Source: Rhodospirillales bacterium
GTDB taxonomy: Bacteria; Pseudomonadota; Alphaproteobacteria; Rhodospirillales; UBA2165
Assembly (NCBI GenBank): GCA_965207535.1
Contig: CBDBMR010000011.1
Location: forward strand, 78,276-142,275
Length of the DNA stretch: 64,000 nt
Direction of reading: 5' to 3'
Part shown: positions 1-64,000 of the stretch, in pieces
How the letters are laid out: each line of letters begins with the position of its first letter
How positions within the stretch are numbered: position 1 is the first letter of the stretch
Notes under the pieces: generated by a model
What the model saw: the letters and a program-made list of their open reading frames with translations, nothing else
Databases searched by the model: none
Told to the model about the DNA's origin: nothing
Position numbers and translations under genes: made by a program

Positions 1-1672
1 CCAAGCCCAGCCGAGCGCAGCGGACGAGGAAGCTTTCCACCGCCTTGGCGGGCGACTTGATTTGCTCGGCGATGTCGTGGACCACCGGCGGCCTGGTATG
101 CCCGTCTTCGAGAATCGGCTTGATCCGCTTCCACAGCGCTTCGTCCTTGGACGACAGTTGGGGCTCGAAGCCCGGCAGGAAGTAGCTGGCGCCCCGGTTG
201 ACGATGGTTCCGTCGGCGACCAGGGTTTCGAGAATGGGCGTAAACCGTTTGGTCGGCATCCGGACACCGGTCTCGCGGCGGAGCCCGTCGGCACTGGGCC
301 CGGGCTTCTCGGGCGCGTTTTCGTGCCACGCCCGGAGCGCGGCCGTGATGCCGTCCCGGATTTCGGTCCAGTGGGCAGGCGCGTAGCCGGTCTCCAAATT
401 CTCACCGGCGCGGACGATCTCGACCGCCTCCCACAGGGCGGCTTGTTCGTCGCCGTTCAGGTTCCAGCCGACGATGAACGCCGGGAGATCGACGCCCAGC
501 GCCTGCCGGTCGAGAAGCTTGCGGAGCGCATCGGCGGCGGTGCGCTCCTCCATGGCGGCGATGGCGACGAGACGTTCCGGCCTGGCGCGGCCGCGGGCGG
601 GGCCGTGGGGGTCGAGCACCCGGCCGCCGGCGACGGTCCGGGTCGCCGACTGATCGCGAAGAATGAATCCGTCGCCGCAGAGCGCGCCGATCCGCCGGTC
701 GAGAACGATTTGCACCAACGCGCTCCCGCCGGGCGGGATGTTCTTGTCTTCGAGGACCGCCACGCGGCCCGGAATTTCGGCGGCGCCCAGGTGGACATGG
801 ACCGGCGTCCAGTGCTTGAGGGACTTGGCCTCGCCCGGCAGCACCCGGAGCCGGGCATCGAACCGGGGAACCGGATCGTGGATCGCATCGGCGACCAGCC
901 AGTCGCCCCGGTGCACGTCGTCCTTGGTGAGGTTTTGGCCGGTGATGTTGAGGGCGCAGCGCTGACCGGCCGCCCCCGCCTCCGCTTCCTCGTTCTGGGC
1001 GTGGATGCCGCGCACCCGGACGCGCTGGCCGCCAGGGGTAAGGGTCAGTTGATCGCCCACATTCACCGCGCCCGCGAACACCGAGCCGGTGACGATGAGG
1101 CCGGCGCCCTGAAGGGTGAATGCCCGGTCGATGGCGAGGCGGAAATTGCCATGAACCTCCCGGTCGCCGATCAACTCGGACGCGACGGCCAGATGCTCCT
1201 TGAGTTCACCGATCCCATCGCCGGTCACCGCGGACACCGGCAGGATTTCCGATCCCTCGAGGCCGGTCTCCATCAGGAGGAACTCGATCTGTTCGGTGAC
1301 GTCCCTGATCCTCGCCTCGTCGACCCGGTCGATCTTGGTCAGCGCGACCACCCCTTGATCGATTCCGAGGAGGTCGAGGATCGCCAGATGCTCCTCGGTC
1401 TGGGGCATGGGTCCGTCATCGGCGGCGATGACCAGCAGCGCGTAATCGATGCCGGAAACGCCGGCCAGCATGTTGCGAACGAAGCGCTCGTGACCCGGCA
1501 CATCGACAAATCCCATGACCTTGCCGCTGGCCATCGGCTTGTAGGCGAAGCCGAGATCGATGGACATGCCGCGTTTTTTCTCTTCCGGCAGCCGGTCGGT
1601 GTCGACCCCGGTCAATGCCTGCACCAGTAAGGTCTTGCCGTGGTCGATGTGGCCGGCGGTCGCGACGATCAC
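1..1672 (-). CDS. selB: Selenocysteine-specific translation elongation factor SelB (3' end runs off the left window edge)
   Basis: My own translation of the minus strand from the GTG at 1672 gives [44 protein letters not shown]...[10 protein letters not shown]...[10 protein letters not shown], the G1/G3/G4 motifs and the E. coli SelB N-terminal pattern. There is no stop before position 1, so the ORF track omits it. The start overlaps the selA stop as GTGA (1669-1672). Confidence 0.9.
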
Positions 1673-3114
1673 CTGGACGCGCCCCCCGGCGTCAACCGGT
1701 CGAGCTGGCCGACGAAGGCTTCCACGTCTTCGAGACAGCGGAGATCGAGAAGGAAGGCGCCTTCGTGGACCCGGCCGATGACCGGGATGGGGAGCGAGCG
1801 GAACGCCTTGGCGATTCGATTGAGCGCGGCGCCGCTGCCCCGCTTGCCGGTTGACGGGGTAATGCGGAGGGCGACGCTGTCCAGCCGCTCCACCGGCAGG
1901 GAGCCACTGCCGATCTGGCTCTGGCAGCCGGCCAGCTCGACGGCGGCGATCCCGTCAAGCGCCCGGGACACCGGATCGACGATCTGCTTGCCGGCCGCGG
2001 CAATTTCATCGGCCTGGCGCGCCAGCAGCCTGAGCGCCGGCATCCGCTCCACGAGGCGGTCGGGATCGAGATAGAGGCGGAGCACGGCGCTCAGCGCCGC
2101 CATGGTCACCTTGTCGATCCGCAAGGCCCGCTTCATCGGGTTCTTCTTTATTTTGTCGATGAGGTCCTTCTCGCCGACGATCATGCCGGCCTGCGGCCCG
2201 CCCAGCAGCTTGTCGCCGGAGAACGTCACCACGGACATGCCCTGGGCCAGGGCTTCCGCCGCCGTCGGTTCGTGGGGCAGGCCGAATTGGGCAAGGTCCA
2301 CCAATGTGCCGCTGCCGAGATCATCGACGCAGGGAATACCGTGTTTCCGTGCCAGTTGGGCGAGTTCGGAGTCGCTCACCTCCTTGGTGAAGCCCTGCAC
2401 CTCGTAGTTGGAGGTATGGACCTTCAGCAACAGCGCCGTCCTGCCGCTGATGGCTTCCTCGAAATCCTTCAGATGCGTCCGGTTGGTGGTCCCGACCTCA
2501 TGCATTTTGCAGCCGGCCCGGCGGATGATGTCGGGCATGCGGAACGAGCCGCCGATCTCCACCAGTTGGCCGCGGGAAACGGGAACCTCCTTGCCCTTGG
2601 CCAGCGTATTGAGGACCAGCAGGACCGCCGCCGCGTTGTTGTTCACCACCGTCGCCGCCTCGGCTCCGGTCAGCTCGGCCAACAGGTCATCCACGTGAAC
2701 GTCCCGGTCGCCCCGCCTGCCGCTCTCCAGATCGTATTCCAGGTTGGAGGCGCCGCCGGCAACGAGGGTCATGGCCTCGATCGCCTCCCGCGGCAGGGGC
2801 GCGCGGCCCAGGTTGGTGTGCAGGACCGTGCCCGTCAGGTTGAAGACTTTTTTGAGCGACGGCGCCGATTTCGCCGCCAGCAGATCCGCGACGGAAGCCA
2901 GCACGGCCTCTTCCGCGGTATCGGCATTCCCGCCGGCGCCGAGGACTCGCTGCCGCAACTCGCCGATGACGGCGCGGACGGCATCCGTGGTCGCCCGGCG
3001 GCCGTAGGCGTCGGCCAGCGCCCGGCCATCATCATGGCGCAGCAGCTTGTCTACCGACGGCAACACGGCCTGCAGCGGTTTGGAGGTCTCTGTCATGGTC
3101 GAACAGACGCCCAA
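1669..3114 (-). CDS. selA: L-seryl-tRNA(Sec) selenium transferase (selenocysteine synthase) SelA
   Basis: 481-aa ORF. The PLP-lysine region [17 protein letters not shown] and overall length are typical of SelA. It is translationally coupled to selB. The start could instead be the internal Met at 3096 (MTETSKPL). Confidence 0.9.
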
Positions 3115-3202
3115 TTTCCCTGAGTCCCCGGAGGCTATTTCGCCGCCTTGGGCCCGTCAAGGTTCCCAAATGGTGGCAAGCGCACCAAGGGGAGAGCGGG
3201 GT

Positions 3203-3231
3203 TTGACAGGGATTTTGAATTCCGATCTAGT
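3203..3231 (+). promoter_or_regulatory. Candidate sigma70-like promoter for the GrdB-like selenoprotein gene
   Basis: TTGACA at 3203-3208, a 17-nt spacer, then TCTAGT at 3226-3231, about 40 nt upstream of the ATG at 3272. It lies in the selA/grdB-like divergent intergenic region. Pattern match only. Confidence 0.25.
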
Positions 3232-3271
3232 CCCGGCAACGAATTCTCAAACTCATTGGATGGGGTGATAC

Positions 3272-4474
3272 ATGGTTAGGATGGACGCGCTGGCGCCCGC
3301 GATGGCGCAGCGGATGACAGACCTAGTGCTGCCGGAAGTCGAGAGCAGCGCCTGGAGCAAGGCGAAGCCGCTCAACGAAATGCGGGTGGCGATCGTCTCT
3401 TCCGCTGGACTTCATCTCAAAACCGACCGCCCGTTTTTCAGAGGCGACGTGGATTATCGGGTCATTCCCTCCGATACGGACGGCGCGGACCTGTTTATGA
3501 GTCACGTTTCGTCCAACTATGACCGGTCGGGATTTCAGGAAGACATCAACGTGTCCTTCCCCATCGATCGAATCAGGGAACTCGCCGAAGAAGGCTTCAT
3601 CGGCTCGATCGCGAAGAATCATATCTCATTCATGGGCGCGACCGACCCCACCGGCATGGAGCAGAAGGCCAAAGAGGCCGCGGCTATTCTCAAGGAGGAC
3701 AACGTCGACGCGGTCGCCCTGTCGGGCGTCTGACCCATGTGCACGCGCGCCGTGAGCGTGCTGGCCAACTACCTCGAGCGGGAAGGCTTCGTGACGGCGA
3801 TCATCAGCCTGATCAAGCTCCATACGGAGAAGATCGGCGTGCCGCGAGGTCTCGCCGTGCCGTTCGAGCTGGGCCGCCCTTATGGCGCGCCGACCGACGC
3901 CGAGTTCCAGAAACAGGTGCTGAAGCAGCAACTCAAACTCATGGAGAGCCCTTCGGGGCCCGTGCTGGCGGACTTCGATGACGACCCGCCGGACGGCAAG
4001 CCGTCCGACGGCTGGGACTGCGCCGTCGAGCTGCCGCCGGTATTCGAGGACACCGGTGATCTGGCCGGCCTCAGGGCCGCGGTGAACGCCGAGATCGACG
4101 CCCTCCGTCCGGCCTATGCGAAGGCCAGGGCACGCCGCGGAAGAACCACCGTCGGCGTCAGCGGAATGAATATCGAGATGGCGAGCGAGCTGCTCCTGGC
4201 CTTCGTCGAGGACGAGGGTATTCGCAGTCCCAATCCGGAATTCCCGCTGGCCATGGCGCTGAAGCTCGCCAGCGAAGACTTCAAGGCCTACTACTCCGAG
4301 GCCATGGCGGCCGAAGGCTGCATCGCGTCGAGCATGCAGATCGCCGATTGGTTCTGGAACGAAACCACCGGCGCCAAGGTGATGGCCGCGTTCAAGAAGG
4401 CCTGTGACGAGGCCTCGGACGAGAAAATCGTCGATATGGCTTGGGGCGTCGCGCCCGGCGGACGCCTGCCGTAG
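3272..4474 (+). CDS. GrdB/PrdB-family (glycine/sarcosine/betaine/D-proline reductase component B-like) selenoprotein with in-frame UGA (Sec) at 3731-3733
   Basis: Track ORFs 3272..3733 and 3737..4474 share one frame and are separated only by TGA plus one codon (CCC). The read-through sequence is ...NVDAVALSGV-U-PMCTRAVSVLANYLEREG..., which matches my recollection of the U-x-x-C-T-R context of GrdB-family selenoproteins. selA and selB are adjacent, and a hairpin follows the TGA. Confidence 0.8.
3741..3761 (+). promoter_or_regulatory. Candidate bacterial SECIS hairpin for the UGA at 3731
   Basis: GCACGC (3741-3746) and GCGTGC (3756-3761) form a perfect 6-bp GC-rich stem with the 9-nt loop GCGCCGUGA. 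The stem starts 8 nt after the UGA, and the loop contains GU. Confidence 0.45.
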
Positions 4475-4524
4475 GGTCCGGACTCAATCGAGCCGCCACA
4501 GGGTGTTGCGGCGATGAGGACCGG

Positions 4525-4670
4525 CTGGGTGAGGGAGAATTCCATACCCCCCCACCCTCGACGCCCGGCTGATTGCCGGCCGTCTCGACCTCCCCCTCCA
4601 GGGGGGAGGTGATCCAGTCCGCCTCCACCTATTCCCTCCCCCCTTCGAGGGGGAGGGTCAGGGAGGGGGG
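4525..4670. repeat. G/C-rich hairpin repeat cluster (REP/MITE-like), locus A
   Basis: Contains GGGTGAGGG...CCCCCACCC, CCTCCCC-loop-GGGGAGG and CCCTCCCC-loop-GGGGAGGG hairpins. Positions 4544-4578 are nearly identical to 28744-28777. It lies between convergent genes. Confidence 0.75.
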
Positions 4671-4711
4671 CGCAAAACGGGAATCCCCTCATCGAAACCG
4701 GACCGTGAGCG

Positions 4712-5566
4712 TCAGCCGTCGATCACCGGGTTTTCAAGTACGCCGATCCCGGTGATCTCGACGGTGCAGACGTCGCCCGGTTTCATGTACCAGGGCGGGT
4801 TGCGGCGCGAACCGACCCCGCCCGGCGTTCCGGTGGCAATGACATCGCCCGGGTTCAGGGCAACGGCCGTCGACAGGTAGTTGATCAGCTTGTCGATCTT
4901 GTGATCCATCGCGGCGATGCCGGTGTGCTGAACCTGCTCGCCATTGATCCGGGTGGTCAGCTCATGAGCGTAAGGATCGCCAAACTCGTCGGGAGTCACC
5001 ATCCACGGACCAAACCCGCCCGTGTCCTGAAAATTCTTACCCGGTGCGAATTGGCTGGTGTGCCGCTGCCATTCGCGAATCGAGCCGTCGTTGTAGATGG
5101 AATAGCCGGCGATGTGATCAAACGCCTTTTCCTCGGGGATGGCGCGGCCCCGCTTACCGACAATGACCGCAAGCTCGCCTTCCCAGTCCAGCGTATCGGA
5201 GAAACTGGGGCGAACCATGGGGTCGCCGTGCGCGATCTGGGCCTCGGCGATGCGCAGGAAGATCATCGGCTCTTCCTGGGCGCCCCGCCCGGTCTCGTCC
5301 TGGTGGTCCTTGTAGTTGACCCCGACGCACCAGATGGCCTTGGGATTGGGCACCACGGGCAGCAGCTTCACGTCCGCAAGGCTCATCTCGGCGGGCTTTC
5401 CTTCGGCGGCGGCCTTCAAGGCGTCGATGGCGCCGTCCCGCTCCAGCAACCCCAGCATCGTGGCGGGCAAATCGGAGGCGACACTCGCGGCCGGCACGAA
5501 ACCGCTGTCGTCAACCATGACCCCGACGCCCTCGGCGCCGTTCAGTTCATAGGAAATGAGTCTCAT
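4712..5566 (-). CDS. Fumarylacetoacetate hydrolase (FAH) family protein
   Basis: 284-aa ORF with FAH-family features: ...WCVGVNYKDH..., WEGELAVIVGKRG, GDVIATGTPGGVG. Confidence 0.85.
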   Translation of the reverse strand: MRLISYELNGAEGVGVMVDDSGFVPAASVASDLPATMLGLLERDGAIDALKAAAEGKPAEMSLADVKLLPVVPNPKAIWCVGVNYKDHQDETGRGAQEEPMIFLRIAEAQIAHGDPMVRPSFSDTLDWEGELAVIVGKRGRAIPEEKAFDHIAGYSIYNDGSIREWQRHTSQFAPGKNFQDTGGFGPWMVTPDEFGDPYAHELTTRINGEQVQHTGIAAMDHKIDKLINYLSTAVALNPGDVIATGTPGGVGSRRNPPWYMKPGDVCTVEITGIGVLENPVIDG

Positions 5567-5586
5567 GCGTTTCTCCGTCGTTCGGT

Positions 5587-7224
5587 TCAGTCCGCGCCGC
5601 CGCGCATCCGGTAACGCCGCTCCAGCGGCCTCCAGTCGGGCAGCTCATCGAAGGGCACGTCGATCAGCACGGGCGCGTCGGCGGCAAACGCTTGATCGAG
5701 TTTGTCCCCCAGATCCTCGGGGCTCTCTGCCCTCAATCCCATTGCACCGAAGGATTCGGCAAACTTGACGAAATCCGGATTGTCCAGGTCCCAGGCAATC
5801 AGCCGGCCGCCGAAATCCATGGATTGGTTCTTCTTCACGTTGCCGTAGGCGCCGTTGTTGAAAATCAGCGTGACCGTGTTGATCCCGTGGCGCACCGCCG
5901 TCGACAGCTCGGTGGCGGCGAACATGAAGCCGCCGTCTCCGGTCACGCTGATGACCTTCCTGTCGGGGTGCGCCACCTGCGCGCCGAGTGCCGTCGGGAA
6001 CCCGTAGCCGAGGGTTCCCTGGACGCCCGGCTGAATGTTGGTGCGCGGCCCATAGGTGGGAAATCCCCACCAACTGTAGAATCCCATCTGGGTGACCCCA
6101 AAACAGACGATGCCGTCTTCCGGCAAGCGGCTGCGGATCGCATCGCCATAGGCAACCTGCCCCGGCAGCGTTTCGGCCAGGTCCTTGCGCGCGGCCCGCT
6201 GCAAATCGACATACTCGTCCTTGCGTGACTCCCGCGAGCGGTTGTGCCGGGAAAGTCGGTCGGCCATCGCACCAAGGGCCGGCTGGCCGTGCGCCACCAG
6301 ATGGATGTCGGGTTTCCAGCGCGCCACCGATTGCTTGGGGTCGGGGTCCACCCTGATCAGCTTGACGTCGTCATCCCAGCCCCACTGGGTGATGGGCAGC
6401 AGCATCTTGGTACCCACGGCCAAGGCGACATCCACCTTGGGCCAGACATGGGACGCGGCGATGTTGTTTTGCGCCAGGTAGTGCCGGGCATCCACGGCAC
6501 CTAACCCTTGGGGGCTCATGAACACGGGCGCCTGCAGGGCTTCGGCCAGCTCCAGCAATTCGGTCTCGGCGCCGAAGATGCCGCCGCCGACAAATATCGC
6601 CGGGTTCTCCGCATTGCCGAGCAAGGCGGCCGCCTGCTCGATCAGGTCGGGGTCCGGCTCCATTTGCTCGTAGTCGCCGGGCCGCACGGAAATTTCAACC
6701 TCGGCCTCTTGGCGCATCACGTCAGGCGCCATTTCGAGGAATACCGGCCGGTTGCGTCCGGTATTCATCTGCCGGAACGCTTCGGCGACAAGCGCCGGCG
6801 CTTGCTCCGGGCTATCGGCACGGGCCTGCCACTTGGTCATCGCCGACATCGTCCCCTTCTGATCCATCATTTCGTGGAGAAGGCCAATGCTCTTGTCGAT
6901 GGCGCCGCTCGGAATCTGCCCGCCGACGCACAGCATCTTGGCGCCAAGACTGTATCCCGTGAGCAGGGCGGCGCCGGCGTTCAACACGCCCGGCCCGGGA
7001 ACAACGGCGCAAACCCCTTCCCGGCCCGTAGAGTGGGCGTACCCCAATGCCATATAGGCCGCGCCCTGCTCATGCCGGGTATGGACAACCCTCAGCCTAT
7101 CCTGCTCACCATGAAAGCTGTCGAACAGCGGGTCGAGTTGGGCGCCGGGCAGCCCGAATACGGCATCGACACCGTGGCCAACGATGGATTTTGTCAGCGC
7201 CGCCGCGCCGGTCAGTTTCGCCAC
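5587..7224 (-). CDS. Thiamine-pyrophosphate-dependent enzyme (acetolactate synthase large-subunit-like)
   Basis: The N-terminal TPP-pyrimidine domain has HGVDAVFGLPGAQL...HEQGAAYMALGYA...PGPGVLN. The C-terminal TPP-binding region has GTLGYGFP...VTGDGGFMF...NNGAYGNV. I trimmed the start to the GTG at 7224, because the 657-aa track ORF would overlap sat. Confidence 0.8.
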   Translation of the reverse strand: MAKLTGAAALTKSIVGHGVDAVFGLPGAQLDPLFDSFHGEQDRLRVVHTRHEQGAAYMALGYAHSTGREGVCAVVPGPGVLNAGAALLTGYSLGAKMLCVGGQIPSGAIDKSIGLLHEMMDQKGTMSAMTKWQARADSPEQAPALVAEAFRQMNTGRNRPVFLEMAPDVMRQEAEVEISVRPGDYEQMEPDPDLIEQAAALLGNAENPAIFVGGGIFGAETELLELAEALQAPVFMSPQGLGAVDARHYLAQNNIAASHVWPKVDVALAVGTKMLLPITQWGWDDDVKLIRVDPDPKQSVARWKPDIHLVAHGQPALGAMADRLSRHNRSRESRKDEYVDLQRAARKDLAETLPGQVAYGDAIRSRLPEDGIVCFGVTQMGFYSWWGFPTYGPRTNIQPGVQGTLGYGFPTALGAQVAHPDRKVISVTGDGGFMFAATELSTAVRHGINTVTLIFNNGAYGNVKKNQSMDFGGRLIAWDLDNPDFVKFAESFGAMGLRAESPEDLGDKLDQAFAADAPVLIDVPFDELPDWRPLERRYRMRGGAD

Positions 7225-7241
7225 GGACCCGGTCCCCCCGC

Positions 7242-8414
7242 TCAATTTTGATTGACGTAAAACTCGCGCAGTATAGCCACCACTTCCGGCCGGCTGAACT
7301 CGGTTGGGATTTCCTCGCCGCCGGCCAGCATCTCCCGCTGGCGGGTCCCCGAGATCTGGATCCTGTGTTCGTCGCCGTGCGGGCAGGAACGCGCCGTCGC
7401 CATACCGCCGCAGGCCCTGCAGTAAAACGTGATGTCGATCTTGAGGGGATGAATTTCGATCGCGCCTTCCCACAGGGTGTCGAAGATATTCTGAGCATCG
7501 AACGGCCCGTAATAGCTTCCGACGCCCGCGTGGTCCCGCCCGACGATCAAATGCGAGCAACCGTAGTTCTGCCGGACCACGGCGTGCAGCAGCGCTTCGC
7601 GGGGTCCCGCATAGCGCATCTCCAGCGGGACCCCGGCTTGAATGGCCGTGCCCTCCCGGAAGTAGTTCGAAATCATGGCGTCGATGGCCTGCACGCGGGT
7701 CTCCGCCGGGATGTCCCCCGGTTTGAGCTTTCCCAGCACCTGATGGATGAAGACACCGTCGGTCACCTCGATGGCAATTTTCACCAGGTGTTCGTGACTG
7801 CGGTGCATGGGGTTACGAGTTTGAAATGCCGCGATCCTCGACCAACCGAGTTCCTCGAACATAGCTCGGCTTTCGTGAGGATAGACGCAGAGTTCAGTGT
7901 ACTGCGCCCGGAACGGCCCCTCATCGAAAACCGTCACCGTCCCGCCGAGATTTACCGGCGGCTGTGCGAGGACCTTTTCAGCCCCGGGATGGGCCGGGTC
8001 CCCGGTCTTGAAGACGTTCGCATTCTCGAATGCGTGATCCGGTTCATACCGCTCCGACACCGCCATGGTGCCCATGACGGTGCCGGTTTCGCCGTCAACC
8101 AGTGCAACCTCATCCCCATCGTCGACGGTCTCCGCCAGATCCCGGGCCGCCGACAGGGTGATGGGAATGGGCCAGAATGTTCCATCGGCCATTTTCATGT
8201 CCCCGGCAACACCTCGCCAGTCGGCCTCCCCCATGAAACCGGTCAGCGGCGTATAGGCCCCCATACCCATCAGAATAAGGTCGGATGTCTCGCGGCTGGA
8301 CATGGGAACCTGGATGAGGCCTGCGGCGGCGGCCCGGCGCGCCTCGCGCTCGGACTCCTCGATCAGCAACGGGCGTAGAGCGTCTCCACCATGGGGAGAA
8401 ATCAGGTGCGGCAT
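7242..8414 (-). CDS. sat: Sulfate adenylyltransferase (ATP sulfurylase), homo-oligomeric Sat type
   Basis: Shows the QTRNPMHRSHEHL and GRDHAGVG motifs and a PUA-like N-terminal region. The start is set at the internal Met MPHLISPHGG (8414). Confidence 0.85.
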   Translation of the reverse strand: MPHLISPHGGDALRPLLIEESEREARRAAAAGLIQVPMSSRETSDLILMGMGAYTPLTGFMGEADWRGVAGDMKMADGTFWPIPITLSAARDLAETVDDGDEVALVDGETGTVMGTMAVSERYEPDHAFENANVFKTGDPAHPGAEKVLAQPPVNLGGTVTVFDEGPFRAQYTELCVYPHESRAMFEELGWSRIAAFQTRNPMHRSHEHLVKIAIEVTDGVFIHQVLGKLKPGDIPAETRVQAIDAMISNYFREGTAIQAGVPLEMRYAGPREALLHAVVRQNYGCSHLIVGRDHAGVGSYYGPFDAQNIFDTLWEGAIEIHPLKIDITFYCRACGGMATARSCPHGDEHRIQISGTRQREMLAGGEEIPTEFSRPEVVAILREFYVNQN

Positions 8415-8517
8415 CGTGGCTCCGGGTTCGGCTGGCTGGGAGACGGTGAAGGTCGAATTCGGCGCTCTTATTGTCCGGCGGCGCGGCAACGTCAAGCACT
8501 ACTGAAAGACCAGCCGC

Positions 8518-9558
8518 CTACATGGTCTCCAATGCCGGCATGATGTCGGATGCAAACCGCTGCATGGACTCCAAGGCATGTCCGTGGGCGATGTCGCCGA
8601 AGTAGAAACCTAGGATCATGTAGTTGAGGCCGAGCGCTTCGGCATGGGCCGCGAGGGTCTCCTTGACCGTCTCGGCCGTCCCGACGACCACCGACCCCCG
8701 CTGCTGCGCTTCGGCGAGTGTCGGCGGAATGAATTGGGCGATGTTCGGACCCGGCACCTTGTTGACCCGCCAGAGTTTCGTCAGGCTCGCCTCCCAAGCC
8801 TGGTAGGCGGGCTCGGCCCGCTTCAGCGCTTCGTCCTCGGTCTCGGCGATCACAAGATGCCGCATGATGCCGACCGCCGCGCCCTCCTTGAAACCGCCGT
8901 CACCGCCGTCACCCGGCCGGCCGCGCTTCGCCAGCGCCTCCTTGAACGACTCGACCCCGGGCCGGGCGAATTCGACACCGCCCAAGGTAACGAAGTGATA
9001 GCCGTTCTCGCCGCCGAATTGCCCGCCTTCGGCGTGGTTGGTCGGATACCAGATCGGCGGGTGGCGTTTTTGCAGGGGCCTCAGCTCCATGGGCACATCG
9101 ACGTACGAATAGTTGTCGCCTTGATGATCGAGCACGTCATGGGACAATCCGTAAACCACCGCTTCGAGGCACTCCCGAAAGATGGGCCGAGACGTGTCCG
9201 GATCCACATCGTGAAATTTGAGTTCGAAGGGCGACACGCCGCGCCCCACGCCGACATCGAGCCGCCCGTGGCTGAGGTGATCGAGAATGCAAATCTCCTC
9301 GATCAGGCGAAGGGGCGTATAGAGCGGCAGAAGGTAGCACAGCGGACCGAGCCGGATGTTTTTGGTCGCCCGGGCTATCGCGCCCAGATAGACGCCCGGC
9401 ACCGGCACCATGTTCAGCGGCGTCGCATGGTGCTCGGCAACGTGATAGCAGTAGAAACCGGCTTCATCGGCGGCGGAAACAAACTCGAGCCGCTCATCGA
9501 ACTCCTGAGCCAGCGGACGATTGTTGACGTCCACGTGATCGAATAGTCCGAATTTCAT
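8518..9558 (-). CDS. LLM-class (luciferase-like) flavin-dependent oxidoreductase
   Basis: 346-aa ORF beginning MKFGLFDHVDV..., with AEHH...LGPLCYLLPLYTPLRLIEEICILDHLSHGRLDVGVGRG, typical of the luciferase-like monooxygenase family. Confidence 0.8.
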   Translation of the reverse strand: MKFGLFDHVDVNNRPLAQEFDERLEFVSAADEAGFYCYHVAEHHATPLNMVPVPGVYLGAIARATKNIRLGPLCYLLPLYTPLRLIEEICILDHLSHGRLDVGVGRGVSPFELKFHDVDPDTSRPIFRECLEAVVYGLSHDVLDHQGDNYSYVDVPMELRPLQKRHPPIWYPTNHAEGGQFGGENGYHFVTLGGVEFARPGVESFKEALAKRGRPGDGGDGGFKEGAAVGIMRHLVIAETEDEALKRAEPAYQAWEASLTKLWRVNKVPGPNIAQFIPPTLAEAQQRGSVVVGTAETVKETLAAHAEALGLNYMILGFYFGDIAHGHALESMQRFASDIMPALETM

Positions 9559-9713
9559 CGCCCCGCCTCCCCGGCGCCGCCCATCCTTGCTTCGCGGTCT
9601 CGGCCGCCGCCGTCACTCATCCGGTTTGCCCGGAGTGCATTCCATGCCGCGTCCTGATCCTATAGGGTTCATCGGCAACCGCACAACCAGCACGCAACAA
9701 TTACGGGGAATCC

Positions 9714-10697
9714 ATGGAAACGCGGCAACTCGGCAACTCGGGAATCGAAATTCCGCCGTTCGGCATTGGCTGCAACCGGTTGACGGATTCCTCCGATCCC
9801 GGGCTTTTCGCGACCGTTGACGAAGCGCTCTCGCGGGGCGTCATGCATTTCGATTCCGCCGAGTCATATGGCGACGGAAAAAGCGAGGAATTCCTGGCTG
9901 CCGCGCTCAAGGGACGCCGGGACCGGGCGTTCATCGCCAGCAAGTTCGGCATGCGGCGCGGCGGCGGTAAAGCGGTCATCTGTGGAACGCCCGAATATCT
10001 GAGGGAGGCCTGCGATCTCAGCCTCGGACGGCTTCGGACCGACCGTATCGACCTCTACTACCAGCATCGCGTCGACCCGAACGTCCCGGTGGAAGAGACC
10101 TGGGGCGCCATGAAGGAACTGGTCAAAGCGGGCAAGGTTCGGAGCCTGGGGATCTCCAATCCCAGCGTGGAAGAAATCCGCCGCGCCCACGCCGTCCATC
10201 CCGTATCCGCGTTGCAGATGGAGTACTCTCTCTTCACCCGTGGGGTCGAAGACGAATTCCTGCCGCTTTGCGCGGAACTGGGTATCACCTTCGTCGCCTA
10301 TGGGCCGCTGGCCTTCGCCCTTCTGTCGGGCAAGATCACCAGCAAGGAGGACTTTCCCGAAACCGACCGTTACCGGCGAAACATGCCCCGTTTTCAGGAC
10401 GAAAACATCGGCCACAATCTGGAATTGCTGCGGACCCTCCGGGAGGTGGCCAGCGAGCTCGGCGGAACGCCCGGTCAGGTCGCCCTCAAGTGGCTGATGG
10501 ATAACCCGGTCCACGTGGTGCCGATCCCGGGATCGCGCCGCAAGGCGCATCTAGTCGAGAATGCCGAGGCCTGCGGCCTTGAACTGACCGCCGAGCAGTA
10601 TCGGCAGCTCTCAGACGCGTATCCCGCCGGTGCCGCCAAGGGAGATAATCGGCCGCAAACGGGCGCTAGGCATTCTGGGCGCGATAGAAGTCGCTGA
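9714..10697 (+). CDS. Aldo/keto reductase
   Basis: 327-aa ORF with AKR hallmarks: FDSAESYGDGKSEE, IDLYYQHRVDP, VRSLGISN, IPGSRR. Its 3' end overlaps the convergent AhpD-like gene by 32 nt. Confidence 0.85.
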   Translation: METRQLGNSGIEIPPFGIGCNRLTDSSDPGLFATVDEALSRGVMHFDSAESYGDGKSEEFLAAALKGRRDRAFIASKFGMRRGGGKAVICGTPEYLREACDLSLGRLRTDRIDLYYQHRVDPNVPVEETWGAMKELVKAGKVRSLGISNPSVEEIRRAHAVHPVSALQMEYSLFTRGVEDEFLPLCAELGITFVAYGPLAFALLSGKITSKEDFPETDRYRRNMPRFQDENIGHNLELLRTLREVASELGGTPGQVALKWLMDNPVHVVPIPGSRRKAHLVENAEACGLELTAEQYRQLSDAYPAGAAKGDNRPQTGARHSGRDRSR

Positions 10698-11775
10698 TCC
10701 CGATTTCATCCCGCATCTCGGTCGAGTCGGTGCCGCCCGCGGCTCCCTCGTAGGGAATCCCGATCGCATCGGCGAGCCGTACAAAGCCGTGGAATGCCGC
10801 GGCAATAGCCGCCGCGTCCACCGTTGCCGGCTCACCCATCAGTTCGAGCATTTTTTGCCGGTGAGCCGATGTCCCGTTCTCGTCCCGCCGCGCGACCGCC
10901 TCCGCGAAGCCCATCAGCAATTCGGCGTGCTCGATGTCGGTGTCGTGCCGGTATCCCTCCGTAATGTCGTGGAGGTCGACCTCGTTGTCGGCGGCGTTGC
11001 TGCTCTCACGGAGCATGTAGGCATGCGCCGTCGTTCAGTAGAGGCACTGATGAAGCGCCGATATCCGCGCCGCGATGATCTCGATCTGAGGCCGGCTGAT
11101 CGCACGCACGCTGTTACCGAAATCATAAACCTGCCCGCCCTCCAGATAGTGGGCGCCGGCAAGATTCCAATAGTCGCGCTTCGATTGGGGAACCATGCTG
11201 AGAGCCCGCTGGATGTAGCCGGCCGTCGGCGTGGGATACAGGGGACCGTCCTCCGGCACCTCGTCGCCCGGCTCGACGATAGGGAGCCACGCCGCCTCGC
11301 GCCGGGCGCCCGGCGGCAAATAGCGTGAGGGTTCACCGGCGGCGGGCCCGGACAGGACAGCCTCCGGAAGACCCAGGCCGAACGCGAAGGTATCCATGAT
11401 CATGGTCATGGCGATGACGCCGATCATCTCGACGAATTCGCCCTCGAGCATGCCGTCATCGATATGTCTCCGGCACCACCTCTCACTGAGCCGGCCGGGA
11501 TCGGTGACCACCCGGTGAACGATATCCACTTGCGCCGGAGTGAGATTGCCCAATGACGTATGTTCCAGGGACAGATTGTCGGGTGACAGCGCCTCCTTGA
11601 GTTCGGCGCAGGCCGGACAATTCCGGGCATTGCGGACTTCTTCGGCAATCCACACCCGCTGCTCGCCGGTGAGCCAGGTGCCGGGACGGGCAATGCAGGC
11701 GAACGCGGCCTCATGCGCACTCAACAGATCGCTCCGGATGTCATACGGGCTATCCGGGTACGGGTTACCTGCCAT
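10666..11775 (-). CDS. Two-domain carboxymuconolactone-decarboxylase/AhpD-like selenoprotein with in-frame UGA (Sec) at 11035-11037
   Basis: Track ORFs 11035..11877 and 10666..11016 share one frame, joined by TGA plus six sense codons. The read-through sequence is ...IIAARISALHQ-C-L-Y-U-TTAH-AYMLRE, the CMD/AhpD C-x-x-C-x3-H motif with Sec in place of the second Cys. An N-terminal repeat carries C-P-A-C. The start is set at MAGNPYP (11775), preceded by AAGGGGGAGAG. Confidence 0.75.
11008..11031 (-). promoter_or_regulatory. Candidate SECIS hairpin for the UGA at 11035-11037
   Basis: The mRNA reads ACGG-C-GCAUG-CCUA-CAUGC-U-CCGU, giving 4 + 5 bp with a C/U mismatch and a tetraloop. It starts 4 nt after the UGA. 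The loop has no GU, so this is only tentative. Confidence 0.3.
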
Positions 11776-11798
11776 CTCTCCCCCTTTCGTGGTCTGAA

Positions 11799-13334
11799 TC
11801 AAAGTTTGGTCCGGGAGCCGAAGCGGGCGAGGAACTTGGCCTCGGAGCCCCCGTCGTTGATCAGCGTCACCGCGCAACCCAACATCCGGTCCTTGTCGCC
11901 GGTACCGGCGCCGGGGCAGTCATCCAAACGGATTTTCGCCTGTGCCGGTTTGGGCTGATGCTTCTCGACCTGTAATGCGTGCGGCAAATCGGCCTCTTTC
12001 TTTTTACCGGGGACGAGGCGGTCGAGGAAATCCCCGCGCCGTGGATGAGGCGGCCCGTTGCCGCCGGTGATGATGATATCCGGCTCGACACCGCTTCCCT
12101 GGATCGAGCGCCCGCTCGGCAAATAGTAGAGCGCCGTGGTCAGGCGCAGCGCCCCGTCCCAGTCCAGCGGCGTGATCGTCTGAACCGATCCCTTGCCGAA
12201 GGAGCGTGCGCCGATCACCGTCGCCCGGTTTTGATCCTGCAGGGCGCCCGCGAGGATTTCGGACGCCGAGGCGGACCCGCGGTTGATCAGCACGACGATG
12301 GGCAGTCCGTCGGCGAGATCGCCGGTTTCGGCGTTGAAGGCGCGGCCATTGCCGTCCCGGTCCCGTACCGAAACGATATCGCCCCGGTCGAGGAAGGAAT
12401 CCGTCACCGCCACCGACTGACTCAGCAGGCCGCCGGGATTATTTCGGAGGTCCAGAACGAAGCCCCGCAGCTTGCCGCCGAGTTTGCGGCGTATCGCACT
12501 GACGGCGCGGCGCATTTCGTCATCGGCCCGCTGATTGAAACTGACGATGCGGATGACCCCGACATCGCCCTCGATGCTCCACTTGATCGGCCGGACCCGG
12601 ATGATTGCCCGGGTTACCGTGACGTCGAATTCCCCGGCACCCGCCCGCCGGATGGTCAGCCGCACATCGGTCTTGGGCTTGCCCCGCAACAGGCGGACCG
12701 CCTCGATCAACGACATCCCTTTGATTCCGGTGCCATCAACATGGGTGATCAGATCGCCTGATTTGATGCCCGCGCGGCTCGCCGGCGTATCCTCGATGGG
12801 GGCGATCACCTTGACGAACCCGTCCTCCATGTTGACCTCGATGCCCAGACCGCCGAATTCGCCGCGGGTGGTCACCTGGCTCTCACGGAATTCGTCGGGG
12901 TTCAGATACGAGGAATGGGGATCCAGATTGGTCAGCATGCCGTCGAGGGCGGCTTCGGTGACTTGGGCCGCGGTGAATGTCCCGGGCTTGCCCTCGAGCT
13001 TCTTGACGCCGTCCACGGCGGCCTTGATCAGCACGGCATCATCGATGGACTGCACATACTCCTGACGGACCCGCAGATAAGCATCACGGAAATGGCGCAA
13101 CTGCTGGTTACGCGAGGAATCCCGTTTGGCGTACTGGTCGAAGAGCTGGCGGAAGGTCTCGACGCTCTCGGCCGATTTCTCGTCGGCGGTAAACGCGTTG
13201 GTGAATCCGCCGAAGACCCGGGCAACCTCGGTGCCGCCGCTCGCGCAAGCCGTCAATCCACCGGCGCCGGCGAGCACAACGGCGACGGCTACGATGGCCA
13301 ATCGGGTCGATCGGGACCTCACGGTTTGCTTCAT
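11799..13334 (-). CDS. S41-family carboxy-terminal processing peptidase
   Basis: Has a signal/anchor N-terminus, a PDZ region (GGLGIEV...IEDTPASRAGIKSGDLITHVDG) and a catalytic region (DLRNNPGGLL, GSASASEILAGALQD). Confidence 0.85.
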   Translation of the reverse strand: MKQTVRSRSTRLAIVAVAVVLAGAGGLTACASGGTEVARVFGGFTNAFTADEKSAESVETFRQLFDQYAKRDSSRNQQLRHFRDAYLRVRQEYVQSIDDAVLIKAAVDGVKKLEGKPGTFTAAQVTEAALDGMLTNLDPHSSYLNPDEFRESQVTTRGEFGGLGIEVNMEDGFVKVIAPIEDTPASRAGIKSGDLITHVDGTGIKGMSLIEAVRLLRGKPKTDVRLTIRRAGAGEFDVTVTRAIIRVRPIKWSIEGDVGVIRIVSFNQRADDEMRRAVSAIRRKLGGKLRGFVLDLRNNPGGLLSQSVAVTDSFLDRGDIVSVRDRDGNGRAFNAETGDLADGLPIVVLINRGSASASEILAGALQDQNRATVIGARSFGKGSVQTITPLDWDGALRLTTALYYLPSGRSIQGSGVEPDIIITGGNGPPHPRRGDFLDRLVPGKKKEADLPHALQVEKHQPKPAQAKIRLDDCPGAGTGDKDRMLGCAVTLINDGGSEAKFLARFGSRTKL

Positions 13335-13493
13335 ACTTAATACTTACTCCCGTTTCTCAGCCATTCGCGTTGATCCGCCGGACAGGCTCTTCGAGAATTC
13401 GCGGAAATATATACTTCCGGGAACAGCGCATGGACCATAAACCCGTTCCCCGGAAATATAATCTCTTCGTCCCGCAAATCCAGAACGATCGGG

Positions 13494-14627
13494 TTATTGC
13501 GAACCGTCGGACACCGGCGAATTTCCCCGGCGAATCCCTCCCGGCGGCTCTCGCGAAGGCCTGCCATACCAGACCACGAGCATGGCGGCCGTCAGCAGCA
13601 CGAGCGCGAATGCCTGATGGATCGCGGCAAGGGAGACGGGCACCACCAGCAGCAATGTCGAGACGCCCAATACGACCTGCAGGAGACCGACGCCGGCCAA
13701 CAGGTGAAACCGGGTCATTTCAGGGGGCGACAACCGGGCCCGCAAGGCCAATGCCCAGGTGACCGCGATCAGCAGCAGCGCGCCGATCGCCAGCACCCGG
13801 TGGTCGAACTGCACCGTCGTCACGTTCTCGAAGAAGTTGCGCCACGCCGGATCCTGAAGGAACAGCCCGTCGGGTATCCATTTGCCGTCCATCAGCGGAA
13901 ACGTGTTGTAGGTCTTCCCGGCGTTGAGACCGGCGACAAATCCGCCCGACAACATGGTGGCGAAGACCCATCCGAGAATGACCGCCGACAGGCGCCGGAG
14001 GTGCATGGGAAGGGCCCGCCGCGCGCCCTGCTCCACCGCCAGATCGAGCGCGGTCCAGAACATGGCGGCGTAGATGGCGATGGCCAGTCCGAGATGAGCG
14101 GTCAGCCGGTACGGGCTGACATCGGGATCGTCCACCAGACCGCTCTTGACCATGAACCAGCCCAAAACGCCTTGCGCCCCGCCGAGCACGAAGAACAATA
14201 CCAGCCGCCAGGCGAGGGGCCGGTCGACCCGGCGTTTGACCAGGAAGTAGAGAAACGGCACCGCGAAAGCGATACCGAGCAAGCGGCCCCAAAGCCGGTG
14301 AACGTATTCGAGCCAAAAAATGCCCTTGAAGCCTTCAACATCCATATGGGTGTTGATCTTCAGGAATTCCGGCGTCTGTTTGTAGGCCTCGAAAAGGGCG
14401 AGCCAAGCCGCGTCGCTCATCGGCGGCAGCCAGCCCGTTACCGGACGCCAGTCGACGATGGAGAGCCCCGATTCGGTCAACCGGGTTACGCCGCCGATGA
14501 CCACCATGACGAAGACCATCCCGCACATGGCAAAAAGCCAGTAGCCGATCAGTTTCCGGCCTCGGGCCAGATCGGCCGACCTTGCCGCATCCGCGGCCCA
14601 TTGGGCGGTCTTTCCTGCCGCTGTCAC
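13494..14627 (-). CDS. ctaA: Heme A synthase (COX15/CtaA family)
   Basis: Polytopic membrane ORF with GGVTRLTESGLSIVDW...EYVHRLWGR and a second His-containing half, typical of COX15/CtaA. Confidence 0.85.
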   Translation of the reverse strand: MTAAGKTAQWAADAARSADLARGRKLIGYWLFAMCGMVFVMVVIGGVTRLTESGLSIVDWRPVTGWLPPMSDAAWLALFEAYKQTPEFLKINTHMDVEGFKGIFWLEYVHRLWGRLLGIAFAVPFLYFLVKRRVDRPLAWRLVLFFVLGGAQGVLGWFMVKSGLVDDPDVSPYRLTAHLGLAIAIYAAMFWTALDLAVEQGARRALPMHLRRLSAVILGWVFATMLSGGFVAGLNAGKTYNTFPLMDGKWIPDGLFLQDPAWRNFFENVTTVQFDHRVLAIGALLLIAVTWALALRARLSPPEMTRFHLLAGVGLLQVVLGVSTLLLVVPVSLAAIHQAFALVLLTAAMLVVWYGRPSREPPGGIRRGNSPVSDGSQ

Positions 14628-14746
14628 GTCACCTCCAATTCAAGCCCGGCCACGTTTTATCCGGCGGACGCCGGTTGGTCGAGACCCGCGGCGATGCCGT
14701 CGGCTGCTTCCTCCTCGAACGTGACCGGAAGCTCCCTAGATCGGGT

Positions 14747-14786
14747 CATGTTTTGACGGAACCACGGCGGGTTTCGTCAAAACATG
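14747..14786. repeat. 12-bp perfect inverted repeat (CATGTTTTGACG / CGTCAAAACATG) with 16-nt spacer
   Basis: Read directly from the sequence, in the divergent ctaA / VOC intergenic region. Confidence 0.7.
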
Positions 14787-14810
14787 TGAATCCGATCTAT
14801 TTCAATAGTG

Positions 14811-14874
14811 TAGAGCCGATTCACATGGATTGTCGGCATCGCAAAGCGATTCCGACAAACCATGATCGGCTCTA
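14811..14874. repeat. 64-nt nested palindrome / extended hairpin
   Basis: TAGAGCCGAT-tca-CATGG-a-TTGTCGG-c-ATCGC-aaa-GCGAT-t-CCGACAA-a-CCATG-ATCGGCTCTA. That is 27 paired positions, 65 nt upstream of the VOC gene start. Confidence 0.7.
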
Positions 14875-14938
14875 GGGTAGACACGGCATGCCCGCTGGAA
14901 CAAACTGCCGAAAAGCAACGGTACGGGGTAGCCGGGAC

Positions 14939-15322
14939 ATGAAAATTTCATTACTGGATCACGTGAATATCGAAGCGGTCGACGTGGACTTGTCGGCCAA
15001 ATTCTATGAAGACGTACTGGGCCTGAAATCGGGGGAGCGGCCGCCGTTCGACCGGCCGGGCCATTGGATGTACTGCGGCGACCGGCCCATCATCCACATC
15101 ATCTCGCCGTTGCCCGACAACAAGCTGCTCACCGGCTCCAAGGATGCCGCCATCTCGCATTTTTCAATGCAAATCGAGGACTTTGACGCAGCCAAAAAGC
15201 GCCTGGACGATTTCAACGTCGAGTATGAGGAAACCAACGTGCCCGATACCGAACTCCGGCAGCTGTTCTTTCCCGATCCCGATGGCGTTCTGATCGAACT
15301 TCTCTACAACCCGAACCGCTGA
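14939..15322 (+). CDS. VOC (glyoxalase/bleomycin resistance/dioxygenase) family protein
   Basis: MKISLLDHVNIEAVDVDLSAKFYEDVLGL... is typical of VOC-fold proteins. The start is trimmed to the Met at 14939. Confidence 0.7.
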   Translation: MKISLLDHVNIEAVDVDLSAKFYEDVLGLKSGERPPFDRPGHWMYCGDRPIIHIISPLPDNKLLTGSKDAAISHFSMQIEDFDAAKKRLDDFNVEYEETNVPDTELRQLFFPDPDGVLIELLYNPNR

Positions 15323-15332
15323 TCCACTAGCC

Positions 15333-15815
15333 TTAAAGCGGGATAGCGAGCAGAGTGTCCACCCGTTCACTGTCCATGATCACGACCTTCTCGGCGAACA
15401 ACGGTTGGTCGCCCGAGATATCTATACGGTCCCGGTAGATGCCGGTGGCGAAGACGGAGGTCTCGCCGTCCTGCATGATGCGCGCCACAAGAAATGACGT
15501 CGAAGCATCGATCAACGTGCCGTTGATTTGCTCGATCAGACTGGCGCCGACGATATGCCGGTAACCGTGCGGCTCATAGACGCTGACATTCTCGACGGCG
15601 TTGACGCGGTCCCTGAGCATGCCCCGGGAATCGGCGAATATCAGCGCGTTCTCATATCCCGCCCGGTCATCGGCGCGGTGGGTCACCCGATAGATACAGG
15701 GATCGGTAAAAAATTCGGGCCACGCACCCAAGTCACCGTCATCCAGACAGCGGACGTAGCGGGCAAGCAGGTCGTCCGCCAGCAATTTGGCCTGCAACGG
15801 TTCCGGTGAACTCAC
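15333..15815 (-). CDS. Aromatic ring-hydroxylating dioxygenase beta subunit
   Basis: 160-aa NTF2-like ORF immediately downstream of the Rieske alpha subunit. The sequence pattern (YVRCLDDGDL..W.EFFT, YRDR) fits the family. Confidence 0.8.
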   Translation of the reverse strand: MSSPEPLQAKLLADDLLARYVRCLDDGDLGAWPEFFTDPCIYRVTHRADDRAGYENALIFADSRGMLRDRVNAVENVSVYEPHGYRHIVGASLIEQINGTLIDASTSFLVARIMQDGETSVFATGIYRDRIDISGDQPLFAEKVVIMDSERVDTLLAIPL

Positions 15816-15818
15816 GCC

Positions 15819-17069
15819 TCAAACGCCCATCAGGCCGCGGTACATTTTCCAGAACCCCCGGACGGATGTTTCGGTGGCGCGGTAGTCGACCGTCGCCACA
15901 TCGTCGCCACCCATCCGCACAACGCCTGAATCCTCTTCGACGCCGCGGATCGCGCGCTGCACGAACCCGCCGATGGCCCCGTCCTCCAGGGAAATATACC
16001 CGGACGGGCCAACCAGATTGTTCACCTTCACCCGCGTGCGGGTCATCTCTTCACTGTCTCCCTCGAAGCCGACGAAATTCCAGTTGAGATCCGTCCGGTC
16101 GACCGCGGTGGGCAGTATCTGACGTACGGCGATGGAGTTCTGGATGACCTGGATGACCAGGGACGGGAACACGCTCTGGATTTGAACGGTGATGCCGTCT
16201 TCCCATTCGTCGATGGAAGCCAGAAGCGAGGGATCATTGAGCGAAAACCCTTCGCCGGTAGAGCGGATTTCCTGCGACTCATAATCCTGGTTGCCGCGCT
16301 CGGCGTCCATCTTCGAATAGCTCACGTGATGCGCCCCGCTTTCACTCACGATTATCCCGCCTTCGTGTCCGAGACGGTTGAGCCGAAAGCGGGTGAAAAA
16401 CAAATGCAGGATCGTCGCGTGGTAGACGTCCTTCACGTTCTCCAGATAGAGTTTCCAGTTGTTGTGCATGACCTGGGTCGAGCGGCCGATCAGCTTCAGC
16501 GGCGCCTTGCCCAAGGCACGCTTGATGAACCGTACGGATTCCGGCCCGAGGTAGGTTTCGATGTCGGGGACCTTGGGATCGAAGGAACCGAAAACCAGCC
16601 CGCAGAACTCGGTCACCTCGATCGGCCGCAAACCGTGCCGGGACTTGTCGAAATCGTCTGGCATGCCGCCCCGGCCGTCCGCACCGTCCTCGAACGCCAC
16701 GTTTCGGAGGTTGCCCTCGAGGTCATAGGACCAAGCGTGATAGATACAAGTCAGGCGTTTGACGCTGCCCTGCGGCTCCAGGCACAGCAGCGCGCCGCGA
16801 TGGGAGCAGCGATTGAGGAAACCGCGAAGCACGCCGTCCTCGCCGCGAACCACGAAAACCGGCGTCTCGCCGATTTTGGTGGCTTTGTAATCCCCGTTCT
16901 TGGGCAGTTCGGCCGCCAGGCAGAGGAAATTCCACACCGGGCCCTTGTAGATATTCCGAAGCTCCGCCTCATAATTGGCGGTATCCGAGTAGACCCAGAA
17001 CGGTATGTGTGAATAGTCGCCGTCGCGCCAAGCCGGGCGCGCCTTCAGTTCCAGGTCGAAGCCTTCCAT
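15819..17069 (-). CDS. Rieske [2Fe-2S] aromatic ring-hydroxylating dioxygenase alpha subunit
   Basis: Rieske motif CSHRGALLC...CIYHAWSY, followed by a catalytic domain with mononuclear-iron His residues (NWKLYLENVKDVYH..LH). Confidence 0.85.
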   Translation of the reverse strand: MEGFDLELKARPAWRDGDYSHIPFWVYSDTANYEAELRNIYKGPVWNFLCLAAELPKNGDYKATKIGETPVFVVRGEDGVLRGFLNRCSHRGALLCLEPQGSVKRLTCIYHAWSYDLEGNLRNVAFEDGADGRGGMPDDFDKSRHGLRPIEVTEFCGLVFGSFDPKVPDIETYLGPESVRFIKRALGKAPLKLIGRSTQVMHNNWKLYLENVKDVYHATILHLFFTRFRLNRLGHEGGIIVSESGAHHVSYSKMDAERGNQDYESQEIRSTGEGFSLNDPSLLASIDEWEDGITVQIQSVFPSLVIQVIQNSIAVRQILPTAVDRTDLNWNFVGFEGDSEEMTRTRVKVNNLVGPSGYISLEDGAIGGFVQRAIRGVEEDSGVVRMGGDDVATVDYRATETSVRGFWKMYRGLMGV

Positions 17070-17237
17070 TTCCCGTCCCTTCGATGCGGAAGTTCAGCGA
17101 GAGTAGCGTTTTTGCGGGTATCGTTGCAATTGCATCTACCCAACCGAGGCCGTGTCCGTTAACATCCCATCGTTAGGATAATAGCCGGCAGGTCAAAAAT
17201 TGTCCTGCCAAGACGTAGAACTGGGAGGAATCCGGAA

Positions 17238-18791
17238 ATGAAATTCGCACGTTACGCGTTGTCCGCAGGGGCAGCGGTACTTCTCGCGACGACCGCGGAT
17301 CCCGCCGCGGCGCAAAAATCCAAGGACACGCTGAGGGTCGCTGGGTTGCAGCCCGTTCGGGTGGTCGACGCGGTGTTCGATCCGAACCCGCAGACCAACC
17401 TGTTGGACCGGATGGTCTTCGACACGCTGGTCTACTACGACGTCGAGGCGCGCAAGGTGGTGCCGCTGTTGGCCGAATCGTATACCCGCGTCGATCCACT
17501 GACCATCGAGTACAAGCTCCGCAAGGGGCTCAAATTTCACAATGGCATGCCGGTGACCGCCGACGACGTGGTGTACACCTTCGACTTCGTCAAGGACCCC
17601 AAGGTCAACTTCCGGTTCAAGGGCACCCGCTATGGGGTCTACAACAAGGCGGTAAAGGTGGACGATCACACGGTGCGGATTTCCACCAAGGCGCCGTACG
17701 CGCCGTTCGAATCGCGAATAATGTCGCTGCCGATTTTCCCCAAAGCCGTTCACAGCAAGCTTGAGGATCGCAGCAAGTTTGGCCTCAAGCCCATCGGGAC
17801 GGGCCCGTACATGGCCACACAGGTCGACGCGACCGCAGGCGTGGTGCTGGAAAAGAACCCGAATTTCAAGCTCGCCGCGAAGGGCTCGAAATCACCGGCG
17901 AAAATCGGCCGCGTCGAATTCAAGACCATCGGCAACAAACAGACCCAGATCGCCCGGCTGATCGCCGGTGAGCAGGACCTGGTCTACCAGATCACCAAGG
18001 ATCAGGCCGAGAACCTCTCCAAGATGCCGAACCTGCAGGTCACCGTCGGGAGCACCATCCAGTTCATCTATTTCATGGTGGATGCCGCCGACCGGTCGAA
18101 GATCGGCATCTTCAAGGACAAGCGGGTGCGGGAGGCATTGATGCATGCCATCGATCGCCGGGGGCTGGCCAAGGCGCTGGTGCCGGAACCGGTCGCCAGC
18201 GAGCCGTTGCAAATCTCCATGTGTCATGAATGGCATACCGGCTGCAAGGCCACCAAGTCGCCGCCGGCTTACGATCCCGCACGGGCGAAGGCCCTGCTCA
18301 AGGAAGCGGGCGTCGACCCCAACTTCTCCCTGGCGCTCACGACGTGGGGTCCGTCGCGCCCAACCGCCGAGGCGGTTGCCGGCCAGCTGCGCAAGCTGGG
18401 GATCAAGGCGACGGTGGACAACAACGCCATCGGCGGCTTCGTGAAGAAGCGCGCCCAGGGCAAGGTTCAGGCCTTCGTCAGCCTGTGGGACAACGGCGGC
18501 GGTCAAGCCGACGTGGTCTCCACCTCGGGATTCTTCTATTTGCCGGGCTCGCGGAACTACAACGGCGACAAGCAGCTTGCGGCGTGGCACAAGCAGGGCC
18601 AGACCGAACTGGATCTCGCCAAGCGCGAGGCCATTTACCAGAAGCTGTTCGACCGGGTCACCGAGGAGCGCTACTCCATGCCGATCGTACCGATCGCCTC
18701 CGCGGTGGCGCATACCAAGGAGGTCAAGCTGCCGACCTGCTGTCACCGTAAGCCCGAAGGCTTCCTGTTCAATTTGATCGAGTGGAACTGA
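17238..18791 (+). CDS. ABC transporter substrate-binding protein (family 5, peptide/nickel/opine type)
   Basis: 517 aa with a signal peptide (MKFARYALSAGAAVLLATTADPAAA). Length and composition are typical of SBP family 5. No permease or ATPase genes are adjacent. Confidence 0.8.
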   Translation: MKFARYALSAGAAVLLATTADPAAAQKSKDTLRVAGLQPVRVVDAVFDPNPQTNLLDRMVFDTLVYYDVEARKVVPLLAESYTRVDPLTIEYKLRKGLKFHNGMPVTADDVVYTFDFVKDPKVNFRFKGTRYGVYNKAVKVDDHTVRISTKAPYAPFESRIMSLPIFPKAVHSKLEDRSKFGLKPIGTGPYMATQVDATAGVVLEKNPNFKLAAKGSKSPAKIGRVEFKTIGNKQTQIARLIAGEQDLVYQITKDQAENLSKMPNLQVTVGSTIQFIYFMVDAADRSKIGIFKDKRVREALMHAIDRRGLAKALVPEPVASEPLQISMCHEWHTGCKATKSPPAYDPARAKALLKEAGVDPNFSLALTTWGPSRPTAEAVAGQLRKLGIKATVDNNAIGGFVKKRAQGKVQAFVSLWDNGGGQADVVSTSGFFYLPGSRNYNGDKQLAAWHKQGQTELDLAKREAIYQKLFDRVTEERYSMPIVPIASAVAHTKEVKLPTCCHRKPEGFLFNLIEWN

Positions 18792-18811
18792 CCACTCGGT
18801 TGGTCGTTTAT

Positions 18812-18839
18812 GGGGCCGCCGAAAGGCGGCCCTTTTTTT
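18812..18839 (+). terminator. Rho-independent terminator
   Basis: GGGCCGCC-GAAA-GGCGGCCC followed by TTTTTTT, 20 nt after the SBP stop codon. Confidence 0.75.
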
Positions 18840-18937
18840 GCCGCTCCGCCGCAACATGAGATGCCTCGCCGCCCGGTAATCGCCTGCGGCGTGCGTGAAC
18901 GCCCGGCCGGCGCTAAGATGCCGTGCGGGAGAGTTCA

Positions 18938-19519
18938 ATGGGAAACGTCGAGCAGGCCCTCGAGATGATCGACGCCGCCAATGCGCGGGATCCAAATCTG
19001 GAGACCGCCGACGGCGAAAAGCAGCCGAAGGAACTGGTCTATGGCCGCCGGATGTCCGCTTGTCTCGAACGGCTGGCGCCCGAGGCCTCGGATCTCGTTC
19101 GGATCGCCGCCCGGGCACAGCACATCGAACGTTGGACGGTGCCTCGTGACGGCTACCCGGAAGGGAAGAAGGGCTACCACCGTTGGCGCACGGACCTCGG
19201 GCGATTTCACGCGGACCGGGCGGGAGAAATCATGGCGGCCTGCGGCTACGCCGAGACCGAGATCGAAAAAGTCCAGGCCATGCTGCGGAAGAAGAACCTC
19301 CGGTCCGATCCCGACACCCAGCTTTTGGAGGACACCATTTGCGTGGTGTTCCTGGAGAATTACCTGTCCGGCTTCTCGGCCAAGCATGATCCGGAGAAAA
19401 TCGTCGACATTCTCCGCAAGACCTGGGGGAAGATGAGCCCGCGGGGACGAGAGGCGGCGCTCGCCCTCGAACTGAGCGAAGACGCGCGGCAGCTTGTCGA
19501 ACGGGCGCTTGCCCAATAG
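18938..19519 (+). CDS. DUF4202-like hypothetical protein
   Basis: Complete ORF with good coding character. I recognise the family only from recalled sequence patterns (HIERW, HRWRTDLGRFHA). Confidence 0.55.
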   Translation: MGNVEQALEMIDAANARDPNLETADGEKQPKELVYGRRMSACLERLAPEASDLVRIAARAQHIERWTVPRDGYPEGKKGYHRWRTDLGRFHADRAGEIMAACGYAETEIEKVQAMLRKKNLRSDPDTQLLEDTICVVFLENYLSGFSAKHDPEKIVDILRKTWGKMSPRGREAALALELSEDARQLVERALAQ

Positions 19520-19528
19520 GGTGCGGCC

Positions 19529-20314
19529 ATGTCCGCGAGCACACCCCATACCGTGTATCTGGTCGGCGCCGGGCCCGGCGATCCGGACCTTCTGACGGTC
19601 AAGGCATTGCGCCTGCTCCAAACGGCCGAGGTGGTGGTCTACGACCGGCTCGTTTCGGATGCGGTTCTGGACCTTGTCCCCGCCGGCGCGACCCGCATTT
19701 TTGCCGGCAAGGCGAGCCGCCGCCGGGGAGTGCCGCAGGAGGAGATCAACGACATGCTGGTCCGCTTGGCCCGCGAGGGACGAAGCGTGGTCCGGCTGAA
19801 GGGCGGTGATCCGTTCGTCTTTGGACGGGGCTCGGAGGAAGCCGTGCATCTGGTGGAGAATGGCATCCCGTTCGAAGTGGTGCCGGGCGTGACGGCGGCG
19901 ATCGCCTGTGCCGCCTATTCCGGAATTCCGCTGACCCACCGGGGGCTGGCCAAGAGCGTCCGGGTTATCACCGGGCACCGCCGGGACAACCAGGCTCTCG
20001 ACTTCGATTGGCCGAGTTTGGCGGATGGCGAGACGACACTGGTCGTCTATATGGGCCTCGCCAATCTCGGATTGATCGCCCGGGAACTGATGGACGCGGG
20101 AGCCGAAAGCGACCGGCCCGCCGCCGCCGTCTACCGCGGCTCGACGCCGGACCAGCGCGTCGTGCACGCCACTCTCGGAACCCTCGCCGACCGGGTCCGA
20201 GACGCGGGCCTCACCGCCCCTACCCTGGTCATCATCGGCGAGGTGGCGTCGCTCGGCGAGACGCTCGCCTGGTTCGAGCCGGCGCGTTCCGGCGACCGTC
20301 AGGCTCATGGCTAG
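19529..20314 (+). CDS. cobA: Uroporphyrinogen-III C-methyltransferase (SUMT)
   Basis: VYLVGAGPGDPDLLTVKALRLLQTAEVVVYD...RLKGGDPFVFGRGSEE matches the tetrapyrrole methylase signature. Confidence 0.85.
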   Translation: MSASTPHTVYLVGAGPGDPDLLTVKALRLLQTAEVVVYDRLVSDAVLDLVPAGATRIFAGKASRRRGVPQEEINDMLVRLAREGRSVVRLKGGDPFVFGRGSEEAVHLVENGIPFEVVPGVTAAIACAAYSGIPLTHRGLAKSVRVITGHRRDNQALDFDWPSLADGETTLVVYMGLANLGLIARELMDAGAESDRPAAAVYRGSTPDQRVVHATLGTLADRVRDAGLTAPTLVIIGEVASLGETLAWFEPARSGDRQAHG

Positions 20315-21047
20315 TCTTGCGGACACCGTCCTATTGATCGTCGGACACGGTGCCGCGGATGCGCCCACGGCGGCCGACGCGGTGACGTCGCATGCGCGGA
20401 ACATAGCGTCACGGGAGATTTTCGCCGACGTCCGTTCCGGTTTCCTGCGGCAGGAACCGTTCGCCAAATCCGTCCTCGATCAAATCGGCGGCCGGTCCGT
20501 CGTCGTCGTGCCTCATTTCGCGGCCGACGGCTACGTCGCCGGCGAAGTCCTGCCGGGCGAGCTGGGCATCGAGGACGGAACCGCCCTGACCAAGGCGGTC
20601 GGCTCCCACCCGAATATTCCGGCGGTCGCGGTGGACCTGGTTCTCACCGAAGCACGGGACGCCGGCATCGATCCCGGCAGGACCGATATCGTCGTCGTGG
20701 GCCACGGCACCAGGCGCAACGATCGCTCGGAAACGTCGACCGCCCGCCTCGCCGAATTGGTTCTCGCCGAAACCGGCGCCGCTTCCTGCACGGCGGCGTT
20801 TCTGGAGATCGATCCGTTGATCGAGGATTGGCGGGAGTTCACCAGCCGGCCCCATGTGATCGTGCTCCCCAACCTGTTCGCCGCGGGGTTTCACGGCGCC
20901 GAGGACATCCCCGCCCGGCTTGGCGCGCCCGGCAAGCGGCAATTGCACCTGTGTCCGCCGCTGGGGACGGCGCCGGTCATGGCCGACCTGATCGTCGACC
21001 AGGCGTTGTCGTGTTTGGCGGGAACCGAAGAGACCGCGCATGCTTGA
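20307..21047 (+). CDS. CbiX/SirB-type sirohydrochlorin chelatase (two-domain)
   Basis: Two repeats of the (L/V)(I/V)VGHG...(P)(H/N)(F/L)FA(A/D)G pattern. It overlaps cobA by 8 nt, so the two are probably one operon. Confidence 0.65.
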   Translation: MASLADTVLLIVGHGAADAPTAADAVTSHARNIASREIFADVRSGFLRQEPFAKSVLDQIGGRSVVVVPHFAADGYVAGEVLPGELGIEDGTALTKAVGSHPNIPAVAVDLVLTEARDAGIDPGRTDIVVVGHGTRRNDRSETSTARLAELVLAETGAASCTAAFLEIDPLIEDWREFTSRPHVIVLPNLFAAGFHGAEDIPARLGAPGKRQLHLCPPLGTAPVMADLIVDQALSCLAGTEETAHA

Positions 21048-21076
21048 AGATGCGGTGCGATTGGCCGAATTCGGCC

Positions 21077-22060
21077 TCACGGCAGCATGATCACCTGACC
21101 GGTGGTCTTGCGGGCTGCCGCGTCCCGGTGGACCTTGGGCGCGTCCCGCAGTTTGTACCGGTGATCGATGGTAATCCTGACTTTGCCGCTCTTGATCATG
21201 CGTATCACCAAACGGGCGCTCGCATCGGCGATTTCGGGCGACGTCATGTAGTTGACCGTGGTCGCCCGGTGAATGAAGGGGGACTTGGCCTGACCTTCCT
21301 TTAGCAGATCGAGGGGCGGCGGCGGTCCCGATGCGGCGCCGAAGCTGACCGCCAGCCCGAGGACCCTCGTGCATTCGATGGAGCCAGCCCACGTGGTCCT
21401 GCCGACCGAATCGTAAACCACGTCCGCCCCCTCGCCTTTGGTCAGGCGCATGACCTCCTTGACGAAGTCCTTCTTGGCATAATTGATCACGTGCGCCGCG
21501 CCATGGCGTTTGGCCAACCGGCACTTGGCGTCGGTGCCCGCGGTGCCGATCAGCGTCGCGCCCACCGCCTTCGCCCACTGGCAGGCGATCAGGCCGACCC
21601 CGCCGGCGGCCGCGTGAAACAGGATGACGTCGCCCTTCTTGAGCTTGCGGGTCCGGTTGAACAGATATTCGACGGTGCGGCCCTTCGACAGCATGGCCGC
21701 CGCGGTCTCATCGTCGATCCACCCGGGCAGCCTGATCAAATGATCCGCCTCGATGAGCCGCGCCTCCGAGTAGCTGCCCGGCATGCCCGTGGCGTAGGCG
21801 ACCCGGTCGCCGGCTTTCACCCGCGTGACGCCGCGCCCGACCGCCTCGACCACGCCCGCGCCCTCGATACCGATACCCATCGGCAAGGGCCCGCGCGGCG
21901 GATAGAGGCCGCTCCGTATATACGTGTCCACCAAATTGAATCCGACGGCGGTGTGGCGGACGATCGCCTGCCCTGCTTTGGGTTTCGGCAGTTCCACCTC
22001 TTCCCACTTCATCGCCGCCGGCGGCCCGGGCTTGTGAACACGAAAGGCGTGGGTCTTCAT
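21077..22060 (-). CDS. NADPH:quinone oxidoreductase (zinc-type ADH superfamily)
   Basis: 327 aa with GVNFxD-like VGFNLVD, a GxGxxG-like AAAGGVG Rossmann motif, and the family-typical ending TGQVIMLP. Confidence 0.85.
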   Translation of the reverse strand: MKTHAFRVHKPGPPAAMKWEEVELPKPKAGQAIVRHTAVGFNLVDTYIRSGLYPPRGPLPMGIGIEGAGVVEAVGRGVTRVKAGDRVAYATGMPGSYSEARLIEADHLIRLPGWIDDETAAAMLSKGRTVEYLFNRTRKLKKGDVILFHAAAGGVGLIACQWAKAVGATLIGTAGTDAKCRLAKRHGAAHVINYAKKDFVKEVMRLTKGEGADVVYDSVGRTTWAGSIECTRVLGLAVSFGAASGPPPPLDLLKEGQAKSPFIHRATTVNYMTSPEIADASARLVIRMIKSGKVRITIDHRYKLRDAPKVHRDAAARKTTGQVIMLP

Positions 22061-22161
22061 CTCGTTTCTCCCGACGTTATGGGCGCTATAGCCGCCTGGC
22101 GGGGCGTCATTTGGACGTAGTCGAGCTTCTCCGGGCGGCGGGTCATTCGGCTATTGGGCGG

Positions 22162-23181
22162 CTACTGCGCGGCGTCGGCCTGGGTTTCGAACGCCGGCAT
22201 GATTTCGCGCGAAAACTCCCGCAACGTCTCGGCGCTGCCGGGAAGCAGGATCAGAACATACTCCACGCCCCACAATTGGAGCTGTTGAAGCCGCTCGACG
22301 ATGCGTTCGGGCGTGCCGATCAGCGCGCTGTCCGGATTGCTCATATCCTGAACCGCGAATGTTTCCGGCTGCGCGTCACGGCGCAGTCCCGGCAGAGCGC
22401 CGTAATCCTCGGCCATTTTGGCGTTGCGTTCGATACGCGCCCGGATCGCTTCTTCGTACTCTTCTTGCGTCCGGGTAATCGTCAGTCCCCGGGCGACGGC
22501 CAACTCATCGGGCAGCAAGGGCCGGCCGATCTCGGCGCAGGTGTCCCGCCATACTTTCAGGCGCTCCCGGGTTCGGGCATCCGTGGCGAAATGATCGAGC
22601 AGAATATTGAATCCCGATTTGGCCACCCGGGCGATGGACTCGTCGGTGCCGGCGGCCGACCACAGCGGCGGGTGGGGTTTCTGGACGACCGGCGGCTCGA
22701 CGACGATATTCCGGAAGCTCCAGAACCGGCCGTCATGGTCGAAACGTTCATCGGACAGCCACGATTTCCGGATCAGCTCGACGGACTCCTCGTAGCGCGG
22801 CAGTCCCTCTTCCTTGGGGATGCAGAACCCCTCGAACTCGATGTCGCGGTAGCCTTTCCCGACACCAAAATCCAACCGGCCGCCGGACAGCAGATCGACG
22901 GTCGCCGCCTGCTCCGCGATCAGCACCGGGCTGTGCCACGGAAGCACGGTAACCGCCGTGCCGAGACGAATGGCGCTGGTCTTGGCGGCGAGATAGGACA
23001 ACAGGTTCAGGGATGAGGAAACCTGGCCGGAGCCGGAAAAATGGTGTTCGACGAGAAAGATGCTGTGAAAGCCCAGGCTTTCCGCCTCGACGACGAGATC
23101 GACGAATTTTCGGTAGCCCTGGCTGTCCGCCGTTTCGTCGCCGCGCTTCGCCACGGCGCCGCCGAATAATCCGAATCGCAT
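22162..23181 (-). CDS. LLM-class flavin-dependent oxidoreductase
   Basis: MRFGLFGG...FHSIFLVEHHF...LGTAVTVLPWHSPVLIAEQAATVDLLSGGRLDFGVGKG. The start is trimmed to the Met at 23181. Confidence 0.8.
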   Translation of the reverse strand: MRFGLFGGAVAKRGDETADSQGYRKFVDLVVEAESLGFHSIFLVEHHFSGSGQVSSSLNLLSYLAAKTSAIRLGTAVTVLPWHSPVLIAEQAATVDLLSGGRLDFGVGKGYRDIEFEGFCIPKEEGLPRYEESVELIRKSWLSDERFDHDGRFWSFRNIVVEPPVVQKPHPPLWSAAGTDESIARVAKSGFNILLDHFATDARTRERLKVWRDTCAEIGRPLLPDELAVARGLTITRTQEEYEEAIRARIERNAKMAEDYGALPGLRRDAQPETFAVQDMSNPDSALIGTPERIVERLQQLQLWGVEYVLILLPGSAETLREFSREIMPAFETQADAAQ

Positions 23182-23299
23182 ATGAGATCCCAACCCGATC
23201 GCGTCAGTTGCCGCTTTCGGCGTCGAGCCTAAGGCTCCGTTCCGGCCTTTGCAAACGAGGGACGATGGAGGCAGTTTGGCTGATCGTAGCATCTTTATG

Positions 23300-23458
23300 A
23301 CCCCCTCGCCCCCCTTTTGGGGGGAGAGGGATGCGGAGGCTTGGCGAGGCGAGCGCCGAGCCTCAGCCGTAGCTGGGTGAGGGGGGAATTTTCATATCGC
23401 CCTCACCCCTATTGACCCCCTCACCCCGACCCTCTCCCCCTGAAGAAGGGGGAGAGGG
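23300..23458. repeat. G/C-rich hairpin repeat cluster, locus B
   Basis: GGGTGAGGG (23375-23383) pairs with CCCTCACCC (23400-23408). CCCTCTCCCC (23430-23439) pairs with GGGGAGAGGG (23448-23457), a perfect 10-bp stem. Confidence 0.75.
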
Positions 23459-23563
23459 AACTCGACCGCCGGCAATTGCATATGCCGGGATTTAGGCATA
23501 TTTACGGGCTAGTTTATGGGCCAGGTTTATGGGCGAGGCCCGACGCCGGAGGAGAATTCGATC

Positions 23564-23878
23564 ATGGACGACCGGACCCGAATCGAGCTTGAAGCCGCCG
23601 CATTCCGCGGCCTCGTCGAGCATCTGCAAAACCGCACCGACGTGCAGAATATCGATTTGATGGGGCTTGCGGGCTTTTGCCGCAACTGCCTCGCCAAGTG
23701 GTATGCGGCGGCCGCCGAGAAGCGGGATGTGGAGATGGACTACGATCGCGCCCGGGAAATCGTCTACGGCATGCCGTTCCCCGAATGGAAGGAAAAGCAC
23801 CAGTCCGAGGCCAGCGGCGAGCAGAAGCGGAAATTCGAGGAGACGAAGCCGCTGCACGCCAAGATCAGCGGCCATTAG
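23564..23878 (+). CDS. DUF1244-like small protein
   Basis: A GGAGGAG RBS precedes the ATG at 23564. FCRNCLAKWY is a conserved-looking motif. The family assignment rests on memory only. Confidence 0.6.
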   Translation: MDDRTRIELEAAAFRGLVEHLQNRTDVQNIDLMGLAGFCRNCLAKWYAAAAEKRDVEMDYDRAREIVYGMPFPEWKEKHQSEASGEQKRKFEETKPLHAKISGH

Positions 23879-23974
23879 AGGGACGGCGATTAATCGGACA
23901 GACCCGTCTCCCCTCTTGATCGGCGGCGCAGAGCGCACGATTATAGAAATCAAGCATTTCTCGAGGATGGCAAA

Positions 23975-25039
23975 ATGGCACCGCCCGATACCGCAGACAC
24001 CACCTCGGAACGCCAAGCGTTCAACGAGGAAATCAAGAGCCTCGGCGCCGCGCCCTTGTGGGACCAATATCACGGCGTCCTGACTTCGGAGCCTCAGGTC
24101 CAGGGAGTTCCGCATATCTGGAAGTGGGACGGCATTCGCGACAAAATCCTTCGGGCCGGCGACCTGATTACCGCCAAGGAAGCCGAGCGCCGCGTGCTGA
24201 TGCTCGAAAATCCGGCCTACCCCGGCGAGGCCAAGGCGACGGAGACCTTGTTCTCGGGCATACAAATGATCCTCCCCGGCGAAGTGGCGCCTGCCCACCG
24301 GCATTCGCCCAATGCGCTCCGCCTGATTCTCGAAGGGTCCGGCGGCTACACGTCGGTCAACGGCGAGAAGACCTTCATGGAATTCGGGGACTACATCATC
24401 ACCCCGAACTGGTGCTGGCACGACCACGGCAATGAGGGCGATGAGCCGGTGATTTGGCAGGATATATTGGATTTGCCCCTGGTGCGCAGCATCGGCGCCA
24501 TCTTCCACAACCCCTATCCGGACGATCAGTTCCCGCCCGGCCCGCCGGAAGGAGACAGCCTCGTGCGGTACGGCTCCAACATGGTTCCGGCGGAGGGACT
24601 GGCGCCAGACCGGATGGCGTCGCCGATCTTTTCCTATCCCTACGCCCGGTCCCGGGAAACCATGGAGAAGCTCGCCGAGACCACCGATCTCGACCCCTAT
24701 CACGGGCTGAAGATGGAGTTCATCGATCCAACGACGGGCGGCGCCGCCATGTCGTCCATCTCGACCTTCCTCCAGCGCCTGCCCAAGGGCTTCAAGGGTG
24801 AGCGCTACCAGACCACCGAGGGCTGCATCTTCACCTGCCTCGAGGGCGGCGGCCGGGCCGTCATCGATACCGGTGGAACCGAAACCGCCATCGAGTTCCA
24901 ACCCAAGGACGTGTTCTGCGTGCCGTGCTGGTATCCCTTCCGGCTGGAAGCCGACGAGGACACGTACCTCTTCCAGGGCACCGACAAGGTGGTGCAGACC
25001 AAACTCGGCCTGTGGCGGGAGAAGCGCGGCAACGCGTAG
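23975..25039 (+). CDS. Gentisate 1,2-dioxygenase (bicupin)
   Basis: 354 aa with PLWD...MLENP...GEVAPAHRHSPNALRLILEG...WHDHGNEG, the characteristic cupin metal-binding motifs. Confidence 0.8.
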   Translation: MAPPDTADTTSERQAFNEEIKSLGAAPLWDQYHGVLTSEPQVQGVPHIWKWDGIRDKILRAGDLITAKEAERRVLMLENPAYPGEAKATETLFSGIQMILPGEVAPAHRHSPNALRLILEGSGGYTSVNGEKTFMEFGDYIITPNWCWHDHGNEGDEPVIWQDILDLPLVRSIGAIFHNPYPDDQFPPGPPEGDSLVRYGSNMVPAEGLAPDRMASPIFSYPYARSRETMEKLAETTDLDPYHGLKMEFIDPTTGGAAMSSISTFLQRLPKGFKGERYQTTEGCIFTCLEGGGRAVIDTGGTETAIEFQPKDVFCVPCWYPFRLEADEDTYLFQGTDKVVQTKLGLWREKRGNA

Positions 25040-25088
25040 CATGACGGCCGGTGCGAACCGGCGCGCCGGCGATCAGGGGGGATTGACG

Positions 25089-26342
25089 ATGACCGGCAGC
25101 TTGCCGCCATTTCATATTGACGTCTGCGATACCGCCCGGCGGGAGCCGGGCATGATGGTGTTCAACGTTCGGCCCGGCGGCCGGGCCGACAATACGGTCG
25201 GCAGCGGATGGCTGCTGGGCGTCGACCAGCGGGGCGACATCGCGCTCAATTACTCGGGCGGTGAGCCTGTACAGGACAATCGGCGCCTGCCGAACGGCAA
25301 TGTCCTCTTCTCCGAGACCGGCATCGGGCGAATTTACGAAATGACCCGGGGCGGCGAAATCGTCCGTCACTGGTACGTCACCGGAAAATGGCGGGACAAG
25401 GAGCCGCCGGTCGGCGGCATCCCCATCGATCTTTACCTCACCCATCACGCCATCAACATGCTGGGCAACGGCAACCTGCTTCTGATGTCCGCCGAGGTCC
25501 GAACTTTCGACGACTGGCCGGGCAGCGAAACGGATCCCGGCGCGCCGCCTGAGACCGCGAACGTGGTCGGCGACATAATTTGCGAGGTAACCCCCGACGG
25601 CGCCGTCATCAATCGATGGCGCATCCTGGATATGCTGGATCCCTACCGGATGTGCTACGGCTCCCGGTCGGGCTACTGGCGCAGCCGCGGCTTCGCCGAT
25701 TCCTTCGATTGGTGCCATGGCAACGCCACCGCCGAGGATCCCAAGGACGGCGGCATTCTCGTCTCCCTTCGGACCCAGGACTGCATCATCAAATTCGACC
25801 GGGCCTCGGGCGGCCTCATGTGGATTCTCGGCACCCACGACAATTGGCGGCCGCCGTGGTCCGAAAATCTGCTCAAGCCCGTCGGCGATGTGGGCTGGCA
25901 GTTCCATCAGCACGACTGCTCGGTGACGCCGTCGGGCACGGTCATGTGTTTCGACAACGGGAACTTCCGGGCAACGCCGTTCAATCCCGGTATCCCGGCG
26001 GAAGAAAATACCAGCCGCGTGGTCGAGTTTCGCATCGACGAAGACGCCATGACCATCGAACAGGTCTGGTCCTATGGCGATGCGCCCGGCGAGCGGCTTT
26101 ACGCCACCTACCAGTGCGGCGCCTGCCGGTTGCCCGAGACGGGCAACACGTTCATCACCTACGGCGGGATCGTCACCAAGGACGGCGTTCCCCATATGGA
26201 TGTCGAGGCCGGATTTTGCCGGGCCCGGCTGATCGAAGTCACGCCGGACAAGGAAATCGTCTTCGACATGTGGATCGAGGATACCGGATCCGACCCGATG
26301 CCGCTCTCGGCGTTTCGCGCCGAGCATTTCCCGGAGGCGTAG
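25089..26342 (+). CDS. Arylsulfotransferase (ASST)-like beta-propeller protein
   Basis: The start is set at the ATG at 25089 (MTGSLPPF), because the upstream part of the track ORF overlaps the dioxygenase. Repeated NGN(L/V) propeller-like motifs appear. The family call is moderate. Confidence 0.6.
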   Translation: MTGSLPPFHIDVCDTARREPGMMVFNVRPGGRADNTVGSGWLLGVDQRGDIALNYSGGEPVQDNRRLPNGNVLFSETGIGRIYEMTRGGEIVRHWYVTGKWRDKEPPVGGIPIDLYLTHHAINMLGNGNLLLMSAEVRTFDDWPGSETDPGAPPETANVVGDIICEVTPDGAVINRWRILDMLDPYRMCYGSRSGYWRSRGFADSFDWCHGNATAEDPKDGGILVSLRTQDCIIKFDRASGGLMWILGTHDNWRPPWSENLLKPVGDVGWQFHQHDCSVTPSGTVMCFDNGNFRATPFNPGIPAEENTSRVVEFRIDEDAMTIEQVWSYGDAPGERLYATYQCGACRLPETGNTFITYGGIVTKDGVPHMDVEAGFCRARLIEVTPDKEIVFDMWIEDTGSDPMPLSAFRAEHFPEA

Positions 26343-26353
26343 CCCCATCGTGT

Positions 26354-26602
26354 TCCCTCTCCCCACCAATTCCCTCCCCAAAACCGGTCCCTCTCCCCTG
26401 GAGGGAGAGGGATGCGAAGATAAGGTCATTCCCCGCCGGGGATTGACCGACTTGGCGGGCGGGAGCCCGGCTTAGCCATGCCTGTCCTCCGGCCAGCGAA
26501 GCTGGTCCGGTGGGCTGGGTGAGGGGGAGTTTTCGTTTCACCCCCACCCTGGTCAATTCCCTGTGGGAAATGACCGACCTCCCCCTTCAAGGTGGAGGGG
26601 AA
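26354..26602. repeat. G/C-rich hairpin repeat cluster, locus C
   Basis: CCCTCTCCC-CTGGA-GGGAGAGGG (26389-26411) is a perfect 9-bp stem. Also present: a GGGTGAGGGGG...CCCCCACCC hairpin and TCCCC-GCC-GGGGA. Confidence 0.75.
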
Positions 26603-26767
26603 TTGGTTTGGGCGTCCGCACGGGCCCCCTTGGCGCAATTCGGAAGCCCTTTCGCTTTCAGGACTAACGATGTGTCCGGAAATGCATGAAAGTAGTAGGT
26701 GCATTGAGCCAACCGGACCGGAGCAAGCGGCTTGTCGCGTGGCGTCGGCCGCCTGCTCCGGCGCCGG

Positions 26768-26801
26768 ATTGCTCCCGATAGCTGTTGCTATCGCGCGTAA
26801 T
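26768..26801. other. lox-like 34-bp recombination site (13-bp arm / 8-bp spacer / 13-bp arm), left copy
   Basis: ATTGCTCCCGATA-GCTGTTGC-TATCGCGCGTAAT. It matches the reverse complement of the site at 28119-28152 at 31 of 34 positions. Confidence 0.6.
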
Positions 26802-27097
26802 ATTGTCAAGACCGCGCTCGCACCGGCAGTGCGCCGCGCCTGCGGCGGGGACCGATAGCCCGCCTCCGACCACCGGCAACCCGTTGAACTTCCGCCACTT
26901 TTCCGGGAGCGGCCGACGCATGCCGGGCGATGCCGCCGGGACGCCGGACCCACCGTCCGTGCCGAATATTACTCCCGATAGCATTTTATGAATCCGCGCC
27001 CTTGACGCCCGCAAGGACCGGATTCGGTTGCCCGTGCGCCGCCACGGCCGCCCCGCCATTATAACCCGGCAGCCCCGTCCGTCCAATCCGGCGCGGC

Positions 27098-28081
27098 TCA
27101 GGTCCGTCCCTGCATCCGCGCCAACTGCGCCGCGCCGCTGCGCCGCGCCAGCAACCGCTCGCCGTAGCGGTTCACCATCGCGGTGGACTTCCACCGCCCG
27201 GCATGGAGGATCGCCGGCAGCTCAATGCCGGCGGCGACCATGTCCTGGGCCGCGCCGACGCGCGCCGAGTGCCCAGACAGGCCCCCCGCCACTGTGTCCG
27301 GCAATCCGGCGTCCCGCGCCATCGCCTTGAAGATGCGCGGCACCTGGCTCGGGTCGAGCCCCTCGCCGATCCGCCCGCCCTTGCCGACCGAACGAAACAG
27401 CCGCCCGTCCTCGATCCCGCCCCGGTCGAGCCACAGGCGAACCAGCCGGACCGTGTCCGGGCCGACCCAAACGATCTCGCCCGCACCCTCGCCGTCGGTC
27501 TTGGAGCGGCGCACTAGAAGGCTGCCGTCGCCCGGCAATTCTTCAAGCAGATCAATGACTTGCAGTGATATCAGTTCAGTCCGCCGAAGCATCGCGTCGT
27601 AGGCGACGGCAAGCAGCGCCCGGTTACGGTCGTCGATCAGCCTGTCGCCCGCGGCCTCCAGCAAGCGCCGGCGCAGCGGCCAGGTCAGTCCCGCCGCCTG
27701 GTCCTGGCGGCGGCCCTTCCTGCGGTGCATGCGCTTGAGCGCAAGCTGCACCGGTGGACTTCCGAGGGGCTTCTCCAGCCCGAGGGCCCGCTGGGCGATG
27801 TCGATGCTGGTCACGTAACGGCGCACCGTGGCCGGCGCCCTGACCTCCGCCTTGGCGTCGACGAAGGCGGCAACGGTCTCGGGGCTGGCCGGCAGCGCCC
27901 TTTCCCCGCGCTCGGCGCACCACTTGGCGTAGATGGCGAGATCGGACTTGAGCGCCCGTTCGGTGTTGCTCGAGAATGCGCCGCTCGCTGCTTGCACGAA
28001 CTGTTGGAGCCGCTTCGCGAGCGCCGGTGCGCGTTCCGCTCCCGGCTCCCCACGGGGGTCGAACGGGGGTTCGAGATACAT
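27098..28081 (-). CDS. Cre-like tyrosine site-specific recombinase
   Basis: SGHSARVGAAQDMVAAGIELPAILHAGRWKSTAMVNRYGE resembles Cre SGHSARVGAARDMARAGVSIPEIMQAGGWTNVNIVMNYIR. DDRNRALLAVAYDAMLRRTELISLQVIDL resembles Cre DIRNLAFLGIAYNTLLRIAEIARIRVKDI. The start is set at MYLEPPF (28081). Confidence 0.85.
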   Translation of the reverse strand: MYLEPPFDPRGEPGAERAPALAKRLQQFVQAASGAFSSNTERALKSDLAIYAKWCAERGERALPASPETVAAFVDAKAEVRAPATVRRYVTSIDIAQRALGLEKPLGSPPVQLALKRMHRRKGRRQDQAAGLTWPLRRRLLEAAGDRLIDDRNRALLAVAYDAMLRRTELISLQVIDLLEELPGDGSLLVRRSKTDGEGAGEIVWVGPDTVRLVRLWLDRGGIEDGRLFRSVGKGGRIGEGLDPSQVPRIFKAMARDAGLPDTVAGGLSGHSARVGAAQDMVAAGIELPAILHAGRWKSTAMVNRYGERLLARRSGAAQLARMQGRT

Positions 28082-28118
28082 GTGCGCGCCTCCGGTTCGT
28101 CCAATCGCGAGCCCGCAG

Positions 28119-28152
28119 ATTACGCGCGATAGCAACAGTTATCGCGCGCAAT
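28119..28152. other. lox-like 34-bp recombination site, right copy (inverted relative to the left copy)
   Basis: ATTACGCGCGATA-GCAACAGT-TATCGCGCGCAAT. The arms match each other's reverse complement at 12 of 13 positions. The site lies 38 nt upstream of the recombinase start codon. Confidence 0.6.
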
Positions 28153-28319
28153 ACGGATGCAGGTGGAGTCGGATGACGCGGGATGTCACGGTCGGTTCAG
28201 CGGCGCCTCGGCGTGACAGTCGGGCGCATCTCTGCATACCGCAACTCCTGCGTAGGCTTGCGCCGTCGCCCGGGTTTGCTGCATGCCAATTGTACCTTAA
28301 ACGGAGACAACCCGACAAC

Positions 28320-28652
28320 ATGCTGGCACGGGCCGCGGTCCGTTTCGGGTGCGCTGTGGGGCACGCTCTGGCTGTCCTTGCGCTGGCGGTCGGGCTCGCC
28401 GGGGCGGCGCAGGCGCAGACGGAGCCATGCAGCTCAAACACCGGGAACGAGCACGGGGTCATGTGCATAGAACCGGCGACCTCCGATAGGGATATCAACA
28501 TCCGGCAGGGCGGCACCGAGATTTCGATCACCGGGGGTGGGCTGAACGGCCACCACGGCGTTTACACGCTCGGCGGCTCGGTCGGGGCGGGCGGTCTGGG
28601 TTCCGACGACACGTCCTCTTCCGCCCGCCTCGAAGCGCGCATCGGGTTCTGA
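28320..28652 (+). CDS. Hypothetical small secreted Gly-rich protein
   Basis: Signal-peptide-like N-terminus (MLARAAVRFGCAVGHALAVLALAVGLAGAAQA) followed by Gly-rich repeats. It could be a gene fragment. Confidence 0.35.
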   Translation: MLARAAVRFGCAVGHALAVLALAVGLAGAAQAQTEPCSSNTGNEHGVMCIEPATSDRDINIRQGGTEISITGGGLNGHHGVYTLGGSVGAGGLGSDDTSSSARLEARIGF

Positions 28653-28685
28653 CGGCATGCGTGCCGGACGGGCGGTTCCCCTAAA

Positions 28686-28812
28686 CCCTCCCCGTGGAGA
28701 AGCGGGGGGACGGTCAGGGTGGGGGGTATGGCGTGAACCTGACATACCCCCCACCCTCGACGCCCGGCCGGTTGCCGCGTCGTGTCCCCTCTCTCCTGGA
28801 GGGAGAGGGAGA
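28686..28812. repeat. G/C-rich hairpin repeat cluster, locus D
   Basis: Perfect 15-bp stem: AGGGTGGGGGGTATG (28716-28730) with CATACCCCCCACCCT (28743-28757). Also an imperfect CCCTCTC...GAGAGGG hairpin. Positions 28744-28777 are nearly identical to 4544-4578. Confidence 0.8.
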
Positions 28813-28919
28813 AGGGGCTTGCCGTGCGTTCCCTTGTTGCAGGCCGCACCTCGTCGGGGAGCGCGCCTTTTAGGTGGAACTTTTGGGCGCACTTCCCGCT
28901 TTTCAGGAAAGAGAGAAAG

Positions 28920-29267
28920 ATGATTGTGAAAATGCCGGACCTGACCCGGGACGATGGACGCGATTTCCTGGTCTCGCTGAAACCCGACCAGGTCATCATT
29001 CAGCCGACCGGCCTGAACGCAAGGCTGCTGGACTGCTATCGAGACGCTTTCGCCGATGACTTCTGTTTTGAACTGTTTGGCGAGACGGAGGAAGTCATGG
29101 GGAATTGGATTTTCGGAAGCCGGCATTCCTGCCGGTCCTGTATTACCTATTTCATTTCCAGCCGGATAGCGGATGTGAAGGAACAGGAAAATATATTCGG
29201 TATTCTGGAAAGCTATGATTGGGCGGAACGGCTGGAAATAAATTTACCGGTAGTGGCGCGGCAATAG
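28920..29267 (+). CDS. Hypothetical protein (lower-GC ORF)
   Basis: 115-aa ORF with a purine-rich RBS (GAAAGAGAGAAAG). GC content is visibly lower than in neighbouring genes. I recognise no family. Confidence 0.4.
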   Translation: MIVKMPDLTRDDGRDFLVSLKPDQVIIQPTGLNARLLDCYRDAFADDFCFELFGETEEVMGNWIFGSRHSCRSCITYFISSRIADVKEQENIFGILESYDWAERLEINLPVVARQ

Positions 29268-29390
29268 CCATGCCGCTCCGTGGCGCGTTCCAGATGGACT
29301 ACGTCATACCCCGGCGCAAGTCCGGGGTATCCAGTGAACGACCCCCTCCCCTTGCCGCCACCCGCGCACGGGCTAAATGAATAGGCATCT

Positions 29391-29421
29391 GCCGCCCTCA
29401 CCGGGGCGGCGTTTTGCATTT
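29391..29421 (+). terminator. Candidate Rho-independent terminator
   Basis: GCCGCCC-TCACCG-GGGCGGC followed by GTTTTGCATTT. Confidence 0.4.
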
Positions 29422-29740
29422 GGAGGGGGAGCTATGCATTTTTGTACGAACTGTTTGGGGGGCACCTCCCAAACGGAGGCCAATAAATGTCCATGAATGC
29501 CTATAAATGCCTATACCGGCGAAAATAGCCAACTTGGAAAATATTTATAAATTATGGCATTTCAACATCTTACCGATATGCGCCCAGTGCATGGCTCGCG
29601 CCCTCCCACGCCCCTGGGATTGCGGCCGCGGAGGACAGGCGAATTTCGCCCAATATCAGCGATAGCAAATGGGCATATATGAGCCGCCCGCCGGGCGCGC
29701 TACATGTCGGCAAATCATGACCCCTGGAGGCCCCCCGCTC

Positions 29741-31330
29741 ATGGGCAAGACCAAGAACATTCTGTTCATCATGTGCGACCAGCTTCGCTGGGACTATCTG
29801 TCCTGCGCCGGTCATCCGCGGCTCGAAACGCCCAACATCGATGCCCTGGCGGCGAAGGGCGTGCGGTTCACCCATGCCTATTGCCAGGCCCCGGTCTGCG
29901 GCGGGTCGCGCATGTCGTTCTACACCGGGCGCTACGCCTTCACCCATGGCGCAGTGTGGAACGGCGTCCCCCTGTCGGTCGACGAATTGACCATTGGCGA
30001 CTACCTGCGCCCGCTGGGCCACCGGGTGGCGCTGGTCGGCAAGACCCATATGGTCGCCGACCGAGGCGGGATGGAGCGCCTCAAGATCGACCGCAATTCC
30101 ATCGAGGGCGTGCTGGTCGCCGAATGCGGCTTCGAGCCCTACGAGCGGGACGACGGCCTGTGGGGCACCGCCGAGACGGCGCCGGAAAACCTCGCCTACA
30201 ACAATTGGATGCGGGAACAGGGCTACGACGGCCCGAATCCATGGCACGACTTCGCCAACTCGGCCGAGGGGCCCAACGGCGAGATCCTCTCAGGCTGGTA
30301 TCTGCGCAACAGCAAGTATCCGGCCAGGGTGAAGGAAGAGCATTCCGAGACCGCCTATATGACCGGCCGCGCCATGCAGTTCATCGAAGAAAGCGGCCAC
30401 GAACCGTGGACCATGCATCTCAGCTATATCAAGCCCCACTGGCCGTATATCGCGCCGGCACCCTACCACGACATGTTCGGCGGCAACGACATACTGCCCG
30501 CCAACCGTCACCCGAAGGAACTGGAGACCGACCACCCGATCTACCGGACCTATCACCGGCGCGAGGACTGCCAGGCCTTTTCCCGGGATGAAGTGCGGGA
30601 AACGGTCATCCCCGCCTATATGGGACTAATCAAGCAGATCGACGATCACCTGGGCCGGCTGTTCGCCTTCATGGAAGAGAAGGGCCGGATGGACGACACC
30701 ATGATCGTTTTCACGTCGGACCACGGCGATTACCTGGGCGACCACTGGCTCGGCGAGAAGGAACTGTTTCACGAAGAGAGTATCCGGCTGCCGTTCATCG
30801 TCTACGATCCGGATCCGGCATCGGACGCAACCCGCGGCACCGTCGACGACAGGTTCATCGAAAGCATCGACCTCGTCCCCACCTTCATCGAGGTGGCGGG
30901 GGGCACGGTTCCCGAACACGTGGTGGAGGGCAAATCGTTGCTGCCCCTTCTGCATGGGGAGCAGCCCGGCGATTGGCGGGACTATGTCATCTGCGAATCG
31001 GAATTCGCACCGCGGATAGACCTGGACGCCCTCGGCATCGCCGCCCGCGAAGCACGCGCCATCATGATCCGGACGGCCAAGTGGAAGTACATCCACCACC
31101 TGAAGTTCCGCCCGGAACTTTACGACCTCGAGGACGATCCCAACGAGTTCACCGACCTCGGCGCCGACCCCGCTTATGAGGAAATCCGGAGCCGGATGCG
31201 GGAGATGCTGACGGAGAACTTCCTCGCCCGGAATTTCCGCACCACCGTCGGCGAGGAACCGCTCGCCCGGCGCGGTCACGCGGTCTACCACCCGCCGGAA
31301 CAGCGGCGCGTCTACATCGGGGTCTGGTAG
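29741..31330 (+). CDS. Sulfatase / alkaline-phosphatase-superfamily hydrolase
   Basis: ILFIMCDQLRWD...APVCGGSRMSFYTGRY, and later TSDHGD, are sulfatase-family metal and nucleophile motifs. The nucleophile motif is C-G-G-S-R rather than C-x-P-x-R. Confidence 0.85.
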   Translation: MGKTKNILFIMCDQLRWDYLSCAGHPRLETPNIDALAAKGVRFTHAYCQAPVCGGSRMSFYTGRYAFTHGAVWNGVPLSVDELTIGDYLRPLGHRVALVGKTHMVADRGGMERLKIDRNSIEGVLVAECGFEPYERDDGLWGTAETAPENLAYNNWMREQGYDGPNPWHDFANSAEGPNGEILSGWYLRNSKYPARVKEEHSETAYMTGRAMQFIEESGHEPWTMHLSYIKPHWPYIAPAPYHDMFGGNDILPANRHPKELETDHPIYRTYHRREDCQAFSRDEVRETVIPAYMGLIKQIDDHLGRLFAFMEEKGRMDDTMIVFTSDHGDYLGDHWLGEKELFHEESIRLPFIVYDPDPASDATRGTVDDRFIESIDLVPTFIEVAGGTVPEHVVEGKSLLPLLHGEQPGDWRDYVICESEFAPRIDLDALGIAAREARAIMIRTAKWKYIHHLKFRPELYDLEDDPNEFTDLGADPAYEEIRSRMREMLTENFLARNFRTTVGEEPLARRGHAVYHPPEQRRVYIGVW

Positions 31331-31338
31331 ACCGCCCG

Positions 31339-31698
31339 ATGGTCAGACTGCTTGCGGCAATGATGATCCTCCTGGGCGCGAGCTTGTCGGCCGAGGCCCA
31401 GATCAGAGGCACCCAGCCCTTCGGCTACGTTTCGGGCGAGACCTTCCTGAGCTACCCGCAGGCGCGCCGCGAGGACTACATTGCCGGGCTGGCGGATCAG
31501 TTGGTGTCCCTCTATCAGGCCCAATTGGTCGATGGCTTCCGTTGGTTCGAGAACTGCGTGCGGCGCCGGAACCCCGCCGACTTGTCGCGGATGCTGGCCG
31601 ATTTCCTGAACGAGAACGACGCCCGCAAGCCCGAGCCCGCCTCGAACAATTTTATTTGGGCGGCCGCAAAGGGGTGCACTCCGCCGGCGCGGCGCTAA
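31339..31698 (+). CDS. Hypothetical periplasmic protein (possibly Rap1a/Tai4-like)
   Basis: Signal peptide MVRLLAAMMILLGASLSAEA. The pattern YIAGLAD...C...NPADL...AAAKGC resembles Rap1a-type immunity proteins. The assignment is weak. Confidence 0.45.
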   Translation: MVRLLAAMMILLGASLSAEAQIRGTQPFGYVSGETFLSYPQARREDYIAGLADQLVSLYQAQLVDGFRWFENCVRRRNPADLSRMLADFLNENDARKPEPASNNFIWAAAKGCTPPARR

Positions 31699-31774
31699 AA
31701 GCCGAACGGCATGACGGCTGCTTGCCCCACGGGCGTAATACGTATTATGATTCAATTGCTTAAGAGAGGCTGAC

Positions 31775-32386
31775 GTGTCCGAAAACCGGCCAAGACGGAT
31801 CGTGGTAGGCATGACCGGCGCCAGCGGGGCGATCATCGGCGTCCGGCTGCTGGAGGCGCTCGCCCGCTCCGAGGTGGAAATCCACCTGGTGGTCAGCAAA
31901 TGGGCCCAGCAGACGCTTGAGCACGAAACCGGCCAGACGGTCGCCGATCTCCGGGACCTGGCCGACGTCTATCACGGCCCCGGCGACATGGGCGCCAAGG
32001 TCTCGTCGGGCTCCTTCGTCACCGACGGCATGATCGTCGCCCCCTGCTCGGCCCGCTCGGTCGCGGCCATCGCCAACGGGTTCGGCGAACACCTCGTCCA
32101 CCGGGCCGCGGACGTGATCCTCAAGGAGCGCCGGAAACTGGTCCTGATGGTGCGCGAGTCGCCGTTCAACGAGATCCACCTGGAAAACATGCTCAAACTG
32201 GCGCGCATGGGGGTCTGCATCCTGCCGCCCGTTCCGGCGTTCTATAACCACCCCGAAACGCTGGACGATATGGTCGAGCATTTCGTCGCCCGCGCTCTCG
32301 ACCAGATCGGCGTGCCGGCCGAGTTCGCCAAGCGCTGGGACGGCGACATGCGCAACCGGAACCCGAAGGTTGAACAGATCAAGTAG
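31775..32386 (+). CDS. ubiX: Flavin prenyltransferase UbiX
   Basis: RIVVGMTGASGAIIGVRLLEAL...MIVAPCSARSVAAIANG...KERRKLVLMVRESP matches the UbiX/Pad1 signature. Confidence 0.9.
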   Translation: MSENRPRRIVVGMTGASGAIIGVRLLEALARSEVEIHLVVSKWAQQTLEHETGQTVADLRDLADVYHGPGDMGAKVSSGSFVTDGMIVAPCSARSVAAIANGFGEHLVHRAADVILKERRKLVLMVRESPFNEIHLENMLKLARMGVCILPPVPAFYNHPETLDDMVEHFVARALDQIGVPAEFAKRWDGDMRNRNPKVEQIK

Positions 32387-32486
32387 CGGCTCTTAGCGTT
32401 CCCGTGGTCGTTCCCACTGCCGTCCCCATTGCCGCCAAGGCGCTTTGGGTTTACGCTTCATGTTCCCTCATCGAGGAGGTGCGCGA

Positions 32487-32846
32487 ATGTCCACCGCCCG
32501 ACTATGGAGCATCGCCGGTGTCGCCCTCGCCGCCGGGCTTGTCGCCGGCAACGGGCTCGGCCCGCTCGGCAACGATCCCCACGATACCTATGTCGACTGC
32601 CTCATAAACAGCTACGAGGTTAGTCAACTCAACGGCGGCCAGATGATCATGGAGGCGTACGCCAAGTGCCGAATGGCCGAGACCGGGTACTCGGCTTATC
32701 TCAACAACCAGGACATCACCGGGCCGCGTCTCCTGGAGGTCGTCGCCCGGGTAAATGAAGCGGCTTTCGCCCGTTACCGCGGTCTCGAACTGCACGAAAC
32801 CAGGGGATGCTTCGACCGGGCCCGCGCGGGCCTGCCGGTGTCGTAA
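32487..32846 (+). CDS. Hypothetical exported protein
   Basis: A GAGGAGG RBS lies 7 nt before the ATG at 32487, and the N-terminus is hydrophobic. No family recognised. Confidence 0.45.
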   Translation: MSTARLWSIAGVALAAGLVAGNGLGPLGNDPHDTYVDCLINSYEVSQLNGGQMIMEAYAKCRMAETGYSAYLNNQDITGPRLLEVVARVNEAAFARYRGLELHETRGCFDRARAGLPVS

Positions 32847-32867
32847 GCCGGCCGGGGAAACCAAGCC

Positions 32868-33143
32868 GTGCGCGGGAAAACTGCCGGATTGGGCCTCAGA
32901 TTCCTGGCGACTTTCTGCTATGTCACCGGGACGATGGGGATCATTCTTCTGGTGGTCGAAGTCGCCAAGGGCATTCAAATCCACCCCTATATCCGAGATC
33001 CCCTGATTTCCTACGGCGGCGCTATCGAGGTCGGCGCCCTGACCGTTCTGGCGTTCCTGGCCGCCCGGCTGATCGACCGGGCCTCCAAGAAAATCTATCC
33101 GCCATTGGACCGTGGCCGCGGCTGGGGTGAGTTGGTGGAGTAG
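32868..33143 (+). CDS. Hypothetical small membrane protein
   Basis: 91-aa ORF with two hydrophobic segments. No family recognised. Confidence 0.35.
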   Translation: MRGKTAGLGLRFLATFCYVTGTMGIILLVVEVAKGIQIHPYIRDPLISYGGAIEVGALTVLAFLAARLIDRASKKIYPPLDRGRGWGELVE

Positions 33144-33220
33144 GTTCCGGCCCCTATTGATCCGACACCCGGGCGCACCAAGCTGAAACGCCCCAAAATG
33201 ACCCCCGGAATTGCCGAGGA

Positions 33221-34162
33221 CTACTCCGCGGCGGCCTTCGCCCCTGCGAGGCCCGGCATGTCGAAGCCGCGAGCCAAAAGGGCTTCGACGGTCTTCGACG
33301 CTTTTTCCGCATCCAACGGCATAAGCGGCGGGCGGGTGAGAGCCCAGCCGGGATCGCCGGCGAAATGGGCCACGCAGGCCTTGAGCGCCGGGATCGCCGC
33401 ATATTCGACAAAGATGGCGCGCACCGCGTCCAGATCGGCCTGACGGTCTTCGGCGTCATCGTCCCGCCAGCGTTCGTACAGTTCGTAGATCGCCGCCGGA
33501 TTGACGTTTGCGGTCGCCGAAATACATCCGGAGCCGCCGTTTCGCATGTTGGCGAGCAGGAAGGATTCGGAGCCGACGAAAATGCGGAAATCGTCGAACT
33601 TCGCATCGAGCATGGCCTTGGTGTTGTCCCATTCGCCGGACGAATCCTTGATGCCGACGACGGTCTCGGGATAGGCCTTCAATAGCCGCTCGATAAGGCC
33701 GAGGCTGATGGGCGTCTGGGACATGGGGGGAATATGGTAGAGGTAAATTTTGAGGCCGGCGGACCCGACCTGCTGGATGACCGCGTCGTAAGCGGCGTAT
33801 AGGCCGTCGTCGCTGACGTTCTTGTAGTAGAATGGCGGCAGCATCAGGACACCGCCGCAGCCCAACGCCGCCGCCTTGGCGGATAACGTCACGGTATCCG
33901 AAATGGCGCAGGTCCCGGTCCCCGGCATCATGGAGGCGGCGGGAATCCCGGCGGCAACCAGTCTGTCGAGGATCTCGACCTTCTCAGCCGTGGACAGGGA
34001 GTTGCCCTCGCTGGTGGTGCCGAACGGCGCGAGATTGCAGTTGCGTTCGAGCAGCCACTTGCCGTGGCCGATCAGCCGGTCCACGTCAGGCGACAGGTCT
34101 TCGCCAAACGGCGTCAAGACCGGCGACAGCAGTCCGGAAAAGCGCTCAACCCGTGCCATCAC
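33221..34162 (-). CDS. Dihydrodipicolinate synthase/N-acetylneuraminate lyase family protein
   Basis: 313 aa with GTTSEGNSLS and IVGIKDSSG (Schiff-base lysine), typical of the DapA family. Confidence 0.8.
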   Translation of the reverse strand: MMARVERFSGLLSPVLTPFGEDLSPDVDRLIGHGKWLLERNCNLAPFGTTSEGNSLSTAEKVEILDRLVAAGIPAASMMPGTGTCAISDTVTLSAKAAALGCGGVLMLPPFYYKNVSDDGLYAAYDAVIQQVGSAGLKIYLYHIPPMSQTPISLGLIERLLKAYPETVVGIKDSSGEWDNTKAMLDAKFDDFRIFVGSESFLLANMRNGGSGCISATANVNPAAIYELYERWRDDDAEDRQADLDAVRAIFVEYAAIPALKACVAHFAGDPGWALTRPPLMPLDAEKASKTVEALLARGFDMPGLAGAKAAAE

Positions 34163-34335
34163 GCTCCCTCCTTGAAAACAAACACCCGAAATCCGGCGCG
34201 ACTATAGCAGACCAGTTCCGTGGGTCGATGCCCAGGCCATGATCAGGCCATGATGTTGCCTCGGCACGGGCTCTTTTCTTGTCTAATGGCCGGCGAGCAG
34301 ACACACTTCGCATTCCGATCGGGGGCGTTTGACCC

Positions 34336-35160
34336 ATGACCGCACCAAAACTCATTGCGCCGCCCGGCGCGTGCGACACCCATATGCACGTCTATGAGCC
34401 GGGCTACGGCATGGCGCCGACCGCGCTGCTGCCGCCGCCGGACGGCAGGCTCGAGGACTATCGCCGCGTCCAGGAGCGGCTCGGCCTCGAACGGGTCGTT
34501 GTCGTCCAGCCGACAACCTATGGCAATGACAACCGTTGCACACTGGAAGCAATCGCAGCCCTTGGCGACGGCGCCCGCGGCGTGGCGGTGGTCGGTACGG
34601 GGGCCGGGGATGAGGTCTATGAGGACCTGACGGCACGGGGTATTCGGGGCATCCGGTTCCATATGCTGCCCGGCGGGGCGCTGCCATGGGAGGATTTGGA
34701 CGTTCTCGCCGATCGCGCCACGGCTCACGGCTGGCATATCCAATTACAGCTCGACGGCCGGCTCCTGCCGGATTTCGCAGCCCAGATCAGAGGCTGGCCC
34801 GGAGAGCTGGTGATGGATCACACGGGCAAGTTCCTGGATCCCGTGTCACCGGACCACGCGGCGTTCGAATGTCTCAAGGAGCTCGTCGCCGGCGGCGCCT
34901 GGATCAAGCTTTCGGCCCCGTACGAGACCTCGAAGGCCGGCCCGCCCCGTTTCGATGATGTCGCGGCACTGGCCCGGGAACTCGTTCGGGAATCGCCGGA
35001 CCATATGCTGTGGGCATCCAACTGGCCCCATCCGGGACAGGACCCGAGGCCCGACGACGCCATGCTGTTGGACACCCTGCTGCATTGGGCCGACGATGAA
35101 GCGACCCGCAACAAGATCCTGGTGGAGAATCCAGCGCGGCTATACGGATTTAACGATTGA
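34336..35160 (+). CDS. Amidohydrolase-2 family protein (LigI/2-pyrone-4,6-dicarboxylate hydrolase-like)
   Basis: ACDTHMHVY..., VVVQP, MDHTG and SNWPHP are metal-dependent hydrolase motifs. Confidence 0.75.
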   Translation: MTAPKLIAPPGACDTHMHVYEPGYGMAPTALLPPPDGRLEDYRRVQERLGLERVVVVQPTTYGNDNRCTLEAIAALGDGARGVAVVGTGAGDEVYEDLTARGIRGIRFHMLPGGALPWEDLDVLADRATAHGWHIQLQLDGRLLPDFAAQIRGWPGELVMDHTGKFLDPVSPDHAAFECLKELVAGGAWIKLSAPYETSKAGPPRFDDVAALARELVRESPDHMLWASNWPHPGQDPRPDDAMLLDTLLHWADDEATRNKILVENPARLYGFND

Positions 35161-35181
35161 TGCAGAACGAGGGACATTGAA

Positions 35182-35520
35182 ATGTACGCGGTTATTTTCG
35201 AGGTCGAGCCAACCGAGGACGGCCGAGGGAAGTATCTGAAGATTGCCGGTGAGCTTCGGAACGACCTCGAGAAGACGGACGGCTTCATCTCCATTGAGCG
35301 TTTCCAGAGCTTGAGCAATGAAAAGAAGATATTGTCGCTGTCCTTCTGGCGGGATGAAGAAAGTCTTATTGCCTGGCGGGAACAGTCCGATCATATCGCC
35401 GCGCAACGCCTGGGACGGGAACAGCTTTTCGAAGATTACCGGATTCGTATCGCCGAGGTCGTCAGGGATTACGGCATGACGGACCGGTCCGAAGCGCCGC
35501 AGCGTGGCCTGTTCGAGTAG
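35182..35520 (+). CDS. Antibiotic biosynthesis monooxygenase (ABM)-fold protein
   Basis: The 112-aa ferredoxin-like pattern ...FISIERFQS...LSLSFWRDEESLIAWRE is typical of ABM domains. Confidence 0.65.
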   Translation: MYAVIFEVEPTEDGRGKYLKIAGELRNDLEKTDGFISIERFQSLSNEKKILSLSFWRDEESLIAWREQSDHIAAQRLGREQLFEDYRIRIAEVVRDYGMTDRSEAPQRGLFE

Positions 35521-35869
35521 CCATTGAACGGCATCGACCAGAATAGTCCGGTAGCCGCAACGGAGAAAACGCCGGAAAACCAATAACGGCGGTATGGCCG
35601 AGACCGCATACACATCAACAACCGATGAGGCGGACCCCGGCGAGCCATGCACAGAGCCGATCTAGGGCGCAGGTCTAAAATGCGCCAATGGCCGTCGAGA
35701 TAGCTTTCTTTCCCGAATGCGTGCGCTATATTACCCGGATTGAGACAACGGCAGAACACCCTGTGGGGGGACCGACCGCCTCCGCGTTAGTGGCTGGACA
35801 GCATTGGGCTGGCAGCACCGAATAGCGTCATAATTCCGTAACCCGCCGCAAAATGGCGAGGAAGTCTCA

Positions 35870-36922
35870 ATGGGCATAATCGCGCCAAACGAAGAATCTA
35901 CCTATCGCAGGATGCACGAGGTCTTGAAGAACCTCATCCCGGATTTTGAAATCCAGGAGAAGGCGAAACTCGCCTACAGAATCAACCGTCTCAAAAAAGA
36001 GAAAAACGCGGTCATTCTGGGCCACAACTACATGGAAGCGGCGCTCTATCACTCGGTCCCGGATTTTACCGGCGACTCGCTTGCGCTTTGCCAACAGGCC
36101 GCCACGACCGACGCCGACATCATCGTATTTTGCGGCGTCCGCTTCATGGCCGAATCCGCGAAAATCCTGAATCCGGCGAAAACGGTCCTGCTGCCGGCGG
36201 TGAAGGCCGGATGCTCCCTGGCCGCGGCCATTACGGCGGACGATGTCCGTGCGCTGAAAAAGCGCTTTCCCGGCGTACCGGTGGTGACCTACATCAACTC
36301 CTACGCCGACGTGAAGGCGGAGACCGATGTCTGCTGTACATCCGCAAACGCCGTCAAGGTCATTGAATCCCTCGAAACCGACACCGTCATCTTTCTTCCC
36401 GACGAGTTCATGGCCGGCAACATTGCCGCCGAACTCGGCTGGTCGACCTACTTTCCTCAAGATGATCCGGAGAGGACCAGGCCGCCGGCGAACCTCGAGA
36501 ACACCATCATCTCCTGGCATGGCTCGTGCGAGGTCCACGAACTTTTCACACCGGAGGACGTCACCTCGGTCCGCAAGCAGTTTCCGAATGTCGCCGTCCT
36601 CGCTCACCCGGAGTGCAAACCGGAGGTGGTCCGGGAATCCGATTTCGTCGGCTCCACAAAGGGCATCATCGACTACGTGGGCGCCAACGATGCGCCGGAA
36701 TTCCTGCTGCTGACCGAATGCGCCATGGGCGACAACATCATCGCCGGTCACCCGGACAAGAATATTCTGCGCCTGTGCAGCCATCGATGCCCGCACATGG
36801 CCGAGATTACGCTCGAGGATACGCTCGATGCGCTCGAGAACACGCGCTACGAGATCACGGTGCCCGAAGACATCAGGCTCCGCGCGTTGGGCTCGATCGA
36901 ACGAATGCTGGAGATCGTCTAG
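35870..36922 (+). CDS. nadA: Quinolinate synthase NadA
   Basis: 350 aa with ILGHNYM, FCGVRFMAESAKIL, CSLA, YINS and ECAMG motifs characteristic of NadA. Confidence 0.9.
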   Translation: MGIIAPNEESTYRRMHEVLKNLIPDFEIQEKAKLAYRINRLKKEKNAVILGHNYMEAALYHSVPDFTGDSLALCQQAATTDADIIVFCGVRFMAESAKILNPAKTVLLPAVKAGCSLAAAITADDVRALKKRFPGVPVVTYINSYADVKAETDVCCTSANAVKVIESLETDTVIFLPDEFMAGNIAAELGWSTYFPQDDPERTRPPANLENTIISWHGSCEVHELFTPEDVTSVRKQFPNVAVLAHPECKPEVVRESDFVGSTKGIIDYVGANDAPEFLLLTECAMGDNIIAGHPDKNILRLCSHRCPHMAEITLEDTLDALENTRYEITVPEDIRLRALGSIERMLEIV

Positions 36923-37986
36923 AGCTTCACCCGCCCGGCGATTTCCGGCGAATCTTCCGCGTATCGGAACGCCCTGAACACCCAGTTAACGATGTCGTCA
37001 TCTATCCCGGGGCCCCGGTGCGGGTTGATGAACTCCCACACCAGTTCACCGTCGGGCGTGACCTCGAACAGCCGGCCATTCAGCCCTTCGCAGATCAGCG
37101 TATTGCCGGTCCACAACCGTTCCTGGCCGCTGATGTGGTGGGAATAGAAATGGGTCCGCGGCTGGGCACGGTACTGCCAGACGATTTCGTTGGTCTTGGG
37201 ATCGATCTCGAGAATCAGTGAGTGGGGATGCGCCTCGTAACTGTTCATGCCGTTGGCGAAGACGATGACGTTCCCGTTCGGCAGCAACTGAGGGTCGTGC
37301 TGGCCGCCCAAAATCATGTCGGTGAATTCCCAGCGGAACTTTTTCGTCTGCCGGTCGATAATCGCGATGGTGTTGATCTGCCGCAGACTGATCAGCACAT
37401 CGCCGTTCTCCAGCGGGAACGTCGTATTGCACCACGCGAATACGCGCCGCGGCGCCAAGGGATGAATGGGATATTTTTCGATGTCCATTTCGTAGGTATG
37501 CCACTCCCAGACGGTGTTGCCGTCGGGGTCCACTTCACGCACATAGTCGCCGAAAATTCCGCCCGGGGGCTCCGTGCCCGGACGCCCGCCCTGAACCCGC
37601 TTCTGTGCGTCTTCGGGCATCACGTCCCAGCCGGCATAGACAATATTGCCGTTGGCCAGTTTTCGCGCGTCATGGTGCTGCCAGCCATCGATGAATTCCG
37701 TCAGGACGTTTCCGTCCCAATCCACCTCCCGCAGGATTCCGCCTTGGGCGCCGCCCTTGAACGGCGGCACATCGTCGCCGTCCCACTGGGCGGCGTAGAA
37801 AAGATTGCCGTTGGGCAGCAGCCGCGAGTATCCGCCCGGCGTGCCCGGTAGATCCCACTCGTGAACCGGCTCGCCGTCCATGTTCAACAGATAGGTCTTT
37901 TGCGTCCAAAGCGGCGAATAGAGGGTGAAGCCAGGCGTCGCCTTGCCGTCATCCTTGTAGGTCAGGCCGGTTTGCAGAATTCTCAT
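36919..37986 (-). CDS. Arylsulfotransferase-like beta-propeller protein
   Basis: Repeated (L)PNGN(L/I/V) motifs and ...VWE(W/F)... blades. This is the second ASST-like gene in the window. Confidence 0.6.
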   Translation of the reverse strand: MRILQTGLTYKDDGKATPGFTLYSPLWTQKTYLLNMDGEPVHEWDLPGTPGGYSRLLPNGNLFYAAQWDGDDVPPFKGGAQGGILREVDWDGNVLTEFIDGWQHHDARKLANGNIVYAGWDVMPEDAQKRVQGGRPGTEPPGGIFGDYVREVDPDGNTVWEWHTYEMDIEKYPIHPLAPRRVFAWCNTTFPLENGDVLISLRQINTIAIIDRQTKKFRWEFTDMILGGQHDPQLLPNGNVIVFANGMNSYEAHPHSLILEIDPKTNEIVWQYRAQPRTHFYSHHISGQERLWTGNTLICEGLNGRLFEVTPDGELVWEFINPHRGPGIDDDIVNWVFRAFRYAEDSPEIAGRVKL

Positions 37987-38013
37987 GTGTCTCTCCCTGA
38001 GGTTTCCGCCGGG

Positions 38014-39657
38014 TTACGCCGCAACGCGTGTTTCGGCGGCGGGCAAGGCAGGCTTGCCCAAAATCAAATCCGACGCCTTCTCGGCAATCATCAGGACGGC
38101 GGCATGGATGTTTCCGCTGATCAGGTCCGGCATGGCGGACGCATCGACGACGCGCAGTCCCTGCACACCGCGAACCTTGAGTTCCCCATCCAATACCGAC
38201 GCCTCATCCGCACCCATCCGGCAGGTGCCGCAGGGGTGGTGAACCGTCGTGCAGGCCCTTCGGATATAGGCGTCGAGGCCGCCGTCATCGGTTATGCCGG
38301 CGCCGGGAAGCCGCTCCTCGCCGAGAAACGGGCTGACCTGGGCTTGGGAGAACAATTCCCGCGCCAGCTTGAGCCCCTTCCGGAGGGTGACCATGTCCGT
38401 CGGCTTCTCGAAGAAATTCTGATAGAGCCTCGGCAATTGCCTTGGATCGGAGGACGTCAGCTCGATCCGGCCCCGGCTCTCCGGATGCAACAGCACCGCC
38501 CGGGCGCCCGCACGATCCTCGAATGGCGCCTTGATGCCCGGAAACCAGGGGTGGGCAAAGCGGTTGGTGAAGGTGAACAGGAACTGAATGTCCGGCGCCG
38601 CGAGCGCCGGGTCGGTCCGCAGGAATCCGACGATACCAGTGGGAAAATCGGTCGCCGGACCGACGCCCGACCATCGGGCCCTGGCAACGCTGACGGCCAA
38701 CCGATCCCACCGGGATTGCTTCCGGAATGGTCCCGGTGCAGCCCGGGCATAGTCGACGCCGGCGGAAATATGGTCCTGCAGATTCCGGCCTACCGCCGGG
38801 ACATCGGCGGCCACCGGAATGTCGTGCCGGCGCAGCTGGTCCGCCGGGCCGACGCCGGAGAGCATCAGGATATGCGGCGAATTGAGCGCGCCGCCTGACA
38901 GAATAACCTCCCGGCTAGCCGTCACTCGCCGGTTCTGTCCGCCGCGATGATAGCTGACACCGGCGGCGCGGCCGTTTTCGATCACGATGCGATTGACGTG
39001 GGCCTCGGTCTGGAGCTTGAGGTTGGGCCGGGTCAGAGCCGGCCGCAGGAACGCATCCGCCGCGCTCCAGCGCCGTCCGTGATAGATATTCTGCTGCATG
39101 CGGCTGACGCCCGCATTGTCGCCGCTGTTATAATCATCAAGTCGCGCAAGCCCGATTTCCCCGGCGGCCTCCACGACCGGCTCGATCATTGGATCCCGAT
39201 AGGAACTTCTTCGGATACGCAGCGGGCCCCGGCCGCCCCTGCCGGCGCTCTCCCCGCCCTCCCAGGTTTCGCTGCGATTGAGATAGGGAAGAACGTCGGC
39301 GTACGACCATCCCGTCAGACCGGTCTCAGCCCAGCGGTCATAGTCTGCGGCGTGACCCCGTACATAGGACATGGCGTTTATCGAGGAGCACCCGCCGACG
39401 ACCCGGCCGCGAACGCATTCCAGGACACGATCGTCGGTGTGAGGTTCGGGCTCGGTGTCATAGCCCCAGTCGTGATGCCGTTCGTCGACGAACTTCCTCA
39501 TCCACACCAGCGGCACCTTGATCCACGGGTCGTCGTCCATGCCGCCGGCCTCGAGCACCAGAACCCGAATATCGGGATCCTCGGACAGCCGGTTCGCCAG
39601 CACACAACCCGCCGATCCCGCGCCGATAATGATGTAGTCGAAATCCTGGCCAGCCAA
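38014..39657 (-). CDS. GMC-family FAD-dependent oxidoreductase (choline dehydrogenase-like)
   Basis: FDYIIIGAGSAGCVLANRLSED..., GGCSSINAM, and the C-terminal HPCGTCRMG...DASAMP. Confidence 0.9.
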   Translation of the reverse strand: MAGQDFDYIIIGAGSAGCVLANRLSEDPDIRVLVLEAGGMDDDPWIKVPLVWMRKFVDERHHDWGYDTEPEPHTDDRVLECVRGRVVGGCSSINAMSYVRGHAADYDRWAETGLTGWSYADVLPYLNRSETWEGGESAGRGGRGPLRIRRSSYRDPMIEPVVEAAGEIGLARLDDYNSGDNAGVSRMQQNIYHGRRWSAADAFLRPALTRPNLKLQTEAHVNRIVIENGRAAGVSYHRGGQNRRVTASREVILSGGALNSPHILMLSGVGPADQLRRHDIPVAADVPAVGRNLQDHISAGVDYARAAPGPFRKQSRWDRLAVSVARARWSGVGPATDFPTGIVGFLRTDPALAAPDIQFLFTFTNRFAHPWFPGIKAPFEDRAGARAVLLHPESRGRIELTSSDPRQLPRLYQNFFEKPTDMVTLRKGLKLARELFSQAQVSPFLGEERLPGAGITDDGGLDAYIRRACTTVHHPCGTCRMGADEASVLDGELKVRGVQGLRVVDASAMPDLISGNIHAAVLMIAEKASDLILGKPALPAAETRVAA

Positions 39658-39735
39658 ACGTACGCGCTCCCCTCTGCGGGGATTATGGCAGGCCAGTCTC
39701 TGAGGTAAATCCCCGTAACTCGATGCCGGGGAAAA

Positions 39736-39811
39736 TGGTGGGTGCTATAGGACTCGAACCTATGACCCGCTGCTTAAAAGGCAGCTGCTCTACCACCTGA
39801 GCTAAGCACCC
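39736..39811 (-). tRNA. tRNA-Lys (anticodon UUU)
   Basis: The reverse complement reads GGGTGCTTAGCTCAGGTGGTAGAGCAGCTGCCTTTTAAGCAGCGGGTCATAGGTTCGAGTCCTATAGCACCCACCA. It folds with a 7-bp acceptor stem, a GCTGC/GCAGC anticodon stem, a CUUUUAA loop, a GGTTCGAGTCC T-arm and an encoded CCA. Confidence 0.9.
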
Positions 39812-39872
39812 AACGCCCGGGTTTCTAGGCGTTTTGCCCCTATTGGGCAAGCCCGGAGATCGGGGCCTGCAT

Positions 39873-40268
39873 CTACGATACTTCGGCCAGACGCTGCTGG
39901 ATTTCCTCCAGGTTCGGAACGTCGGTGTAGTCCTCGCTGAGACCGCCGGTCCCGGCCGGGCTCTTGCAGGTAAAGAAGCGGCACGGTCCCTCGAGTATCC
40001 GTATCCCATGGACCACATTGCGCGGAATGTAGACCAAGTCCCCGGGATCGAGCGTATGGACTTCGTCCCCAAGCACATGCGCAAGCCGGCCCTCGAGCAT
40101 GTAGATCCACTGTTCATCGTTCGGATGATAATGCGGCGGCGGGGTCTCACCTTCCTCGTATGTCACGATGCCAACCTTGATGAGTTCGCCGCCAAACTGC
40201 TTCATCATGACCTTCGGATTAACGACGTCGGGCGTCGCCTCCATTTCATCGGCTTTGTAGACCGGCAT
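39873..40268 (-). CDS. Cupin domain protein
   Basis: PPHYHPNDEQWIYMLEG...GDLVYIPRNVVHG are cupin motifs. A GAGGAGA RBS precedes the Met at 40268. Confidence 0.7.
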   Translation of the reverse strand: MPVYKADEMEATPDVVNPKVMMKQFGGELIKVGIVTYEEGETPPPHYHPNDEQWIYMLEGRLAHVLGDEVHTLDPGDLVYIPRNVVHGIRILEGPCRFFTCKSPAGTGGLSEDYTDVPNLEEIQQRLAEVS

Positions 40269-40324
40269 AGCCGTCTCCTCTGCAATCGTTCTGCTTTCAA
40301 CCTCACAGTCATATCGAAGCAAAC

Positions 40325-41260
40325 TCAGTCCGGCTCGACAACACCCCGCTGCTCGGTGATGAGCCCGTAGTGTTCGATCCGCCGGTGCTGTTCGAAGTTC
40401 AGCAGATTGTCCTTCAGGTCACGGGCCAGATCGAGATCGCAATCGGCGCATACGAGTTCCTGCTCCCGGGTCTTGCATTCCGCGACGATTTCACCCGTTG
40501 GCGCAATGATGCACGTCCCGCCGATCAATTCTTCCCCATCCTCGGTGCCCGCCTTGGCGACGCCGACTATCCAACAGCAGTTCTGATAGGCGCCTGCCTG
40601 CATACTCAGATGGTTGTGGAAATCGCTGAGCGGATCTTCCTCATGCGCCCAGTAGGGTTTGGTCGGCGTGTTGTACCCAATGAAGATCATTTCGGCGCCC
40701 TTCAGTGCCAAGACCCGATAGCTCTCGGCCCAACGGCGGTCGTTGCAGATGCATACCCCCATGACGCCATCGAACCCGCGGACCGTCCGGTAGCCCGTAT
40801 CGCCAATATCGAAGTAGCGCTTCTCCAACGCCTGAGCGGGGAATCCCGGATCCGGTTCGAAGCGGCCGGGGAGATGGATTTTCCTGAACTTGTTGATGAT
40901 CCGCCCGTTTTTGTCGGCAAGCACCGACGAATTGAAGCGGCGCTTAACACCGTTCTCCTCCGCCAATTCGGCGTACCCGAGATGGAAGCCGATTTCGAGA
41001 CGCCGAGCCTCGTCGAACAGAGGCTGGGTTGCCCGAGAGGGCATATCCGCCTCGCAAAACCGGTCGAGTTCTTCCTCGTCCTCGATCAGCCACCGGGCGA
41101 AATACGTGGTGAGGGTAAGTTCCGGAAACACGACAATGTCGCATCCCTCGCCGTGCGCCGTTCGCATTTGGCCGAGCAATTTTTCGACCACGCTCTCTTT
41201 CGGCTCGTTGCGCGATATGCCGCCCATTTGAGCGGCGCCAACCCTTACTATTCGGCTCAT
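40325..41260 (-). CDS. N-carbamoyl-amino-acid amidohydrolase (nitrilase/CN-hydrolase superfamily)
   Basis: Catalytic E-K-C pattern: VFPEL..., KIHLPG, GVCICNDRRWAE. It sits next to a hydantoinase gene. Confidence 0.8.
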   Translation of the reverse strand: MSRIVRVGAAQMGGISRNEPKESVVEKLLGQMRTAHGEGCDIVVFPELTLTTYFARWLIEDEEELDRFCEADMPSRATQPLFDEARRLEIGFHLGYAELAEENGVKRRFNSSVLADKNGRIINKFRKIHLPGRFEPDPGFPAQALEKRYFDIGDTGYRTVRGFDGVMGVCICNDRRWAESYRVLALKGAEMIFIGYNTPTKPYWAHEEDPLSDFHNHLSMQAGAYQNCCWIVGVAKAGTEDGEELIGGTCIIAPTGEIVAECKTREQELVCADCDLDLARDLKDNLLNFEQHRRIEHYGLITEQRGVVEPD

Positions 41261-41284
41261 GACGGACTCCCCCCCACCGTCCAG

Positions 41285-42694
41285 CTAGACTTGGCCGGAG
41301 TTGGACCGCGGCAAATATTCACCGCCCCCGGCGCGGCCCAGCCAACGATCGCCATCGACGATCACCTGTCCCCGCAGGAATACCTTTTTGACCCGGCCGG
41401 TCACCTCACGGCCCTCGAAGAGAGAGTAGTCGATCCGGCTGTGGTGCTCCGCGGCCCGGATTGTCCAGCGCTCTTCGGGATCGAACAGGACGATATCGGC
41501 GTCCGACCCCACCGCGATCGTTCCCTTTCGGGGGAACAGCCCGAACAGCTTCGCCGGCGTCGTCGAATTCAACTGTACGAAACGGTTGAGGCCCATACGT
41601 CCGGTGCGGACCCCGCCATCGTAAATCAGCGGCAGCCGGGTTTCGACGCCGGGCGCGCCGTTGGGCATCTGGGCGAAGGATTCCTTGCCGAGGGCCTTGG
41701 AATATTTGAGCCCCCAGCTTTTCTCCTCGAGACAAAACGGGCAGTGGTCGGTCGAAATTATCTGCAAATCGTCCGTCGCAAGACCCCGCCATAGGGCGTC
41801 CTGGTGCTCCTTGGACCGGAGAGGGGGGATCATCGTGTACTTCGCGGCTTCCGCATCCGGGGCATCGTACAGTTCCTCGGTCAGAAACAGGTAGTGGGGA
41901 CAGGTCTCGGCATAGATGGGGGTACCTTCGTCGCGGGCTTCGGCTATATGCCGGACGGCATCCTGCGACGAAACATGCACCACATACATGGGCGCTTCGG
42001 CCAATTTGGCGATCTGGATCGCCCGGTAGGCCGCCTCGCCTTCGGTCGACGCCGGGTGTACCTTCGGATGATTCAGGACCTCGTTTCTGCCCTGCGCCAC
42101 CGCTTCCTTGATCAGCACATCGATAAGCAGGCCGTTCTCGGCATGGACGCAGGACAATCCGCCGTTTTCGCCGGTCATCCGCATGATCCGGTAAAGCTCG
42201 GCATCGTCGATCATCATGATTCCCGGCATGACCATGAACATCTTGAAACTGGTCACCCCGTCGCTTCGAAGCATGGACTTCATGTCGACCAGGGTCTGAT
42301 CGTTGAAGGTGGTGATGATCATGTGCGCGCCGACATCGACGCAGGCCCGGCTCGCTCTCGCCTGCCAATCGTCGAGCCCGGCGATGACACTGCCTCCGTG
42401 GGGCTGCTGGGCAAAATCCACCAAAGTCGTCGTGCCGCCGAACGCAGCCGCCGTCGTCCCGCTCTCGAAGGTGTCGACGGTCATCGCCGGACCGACCTCG
42501 GCTTCCAGGTGCGTGTGCACGTCGACGCCGCCCGGGAGAACCAGGAGGCCGGACGCGTCGTGCACGTCGACATCCTCACCGGCCTCGAAATCCGATCCGA
42601 TGGCATGAACCCTGCCGTTTTCGATCAGGACATCGGCCCGGTAGTCATCGGTCGCGGTAATGACACGCCCGCCCTGGATCAATGTTCTGGTCAT
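41285..42694 (-). CDS. Dihydropyrimidinase / D-hydantoinase
   Basis: LVLPGGVDVHTHLE, a carboxylated-Lys region (SFKMFM), VHAENG and STDHCPF are cyclic amidohydrolase motifs. Confidence 0.85.
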   Translation of the reverse strand: MTRTLIQGGRVITATDDYRADVLIENGRVHAIGSDFEAGEDVDVHDASGLLVLPGGVDVHTHLEAEVGPAMTVDTFESGTTAAAFGGTTTLVDFAQQPHGGSVIAGLDDWQARASRACVDVGAHMIITTFNDQTLVDMKSMLRSDGVTSFKMFMVMPGIMMIDDAELYRIMRMTGENGGLSCVHAENGLLIDVLIKEAVAQGRNEVLNHPKVHPASTEGEAAYRAIQIAKLAEAPMYVVHVSSQDAVRHIAEARDEGTPIYAETCPHYLFLTEELYDAPDAEAAKYTMIPPLRSKEHQDALWRGLATDDLQIISTDHCPFCLEEKSWGLKYSKALGKESFAQMPNGAPGVETRLPLIYDGGVRTGRMGLNRFVQLNSTTPAKLFGLFPRKGTIAVGSDADIVLFDPEERWTIRAAEHHSRIDYSLFEGREVTGRVKKVFLRGQVIVDGDRWLGRAGGGEYLPRSNSGQV

Positions 42695-42726
42695 CCGCCC
42701 CTCCACACTAGCCGGCCACACGAATT

Positions 42727-44124
42727 TCAGGCCGGGATCACCGATTCCTTCTTCAGCATGCCGATGGCCCGCTGGAACGCCTCGGCGGTTTGCCGTAGGT
42801 CCCGATCCTCATGGACAACCGATATCCAGCCGCTGAACCGCGGCGTCACGTCCACACCATTTATGAGCATCGCCAACCGCACCAACCCAACAAGTTCCGG
42901 ATCGTTTCCCGTGAGTTCGGAAGGATCAATCGTAGCCGGATCGAATTCCAACGGCAAAACCTGACGATTGCCGGGATTGGTAAACAGGTTGAACCCGGAG
43001 AACTCGCCGTATACGGACCATGGCACCTTCTCGTCCGTCAGCACCTGGTTCAGCATACGGCGCAGCGCCTCTCCCGAACTATTGGCGCGTTCGCAAACGC
43101 TCGTACCGGCGACGATCTCCAGCGCCGCGATACCGGCCGCGGCACTCAAAGGGTTTCCGTTATGGGTACCGGGATGTCCGACCTTTTCCCGGCCCGCCTT
43201 CTCAGCCGCCTCGAGATCGAGATGGGACAGAATATCCGATCGCCCGGCAACCGCGCCGCCGCCCAGACCGCCGGCCAAAATCTTGCCCAGCGTCGTCAGG
43301 TCCGGCGTCACGCCGAAATGGGCCTGGGCACCGCCTGGAGAGACGCGGAACCCGGTCACCACCTCATCGAAGATCAGCACGATATTGGCACTGCTGGCAA
43401 CGTCGCGGAGGAAGGAAAGGAATGAAGGGTCCAACGGGCCGGCGCCAAAATGGGCACCGGTCGGTTCCAGAATTATCGCGGCAATATCGTCCTCGGCGTC
43501 TATGAGACGGAGGACGGCATCCTCGTCGCCCGGATCGGCAATCAGGGCGGCCGAGGCAGCTTCGGGCGGGACGCCAACCGGAGCCGAAGCATCGAAACGA
43601 GAAACATATCCGGCGACAAACTGATCGTACCAACCGTGGAAATGGCCCTTGAAACGGACAAATTTCGACCGGCCGGAATGGGCGCGCGCGAGCCGCAGCG
43701 CCATCATGGCGGCTTCGGTCCCGGATGCCGTAAAGCGGACTTTTTCAGCGGACGGAATCAGGTCCTTGACCAATTCCGCCCAGCGCAGCTCCTGTTCGTG
43801 GTTACCGCCAAGATGAGTTCCCCGCGCGGCTTGGCGCTGGACGGCGGCAACGATTTCCGGCCGTCCATGACCGAGCAGCAGCGCCCCATGGCCGCCGTGG
43901 TAATCGATGTACTCGTTGTTGTCGACGTCCCATTTTCGGCTCCCCTCGCCGTGTGAGACGTATAGGGGATACGGGTGCTGACGCCGGAGGTCATGCGTGA
44001 TTCCACCCGGCATGGCGCCGACGGCTCGACCGAAAAGCTTCCGCGATTTCGGCGTCCGATTCTTGAACTGCTCTACAATCGACACTGTCCGTCTCTCCGG
44101 ATCGCGGCAACGAATGCCCCTCAC
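42727..44124 (-). CDS. Class-III (GSA-aminomutase-like) PLP-dependent aminotransferase
   Basis: FTASGTEAAMMALRLARA, DEVVTGFR and LGKILAGG (PLP lysine). The exact start is uncertain. Confidence 0.8.
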   Translation of the reverse strand: MRGIRCRDPERRTVSIVEQFKNRTPKSRKLFGRAVGAMPGGITHDLRRQHPYPLYVSHGEGSRKWDVDNNEYIDYHGGHGALLLGHGRPEIVAAVQRQAARGTHLGGNHEQELRWAELVKDLIPSAEKVRFTASGTEAAMMALRLARAHSGRSKFVRFKGHFHGWYDQFVAGYVSRFDASAPVGVPPEAASAALIADPGDEDAVLRLIDAEDDIAAIILEPTGAHFGAGPLDPSFLSFLRDVASSANIVLIFDEVVTGFRVSPGGAQAHFGVTPDLTTLGKILAGGLGGGAVAGRSDILSHLDLEAAEKAGREKVGHPGTHNGNPLSAAAGIAALEIVAGTSVCERANSSGEALRRMLNQVLTDEKVPWSVYGEFSGFNLFTNPGNRQVLPLEFDPATIDPSELTGNDPELVGLVRLAMLINGVDVTPRFSGWISVVHEDRDLRQTAEAFQRAIGMLKKESVIPA

Positions 44125-44171
44125 CGGCCGTACTATAGATGAATCACGGCGCCTGTCGCCCTAGAGCCGAT

Positions 44172-45917
44172 CTAGCGCCGAGGGATCATCGGCAGCAACA
44201 GATAGTTCCGGCGGGCTTCATCGGCGTGCAGCGTGACCTGATTTGCGAATATCTCGGGCGGCCGGTCCCGGGGGTCGTCGTGCAGAAACGGCCCGCAGCC
44301 CGTTAGCTCGTTCTTGAAGTTGCTCAGCCGTTCACCGGCGGTGTCCCCGGCCCATTCATAATCGCATCCGCGCACATTGAGCCGCAGGGTATGGCCCGGC
44401 GGAACGACGATCGACGTCGGCCAAATCTCGATATCCAGTTCCACGACCTCGTCCGGCGCAAGAGGCTGTTTCCCGTCGTGGGTGTGATAAGGGCGATAGG
44501 GTTCACTCAGCACCGGGTCCAGCTTGCGATGGGAGGCCCTGAGCCAGCCCTGGGCGATGGGCGTATGGGGATCGATGGCGCCTTGGAAGACCACTTCGTT
44601 GCCGTCCGGATCGTAAAGGCCGACCACGAGAAAGAGGTCGGCATCTTCGGTCGAGGACGAAACGAAGAGCTTCGACGCCAATGGGCCGGTGATTTCCCTC
44701 GGCGCATCGAACGGCTCGGTCTCGAAGAACAGTCCCGGCGACATGGCCTCGTAGGAAATCTCGGCCGCCCTGCGCGGCGGCTCTCCGGTCAGCTTGCCGT
44801 TTTCAAGATCGAGGTAAAGTTTGGTCCATTCCGTATCGGGGATCGGCCAGTCGGCCTCGCCGCGAGGGACGAACCGCCCGGTCTCGCGGACCAGCAATTG
44901 AACCCGCGGTTCCTCGTCCCATCCGTTCGCTTCGCCCTTAAGGAAATGATCGAAGAACTTCAGCTGAATTTCCCGGCCGTAGTCCGTGTAGAACTCCGTC
45001 CAGTGTTCGATGCCGTGGACTTCCAGCCATTTCCGGTCGCCGGCGGACCTGACATAGCCTTCAAAGTTGCCGCGCGGATGAAGCCCCTGCCCACCCCAAT
45101 TGGCTGAGGAAAGAAGCGGCACATCGATGTTCTCCCAATTGGGAGAGCGCGCCTTGTGGTAATCGTCGTCCAGCGGATGCGCGCAGATTTCATCGCCAAA
45201 GGCACAGCGGTTCCGGGCCAATCGGTCATCGCTCAATGTCTCATCGCCGCATACCAACTCACCGGTCGCCCGGCTCCTGGGTCCGTTCTCGCCCAGACCG
45301 TACTGAACGGTGGTGACCTGCATGTCGTACCAATTGTCCCAAAACGTGCAGAGGATGCCGCCGTGATGGGTCATGTCCCGGTACCAGTCGGCCGCCCCTT
45401 CCCAGACGCACATGGCAGCCAGGTGCGGCGGGTTGAGAGACGCGACATGCCACTGATTGATCCCGTAGTAGGAGATCCCGTTGAGCCCGACCTTGCCGTT
45501 GCTCCACGCCTGTACGCCGGCCCATTCGATACAATCGTAGAAGTCCTTGGTTTCCCGGGGCGAGAAGTGGTCGATGTAGCCGGGCGACCGGCCGCACCCC
45601 CTTGAATCGACCCGTACGCAGGCGTAGCCCTCGGGAACCCACTTCTCCGGATCAACCACTTCCCAGGCTTGGTACAGGTTGGAGGAATTGGCCGGCACGT
45701 CGGGGTGCTCTTCCGCCATCCTTTCCCAGGCGCTCGGATAACCGTCCTGAAACGCCAGGCCCTTGGCATACGGGCCGTAGGAGAGAATGACCGGATTCCG
45801 GCCGCCGCCGGCGGGGCGGAACACATCCGCGCGAACCACCAGCCCGTCATCCATCTCGATCGGGACGTCCCAATCGACGGCCATGCCGTCACGAAGTTCC
45901 GTCTTGTACTCTGACAT
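44172..45917 (-). CDS. CocE/NonD-family (S15 X-Pro dipeptidyl-peptidase-like) hydrolase
   Basis: 581 aa with GYACVRVDSRGCGRSPG and NGISYYG (nucleophile elbow), plus a C-terminal beta-sandwich domain. Confidence 0.8.
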   Translation of the reverse strand: MSEYKTELRDGMAVDWDVPIEMDDGLVVRADVFRPAGGGRNPVILSYGPYAKGLAFQDGYPSAWERMAEEHPDVPANSSNLYQAWEVVDPEKWVPEGYACVRVDSRGCGRSPGYIDHFSPRETKDFYDCIEWAGVQAWSNGKVGLNGISYYGINQWHVASLNPPHLAAMCVWEGAADWYRDMTHHGGILCTFWDNWYDMQVTTVQYGLGENGPRSRATGELVCGDETLSDDRLARNRCAFGDEICAHPLDDDYHKARSPNWENIDVPLLSSANWGGQGLHPRGNFEGYVRSAGDRKWLEVHGIEHWTEFYTDYGREIQLKFFDHFLKGEANGWDEEPRVQLLVRETGRFVPRGEADWPIPDTEWTKLYLDLENGKLTGEPPRRAAEISYEAMSPGLFFETEPFDAPREITGPLASKLFVSSSTEDADLFLVVGLYDPDGNEVVFQGAIDPHTPIAQGWLRASHRKLDPVLSEPYRPYHTHDGKQPLAPDEVVELDIEIWPTSIVVPPGHTLRLNVRGCDYEWAGDTAGERLSNFKNELTGCGPFLHDDPRDRPPEIFANQVTLHADEARRNYLLLPMIPRR

Positions 45918-45944
45918 GGTGGTTCCTTCTTTCCAGCAGGTTCG

Positions 45945-47465
45945 CTAAGCCATTTCGCGCAAGGCCGTCTTCAGGACCTTGCCATAACTGTTCTTCGGCA
46001 GCGTGTCGACAACCCGGTAGGCCTTGGGCCGCTTGAACCTGGCAATTTGTTCCATGCAGAGAGCCTCCAGCTCGGCATCATCCAGCTGCGCGCCGGACCG
46101 GGGGACGACGAAGGCCACGACTTCCTCGCCCCAGTCGGCGTGCGGCCGGCCGATGACCGAACACTCCAGAACGTCGGGGTGGAGCAAAAGCACTTCCTCC
46201 ACCTCCCGCGGATAGATGTTGGATCCGCCGGAGATGATCACATCCTTGGATCGATCCTTCAGGGTGAGATAACCGTCATCGTCGAGAACGCCGAGATCGC
46301 CGGTATGCAGCCAGCCGTCCTTCAGGGCTTGGGCCGTTGCATCGGGGTTCCGCCAGTAGCCCGACATGACGACATCGCCCCGTACCTGAACCTCGCCGAT
46401 GTCCCCCGCCGGCAGGGGATTGTCTCCGGCGTCCGCCACCCTGACCTCGACACCGGTGTGCGCCCGCCCGACAGAGCCGAGACGCTGCAAATAACGCGGA
46501 TGTTCGGCCTCCATGTGCGACGCCCGGTCAAGTACCGTGATGGTCATCGGCGCTTCACCCTGGCCGTAAATCTGAACCAGCTTCGGCCCCAAGGCCGCGA
46601 GCGCCCGCTGACAGTCCTCGGCGTACATCGGCGCACCGCCATAAACGATGGTCTTGAGTCCGGACAGATCGGCGTCCGCCAGCTCCGGCGCGGCCAGAAG
46701 CCGGGTGACCATGGTCGGCGCGAAAAAAAGCGTCGCGCCCCGCCAAGCCGACAGCAGATCGAAGACCTCCGCCGGGTCGAACCCGCCCGAAGGCGGAACG
46801 ACCTGCGCCGCCCCATGGGCGACGTGCGGGACGAGGTAGAGGCCGGACCCATGGGACATGGGGGCCGCATGAATGATGCAGTCGCCGGATGCGACATCAT
46901 CGACGCAGGCGAAATACGAAGCCGTCATCGCCCGCAGATTGCCGTGAGACAGCATGGCCCCTTTCGGCCGGCCGGTGGTGCCCGACGTGTAGAACAACCA
47001 CGCAAGGTCTTCGGCACGCCGATCCGCGAGGGGGGCCGGCCGGGCCTCGCCGAGCATTGCCGACGTCTCGCCGCCGGCGCGAAGGACACGTTCGAGGCCC
47101 GCCGTTTCCCCGCGAACCTCCTCGAGGCCGGCGGCGAGGCCGTCTCCGGCAAAGCAGATTTTTACCCCGGCGTTATCGATTATCCACGCCACCTCTTTGG
47201 GGTGCAGCTTGGCGTTCACCGGTACCGCAACGGCGCCCGCATGCCAGACGGCAAACAGTATTTCGGAATATTCGGGCGCGTTGGCCATGGCGATCGCCAC
47301 CCGGTCCCCGGGCGCGATACCGAAATCCGCCGCCAACGCGCCGGCGATCCGAGCCGAACGCTCGGCATGTTCGGCATAGGTCGCGACGACATCACGTCCC
47401 CGCGCCAGGGCCGGCGCGTCTGGTTGCGCGGTGGCGGAATCCACCAGGAGCCGGGCTAGATTCAT
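45945..47465 (-). CDS. AMP-dependent acyl-CoA synthetase/ligase
   Basis: LFYTSGTTGRPKGAMLSH, TGDLG and SGGSNIYPREVE are adenylate-forming enzyme motifs. Confidence 0.85.
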   Translation of the reverse strand: MNLARLLVDSATAQPDAPALARGRDVVATYAEHAERSARIAGALAADFGIAPGDRVAIAMANAPEYSEILFAVWHAGAVAVPVNAKLHPKEVAWIIDNAGVKICFAGDGLAAGLEEVRGETAGLERVLRAGGETSAMLGEARPAPLADRRAEDLAWLFYTSGTTGRPKGAMLSHGNLRAMTASYFACVDDVASGDCIIHAAPMSHGSGLYLVPHVAHGAAQVVPPSGGFDPAEVFDLLSAWRGATLFFAPTMVTRLLAAPELADADLSGLKTIVYGGAPMYAEDCQRALAALGPKLVQIYGQGEAPMTITVLDRASHMEAEHPRYLQRLGSVGRAHTGVEVRVADAGDNPLPAGDIGEVQVRGDVVMSGYWRNPDATAQALKDGWLHTGDLGVLDDDGYLTLKDRSKDVIISGGSNIYPREVEEVLLLHPDVLECSVIGRPHADWGEEVVAFVVPRSGAQLDDAELEALCMEQIARFKRPKAYRVVDTLPKNSYGKVLKTALREMA

Positions 47466-47480
47466 CGGGCGCGGGCTCTC

Positions 47481-48011
47481 TCAGACGGGTTCGGCGCTCA
47501 CCAGAATGGCAGCCAGAAGGCATGGCTCGTCGGTCCGGACGCTCCACGAATGGTTTGTGCCCCGCTGGACCATCACATCCCCTTGTTTGAGACACACCTC
47601 GCTGTCATCGAGAATCGCCCAGATTTCCCCCTTGAGAACCAGCAGGTAATCGACGGTCGCCGTCTTGTGCATCATCGGATCGTCGCTGGCATCGTCCGTG
47701 GCGTGGTCCGCCCCAATCGATGCGAAGGCATCCTTGGCGTCGGCGCGGTCGCGCCACTGGCTGTCCGGAGGAAACTCCACAACCCGGAAAATGGTGCCGT
47801 TCGCGGGAGGCTCGAGCACCACCGGCCGGTCGGCGGCATCGGCGTTCCCCGCATTGCTCGCCGGCGCGCCGCCGGTTTGCCAGATGTCGGTCAACGCCAG
47901 ACCCGGCATCGACTCCATTTCCTTCACCGCCGTCGCATCACCATCGATGATGAACACCGACTTTCCGTTCTCGTCGTGGCCGGTGATCACCCGTCTGATT
48001 TTCTCAACCAT
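47481..48011 (-). CDS. Cupin domain protein
   Basis: 176 aa with a C-terminal cupin barrel (DYLLVLKGEIWAILDD...GDVMVQRGTNHSW). Confidence 0.65.
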   Translation of the reverse strand: MVEKIRRVITGHDENGKSVFIIDGDATAVKEMESMPGLALTDIWQTGGAPASNAGNADAADRPVVLEPPANGTIFRVVEFPPDSQWRDRADAKDAFASIGADHATDDASDDPMMHKTATVDYLLVLKGEIWAILDDSEVCLKQGDVMVQRGTNHSWSVRTDEPCLLAAILVSAEPV

Positions 48012-48020
48012 AAGCCTTCC

Positions 48021-48986
48021 CTATTTTCTGATGATCCGGTTGCGCAAAATGCCGATCCCCTCGACCTCCAACTCCATGACATCGCCGTCGGAGAGGTAAC
48101 GCTCCTGTTCCAGACCGCTGCCGCCGCCAACGGTTCCCGACGCGATGAATTCACCGGGATACAAGGTTTCGGAGCGGGAAATGTGGGCGATCAAATCCTC
48201 GAAGGTCCAGTGGATCGAGCTGGAATGTCCGCGCGACCACTCCTCCCCGTTAATGCGGGCAATCATGGTGCAGTCGTAGGGATCCAATTCGTCGGCGGTC
48301 ACGATACAGGGGCCGATAACGTTGCCGGTGTCGAAGTCCTTGCCCTTGCCGGGTCCAAGTCCGCCCGGCATCTCGACCGCCTGGGTATCGCGGGCCGATA
48401 TGTCGTTGAAGATGGCGTACCCGAAAATGTGCTCCCGGGCCTTCTCCTTGGGAATGTCCCGTCCTCCCTTGCCGATGAAAAATCCGAACTCGAGCTCGTA
48501 ATCCATCACCTCGGCATAATCGGGCCAGATCACGTCCTCCTCCGGGCCGACGACGGCAAGGCGGTTGGCTTTGTAGTAGAGGGGCTGCCGGTACCAGACG
48601 TCGGGGATGCGAAAGAGCCCCTTGGCCTCGAACTCCTTCAGCGCGGCTTCCGGGTCCGGCTCCATGGCCGCCCGGTTCCTGCGCAGGACATCGTAGGCCC
48701 GCTTCAAATGTTCCTCGAAACACAGGCAGTCCCGGATTTGCGGCGGCGCCGGCAAGGGCGTCAGAAGCTTGGCTCCTTCCGTCATATGGACGGCAACGGA
48801 CGGCGGGTTTTCCACGACCTCCCGGGCGGCGTCCAATGCCTCGGGCCCGCCCTCGATCAGGGCCTGCATGGAACCGAAACAGGGTTCGGGCTCGGCGGCG
48901 AACAGATCGACGATCCGGGTGTCGTCTTCGAGCAGAACACCGGCCCGGGCATCCCCGTCTCGGTGCAGGAAGGTGGCTAGTCGCAT
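48021..48986 (-). CDS. Fumarylacetoacetate hydrolase family protein
   Basis: YELEFGFFIGKGG, IFGYAIFNDISARD and SGTVGGGSG are FAH-fold motifs. Confidence 0.8.
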   Translation of the reverse strand: MRLATFLHRDGDARAGVLLEDDTRIVDLFAAEPEPCFGSMQALIEGGPEALDAAREVVENPPSVAVHMTEGAKLLTPLPAPPQIRDCLCFEEHLKRAYDVLRRNRAAMEPDPEAALKEFEAKGLFRIPDVWYRQPLYYKANRLAVVGPEEDVIWPDYAEVMDYELEFGFFIGKGGRDIPKEKAREHIFGYAIFNDISARDTQAVEMPGGLGPGKGKDFDTGNVIGPCIVTADELDPYDCTMIARINGEEWSRGHSSSIHWTFEDLIAHISRSETLYPGEFIASGTVGGGSGLEQERYLSDGDVMELEVEGIGILRNRIIRK

Positions 48987-49022
48987 GGGCGGTCCCCGGC
49001 GTCGGAATCGGTATGGAGGACC

Positions 49023-49535
49023 TTACTCCGCGGCCGAACCGTCCGCGAGCTTCTCGTTCATCCTTTCGACCACACGGGGGGAGAGGAACGGTTTGATGTC
49101 GCCGCCCAGCATGCCGATTTCCTTCACCAGCCGCGACGAAATGTATTGATGGTGTTCCGAGGCCATGAGAAACACGGTTTCTATGCCGTCGTTGAGCCGT
49201 GCGTTCATGCCGACCATCTGAAACTCATACTCGAAATCGGATACCGCCCTCAGACCCCGCACGATCAGGGATGCGCCGCACTCCTCGGCGAAATGCATCA
49301 GCAGCCCTTCCATGGGCCGGACCTCGACACGGGCGCCGTTGGTATCAATCTCCGCAACCTCGGCCTCGACCATGGCGACCCGCTCAACGAGCGAGAACAG
49401 CGGTCCCTTGCCCGCGTTGACGGCGACGCCGACGATCAGGTGATCCACCACCCGGGTCGCCCGGCTGATGATGTCCTGATGACCGTGGGTGATCGGATCA
49501 AAGGTTCCGGGATATACGCCAGTTCTATCCGCCAT
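49023..49535 (-). CDS. coaD: Pantetheine-phosphate adenylyltransferase
   Basis: GVYPGTFDPITHGHQDII...RGLRAVSDFEYE...SSRLVKEI matches the CoaD signature. Confidence 0.9.
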   Translation of the reverse strand: MADRTGVYPGTFDPITHGHQDIISRATRVVDHLIVGVAVNAGKGPLFSLVERVAMVEAEVAEIDTNGARVEVRPMEGLLMHFAEECGASLIVRGLRAVSDFEYEFQMVGMNARLNDGIETVFLMASEHHQYISSRLVKEIGMLGGDIKPFLSPRVVERMNEKLADGSAAE

Positions 49536-49540
49536 TCGCC

Positions 49541-52393
<2,853 letters not shown>

Positions 52394-52698
52394 AGGCGTT
52401 AATCCTGTTGGAATTTTTGGGCTCGCCGCTGGGCCGGCGGAGGTGGAAATTCATGAAACATTTATAGCAAAACCGGCCGCCCGCAACAACTGAACAAGGC
52501 CTATTTTGAGGCCTGAAAATTTCACCTAACCCATTGATAAAAATGACAAATTTTAAACAGGGCGGGATTGGGCCGGCGATGACCGGCCGAGACCATCCCG
52601 AAGGGCGAAAATCATTCGAATTTGGCCGAATCGGACAACATCGACGGGTCCACGGGAAAGCGCTTGCAGGGGCCTTCCGGCTCCCGTAAAGCACCGGA

Positions 52699-53901
52699 GT
52701 GAGACTATCCCGGGAAAAAAAAAACGTCGGCGTTCTCGGCCTTTGCCAGGTTCTGTTCAACACCGGCCGGGGCCTGACATTCCTCGCTTCCGGACTGGTG
52801 TCCGAAGGCGTGTTCGACGCCGGCGTGCTGGTCACTATTCCGATCACCATGATGCTGATCGGCACGGCCGCGGGGACACTGCCCTCGGCGCTGCTGATGC
52901 GGCGCATCGGCCGCAAGGCCGGGTTTGTCGTCGGCTCGCTGATCGGCACCAGCGGGGCGCTTTTGGGCGCCCTCGCCATCATCGAAGTGCAGTTCGTGCT
53001 TTTCAACGCGTCAATTTTCTTGTTCGGCATCTACTCCGGGTTCGCACAGCAATACCGGTTCGCCGCCGCCGACGTCGCCAGTGCCGACTTCAAGGCAACG
53101 GCCATCGCCCTGGTGCTCGCCGCCGGGGTCATGGGCGCCTTCACCGGCCCCTACTCGGCGATTATCGGCAAGGATTGGATCGACGGCGCCGCCTTTGCCG
53201 GATCGTTCCTCATTCTCGCGGGCTCCACCCTGCTCTCCGGACTGGTGGTGCTGGGAATAGATATTCCCAAACTCACCAAGGCCGAGTTCGACGATCCCGG
53301 CCGGCCGCTCCTCGAGATTTTCAAGACACCGGTGGTCATCGCCGCCGTCATCGCCGCCACGTTCACATACGTAGTGATGAATTTACTGATGACCGTGACC
53401 CCCATCTCCATGCAGTACGGCTATTCCTTCGGCGACGGCGACGTCGCGCTGGTCATTTCCTGGCACGTGGTCGGCATGTTCGCGCCGGGCTTCGTGACCG
53501 GTTCGTTGATCAAGCGGTTCGGCACCCTGCAGATCATTACCGTGGGCCTTGCTCTTCTCACCGGTGCGGTGGCCGTCGCGCTGCTGGGCGTCGAGTTCTG
53601 GCATTTCTGGGTCAGCCTGTTCCTCCTCGGATGCGGCTGGAACTTCGCCTTTACCGGCGGCACCGCCCTGCTCACCGAAATCGATACGCCGTCGGAACGC
53701 GCCAAGCTCCAGGGGACCAACGATTTCGTCGTCTTTACAGCCGTTGCCTTCGCCTCCCTGGTCTCGGGCGCGGTCTACCAGCTGCTGGGCTGGAACTGGG
53801 TCAACATCCTGGCCGTGCCGATGATCGTTATCGCCATGGCCGCGGTCACCTGGCTGGCCCTTACCCGCCGACGGGAGCGCATTGCGGCGCCCGCGGAATA
53901 G
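52699..53901 (+). CDS. MFS transporter
   Basis: About 12 predicted hydrophobic segments. The start region (GTG at 52699) contains an A10 run at 52715-52724, so the exact start is uncertain. Confidence 0.7.
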   Translation: MRLSREKKNVGVLGLCQVLFNTGRGLTFLASGLVSEGVFDAGVLVTIPITMMLIGTAAGTLPSALLMRRIGRKAGFVVGSLIGTSGALLGALAIIEVQFVLFNASIFLFGIYSGFAQQYRFAAADVASADFKATAIALVLAAGVMGAFTGPYSAIIGKDWIDGAAFAGSFLILAGSTLLSGLVVLGIDIPKLTKAEFDDPGRPLLEIFKTPVVIAAVIAATFTYVVMNLLMTVTPISMQYGYSFGDGDVALVISWHVVGMFAPGFVTGSLIKRFGTLQIITVGLALLTGAVAVALLGVEFWHFWVSLFLLGCGWNFAFTGGTALLTEIDTPSERAKLQGTNDFVVFTAVAFASLVSGAVYQLLGWNWVNILAVPMIVIAMAAVTWLALTRRRERIAAPAE

Positions 53902-53933
53902 CGCCCGACATCCATACCCGCTACACTCGGGCG

Positions 53934-54263
53934 ATGGCTTATGACGAACATCTGGCGGAGCGCATGCGCGCCGTCATCCCCGGCGACCCGGCACACGACG
54001 AGAAGAAGATGTTCGGCGGTATTGCCTTCTTCTGTCACGGCAACATCGCCTGCGGCGTCAACCGGGACAACATGATCGTCCGCGTCGGCCCCGACGCATA
54101 CGAAGCCGCCCTCGCCGAAGATCACGTCAAGGAGTTCGACATCACCGGCCGGCCCATGACCGGCTGGGTTGAAGTAGCCCCCGCTGCCTTCGAGGACGAG
54201 ACGGACCTCAAGGCGTGGATCGAACGGGGCTATGCCTTCGCCCGCTCCCTGCCGCCGAAATAA
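53934..54263 (+). CDS. TfoX/Sxy N-terminal-domain family protein
   Basis: Only the last 109 aa of track ORF 52743..54263 look real: MAYDEHLAERMRAV...KKMFGGIAFFCHGNIACGV. The rest of that ORF is a shadow over the MFS gene. Confidence 0.6.
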   Translation: MAYDEHLAERMRAVIPGDPAHDEKKMFGGIAFFCHGNIACGVNRDNMIVRVGPDAYEAALAEDHVKEFDITGRPMTGWVEVAPAAFEDETDLKAWIERGYAFARSLPPK

Positions 54264-55028
54264 CTACGCCGCAAGGAACTTCCGCAGGAGATCGATGGTC
54301 TCTTCGGGTTTGTCCGCGTGCACCCAGTGACCGGCGCCCTTGACTACCGCGTGCCCGGCATTCGGGAACAGGGCGCCGATCAGCTCCTTGTGCTCTTCCT
54401 CAATGAAGTCCGAGGTCTCGCCGGCGACGAACAGCGTGCGGCATTCATATTGCGCACCGTCCATGTCCGGGAAACCGTGGATCAGGTCGACCCCGTCGAG
54501 CAGGCCGTCCAGGTTGATCCGCCAGGCATAGCCGTCCCCGTCGCGGGCAAGATTGGAGAGCAGCAGCGTCCGGACCGCCGGATCACCCACCCCGCCAGCC
54601 AGCATCTCATCGGCGCTCTTGCGGCTGGTCACCCGGTCGAGGGGCAATGCCTGCATCGCCTCCATGTGATTCTGAATCCCGTGGGCGTAGGGGACCGGCG
54701 CGATATCAACCACCACCAGCCCGCCGACCAGATCCGACCGGGTCAGCGCCAGCACCATGGCCACCTTGCCGCCCATGGAGTGGCCGACCACGGCCGCCCC
54801 CTCAAGCTCATGTCCTGTCATGAACTCGGCGACGTTGGCGGCCACCGAGGGGTAGCTCACATCCCCGGTCCAGGGCGAACGGCCGTGGTTGGGGAGATCG
54901 ACGCTGACTAGCCGGTAGTCTTCCGCGAGGCCCCTGGTCACGGCGGCCCAGTTCCGCGCCTGACCGAACAGCCCGTGGAGGATGAGGACCCCGGGGCCCT
55001 CACCGACCTCCAAGTAGTGAAGCTGCAC
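54264..55028 (-). CDS. Alpha/beta-fold hydrolase
   Basis: LILHGLFG..., nucleophile elbow VVGHSMGG, and C-terminal GHWVHADKPEE. Confidence 0.8.
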   Translation of the reverse strand: MQLHYLEVGEGPGVLILHGLFGQARNWAAVTRGLAEDYRLVSVDLPNHGRSPWTGDVSYPSVAANVAEFMTGHELEGAAVVGHSMGGKVAMVLALTRSDLVGGLVVVDIAPVPYAHGIQNHMEAMQALPLDRVTSRKSADEMLAGGVGDPAVRTLLLSNLARDGDGYAWRINLDGLLDGVDLIHGFPDMDGAQYECRTLFVAGETSDFIEEEHKELIGALFPNAGHAVVKGAGHWVHADKPEETIDLLRKFLAA

Positions 55029-55858
55029 TAGTTGAGCCCGCGCTTCAGCTCATCCAGTATGCGTTCGGCGTCCCGGTCATTGAGCGCCGCGCCGCCCAGC
55101 GCGATGTAGTCCTCGAGCACCATCACCGCCGACTTGAGGTTCCCCTGGCCAGCCTCGAGCGCGGCGAGCTCGATGTTGGTCTCGCCATGGCCCGGGGCGA
55201 TCAAGGCCATGCGCCGCAGCACCTCGACGGCGCGGGGCGTATCGCTCTGCTGCAAGGCCCGAGTCTTTATGTTGTTCTGTAAGCGCAGGAGAATGTCCCG
55301 GTTGCCCACCGAACGGACGAAATCGGGCTTCATGGGCAGGTCGGTCCCATAGACGCTCTTCAGCAGCCGCTTGAGCTCGCTCATTTGCAGCATCCGGGCG
55401 CCGTCAAAGGGATCGATGATCGCCGACTCGCCTTGCGCCTGCAGCCGAAGCAGGAAGTGACCGGGGAAATTGATCCCGGCGATGTCCCACTGCAGCGCGC
55501 GGGCGACGTGAATGAGGATGATCCCCAGCGATACGGGAATGCCACGGCGCCGGTCGATCACCCGCATCAGGTTGGCGTTATCCGTGTCGTCATAGGTCTC
55601 GGTGTCCCCCAGGTAGCCGCCGTCGGCGAACACCACGTCATGGAGTACCGCGGCCCGGTCGCGGACGTCGGTCGCCTGCGCCTTCACCGCGTTGGCGTGG
55701 CCCGCCAGTTCGGCCAGATGGTCCCGGTACTGCTCGACCCGCTTGTCCGGATGATCGAGCGCCCCCAGCATCAGCGCCACGTCGGCGAGATCGATCTCGC
55801 CGTCCTCCAGGGAGCCGACGATGTTGAGGTTTACCAGGACATCGGTCAGATCCGACAA
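55028..55858 (-). CDS. SirB1/UPF0162-like protein (transglutaminase-like N-terminal domain plus TPR-like C-terminal domain)
   Basis: 276-aa ORF. The family call rests on a recalled pattern (GIPVSLGIILIHVARAL...NFPGHFLLR). Its stop overlaps the downstream start by 1 nt. Confidence 0.55.
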   Translation of the reverse strand: MSDLTDVLVNLNIVGSLEDGEIDLADVALMLGALDHPDKRVEQYRDHLAELAGHANAVKAQATDVRDRAAVLHDVVFADGGYLGDTETYDDTDNANLMRVIDRRRGIPVSLGIILIHVARALQWDIAGINFPGHFLLRLQAQGESAIIDPFDGARMLQMSELKRLLKSVYGTDLPMKPDFVRSVGNRDILLRLQNNIKTRALQQSDTPRAVEVLRRMALIAPGHGETNIELAALEAGQGNLKSAVMVLEDYIALGGAALNDRDAERILDELKRGLN

Positions 55859-55882
55859 TTGGGTCTCCGAAAACGTGATTGG

Positions 55883-55935
55883 AACGGCCTAGACGGCCTA
55901 GACGGCCTAGAACGGCCTAAAACGGCCTAAAACGG
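55883..55935. repeat. Tandem 9-10-bp repeat (about 5.5 copies) spanning the ssb stop codon
   Basis: Plus-strand units: AACGGCCTAG, ACGGCCTAG, ACGGCCTAG, AACGGCCTAA, AACGGCCTAA, AACGG. On the ssb strand each unit resembles the final codons CCG-TTT-TAG (P-F-stop). Confidence 0.85.
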
Positions 55936-56406
55936 AATGTCGTCGTCGAGGTCGTCGGCGCCACCGCCGCCGCCGGGCGCCGCATAGTCGGGCTCGGCTC
56001 CGGGATCGCCACCGCCGTGGTCGCCACCCCCACCGCCCTGCCCGCCGCCACCGCCGCGGGTATCCAGCATGGTGAGTTCGCCCCGGAAACGGCCCAGCAC
56101 GACCTCGGTGGTGTACCTGTCCTGACCGTCCTGGCCTTGCCATTTGCGGGTCTGGAGCTGGCCCTCCATATACACCTTGGAGCCCTTTTTTAGGTACTTC
56201 TCGGCCACGTCGGCAATACGGTCGTTGAACACCACAACCCGGTGCCACTCGGTCCTTTCCCGGCGCTCGCCGGAGGCGCGGTCGTTCCAGGTCTCGGAGG
56301 TGGCCACCGACATGTTGACGATCTTATTGCCGTCCTGGGAGAAGCGGACCTCGGGATCACGGCCCAGGTTTCCAATCAGAATGACTTTGTTAACGCTGCC
56401 GGCCAT
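55927..56406 (-). CDS. ssb: Single-stranded DNA-binding protein
   Basis: [21 protein letters not shown]... forms the OB fold, followed by a Gly-rich linker and the acidic tip DDLDDDIPF. Confidence 0.95.
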
Positions 56407-56540
56407 GCTCTCCGCCCCCTTCAGGTAGTCGTGGAATTTCGGTCATTGGTTTCTCCTGGTTATGTACCCCGATTCTCCCGGGGGTTCACCCCTATTCTGG
56501 CAACCGGTCTCTCATCACGCCGGCATTGATGCCATTAAAT

Positions 56541-56555
56541 GTTCATGTAATGTTC
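56541..56555. promoter_or_regulatory. Candidate alphaproteobacterial LexA (SOS) box GTTC-N7-GTTC
   Basis: GTTCatgtaatGTTC lies in an AT-rich patch 135 nt upstream of the ssb start. ssb and uvrA are classical SOS genes. Confidence 0.55.
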
Positions 56556-56653
56556 TTATAGCGGGTTTCTTGTTTCAGGGGAAGGGATTAGATGATCCAG
56601 GGAAGTTGTCTGTGTGGCGCGACGCAGGCCGTGACACTGGCGAGAAATGCGGG

Positions 56654-56770
56654 CTAGGTCCCGATAAACAGGTCGGGCTGGACCGACAGGTGGCGGATGA
56701 CGAGGCCGCGCGACTCGAGAGTTTCAGCGATCATGTTGCGGTGACAGCTCTTGGGGTCCCGTTCCAGACA
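56654..56770 (-). pseudogene. DUF488-family gene, C-terminal fragment (separated from its N-terminal part by the IS)
   Basis: The minus strand translates to CLERDPKSCHRNMIAETLESRGLVIRHLSVQPDLFIGT*, which contains the conserved DUF488 C..RDP..CHR motif. Confidence 0.7.
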
Positions 56771-56857
56771 TGGCGTAATTCCGGCGTTCACTCCCCTGGG
56801 CCTATGATGCGGGGTCGTGGGCGCCGCGCCCCGTTAGGCTAAGCAAGGAGAGTGACC

Positions 56858-57889
56858 ATGGGTGAGTACGTTGGCTTTGATGTTTCGAAGGAAGAGACAG
56901 CATTTTGCGTGAAGGACGGTGCAGGAGAGATTTTGGCGCAAGGCAAGGCGGAGACCGACCCTCGGGCGTTGTTTGAGGTGTTGAAGGAGCATTGTCTGTG
57001 TCCGGATCGGATTGTTCTGGAGACCGGGACACTGTCGGGCTGGCTGGCACGGAGTCTGGACGAGATGGGGATTGCGGTGGAAGTGATCGATGCCCGCCAG
57101 GCCCATGCGGTGATGCGTCTTCAACACAACAAGACCGATGCCAAGGACGCCGAGCTTCTGGCGGAGATCGCGCGCACCGGCTTCTGCCGCCCTGTATCGG
57201 TGAAGAGCGAGTTGGCCCAGGAGAGTCGGGTTCTGCTCAAGGCTCGGTCTCACCTGGTGCGCCAGCGCCGCGATACTCACAACACGATCCGGGGTCTTCT
57301 TGCCTCGTTGGGGATCCGTTTTCCCAAGGGCACGAGCAAGCTGCTCCGCGGAGTGCGCGCGCAGCTCGAGGACCGTCCCGAGCTACGCCCGGCGATTGCG
57401 CCGTTGCTGTCCTCGCTCACGGCGCTGGACAGCACGATTGCGGAGCTGGATGAGGCGGTCGCTGCGCGCGTCAAGGACGATCCGGCCTGCCGCCTGCTGA
57501 TGACCGTGCCCGGAGTCGGACCGCTCACGGCGCTGGCCTATGTGAGTACCATCGGCGACGCCGGGCGCTTCGCCCGATCGCGCAGCTTGGGCGCTTATCT
57601 CGGGCTGACCTCCAGACGTTGGCAATCGGGCGAGATGGATTACAGCGGGTGCATCTCCAAGCACGGCGACGCGATGCTGCGCAGCTTATTGTACGAGGCC
57701 GCCAACAGCCTGCTTGTGGTGGTGCGCCGGGCCCATCCGCTCAAGGACTGGGCGCGGCGGATCAAAAAGCGGACCAGCCACAAGAAGGCCTGCGTGGCCC
57801 TGGCGCGCAAGCTTGCGGTGATCCTCCATCGCATGTTGATCACTGGCGAGCCGTTCCGCTGGCCGGCCCGAGAGATTCAGGCGGCATGA
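56858..57889 (+). CDS. IS110-family DEDD transposase/recombinase
   Basis: MGEYVGFDVSKEETAFCV..., LETGTLSGWL, and the C-terminal MTVPGVGPLTALAYVSTIGDAGRFARSRSLGAYLGLTSRRWQSGE, typical of IS110. An AAGGAGAG RBS lies 7 nt before the ATG at 56858. Confidence 0.9.
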   Translation: MGEYVGFDVSKEETAFCVKDGAGEILAQGKAETDPRALFEVLKEHCLCPDRIVLETGTLSGWLARSLDEMGIAVEVIDARQAHAVMRLQHNKTDAKDAELLAEIARTGFCRPVSVKSELAQESRVLLKARSHLVRQRRDTHNTIRGLLASLGIRFPKGTSKLLRGVRAQLEDRPELRPAIAPLLSSLTALDSTIAELDEAVAARVKDDPACRLLMTVPGVGPLTALAYVSTIGDAGRFARSRSLGAYLGLTSRRWQSGEMDYSGCISKHGDAMLRSLLYEAANSLLVVVRRAHPLKDWARRIKKRTSHKKACVALARKLAVILHRMLITGEPFRWPAREIQAA

Positions 57890-58173
57890 GTGAGAGAACG
57901 GACTGCGTAGACGACGGTAACGAGCACGAGGAGACAACATAGTTCCGCACGAGCGGAAAGGCGCGTCCCCGCCGGGACGTCGGCCGAGGCCATCCCGTTT
58001 TATGTGTTGCAAGGCGGCTCAGGCCGCCAACAATGCGTCCTCTGACCCTGGGAGGCCGAAGCCAAAGGGCACCATCATGAAGCAAGCCAGCCAGAGCGCC
58101 GGCAAAGACTTCGTAGACAACCCTGTACCCGGCGGCGGCAAGCCCGGAGGAGTTGACCCGAACGCCGGAATTA
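57890..58173 (+). ncRNA. Candidate bridge (guide) RNA region of the IS1111-type element
   Basis: This is the 284-nt non-coding right end. TTATGTGTTG (58000-58009) is the exact reverse complement of the target flank CAACACATAA (58176-58185). AGACAACA (57932-57939) and TAGACAAC (58114-58121) repeat the junction sequence at 58172-58180. No structure model was run. Confidence 0.35.
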
Positions 58174-58525
58174 GACAACACATAAGGCACGGCAAACCCT
58201 TGGCGGCGAGCGCCGTCACCTCGGCCAGGGCCGCCTCCGCCGGCTCACTCGCAAGCTGACCGGCGTAGATGGAGCGGTAAAGGTCAACGTCGCCCGACTT
58301 GGCCGCGTCCCGCCCCGCTTCCGGGTTACCCAAGGCCTGCAGGTGCTTGTACTCGATCCCCGCGTCGTCGAGCGCGGCGTTCAAGGGGAATTTGCAGAAG
58401 TCGGGCTTGCGGGACCAGGGCACGTCCCGGACATCCACCAGCACGCTCACCCCGTCCCGTTCAAGGGCGGCGACGAACTCGGCGATGCTCGCGCCCTCGT
58501 AGCCGATGGTGGCAACGATGGTCAT
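58174..58525 (-). pseudogene. DUF488-family gene, N-terminal fragment (interrupted by the IS)
   Basis: MTIVATIGYEGASIAEFVAALERDGVSVLVDVRDVPWSRKPDF... is a typical DUF488 N-terminus. The family-like sequence stops at ...GLPCLMCC, where the IS begins. The remainder of track ORF 58019..58525 reads into IS DNA. Confidence 0.75.
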
Positions 58526-58628
58526 GGTTCACCGATGGCCTGTTTTGCACTCCCTCCTCTTCCAGGGGAGGAAACAAATTTCTGCCGGGCATTACGGCAA
58601 ATTGAGACGGCTTCGGGAGTGAAACTCA

Positions 58629-59120
58629 CTACGGAAAGATCCCGTGCCTGGATATCCCGACGCCGGTGCCGATGCCCGTGGCGGGGGCATCCGCGACGAT
58701 GCCCGAGCCCGGCCCATAGACCGACGCGCCCGGCAGGAGGTCCAACCCGCCATAGACAAACGCCACCTTCAAGAACAGCGCCATCACCAGCAGCACGAAG
58801 GCGATCGTCGCCGCCTGTTTGGCGAACCAGAAATAGGTCTCCCGGAGCGCAACCCCGATGACCTGTTGGGCGATCTCGGCCGGCGGGCGGAACTCCTTCT
58901 TGAGGATCAGCCACGCCTCGGTCTTCTTGTAGGGACGGGTGCGGGCGCGAAGCGCGCACCACACAAGAATGAAGGCGAAGATCAGGCTGGCCATGCCGCC
59001 CACCTGGGCGGCGAAGGGCGGATCGAACGAGAGCCCGAAGATCAGGCAGAAGATGGCGAGACCGGTAAACCCGCTGGCCCGGCCGACGGACACGTAGGCG
59101 GCGTTCTCGATCTCGTTCAT
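58629..59120 (-). CDS. Hypothetical integral membrane protein (about 4 TM segments), co-transcribed with the deiodinase-like gene
   Basis: The start ATG is 3 nt after the upstream TAG stop. Four hydrophobic segments. No family recognised. Confidence 0.5.
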   Translation of the reverse strand: MNEIENAAYVSVGRASGFTGLAIFCLIFGLSFDPPFAAQVGGMASLIFAFILVWCALRARTRPYKKTEAWLILKKEFRPPAEIAQQVIGVALRETYFWFAKQAATIAFVLLVMALFLKVAFVYGGLDLLPGASVYGPGSGIVADAPATGIGTGVGISRHGIFP

Positions 59121-59123
59121 CCG

Positions 59124-59816
59124 CTAACCATTCAAGTGCCCCCCGATGGCGTCGGCGAATTCGTCCGGCTTGAAGTCCCTCGGTCCCTCGCCGCCCACAT
59201 AGGCAAGCTGGCCGCCGGCGTCGATGAGGAACAGCCGCATGGGGATGGCGATGTAGCGCTCTTCCACCGCATTGCCGATATCGTCGATCAGCATGGGCAT
59301 CTTGAGGTCGAGCATGTGCTGGCAGGCGCTCGCCACCTCGGTGCGTTCGTCGTCGGTGGTCGGTTCCCTGTAGACGATGCCCTCCTGCAGGTTCTTCGGC
59401 GAGCGCCAGCCGTCATCGGCATGGGCTTCGCGGATGTAAATTGACAGGAACTGCACATAGTCCTTGTACCGGTCGTAAATCTCGTTGAGGCGCACGGCCC
59501 AACCGCGATAGGGCGGTCACGTATAGGAGCCGAATATCAGCGCCACCGGCTTGCCGCGCAGGGATTCGAGGCTCACCGTCTCGCCGGTACGACCCTTTTC
59601 GGGATCGAGCACGTCGAGGGTGAAGGCAGGCGCCTCGTCGCCGACGCCGGGCACTTTCTCGCGGCGCGCCTTCTGCCACGCCATCTTGGCGTCAAATTCC
59701 TCTTCGGTGAGATCGGAGATATCGATCCAAACCTTGCGTTTCTCCGGATAGGGCAGATCGGCGAAAACCTTCACCAACTCACCCGGATCCATCGATCTGA
59801 AATCGCCGTCGGCCAT
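59124..59816 (-). CDS. Iodothyronine-deiodinase-like thioredoxin-fold selenoprotein with in-frame UGA (Sec) at 59517-59519
   Basis: Track ORFs 59517..59855 and 59124..59495 share one frame. The read-through sequence is ...LRGKPVALIFGSYT-U-PPYRGWAVRLNEIYDRYKDYVQFLSIYIREAHADDGW. It matches the deiodinase active site (NFGS(C/A)T-U-PPF) and the downstream (E/D)EAHxxDGW motif. The start is set at MADGDF (59816). Confidence 0.8.
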
Positions 59817-59945
59817 TATTTTGCCCCCCAACCAATGATTTTGTCGTGAAGTCACCCATGTTCGCGCCGGTGGCCTCGGGGGTCAAGACGGGTGCCGGTG
59901 ACATAAACTGCTTGTGAGACCGCGCCCAGCCGCTATGCAGAGGGC

Positions 59946-61124
59946 ATGCGAGGGAAACTGCCGAAAACCTGGAACCGGCACTTCGCGCTGATCCTGGGCT
60001 CGACCATGACGGTTCAGCTCGGCATGCCGATCATCACCCCGTCCTTCCCGGCCGTGCAGCAAGCGCTTGGCGTGGCGGATGCGGACATCGGCCTGATCAT
60101 GGCGGTCTATTCTCTACCGGCTCTGGTCTTCGTGCCGCTGCTCGGCCTGGTCGCCGACCGATTCTCCAAGAAATGGGTCGTGGTGCCGGGCCTGGTGCTG
60201 TTCACCGCGGGCGGCTTCGCCTTCACGGCGGAGAATTTCGAGACCCTGTTGTGGCTGCGCTTCATCCAGGGGATCGGGGCCAGCGGCCTGTCCGGCCTCG
60301 CCCTCGGCCTGGTCGGCGACTACTTCCGGGGAGAAGACCGAACCCGGGTGCTGGCCAGTGCCAGCTTCCTGCAGAATGTCAACGCCGGCCTGCTGCCGGT
60401 GATCGGCGGCGCCCTCGTGGTCATCGCCTGGGAGGCGCCCTACCTGGCGAGCTTCCTGGCCGTCCCGCTGGCGCTGTTCGGGCTGGTTATCATGAAGCCC
60501 GGCGACAACACCCCGGCGCCCGGCGGCAGGGCGCTGCTCGGTCATGCCTGGCGCAACATTACCGACCGGCGGGCGCTCGAACTCATGGGCATGACCGGTG
60601 GATTCATCTTTGTCGGCTTCGGGGTATTCGTGACCTACATCCCGACCTTCCTCGCCAACAACTTCGCCACCGGCTCGTTTGTCATCGGCCTCATCGTCGG
60701 CGCGCGGTCGGTCTCCGGCGCTATCATGTCGTCCCAGATCACCAGGCTGATGCGCGCCGTCTCGCCCCGCTGGCTGATCTTCAGCGCCTTCCTGGTCCAG
60801 TCGGCGGGCCTCGCCGTCGTTCCGGTGCTGCCCAACGACTGGTCGGTGATGATCGCCGCCCTGTGTTATGGCGGGGCATTCGGGATCGTCCGCCCGGCGC
60901 TGCAGATCATGATGCTGGAGAACGCGCCCGAGGATTTGCGGGCCACCTTCGGCGGCGGCATCGCGTTTTCCCTGCGCCTCGCCCAGACCATCGGCCCGTT
61001 TATCGCCGGGCTGGTGATCGGCGCCTGGGGGTTCGACCCGCTGTTTTTCAGCGCCGCCGCGGTGCCCCTGCTCCTCGCCCTCTACGCCCTCAGGGCGGAG
61101 GCGTTGAAGCCGGCAGCGCGTTAG
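59946..61124 (+). CDS. MFS transporter
   Basis: 392 aa with 12 hydrophobic segments and an MFS loop motif (GLVADRFSKK). Confidence 0.8.
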   Translation: MRGKLPKTWNRHFALILGSTMTVQLGMPIITPSFPAVQQALGVADADIGLIMAVYSLPALVFVPLLGLVADRFSKKWVVVPGLVLFTAGGFAFTAENFETLLWLRFIQGIGASGLSGLALGLVGDYFRGEDRTRVLASASFLQNVNAGLLPVIGGALVVIAWEAPYLASFLAVPLALFGLVIMKPGDNTPAPGGRALLGHAWRNITDRRALELMGMTGGFIFVGFGVFVTYIPTFLANNFATGSFVIGLIVGARSVSGAIMSSQITRLMRAVSPRWLIFSAFLVQSAGLAVVPVLPNDWSVMIAALCYGGAFGIVRPALQIMMLENAPEDLRATFGGGIAFSLRLAQTIGPFIAGLVIGAWGFDPLFFSAAAVPLLLALYALRAEALKPAAR

Positions 61125-61528
61125 CCGTCAATCACCGCCGTCACATCGATTTCCACCAGCGCGCCTTCCACCAGCAGCGCTTCGACGCCGACACACGTGG
61201 ATGAGGCGGAGCCATCGTCCCCATAAAAGTCCGTCATGGCCTTCATGATGACCGGCCGGTGATCGAGTTGCAGCCCGACGATGAAGACGCGCTGACGGAC
61301 CACATCGGCGGGCGTCGCACCGACAAGCGCGAGCGAGTCCCTGATGGTGCCGTAGATGTAGGCCATCTGCGCCGCCAAATCGCCGGGGCCGACCAGCTCG
61401 CCGTCCTTGGTGGAGGCGACAAGGCCCGACAGGTGAACGGTGGTGCCCCCCTCGGAGGTCACCAGGTTGGTGAAGTGGGGCTTGTTGTGCAGGAATTCGG
61501 GCCGGTGGCGTTCTATGGTGACGGACAT
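61121..61528 (-). CDS. RidA/YjgF/Endoribonuclease L-PSP family protein
   Basis: ...TTVHLSGLVA...GDLAAQMAYIYGTIRDSL...VEALLVEGALVEIDVTAV is typical of RidA. The start is trimmed to the Met at 61528. Confidence 0.75.
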   Translation of the reverse strand: MSVTIERHRPEFLHNKPHFTNLVTSEGGTTVHLSGLVASTKDGELVGPGDLAAQMAYIYGTIRDSLALVGATPADVVRQRVFIVGLQLDHRPVIMKAMTDFYGDDGSASSTCVGVEALLVEGALVEIDVTAVIDG

Positions 61529-61607
61529 GTGATTTTTCCTCCCCAAAAGGCGGCAAATTCGGGATCAAGACTGGCCATTCCCTGCCTCGGCGGCTTATAT
61601 AACCGCC

Positions 61608-64000
61608 ATGCCAAAAGACAACGTACAAGAGGGGACCAGCGAGCAGGATTCGCGCACCATCGTGGTGCGCGGCGCCCGGGAACACAACCTCGCAAACGTG
61701 GATGTGACCATCCCCCGCGATGCCTTGACCGTGATTACCGGGTTGTCAGGCTCCGGCAAATCATCGCTTGCCTTCGATACCGTCTATGCCGAGGGACAGC
61801 GGCGCTATGTCGAGAGCCTGTCGGCTTATGCGCGCCAGTTCCTGGAACTGATGCAGAAGCCGGATGTGGATTCCATCGAGGGCCTCTCGCCCGCCATCTC
61901 CATCGAACAGAAGACCACGTCCCGGAATCCTCGCTCCACCGTCGGCACGGTGACCGAGATCTACGACTACATGCGGCTGATGTTCGCCCGCATCGGCATC
62001 CCCTTTTCGCCGGCCACCGGCCTCCCCATCGAGGCTCAGACCGTTTCGCAGATGGTCGACCGGGTGATGGAGATGGAGGAAGGGACGCGGCTGTATCTGC
62101 TGGCGCCGATCGTCCGGGGCCGCAAGGGCGAGTACCGGAGGGAAATTCAGGACCTCGCCAAGAAGGGCTTTCAGCGGGTGAAGATCGACGGCGAACATTA
62201 CGAGATCGACGAAGCGCCCGCCCTTGAAAAGAACTTCAAGCACGATATCGAGGCGGTGGTCGATCGGGTGGTGGTCCGTGAAGGTCTCGAGCAACGCCTG
62301 GCCGACAGCTTCGAGACGGCCTTGGAACTGGCCGACGGGCTGGCTTTCGCCGAGGACGCGGCCTCGGGTGACCGGACCACGTTCTCCGCCAAGTTCGCCT
62401 GCCCGGTGTCGGGGTTCACCATCGACGAGATCGAGCCCCGGCTGTTTTCGTTCAACAACCCCTTCGGGGCGTGTCCGGCCTGCGACGGACTCGGCACGGA
62501 GATGTATTTCGACCCCGACCTCGTGGTGCCCGACGAGCGCCTGAGCCTGAAAGAAGGCGCCATCGCGCCGTGGTCCCAATCCTCATCGCCCTACTACCGC
62601 CAGACCTTGGAGAGTCTCGCCAGGCACTACAAGGTGCAGATGACCACCTCGTTCGCCAAACTGCCCAAGAAGGTGCGCGACGCCCTGCTGTTCGGGTCGG
62701 GCAAGACCGCCATCCCCATGACCTACGACGACGGCAAGAACGCCTATGAGATCAAAAAGCCGTTCGAGGGCGTGATCCCCAACATGGAGCGGCGCTGGCG
62801 GGAGACGGATTCGTCGTGGATCCGCGAGGAACTCTCCAAGTTCCAGACCGTTACGAGTTGCGAGGCCTGCGGCGGGTTCCGGCTCAAGCCCGAGGCGCTG
62901 GCGGTGAAGATTGCCGGCAAGCACATCGGCGAAGTCGCCCGCATGTCCATCGATGAGGCCGAAGCCTGGTTCGCCGGGCTGCACCGGCACCTGACCAAGC
63001 AGCAGAACGAGATCGCCCGGCGAATATTGCGGGAAATCAACGAGCGGCTCGGATTCCTCAAGAACGTGGGGCTCGAATACCTGACCCTGTCGCGGTCCTC
63101 CCGCACCCTCTCCGGCGGCGAAAGCCAGCGCATCCGCCTGGCCTCCCAGATCGGCTCCGGCCTCACGGGCGTGCTCTACGTCCTGGACGAACCGTCCATC
63201 GGCCTCCACCAGCGGGACAACCACCGGCTCCTGGAGACCCTCAGGCGGCTTCGGGATCTCGGCAACTCGGTGATCGTCGTCGAACACGACGAGGATGCCA
63301 TCCGCGCTGCCGACCACATCGTCGACATGGGCCCGGGCGCCGGCATCCACGGCGGCAATGTGGTCGCGCAAGGGACACCCGACGATGTCATGTCGAGCAC
63401 CGAAAGCCTCACCGGCCAATACCTCACCGGCTTCCGCCAGATCGAGGTGCCGAAGGAGCGCCGCCCGGGCAAGAAGGGTCATAAGATCACCGTCGAGGGC
63501 GCCACCGAAAACAACCTGCGGAAGATCGATGCCACCTTCCCATTGGGCACGTTCACCTGCGTCACCGGGGTCTCGGGCGGCGGCAAATCGACCCTGGTGG
63601 TGGAGACCCTCTACAAGGCGCTGGCCCGGCGGGTGAACGGCAGCCGGGTCCATCCCGGCGCCCACGACGACATCAAGGGTGTCGAATTCATCGACAAGGT
63701 CGTCGATATCGACCAATCGCCCATCGGCAGGACGCCACGCTCCAACCCGGCGACCTACACCGGCGCCTTCACGCCGATCCGCGACTGGTTCGCCGGCCTG
63801 CCCGAAGCCAAGGAGCGGGGCTACAAGCCCGGCCGCTTCTCATTCAACGTCAAGGGCGGGCGCTGCGAGGCCTGTCAAGGCGACGGCGTTATCAAAATCG
63901 AGATGCACTTCCTTCCCGACGTCTACGTCCAGTGCGATCAGTGCAAGGGCAAGCGCTATAACCGGGAGACCCTGGAGATCACCTTCCGCGGCAAGTCCAT
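61608..64000 (+). CDS. uvrA: Excinuclease ABC subunit A (3' end runs off the right window edge)
   Basis: My own translation from the ATG at 61608 gives [78 protein letters not shown]..., and later [12 protein letters not shown] and [12 protein letters not shown]. It is absent from the ORF track because no stop lies within the window. Confidence 0.95.

Follow-up and report, generated by a model that had tools for sequence, protein, structure and literature searches.

The minus-strand frame running from ATG 59816 to 59124 – within the window, by which we mean the whole 64,000-nucleotide stretch of Rhodospirillales DNA analysed here – very probably specifies a cytoplasmic, soluble member of the iodothyronine-deiodinase family, a selenoprotein of 230 residues in which UGA codon 100 would be read through SelB and a SECIS element and the resulting selenol would act together with Cys165 in redox chemistry on a small electrophile.

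Proteins of this kind are not new. A bacterial ‘deiodinase-like protein’ family of selenoproteins was described by Zhang, Fomenko and Gladyshev in their 2005 study of the Sargasso Sea selenoproteome (Genome Biol 6:R37; PMC1088965), and it is also listed in reviews of 2022 and 2026 (PMC9312934, PMC13188914). Every feature stated for it in 2005 – membership of PF00837, a UGA in the active site, Cys homologues and a SECIS directly downstream – is also found in the window gene. Both the Sec/Cys pairing of this family and the bacterial type of its SECIS have been known, like the family itself, since then, and the window gene is a further member; given that publication, as well as genes with 91–95% identity already present in public MAGs, it carries little weight as a discovery. 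The known extent of the family is a different matter: the 2005 sample comprised 4 Sec and 6 Cys sequences (PMC1088965), while we find relatives in at least 596 species-level genomes.

The interest of the gene lies partly in annotation: gene callers divide it between two ORFs or apparently take its TGA for a Trp codon, and the protein is consequently under-represented in protein databases. It also bears on a 20-year-old question, namely the role of a deiodinase-type selenoenzyme in organisms without thyroid hormone. The analysis narrows this question in five ways: the protein appears to be soluble; most of its active-site network is kept, without the thyronine clamp; Cys165 emerges as a candidate second redox residue; there is no conserved partner; and the catalytic position in the closest copies is Sec, never Cys.

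The in-frame UGA and its decoding

The frame comprises 230 codons with one internal stop, the TGA of codon 100, and ends in TAG. Just as the original prediction described, two listed minus-strand ORFs (59517..59855 and 59124..59495) share this frame across the TGA, and their fused translation reads FGSYT-U-PPYR ... IYIREAHADDGW, the sequence around codon 100 being ...GKPVALIFGSYT*PPYRGWAVRLNEIYDRYKDYVQFLSIYIREAHADDGW... (the asterisk marking the TGA). ATG 59816 is the likely start codon; the N-terminus that it provides, MADGDFR, is common to all four close relatives (loci L001–L004), against which the gene has a dN/dS of 0.15–0.38. The features discussed here are collected in Table 1.

Table 1. 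Features of the window that bear on the selenoprotein gene
Feature	Coordinates	Strand	Details
Deiodinase-like selenoprotein CDS	59124..59816	-	Translation, Pfam T4_deiodinase, PDB match to Dio3 4TR3, dN/dS
UGA codon 100, read as selenocysteine (FGSYT-U-PPY active site)	59517..59519	-	TGA in this alignment column in each of 84 copies
SECIS-type hairpin	59484..59503	-	Stem 59503-59497 / 59491-59484, U59488 bulged, apical loop CGUGC (59496-59492)
Shine-Dalgarno-like GGGGGG (putative)	59824..59829	-	7 nt before ATG 59816; read from the sequence
Small membrane protein, 163 aa, three hydrophobic segments	58629..59120	-	Begins 3 nt past the selenoprotein stop
Terminator-like hairpin with T-rich tail	58581..58601	-	28 nt past the membrane ORF stop; consensus scan
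selA (L-seryl-tRNA(Sec) selenium transferase)	1693..3108	-	TIGR00474, 591.8 bits vs cut-off 267.9
selB (selenocysteine-specific elongation factor, binds SECIS), cut by the window start	2..1672	-	TIGR00475

The strongest pattern is found at codon 100 itself. The 84 gene copies to which our counts refer come from the best 80 related loci, spread over Rhodospirillales, Burkholderiales, Chloroflexota, Gaiellales, Planctomycetota, Myxococcota and other taxa, with identities of 40–95%; all 84 have TGA at this column, flanked by conserved residues on both sides, which puts the single-TGA pattern far beyond chance. Among database homologues, ten carry Cys at the same column (P0003, P0009, P0011 and P0013–P0019), three show ‘W’ (P0001, P0002 and P0008) – presumably a TGA called as Trp – and five (P0004–P0007 and P0010) are shortened calls that begin about 7–10 residues past it. 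The expectation that homologues would have Sec or Cys here is thereby borne out, and none of the related genomes checked has two independent genes at this place. On comparative sequence grounds, we regard TGA 59519-59517 as a true selenocysteine codon.

Part of the machinery for decoding it, selA and selB, is encoded in the same window. The product of selA is 55% identical (tblastn) to the SelA of a related locus, L027, and the truncated selB scores 414.5 bits against TIGR00475 (cut-off 242.25), covering profile positions 1–516 of 581. In four related loci (L017, L019, L027 and L032), selA–selB lies no more than 1.5 kb from the enzyme gene, with selC adjacent as well where checked; in L017 and L027 the tRNA-Sec gene adjoins it; no selC is present in the 64-kb window, whose sole tRNA is tRNA-Lys. 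An alternative genetic code, with TGA meaning Trp or Gly, can be ruled out, since TGA terminates 17 of the 42 high-GC3 ORFs in the window, and selA and selB are present.

Folding of the window sequence by itself says little about a SECIS: the 76 nt around and after the UGA fold no better than shuffles (z = +1.39), and the window hairpin, at -8.4 kcal/mol in its bulged register, is equalled by 584 of 1000 shuffled sequences. For this reason we turned to comparative analysis. RNAalifold on 50 sequences predicts a hairpin with a CGUGC loop, whose family-wide register is a 5-bp stem (59501-59497 / 59491-59487); three pairs of this consensus stem show compensatory changes, and the clade of the window has one U.C mismatch in it. 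In the window, the stem begins 13 nt past the UGA (13–15 nt overall), and the loop occupies positions +21 to +25. When the named structure was counted across the alignment, 81.5% of cells were paired, compared with 23–44% when it was slid, and its covariation score was reached by none of 500 shuffles, pair 22-36 alone occurring as six pair types. The covariation links the first position of a W/Q/K/E codon with the silent third position of a Leu codon, and the first position of an Ala/Thr/Ser codon with the silent third position of an Arg codon. Weak when taken alone, the window hairpin thus owes its assignment as a putative SECIS to comparison with its relatives, and it has the form stated for bacterial SECIS elements, that is, a stem-loop shortly past the UGA with a small, G-containing apical loop (PMC1088965).

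The original prediction had pointed to another hairpin, CGCGG/CCGUG. This can indeed form (59507-59493, -5.5 kcal/mol), but its pairs are not kept in relatives and RNAalifold picks the CGUGC-loop structure instead; we therefore reject it as the SECIS. A lower stem, joining alignment columns 13-18 with 38-43, is partly supported and we do not claim it: each pair is unpaired in 4 to 24 of 46 distinct sequences (at most 17 for five of the six pairs), with almost no compensatory change. Rfam yields no match near the gene at gathering thresholds, the only hit being a chance snoRNA match (E = 1.8).

Could the TGA nonetheless be a real stop, leaving either a pseudogene or a pair of small genes, without selenocysteine? 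Gene callers do divide the locus into two ORFs, several database entries are C-terminal fragments, and the window hairpin is not significant by itself. We nevertheless find this reading hardly credible, as it is at odds with the retention of TGA in every copy across phyla, with the strongly conserved residues that directly flank it, with Cys at this column in other homologues, with the covarying downstream hairpin, with the selA and selB genes of the window and the selAB–selC genes that adjoin the enzyme gene in relatives, and with a dN/dS well under 1 over the whole frame.

Relationship to the deiodinases

As the original prediction anticipated, the fused protein passes the gathering cut-off of the Pfam family T4_deiodinase (PF00837), with 72.2 bits against 27 (E = 5.1e-20; residues 39-220 aligned to profile positions 56-229 of 237). 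Its best sequence matches in the PDB are mouse Dio3 (4TR3, E = 4e-14) and then Dio2 (9H48, E = 4e-11). A fold search with the AlphaFold model of P0001, the nearest full-length homologue (56% identical to the window protein; pLDDT 87.8), likewise places Dio2 9H48 first (E = 4e-13, TMt 0.80) and Dio3 4TR3 second (7.5e-12), followed by ResA/TlpA and Prx structures. Sequence and modelled fold together place the window protein in the iodothyronine-deiodinase family.

Residues ~56-224 form a predicted thioredoxin/peroxiredoxin-like catalytic domain with a deiodinase-type insertion, the combination – together with the motif FGSxT-U-PP(F/Y) – that is also common to Dio1-3. The preceding residues 1-55 make up a hydrophilic, helical extension, modelled as three short helices in P0001, and neither the sequence nor the homologue model has a hydrophobic segment or signal sequence there; vertebrate deiodinases have an N-terminal transmembrane anchor instead. 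The SECIS elements differ as well, that of vertebrate deiodinases being eukaryotic and located in the 3'UTR, that of the window gene bacterial and inside the coding sequence.

A more distant resemblance is to NCBIfam NF038285 (‘deiodinase_rel’, ~347 aa), which the window protein matches with 175.6 bits, below the cut-off of 250 (E = 1.9e-51). The match covers profile positions 175-340 of 347, that is, the catalytic domain without the long N-terminal half. In the members of ~330–350 aa found here (P0014, P0015 and P0017), the Sec column is occupied by Cys and the QH of Dio3 His219 is retained, whereas the window protein has Sec and Pro, respectively, at these two positions.

The parallels to the vertebrate active-site motifs drawn in the original prediction are confirmed by alignment: FGSYT-U-PPY lies opposite FGSCT(U->C)PPF of Dio3 and FGSATCPPF of Dio2, and the downstream EAHxxDGW region opposite IYIEEAHPSDGW of Dio3 and VYIDEAHPSDGW of Dio2. 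This region forms the edge (Y-x-x-E-A-H-x-x-D-G-W) of the deiodinase-specific insertion, which has 29 residues in the window protein and 26 in Dio3. Across the 84 copies, G96, S97, T99 and P102 are invariant, and F95 is found in 83; Y127, E130 and H132 are kept in all 84 Sec-type copies, D135 in 80/83 and W137 in 69/83. R194, present in 83 of 83, aligns with Dio3 Arg260. The equivalents of Dio3 Ser167, Thr169, Sec170, Tyr197, Glu200, His202, Trp207 and Arg260 are thus conserved in the bacterial family.

Other elements of the vertebrate active site are not. Dio3 His219 and Arg275 – described in Dio3 numbering as the proton relay and the substrate clamp, respectively (PMC11592359) – align with P152, a Pro in 82/83 copies, and with E210, a variable column; the loss of the His makes proton delivery in the manner of deiodinases less likely. 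Dio3 Cys239 is aligned with M173 rather than with the conserved Cys of the bacterial family, C165, which is kept in 81/83 copies. The motif given for the family in reviews, ‘UxxC’ (PMC9312934, PMC13188914), also differs from what we observe: U-P-P-(F/Y) follows in 82 of the 84 copies and U-G-P-F in the other 2, and none of 85 sequences examined has Cys at +3 from Sec, leaving no CxxC/UxxC pair.

Chemistry and possible substrates

By analogy with the known decoding of Sec in bacteria, SelB loaded with Sec-tRNA(Sec) would bind the short hairpin 13–15 nt past UGA100 through its G/U-containing pentaloop, CGUGC. In the resulting protein, homology to Dio3/Dio2 and to peroxiredoxins would place the U100 selenolate at the N-terminal end of helix alpha1 in the thioredoxin/peroxiredoxin-like fold. 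Around it would lie S97, T99, Y127, E130, H132 and W137, which account for the greater part of the hydrogen-bond network of deiodinases, as well as R194. The selenolate could then attack a small substrate at an electrophilic atom, and the selenenyl intermediate may be resolved by Cys165 – a candidate for this role because of its conservation – to give a selenenyl-sulfide, which would be reduced in turn by one of the cell's thiol systems, thioredoxin or glutaredoxin. Sec, and never Cys, occupies this position in all 84 of the closest copies, in many phyla, which suggests chemistry in which selenium is difficult to substitute.

Thyroid hormone is not the expected substrate, as judged from the replacement of both the Dio3 Arg275 clamp and the His219 relay, and thyroid hormones were not expected to be substrates of the bacterial family in 2005 either (PMC1088965). 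If the general mechanism holds, reductive removal of the halogen from a halogenated phenolic is a tentative proposal, with less than an even chance of being right, and peroxide reduction is possible but rather doubtful; dehalogenation appears somewhat more likely than peroxide reduction, and other thiol-redox chemistry takes up the remainder.

Two further identities were weighed. Peroxiredoxins and TlpA/ResA proteins have in common with the window protein the general fold, a nucleophile at the start of helix alpha1 and an invariant Arg before the central strand. The enzyme might accordingly be a selenol peroxidase, that is, an atypical 2-Cys (Sec/Cys165) peroxiredoxin acting on H2O2 or organic hydroperoxides and recycled by thioredoxin, a possibility to which we assign a minor share. 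It is consistent with the AhpC-TSA score (35.4 bits, cut-off 26) and the Redoxin score (24.7 bits), with the Prx structures among the fold matches of the P0001 model, with the Ser at -3 from Sec, with the single conserved distal Cys and with the invariance of R194, whose position we take to be that of the peroxiredoxin catalytic Arg. However, the active-site motif of peroxiredoxins is PxxxTxxC, and this seems absent from KPVALIFGSYTU, in which P90 lies at -10 and Thr at -1 (P90-VALIFGSYT-U). The deiodinase score is also far above the Prx score (72 vs 35 bits), the fold search ranks Dio2 and Dio3 first, and the deiodinase-specific insertion with its conserved EAHxxDGW edge would not be needed by a plain peroxidase. 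The literature leaves room for such a reading: deiodinase papers themselves give a peroxiredoxin-like mechanism and fold (PMC11592359), and ‘a redox function’ was what Zhang et al. proposed (PMC1088965).

Quite unlikely, in our view, is a TlpA/ResA-like protein-disulfide reductase with a protein substrate, in which Sec would replace the first Cys. ResA NF002854 does match the window protein (E = 1e-6), tryparedoxin and ResA structures are found in the PDB sequence search at 3e-5 to 3e-4, ResA, TlpA and DsbE structures fill ranks 3–30 of the fold search, and P0015, from Planctomycetota, bears the database name ‘TlpA family protein disulfide reductase’. Yet the window protein lacks the CxxC of these enzymes – Cys at +3 being found in none of the sequences – and has the deiodinase insertion. 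TlpA and ResA act outside the cytoplasm, whereas the window protein has no signal peptide or membrane anchor, and no cytochrome-maturation or DsbD/CcdA genes were found among the neighbours.

Within the preferred reading of a deiodinase-family selenoenzyme, a bolder version, which we consider speculative and fairly improbable, would make the bacterial family a third, oxygen-tolerant class of reductive dehalogenases, whose selenolate takes the halogen from natural bromo- or iodo-phenolics in aerobic marine and soil bacteria, and of which vertebrate deiodinases would be descendants. The classes alongside it would be the corrinoid/Fe-S reductive dehalogenases and the flavin (IYD) and GST-type enzymes. 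The proposal is compatible with the data in that most of the deiodinase active-site network is kept, many hosts are marine or sponge-associated and oxygenase genes lie nearby in a minority of loci; if true, the ancestor of the thyroid-hormone deiodinases was an ancient detoxification or catabolic enzyme. As an aside, the Dictyostelium DIF dechlorinase, a GST-type enzyme distinct from the deiodinase homologue of that organism, was considered as a functional analogue and set aside.

The downstream gene and the neighbourhood

The ORF that follows the selenoprotein gene has the marks of a real gene, with a GC3 of 0.90 and a dN/dS of 0.16–0.27. The original prediction described its product as a 4-TM protein, which hydropathy corrects to three hydrophobic segments. 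The product matches nothing in Pfam or NCBIfam; its family consists of 77 hypothetical proteins, without a Pfam domain except for PF12266, precomputed for two of them. A nearly invariant Cys25 lies in the first hydrophobic segment of the family, and the second Cys of the window protein, C54, is not conserved; with only one nearly invariant Cys, a role as a CcdA/DsbD-like electron conduit was rejected.

The two genes are probably co-transcribed in this lineage, and the terminator-like hairpin beyond the second is a possible end of their transcript, the evidence for it being weak because the consensus scan found 3 sites where 2.1 were expected. The idea of a two-gene unit stands as far as the ORF and the 3-nt spacing are concerned; the conserved pairing is confined to L001–L004, that is, 4 of 80 loci. 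These form the window's own clade (91–96% identical), and the membrane ORF adjoins the enzyme gene in none of the other 76.

A functional two-gene system, with the membrane protein serving, for example, in membrane-tethered electron delivery or substrate import, is accordingly improbable. Its appeal comes from the close, same-strand arrangement in which a terminator-like hairpin follows the second gene but not the first, from the retention of this order in L001–L004, from purifying selection on both genes and from Cys25. Against it, the pairing is seen in one shallow clade (dS about 0.1–0.16), where synteny alone accounts for it, and homologues of the membrane protein examined in three other genomes (57–63% identity; L081, L082 and L084/L085) stand alone in unrelated contexts with no room for a deiodinase-like gene alongside. 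Neither tblastn with the membrane ORF over the 80 loci (nothing beyond L001–L004) nor the immediate downstream ORF of each locus revealed a conserved partner. All-against-all clustering of flanking ORFs yielded none either, the largest true neighbour cluster being a generic SDR in 14 loci, and Pfam assigned 139 families to the 127 nearest-neighbour ORFs, none more than 4 times. As a conserved system, the two-gene reading is largely refuted; the membrane gene is a real neighbour that is specific to this lineage and does not belong to any conserved system.

Beyond immediate neighbours, genes for aromatic-ring oxygenases (Rieske, gallate dioxygenase, VOC and PhyH) occur near a minority of the loci, and many hosts of the enzyme gene are marine or sponge-associated.

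A selenoprotein gene of the deiodinase-like family

The deiodinase-like gene is a genuine selenoprotein gene that belongs to an already described family, and it forms no two-gene partnership with the membrane protein gene that follows it. As originally predicted, two listed minus-strand ORFs share one frame and are parted by a single TGA: the 230-codon gene reads RGKPVALIFGSYT-stop-PPYRGWAVRLNEIYDRYKDYVQFLSIYIREAHADDGW across codon 100, its sole internal stop, and ends with TAG. The ATG at 59816 is the probable start codon; a GGGGGG lies 7 nt upstream, and the N-terminus MADGDFR is common to the window protein and its four closest relatives.

With Cys put in for the stop, profile searches gave 72.2 bits for Pfam T4_deiodinase (cut-off 27) and 35.4 bits for AhpC-TSA; the catalytic half matched NCBIfam NF038285, 'deiodinase family protein' (E=1.9e-51), with a score below its whole-protein cut-off. 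The top sequence matches among solved structures are two iodothyronine deiodinases, mouse Dio3 (4TR3, E=4e-14) and Dio2 (9H48, E=4e-11), with which the motifs FGSxT(U/C)PP(F/Y) and EAHxxDGW align, bearing out both the family membership and the active-site likeness first proposed. The same two rank first – ahead of ResA/TlpA-type oxidoreductases and peroxiredoxins – in a structure comparison based on the AlphaFold model of the closest full-length homologue (P0001, 56% identical, pLDDT 87.8).

Sec- and Cys-type bacterial 'deiodinase-like proteins' (Pfam00837) were described from Sargasso Sea data by Zhang, Fomenko and Gladyshev (2005, PMC1088965), who found them accompanied by bacterial SECIS elements and proposed for them a role in redox chemistry with no relation to thyroid hormone; the window gene shows every feature stated for that family. 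Reviews from 2022 and 2026 (PMC9312934, PMC13188914) still list it with function unknown, and it is in this question of function that the remaining value of the gene lies. Their selenoprotein tables give the motif as 'UxxC'; the 85 Sec-type sequences compared here all lack Cys at +3 and read U-P-P-F/Y or U-G-P-F, so that the entry is either a slip or refers to a subgroup outside this sample.

Relatives were sought in one genome per species, at least 596 of which gave a match. The best 80 loci of these span Rhodospirillales, Burkholderiales, Hyphomicrobiaceae, Chloroflexota/Dehalococcoidia, Gaiellales, Planctomycetota, Myxococcota, Poribacteria and others, and in them the aligned column, mapped back to DNA, is TGA in 84 of 84 gene copies at 40-95% identity. 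Around it, G96, S97, T99, U100 and P102 are invariant, with F95 kept in 83, P101 in 82 and R104 in 82 of the 84. In ten protein-database homologues the residue at this column is Cys. Three others (P0001, P0002 and P0008) have Trp, in FGSFTWPPF and similar motifs, which would be TGA that a metagenome gene caller translated with a non-standard code, and P0004-P0007 and P0010 are C-terminal fragments starting some 7-10 residues past the column; Sec-type members are thus mis-represented in protein databases. The alternative that codon 100 is a true stop, or the locus a pseudogene, is left essentially no room by the conservation of TGA, the Cys homologues, the use of TGA as an ordinary terminator by 17 of 42 high-GC3 ORFs in the window, and the selA and selB genes present there. 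The Sec reading of the original prediction therefore stands.

Two side observations concern these counts. The high-GC3 ORFs of the window (63% G+C) end in TAG 23 times, in TGA 17 times and in TAA twice, a predominance of TAG that looks unusual because TGA normally dominates in G+C-rich alphaproteobacteria. In three loci (L038, L039 and L068), two or three deiodinase-like Sec genes lie next to one another; the sequence around the TGA is identical in the three L039 copies, pointing to either a recent duplication or a repeat in the assembly.

Coordinates of features in the window and, where a locus is named, in related genome loci
Feature	Position	Strand	Remark
selB	2..1672	-	cut by window edge; TIGR00475, 414 bits (cut-off 242)
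selA	1693..3108	-	TIGR00474, 592 bits (cut-off 268)
Second candidate selenoprotein gene	3269..4471	+	ORFs 3269-3730 and 3734-4471; TGA 3731-3733
IS110-family transposase gene	56852..57889	+	between ssb and DUF488 gene
DUF488 gene	58019..58525	-	168 aa
Terminator-like hairpin	58601-58581	-	after membrane gene
Membrane gene	59120..58629	-	163 codons
SECIS-type stem	59501-59497 + 59491-59487	-	loop CGUGC 59496-59492
Alternative SECIS stem	59503-59497 / 59491-59484	-	7 bp, U59488 bulged
Originally proposed hairpin	59507-59493	-	rejected
Deiodinase-like gene	59816..59124	-	ORFs 59855..59517 and 59495..59124; TGA 59519-59517
RidA gene	61121-61546		two genes from deiodinase-like gene
Deiodinase-like gene with selA-selB, L017	6292-9792
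Deiodinase-like gene with selA-selB, L019	3170-6519
Deiodinase-like gene with selA-selB, L027	10661-14148
Deiodinase-like gene with selA-selB, L032	639-3985
Deiodinase-like Sec gene, L038	8189-8833	-	TGA
Deiodinase-like Sec gene, L038	10001-10600		TGA
Deiodinase-like Sec genes, L039	9310-9816; 10001-10585; 15011-15319		TGA in each
Deiodinase-like Sec genes, L068	9833-10510; 10545-11126 (-)		TGA in each

Two SECIS architectures

Folding of the window alone gave no signal (z=+1.39; 584 of 1000 shuffles fold equally well). RNAalifold on 50 sequences with the loop CGUG(C/A) yielded a 5-bp stem at alignment columns 22-26/32-36, whose loop, containing G and U, lies 21-25 nt past the UGA. Pairs 22-36 and 25-33 each join the first base of one codon to the silent third base of another: W/Q/K/E to Leu in the former (13 CG, 12 GC, 11 AU, 4 UA, 3 UG, 1 GU), Ala/Thr/Ser to Arg in the latter (GC, AU, GU, UA, UG). 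Constraints on the protein cannot account for this covariation. In this structure 81.5% of cells are paired, compared with 23-44% after a shift of the partner by 1-3 columns, and its covariation score was reached by none of 500 shuffles, a measure that kinship among the sequences can inflate. Pair 22-36 is a U.C mismatch in the window's own clade and in L014; in the window, the alternative with a bulged U has -8.4 kcal/mol. The hairpin first proposed after the UGA overlaps this element, pairs differently and is not conserved, and gives way to the CGUGC-loop stem. A lower stem, weakly supported, is left unclaimed.

More distant Sec-type homologues from Gaiellales, Chloroflexota, Planctomycetota, Myxococcota and others (L046, L049-L054, L056-L058, L060, L061, L063-L066, L068-L080) carry a second design, a G+C-rich 5-6-bp stem with the loop AGGYU(G) about 11-30 nt past the TGA. 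Encoded by the codons R-x-Q-x-G-x and beginning about 10-11 nt past the UGA, it has five pairs in RNAalifold, four of them with compensatory changes. As the two designs occupy overlapping positions, one protein family uses two SECIS architectures.

Active site and possible chemistry

Residues were mapped by alignment to mouse Dio3, with roles taken from PMC11592359 and conservation counted over the 84 copies. Ser167, Thr169, Sec170, Tyr197, Glu200 and His202 of Dio3 correspond to S97, T99, U100 (as TGA), Y127, E130 and H132, each in 84/84; Arg260 corresponds to R194 (83/83) and Trp207 to W137 (69/83). In contrast to the vertebrate thyroid-hormone deiodinases, the protein lacks the relay His219 (P152; Pro in 82/83) and the substrate clamp Arg275 (E210, in a variable column), and no transmembrane anchor or signal sequence was found in it. 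Dio3 Cys239 aligns with M173, a position not conserved as Cys; at a distinct position, in helix alpha2, C165 is kept in 81/83 copies and in most Cys-type homologues.

Given the Dio3-type residues, the conserved C165 and the lack of an anchor or signal sequence, homology suggests a soluble, cytoplasmic enzyme, in which the selenolate of U100 would attack a small substrate at an electrophilic atom, Cys165 would resolve the selenenyl intermediate into a selenenyl-sulfide, and thioredoxin or glutaredoxin would reduce that bond. By the same analogy, the substrate should not be thyronine-like. Reductive dehalogenation of halophenolics and peroxide reduction are both tentative candidates for the reaction, close in probability and each less likely than not, our slight preference for dehalogenation resting on the retained deiodinase-specific insertion and network. 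Sec in every one of the 84 copies from the best 80 loci would fit a reaction dependent on selenium. Aromatic-oxygenase neighbours – Rieske, VOC and PhyH in the L033 clade, gallate dioxygenase in L022 and L030 – are scattered and, as a pointer to the substrate, a weak hint at best.

Genomic neighbourhood and Sec machinery

The membrane ORF, starting 3 nt after the stop of the selenoprotein gene, is a real gene, as judged from its GC3 of 0.90 and dN/dS of 0.16-0.27. Hydropathy shows three hydrophobic segments instead of the four first assigned. Its family, apparently alphaproteobacterial, consists of hypothetical proteins of ~120-165 aa, which have in common a conserved motif at the N-terminus, the motif RPYKxTExW and a Cys25 that hardly varies; the window protein matched no Pfam or NCBIfam family, and precomputed PF12266 appears on just 2 of 77 homologues. 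Of the proposed two-gene unit, co-transcription in the window is probable, because 3 nt separate the genes and a terminator-like hairpin follows the second; the pairing, however, is confined to the window's own shallow clade, L001-L004, and absent from the other 76 of the best 80 loci, and homologues in three other genomes are solitary amid unrelated genes, with no space for a deiodinase-like gene. The pairing is local synteny, not a conserved system.

The selenoprotein gene is a loner without recurring neighbours: the widest family in flanking-ORF clustering, a generic SDR, occurs in 14 loci, and 127 nearest-neighbour ORFs carry 139 Pfam families, each at most four times. In the window, the surroundings form a housekeeping stretch: gyrA, a cytidylyltransferase-family gene (possibly coaD), MFS, hydrolase, transglutaminase-like, ssb, IS110 transposase, DUF488, the membrane and selenoprotein genes, a divergent MFS, RidA and uvrA. 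The DUF488 domain stops at residue 116; the Pro/Gly-rich tail beyond it may stem from read-through into DNA flanking the insertion element. One marine alphaproteobacterial subclade (L033, L035-L037, L040, L048) has a fixed order – Rieske ring-hydroxylating oxygenase, RidA, glyoxalase/VOC protein, deiodinase-like gene, PhyH-type dioxygenase – conserved from about 3.5 kb upstream to 1 kb downstream of the deiodinase-like gene.

With selA and selB, the window carries part of the Sec-insertion machinery, ~56 kb from the deiodinase-like gene; no tRNA-Sec was found within the 64 kb. Elsewhere the link between selenoprotein gene and decoding machinery is unusually direct: selA begins 22 nt past the deiodinase-like gene in L027 and L032, followed by selB; selA-selB lies divergently just upstream in L017 and 1.4 kb downstream in L019. 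Of the three loci scanned for tRNA-Sec (L017, L019 and L027), it follows selB in L027 and completes a selA-selB-tRNA-Sec order in L017, and none was found in the L019 locus.

Another candidate selenoprotein gene lies beside selA in the window, in divergent orientation, and consists of a pair of ORFs in one frame with a single TGA between them (VDAVALSGV-U-PMCTRAVSV). Its N-terminal part scores 106 bits for D-proline reductase PrdB (TIGR04483), below the cut-off of 300, and also matches GrdB/GrdF/GrdH selenoprotein B models; in the Sargasso Sea study (PMC1088965), PrdB-like proteins ranked with the most abundant selenoproteins.
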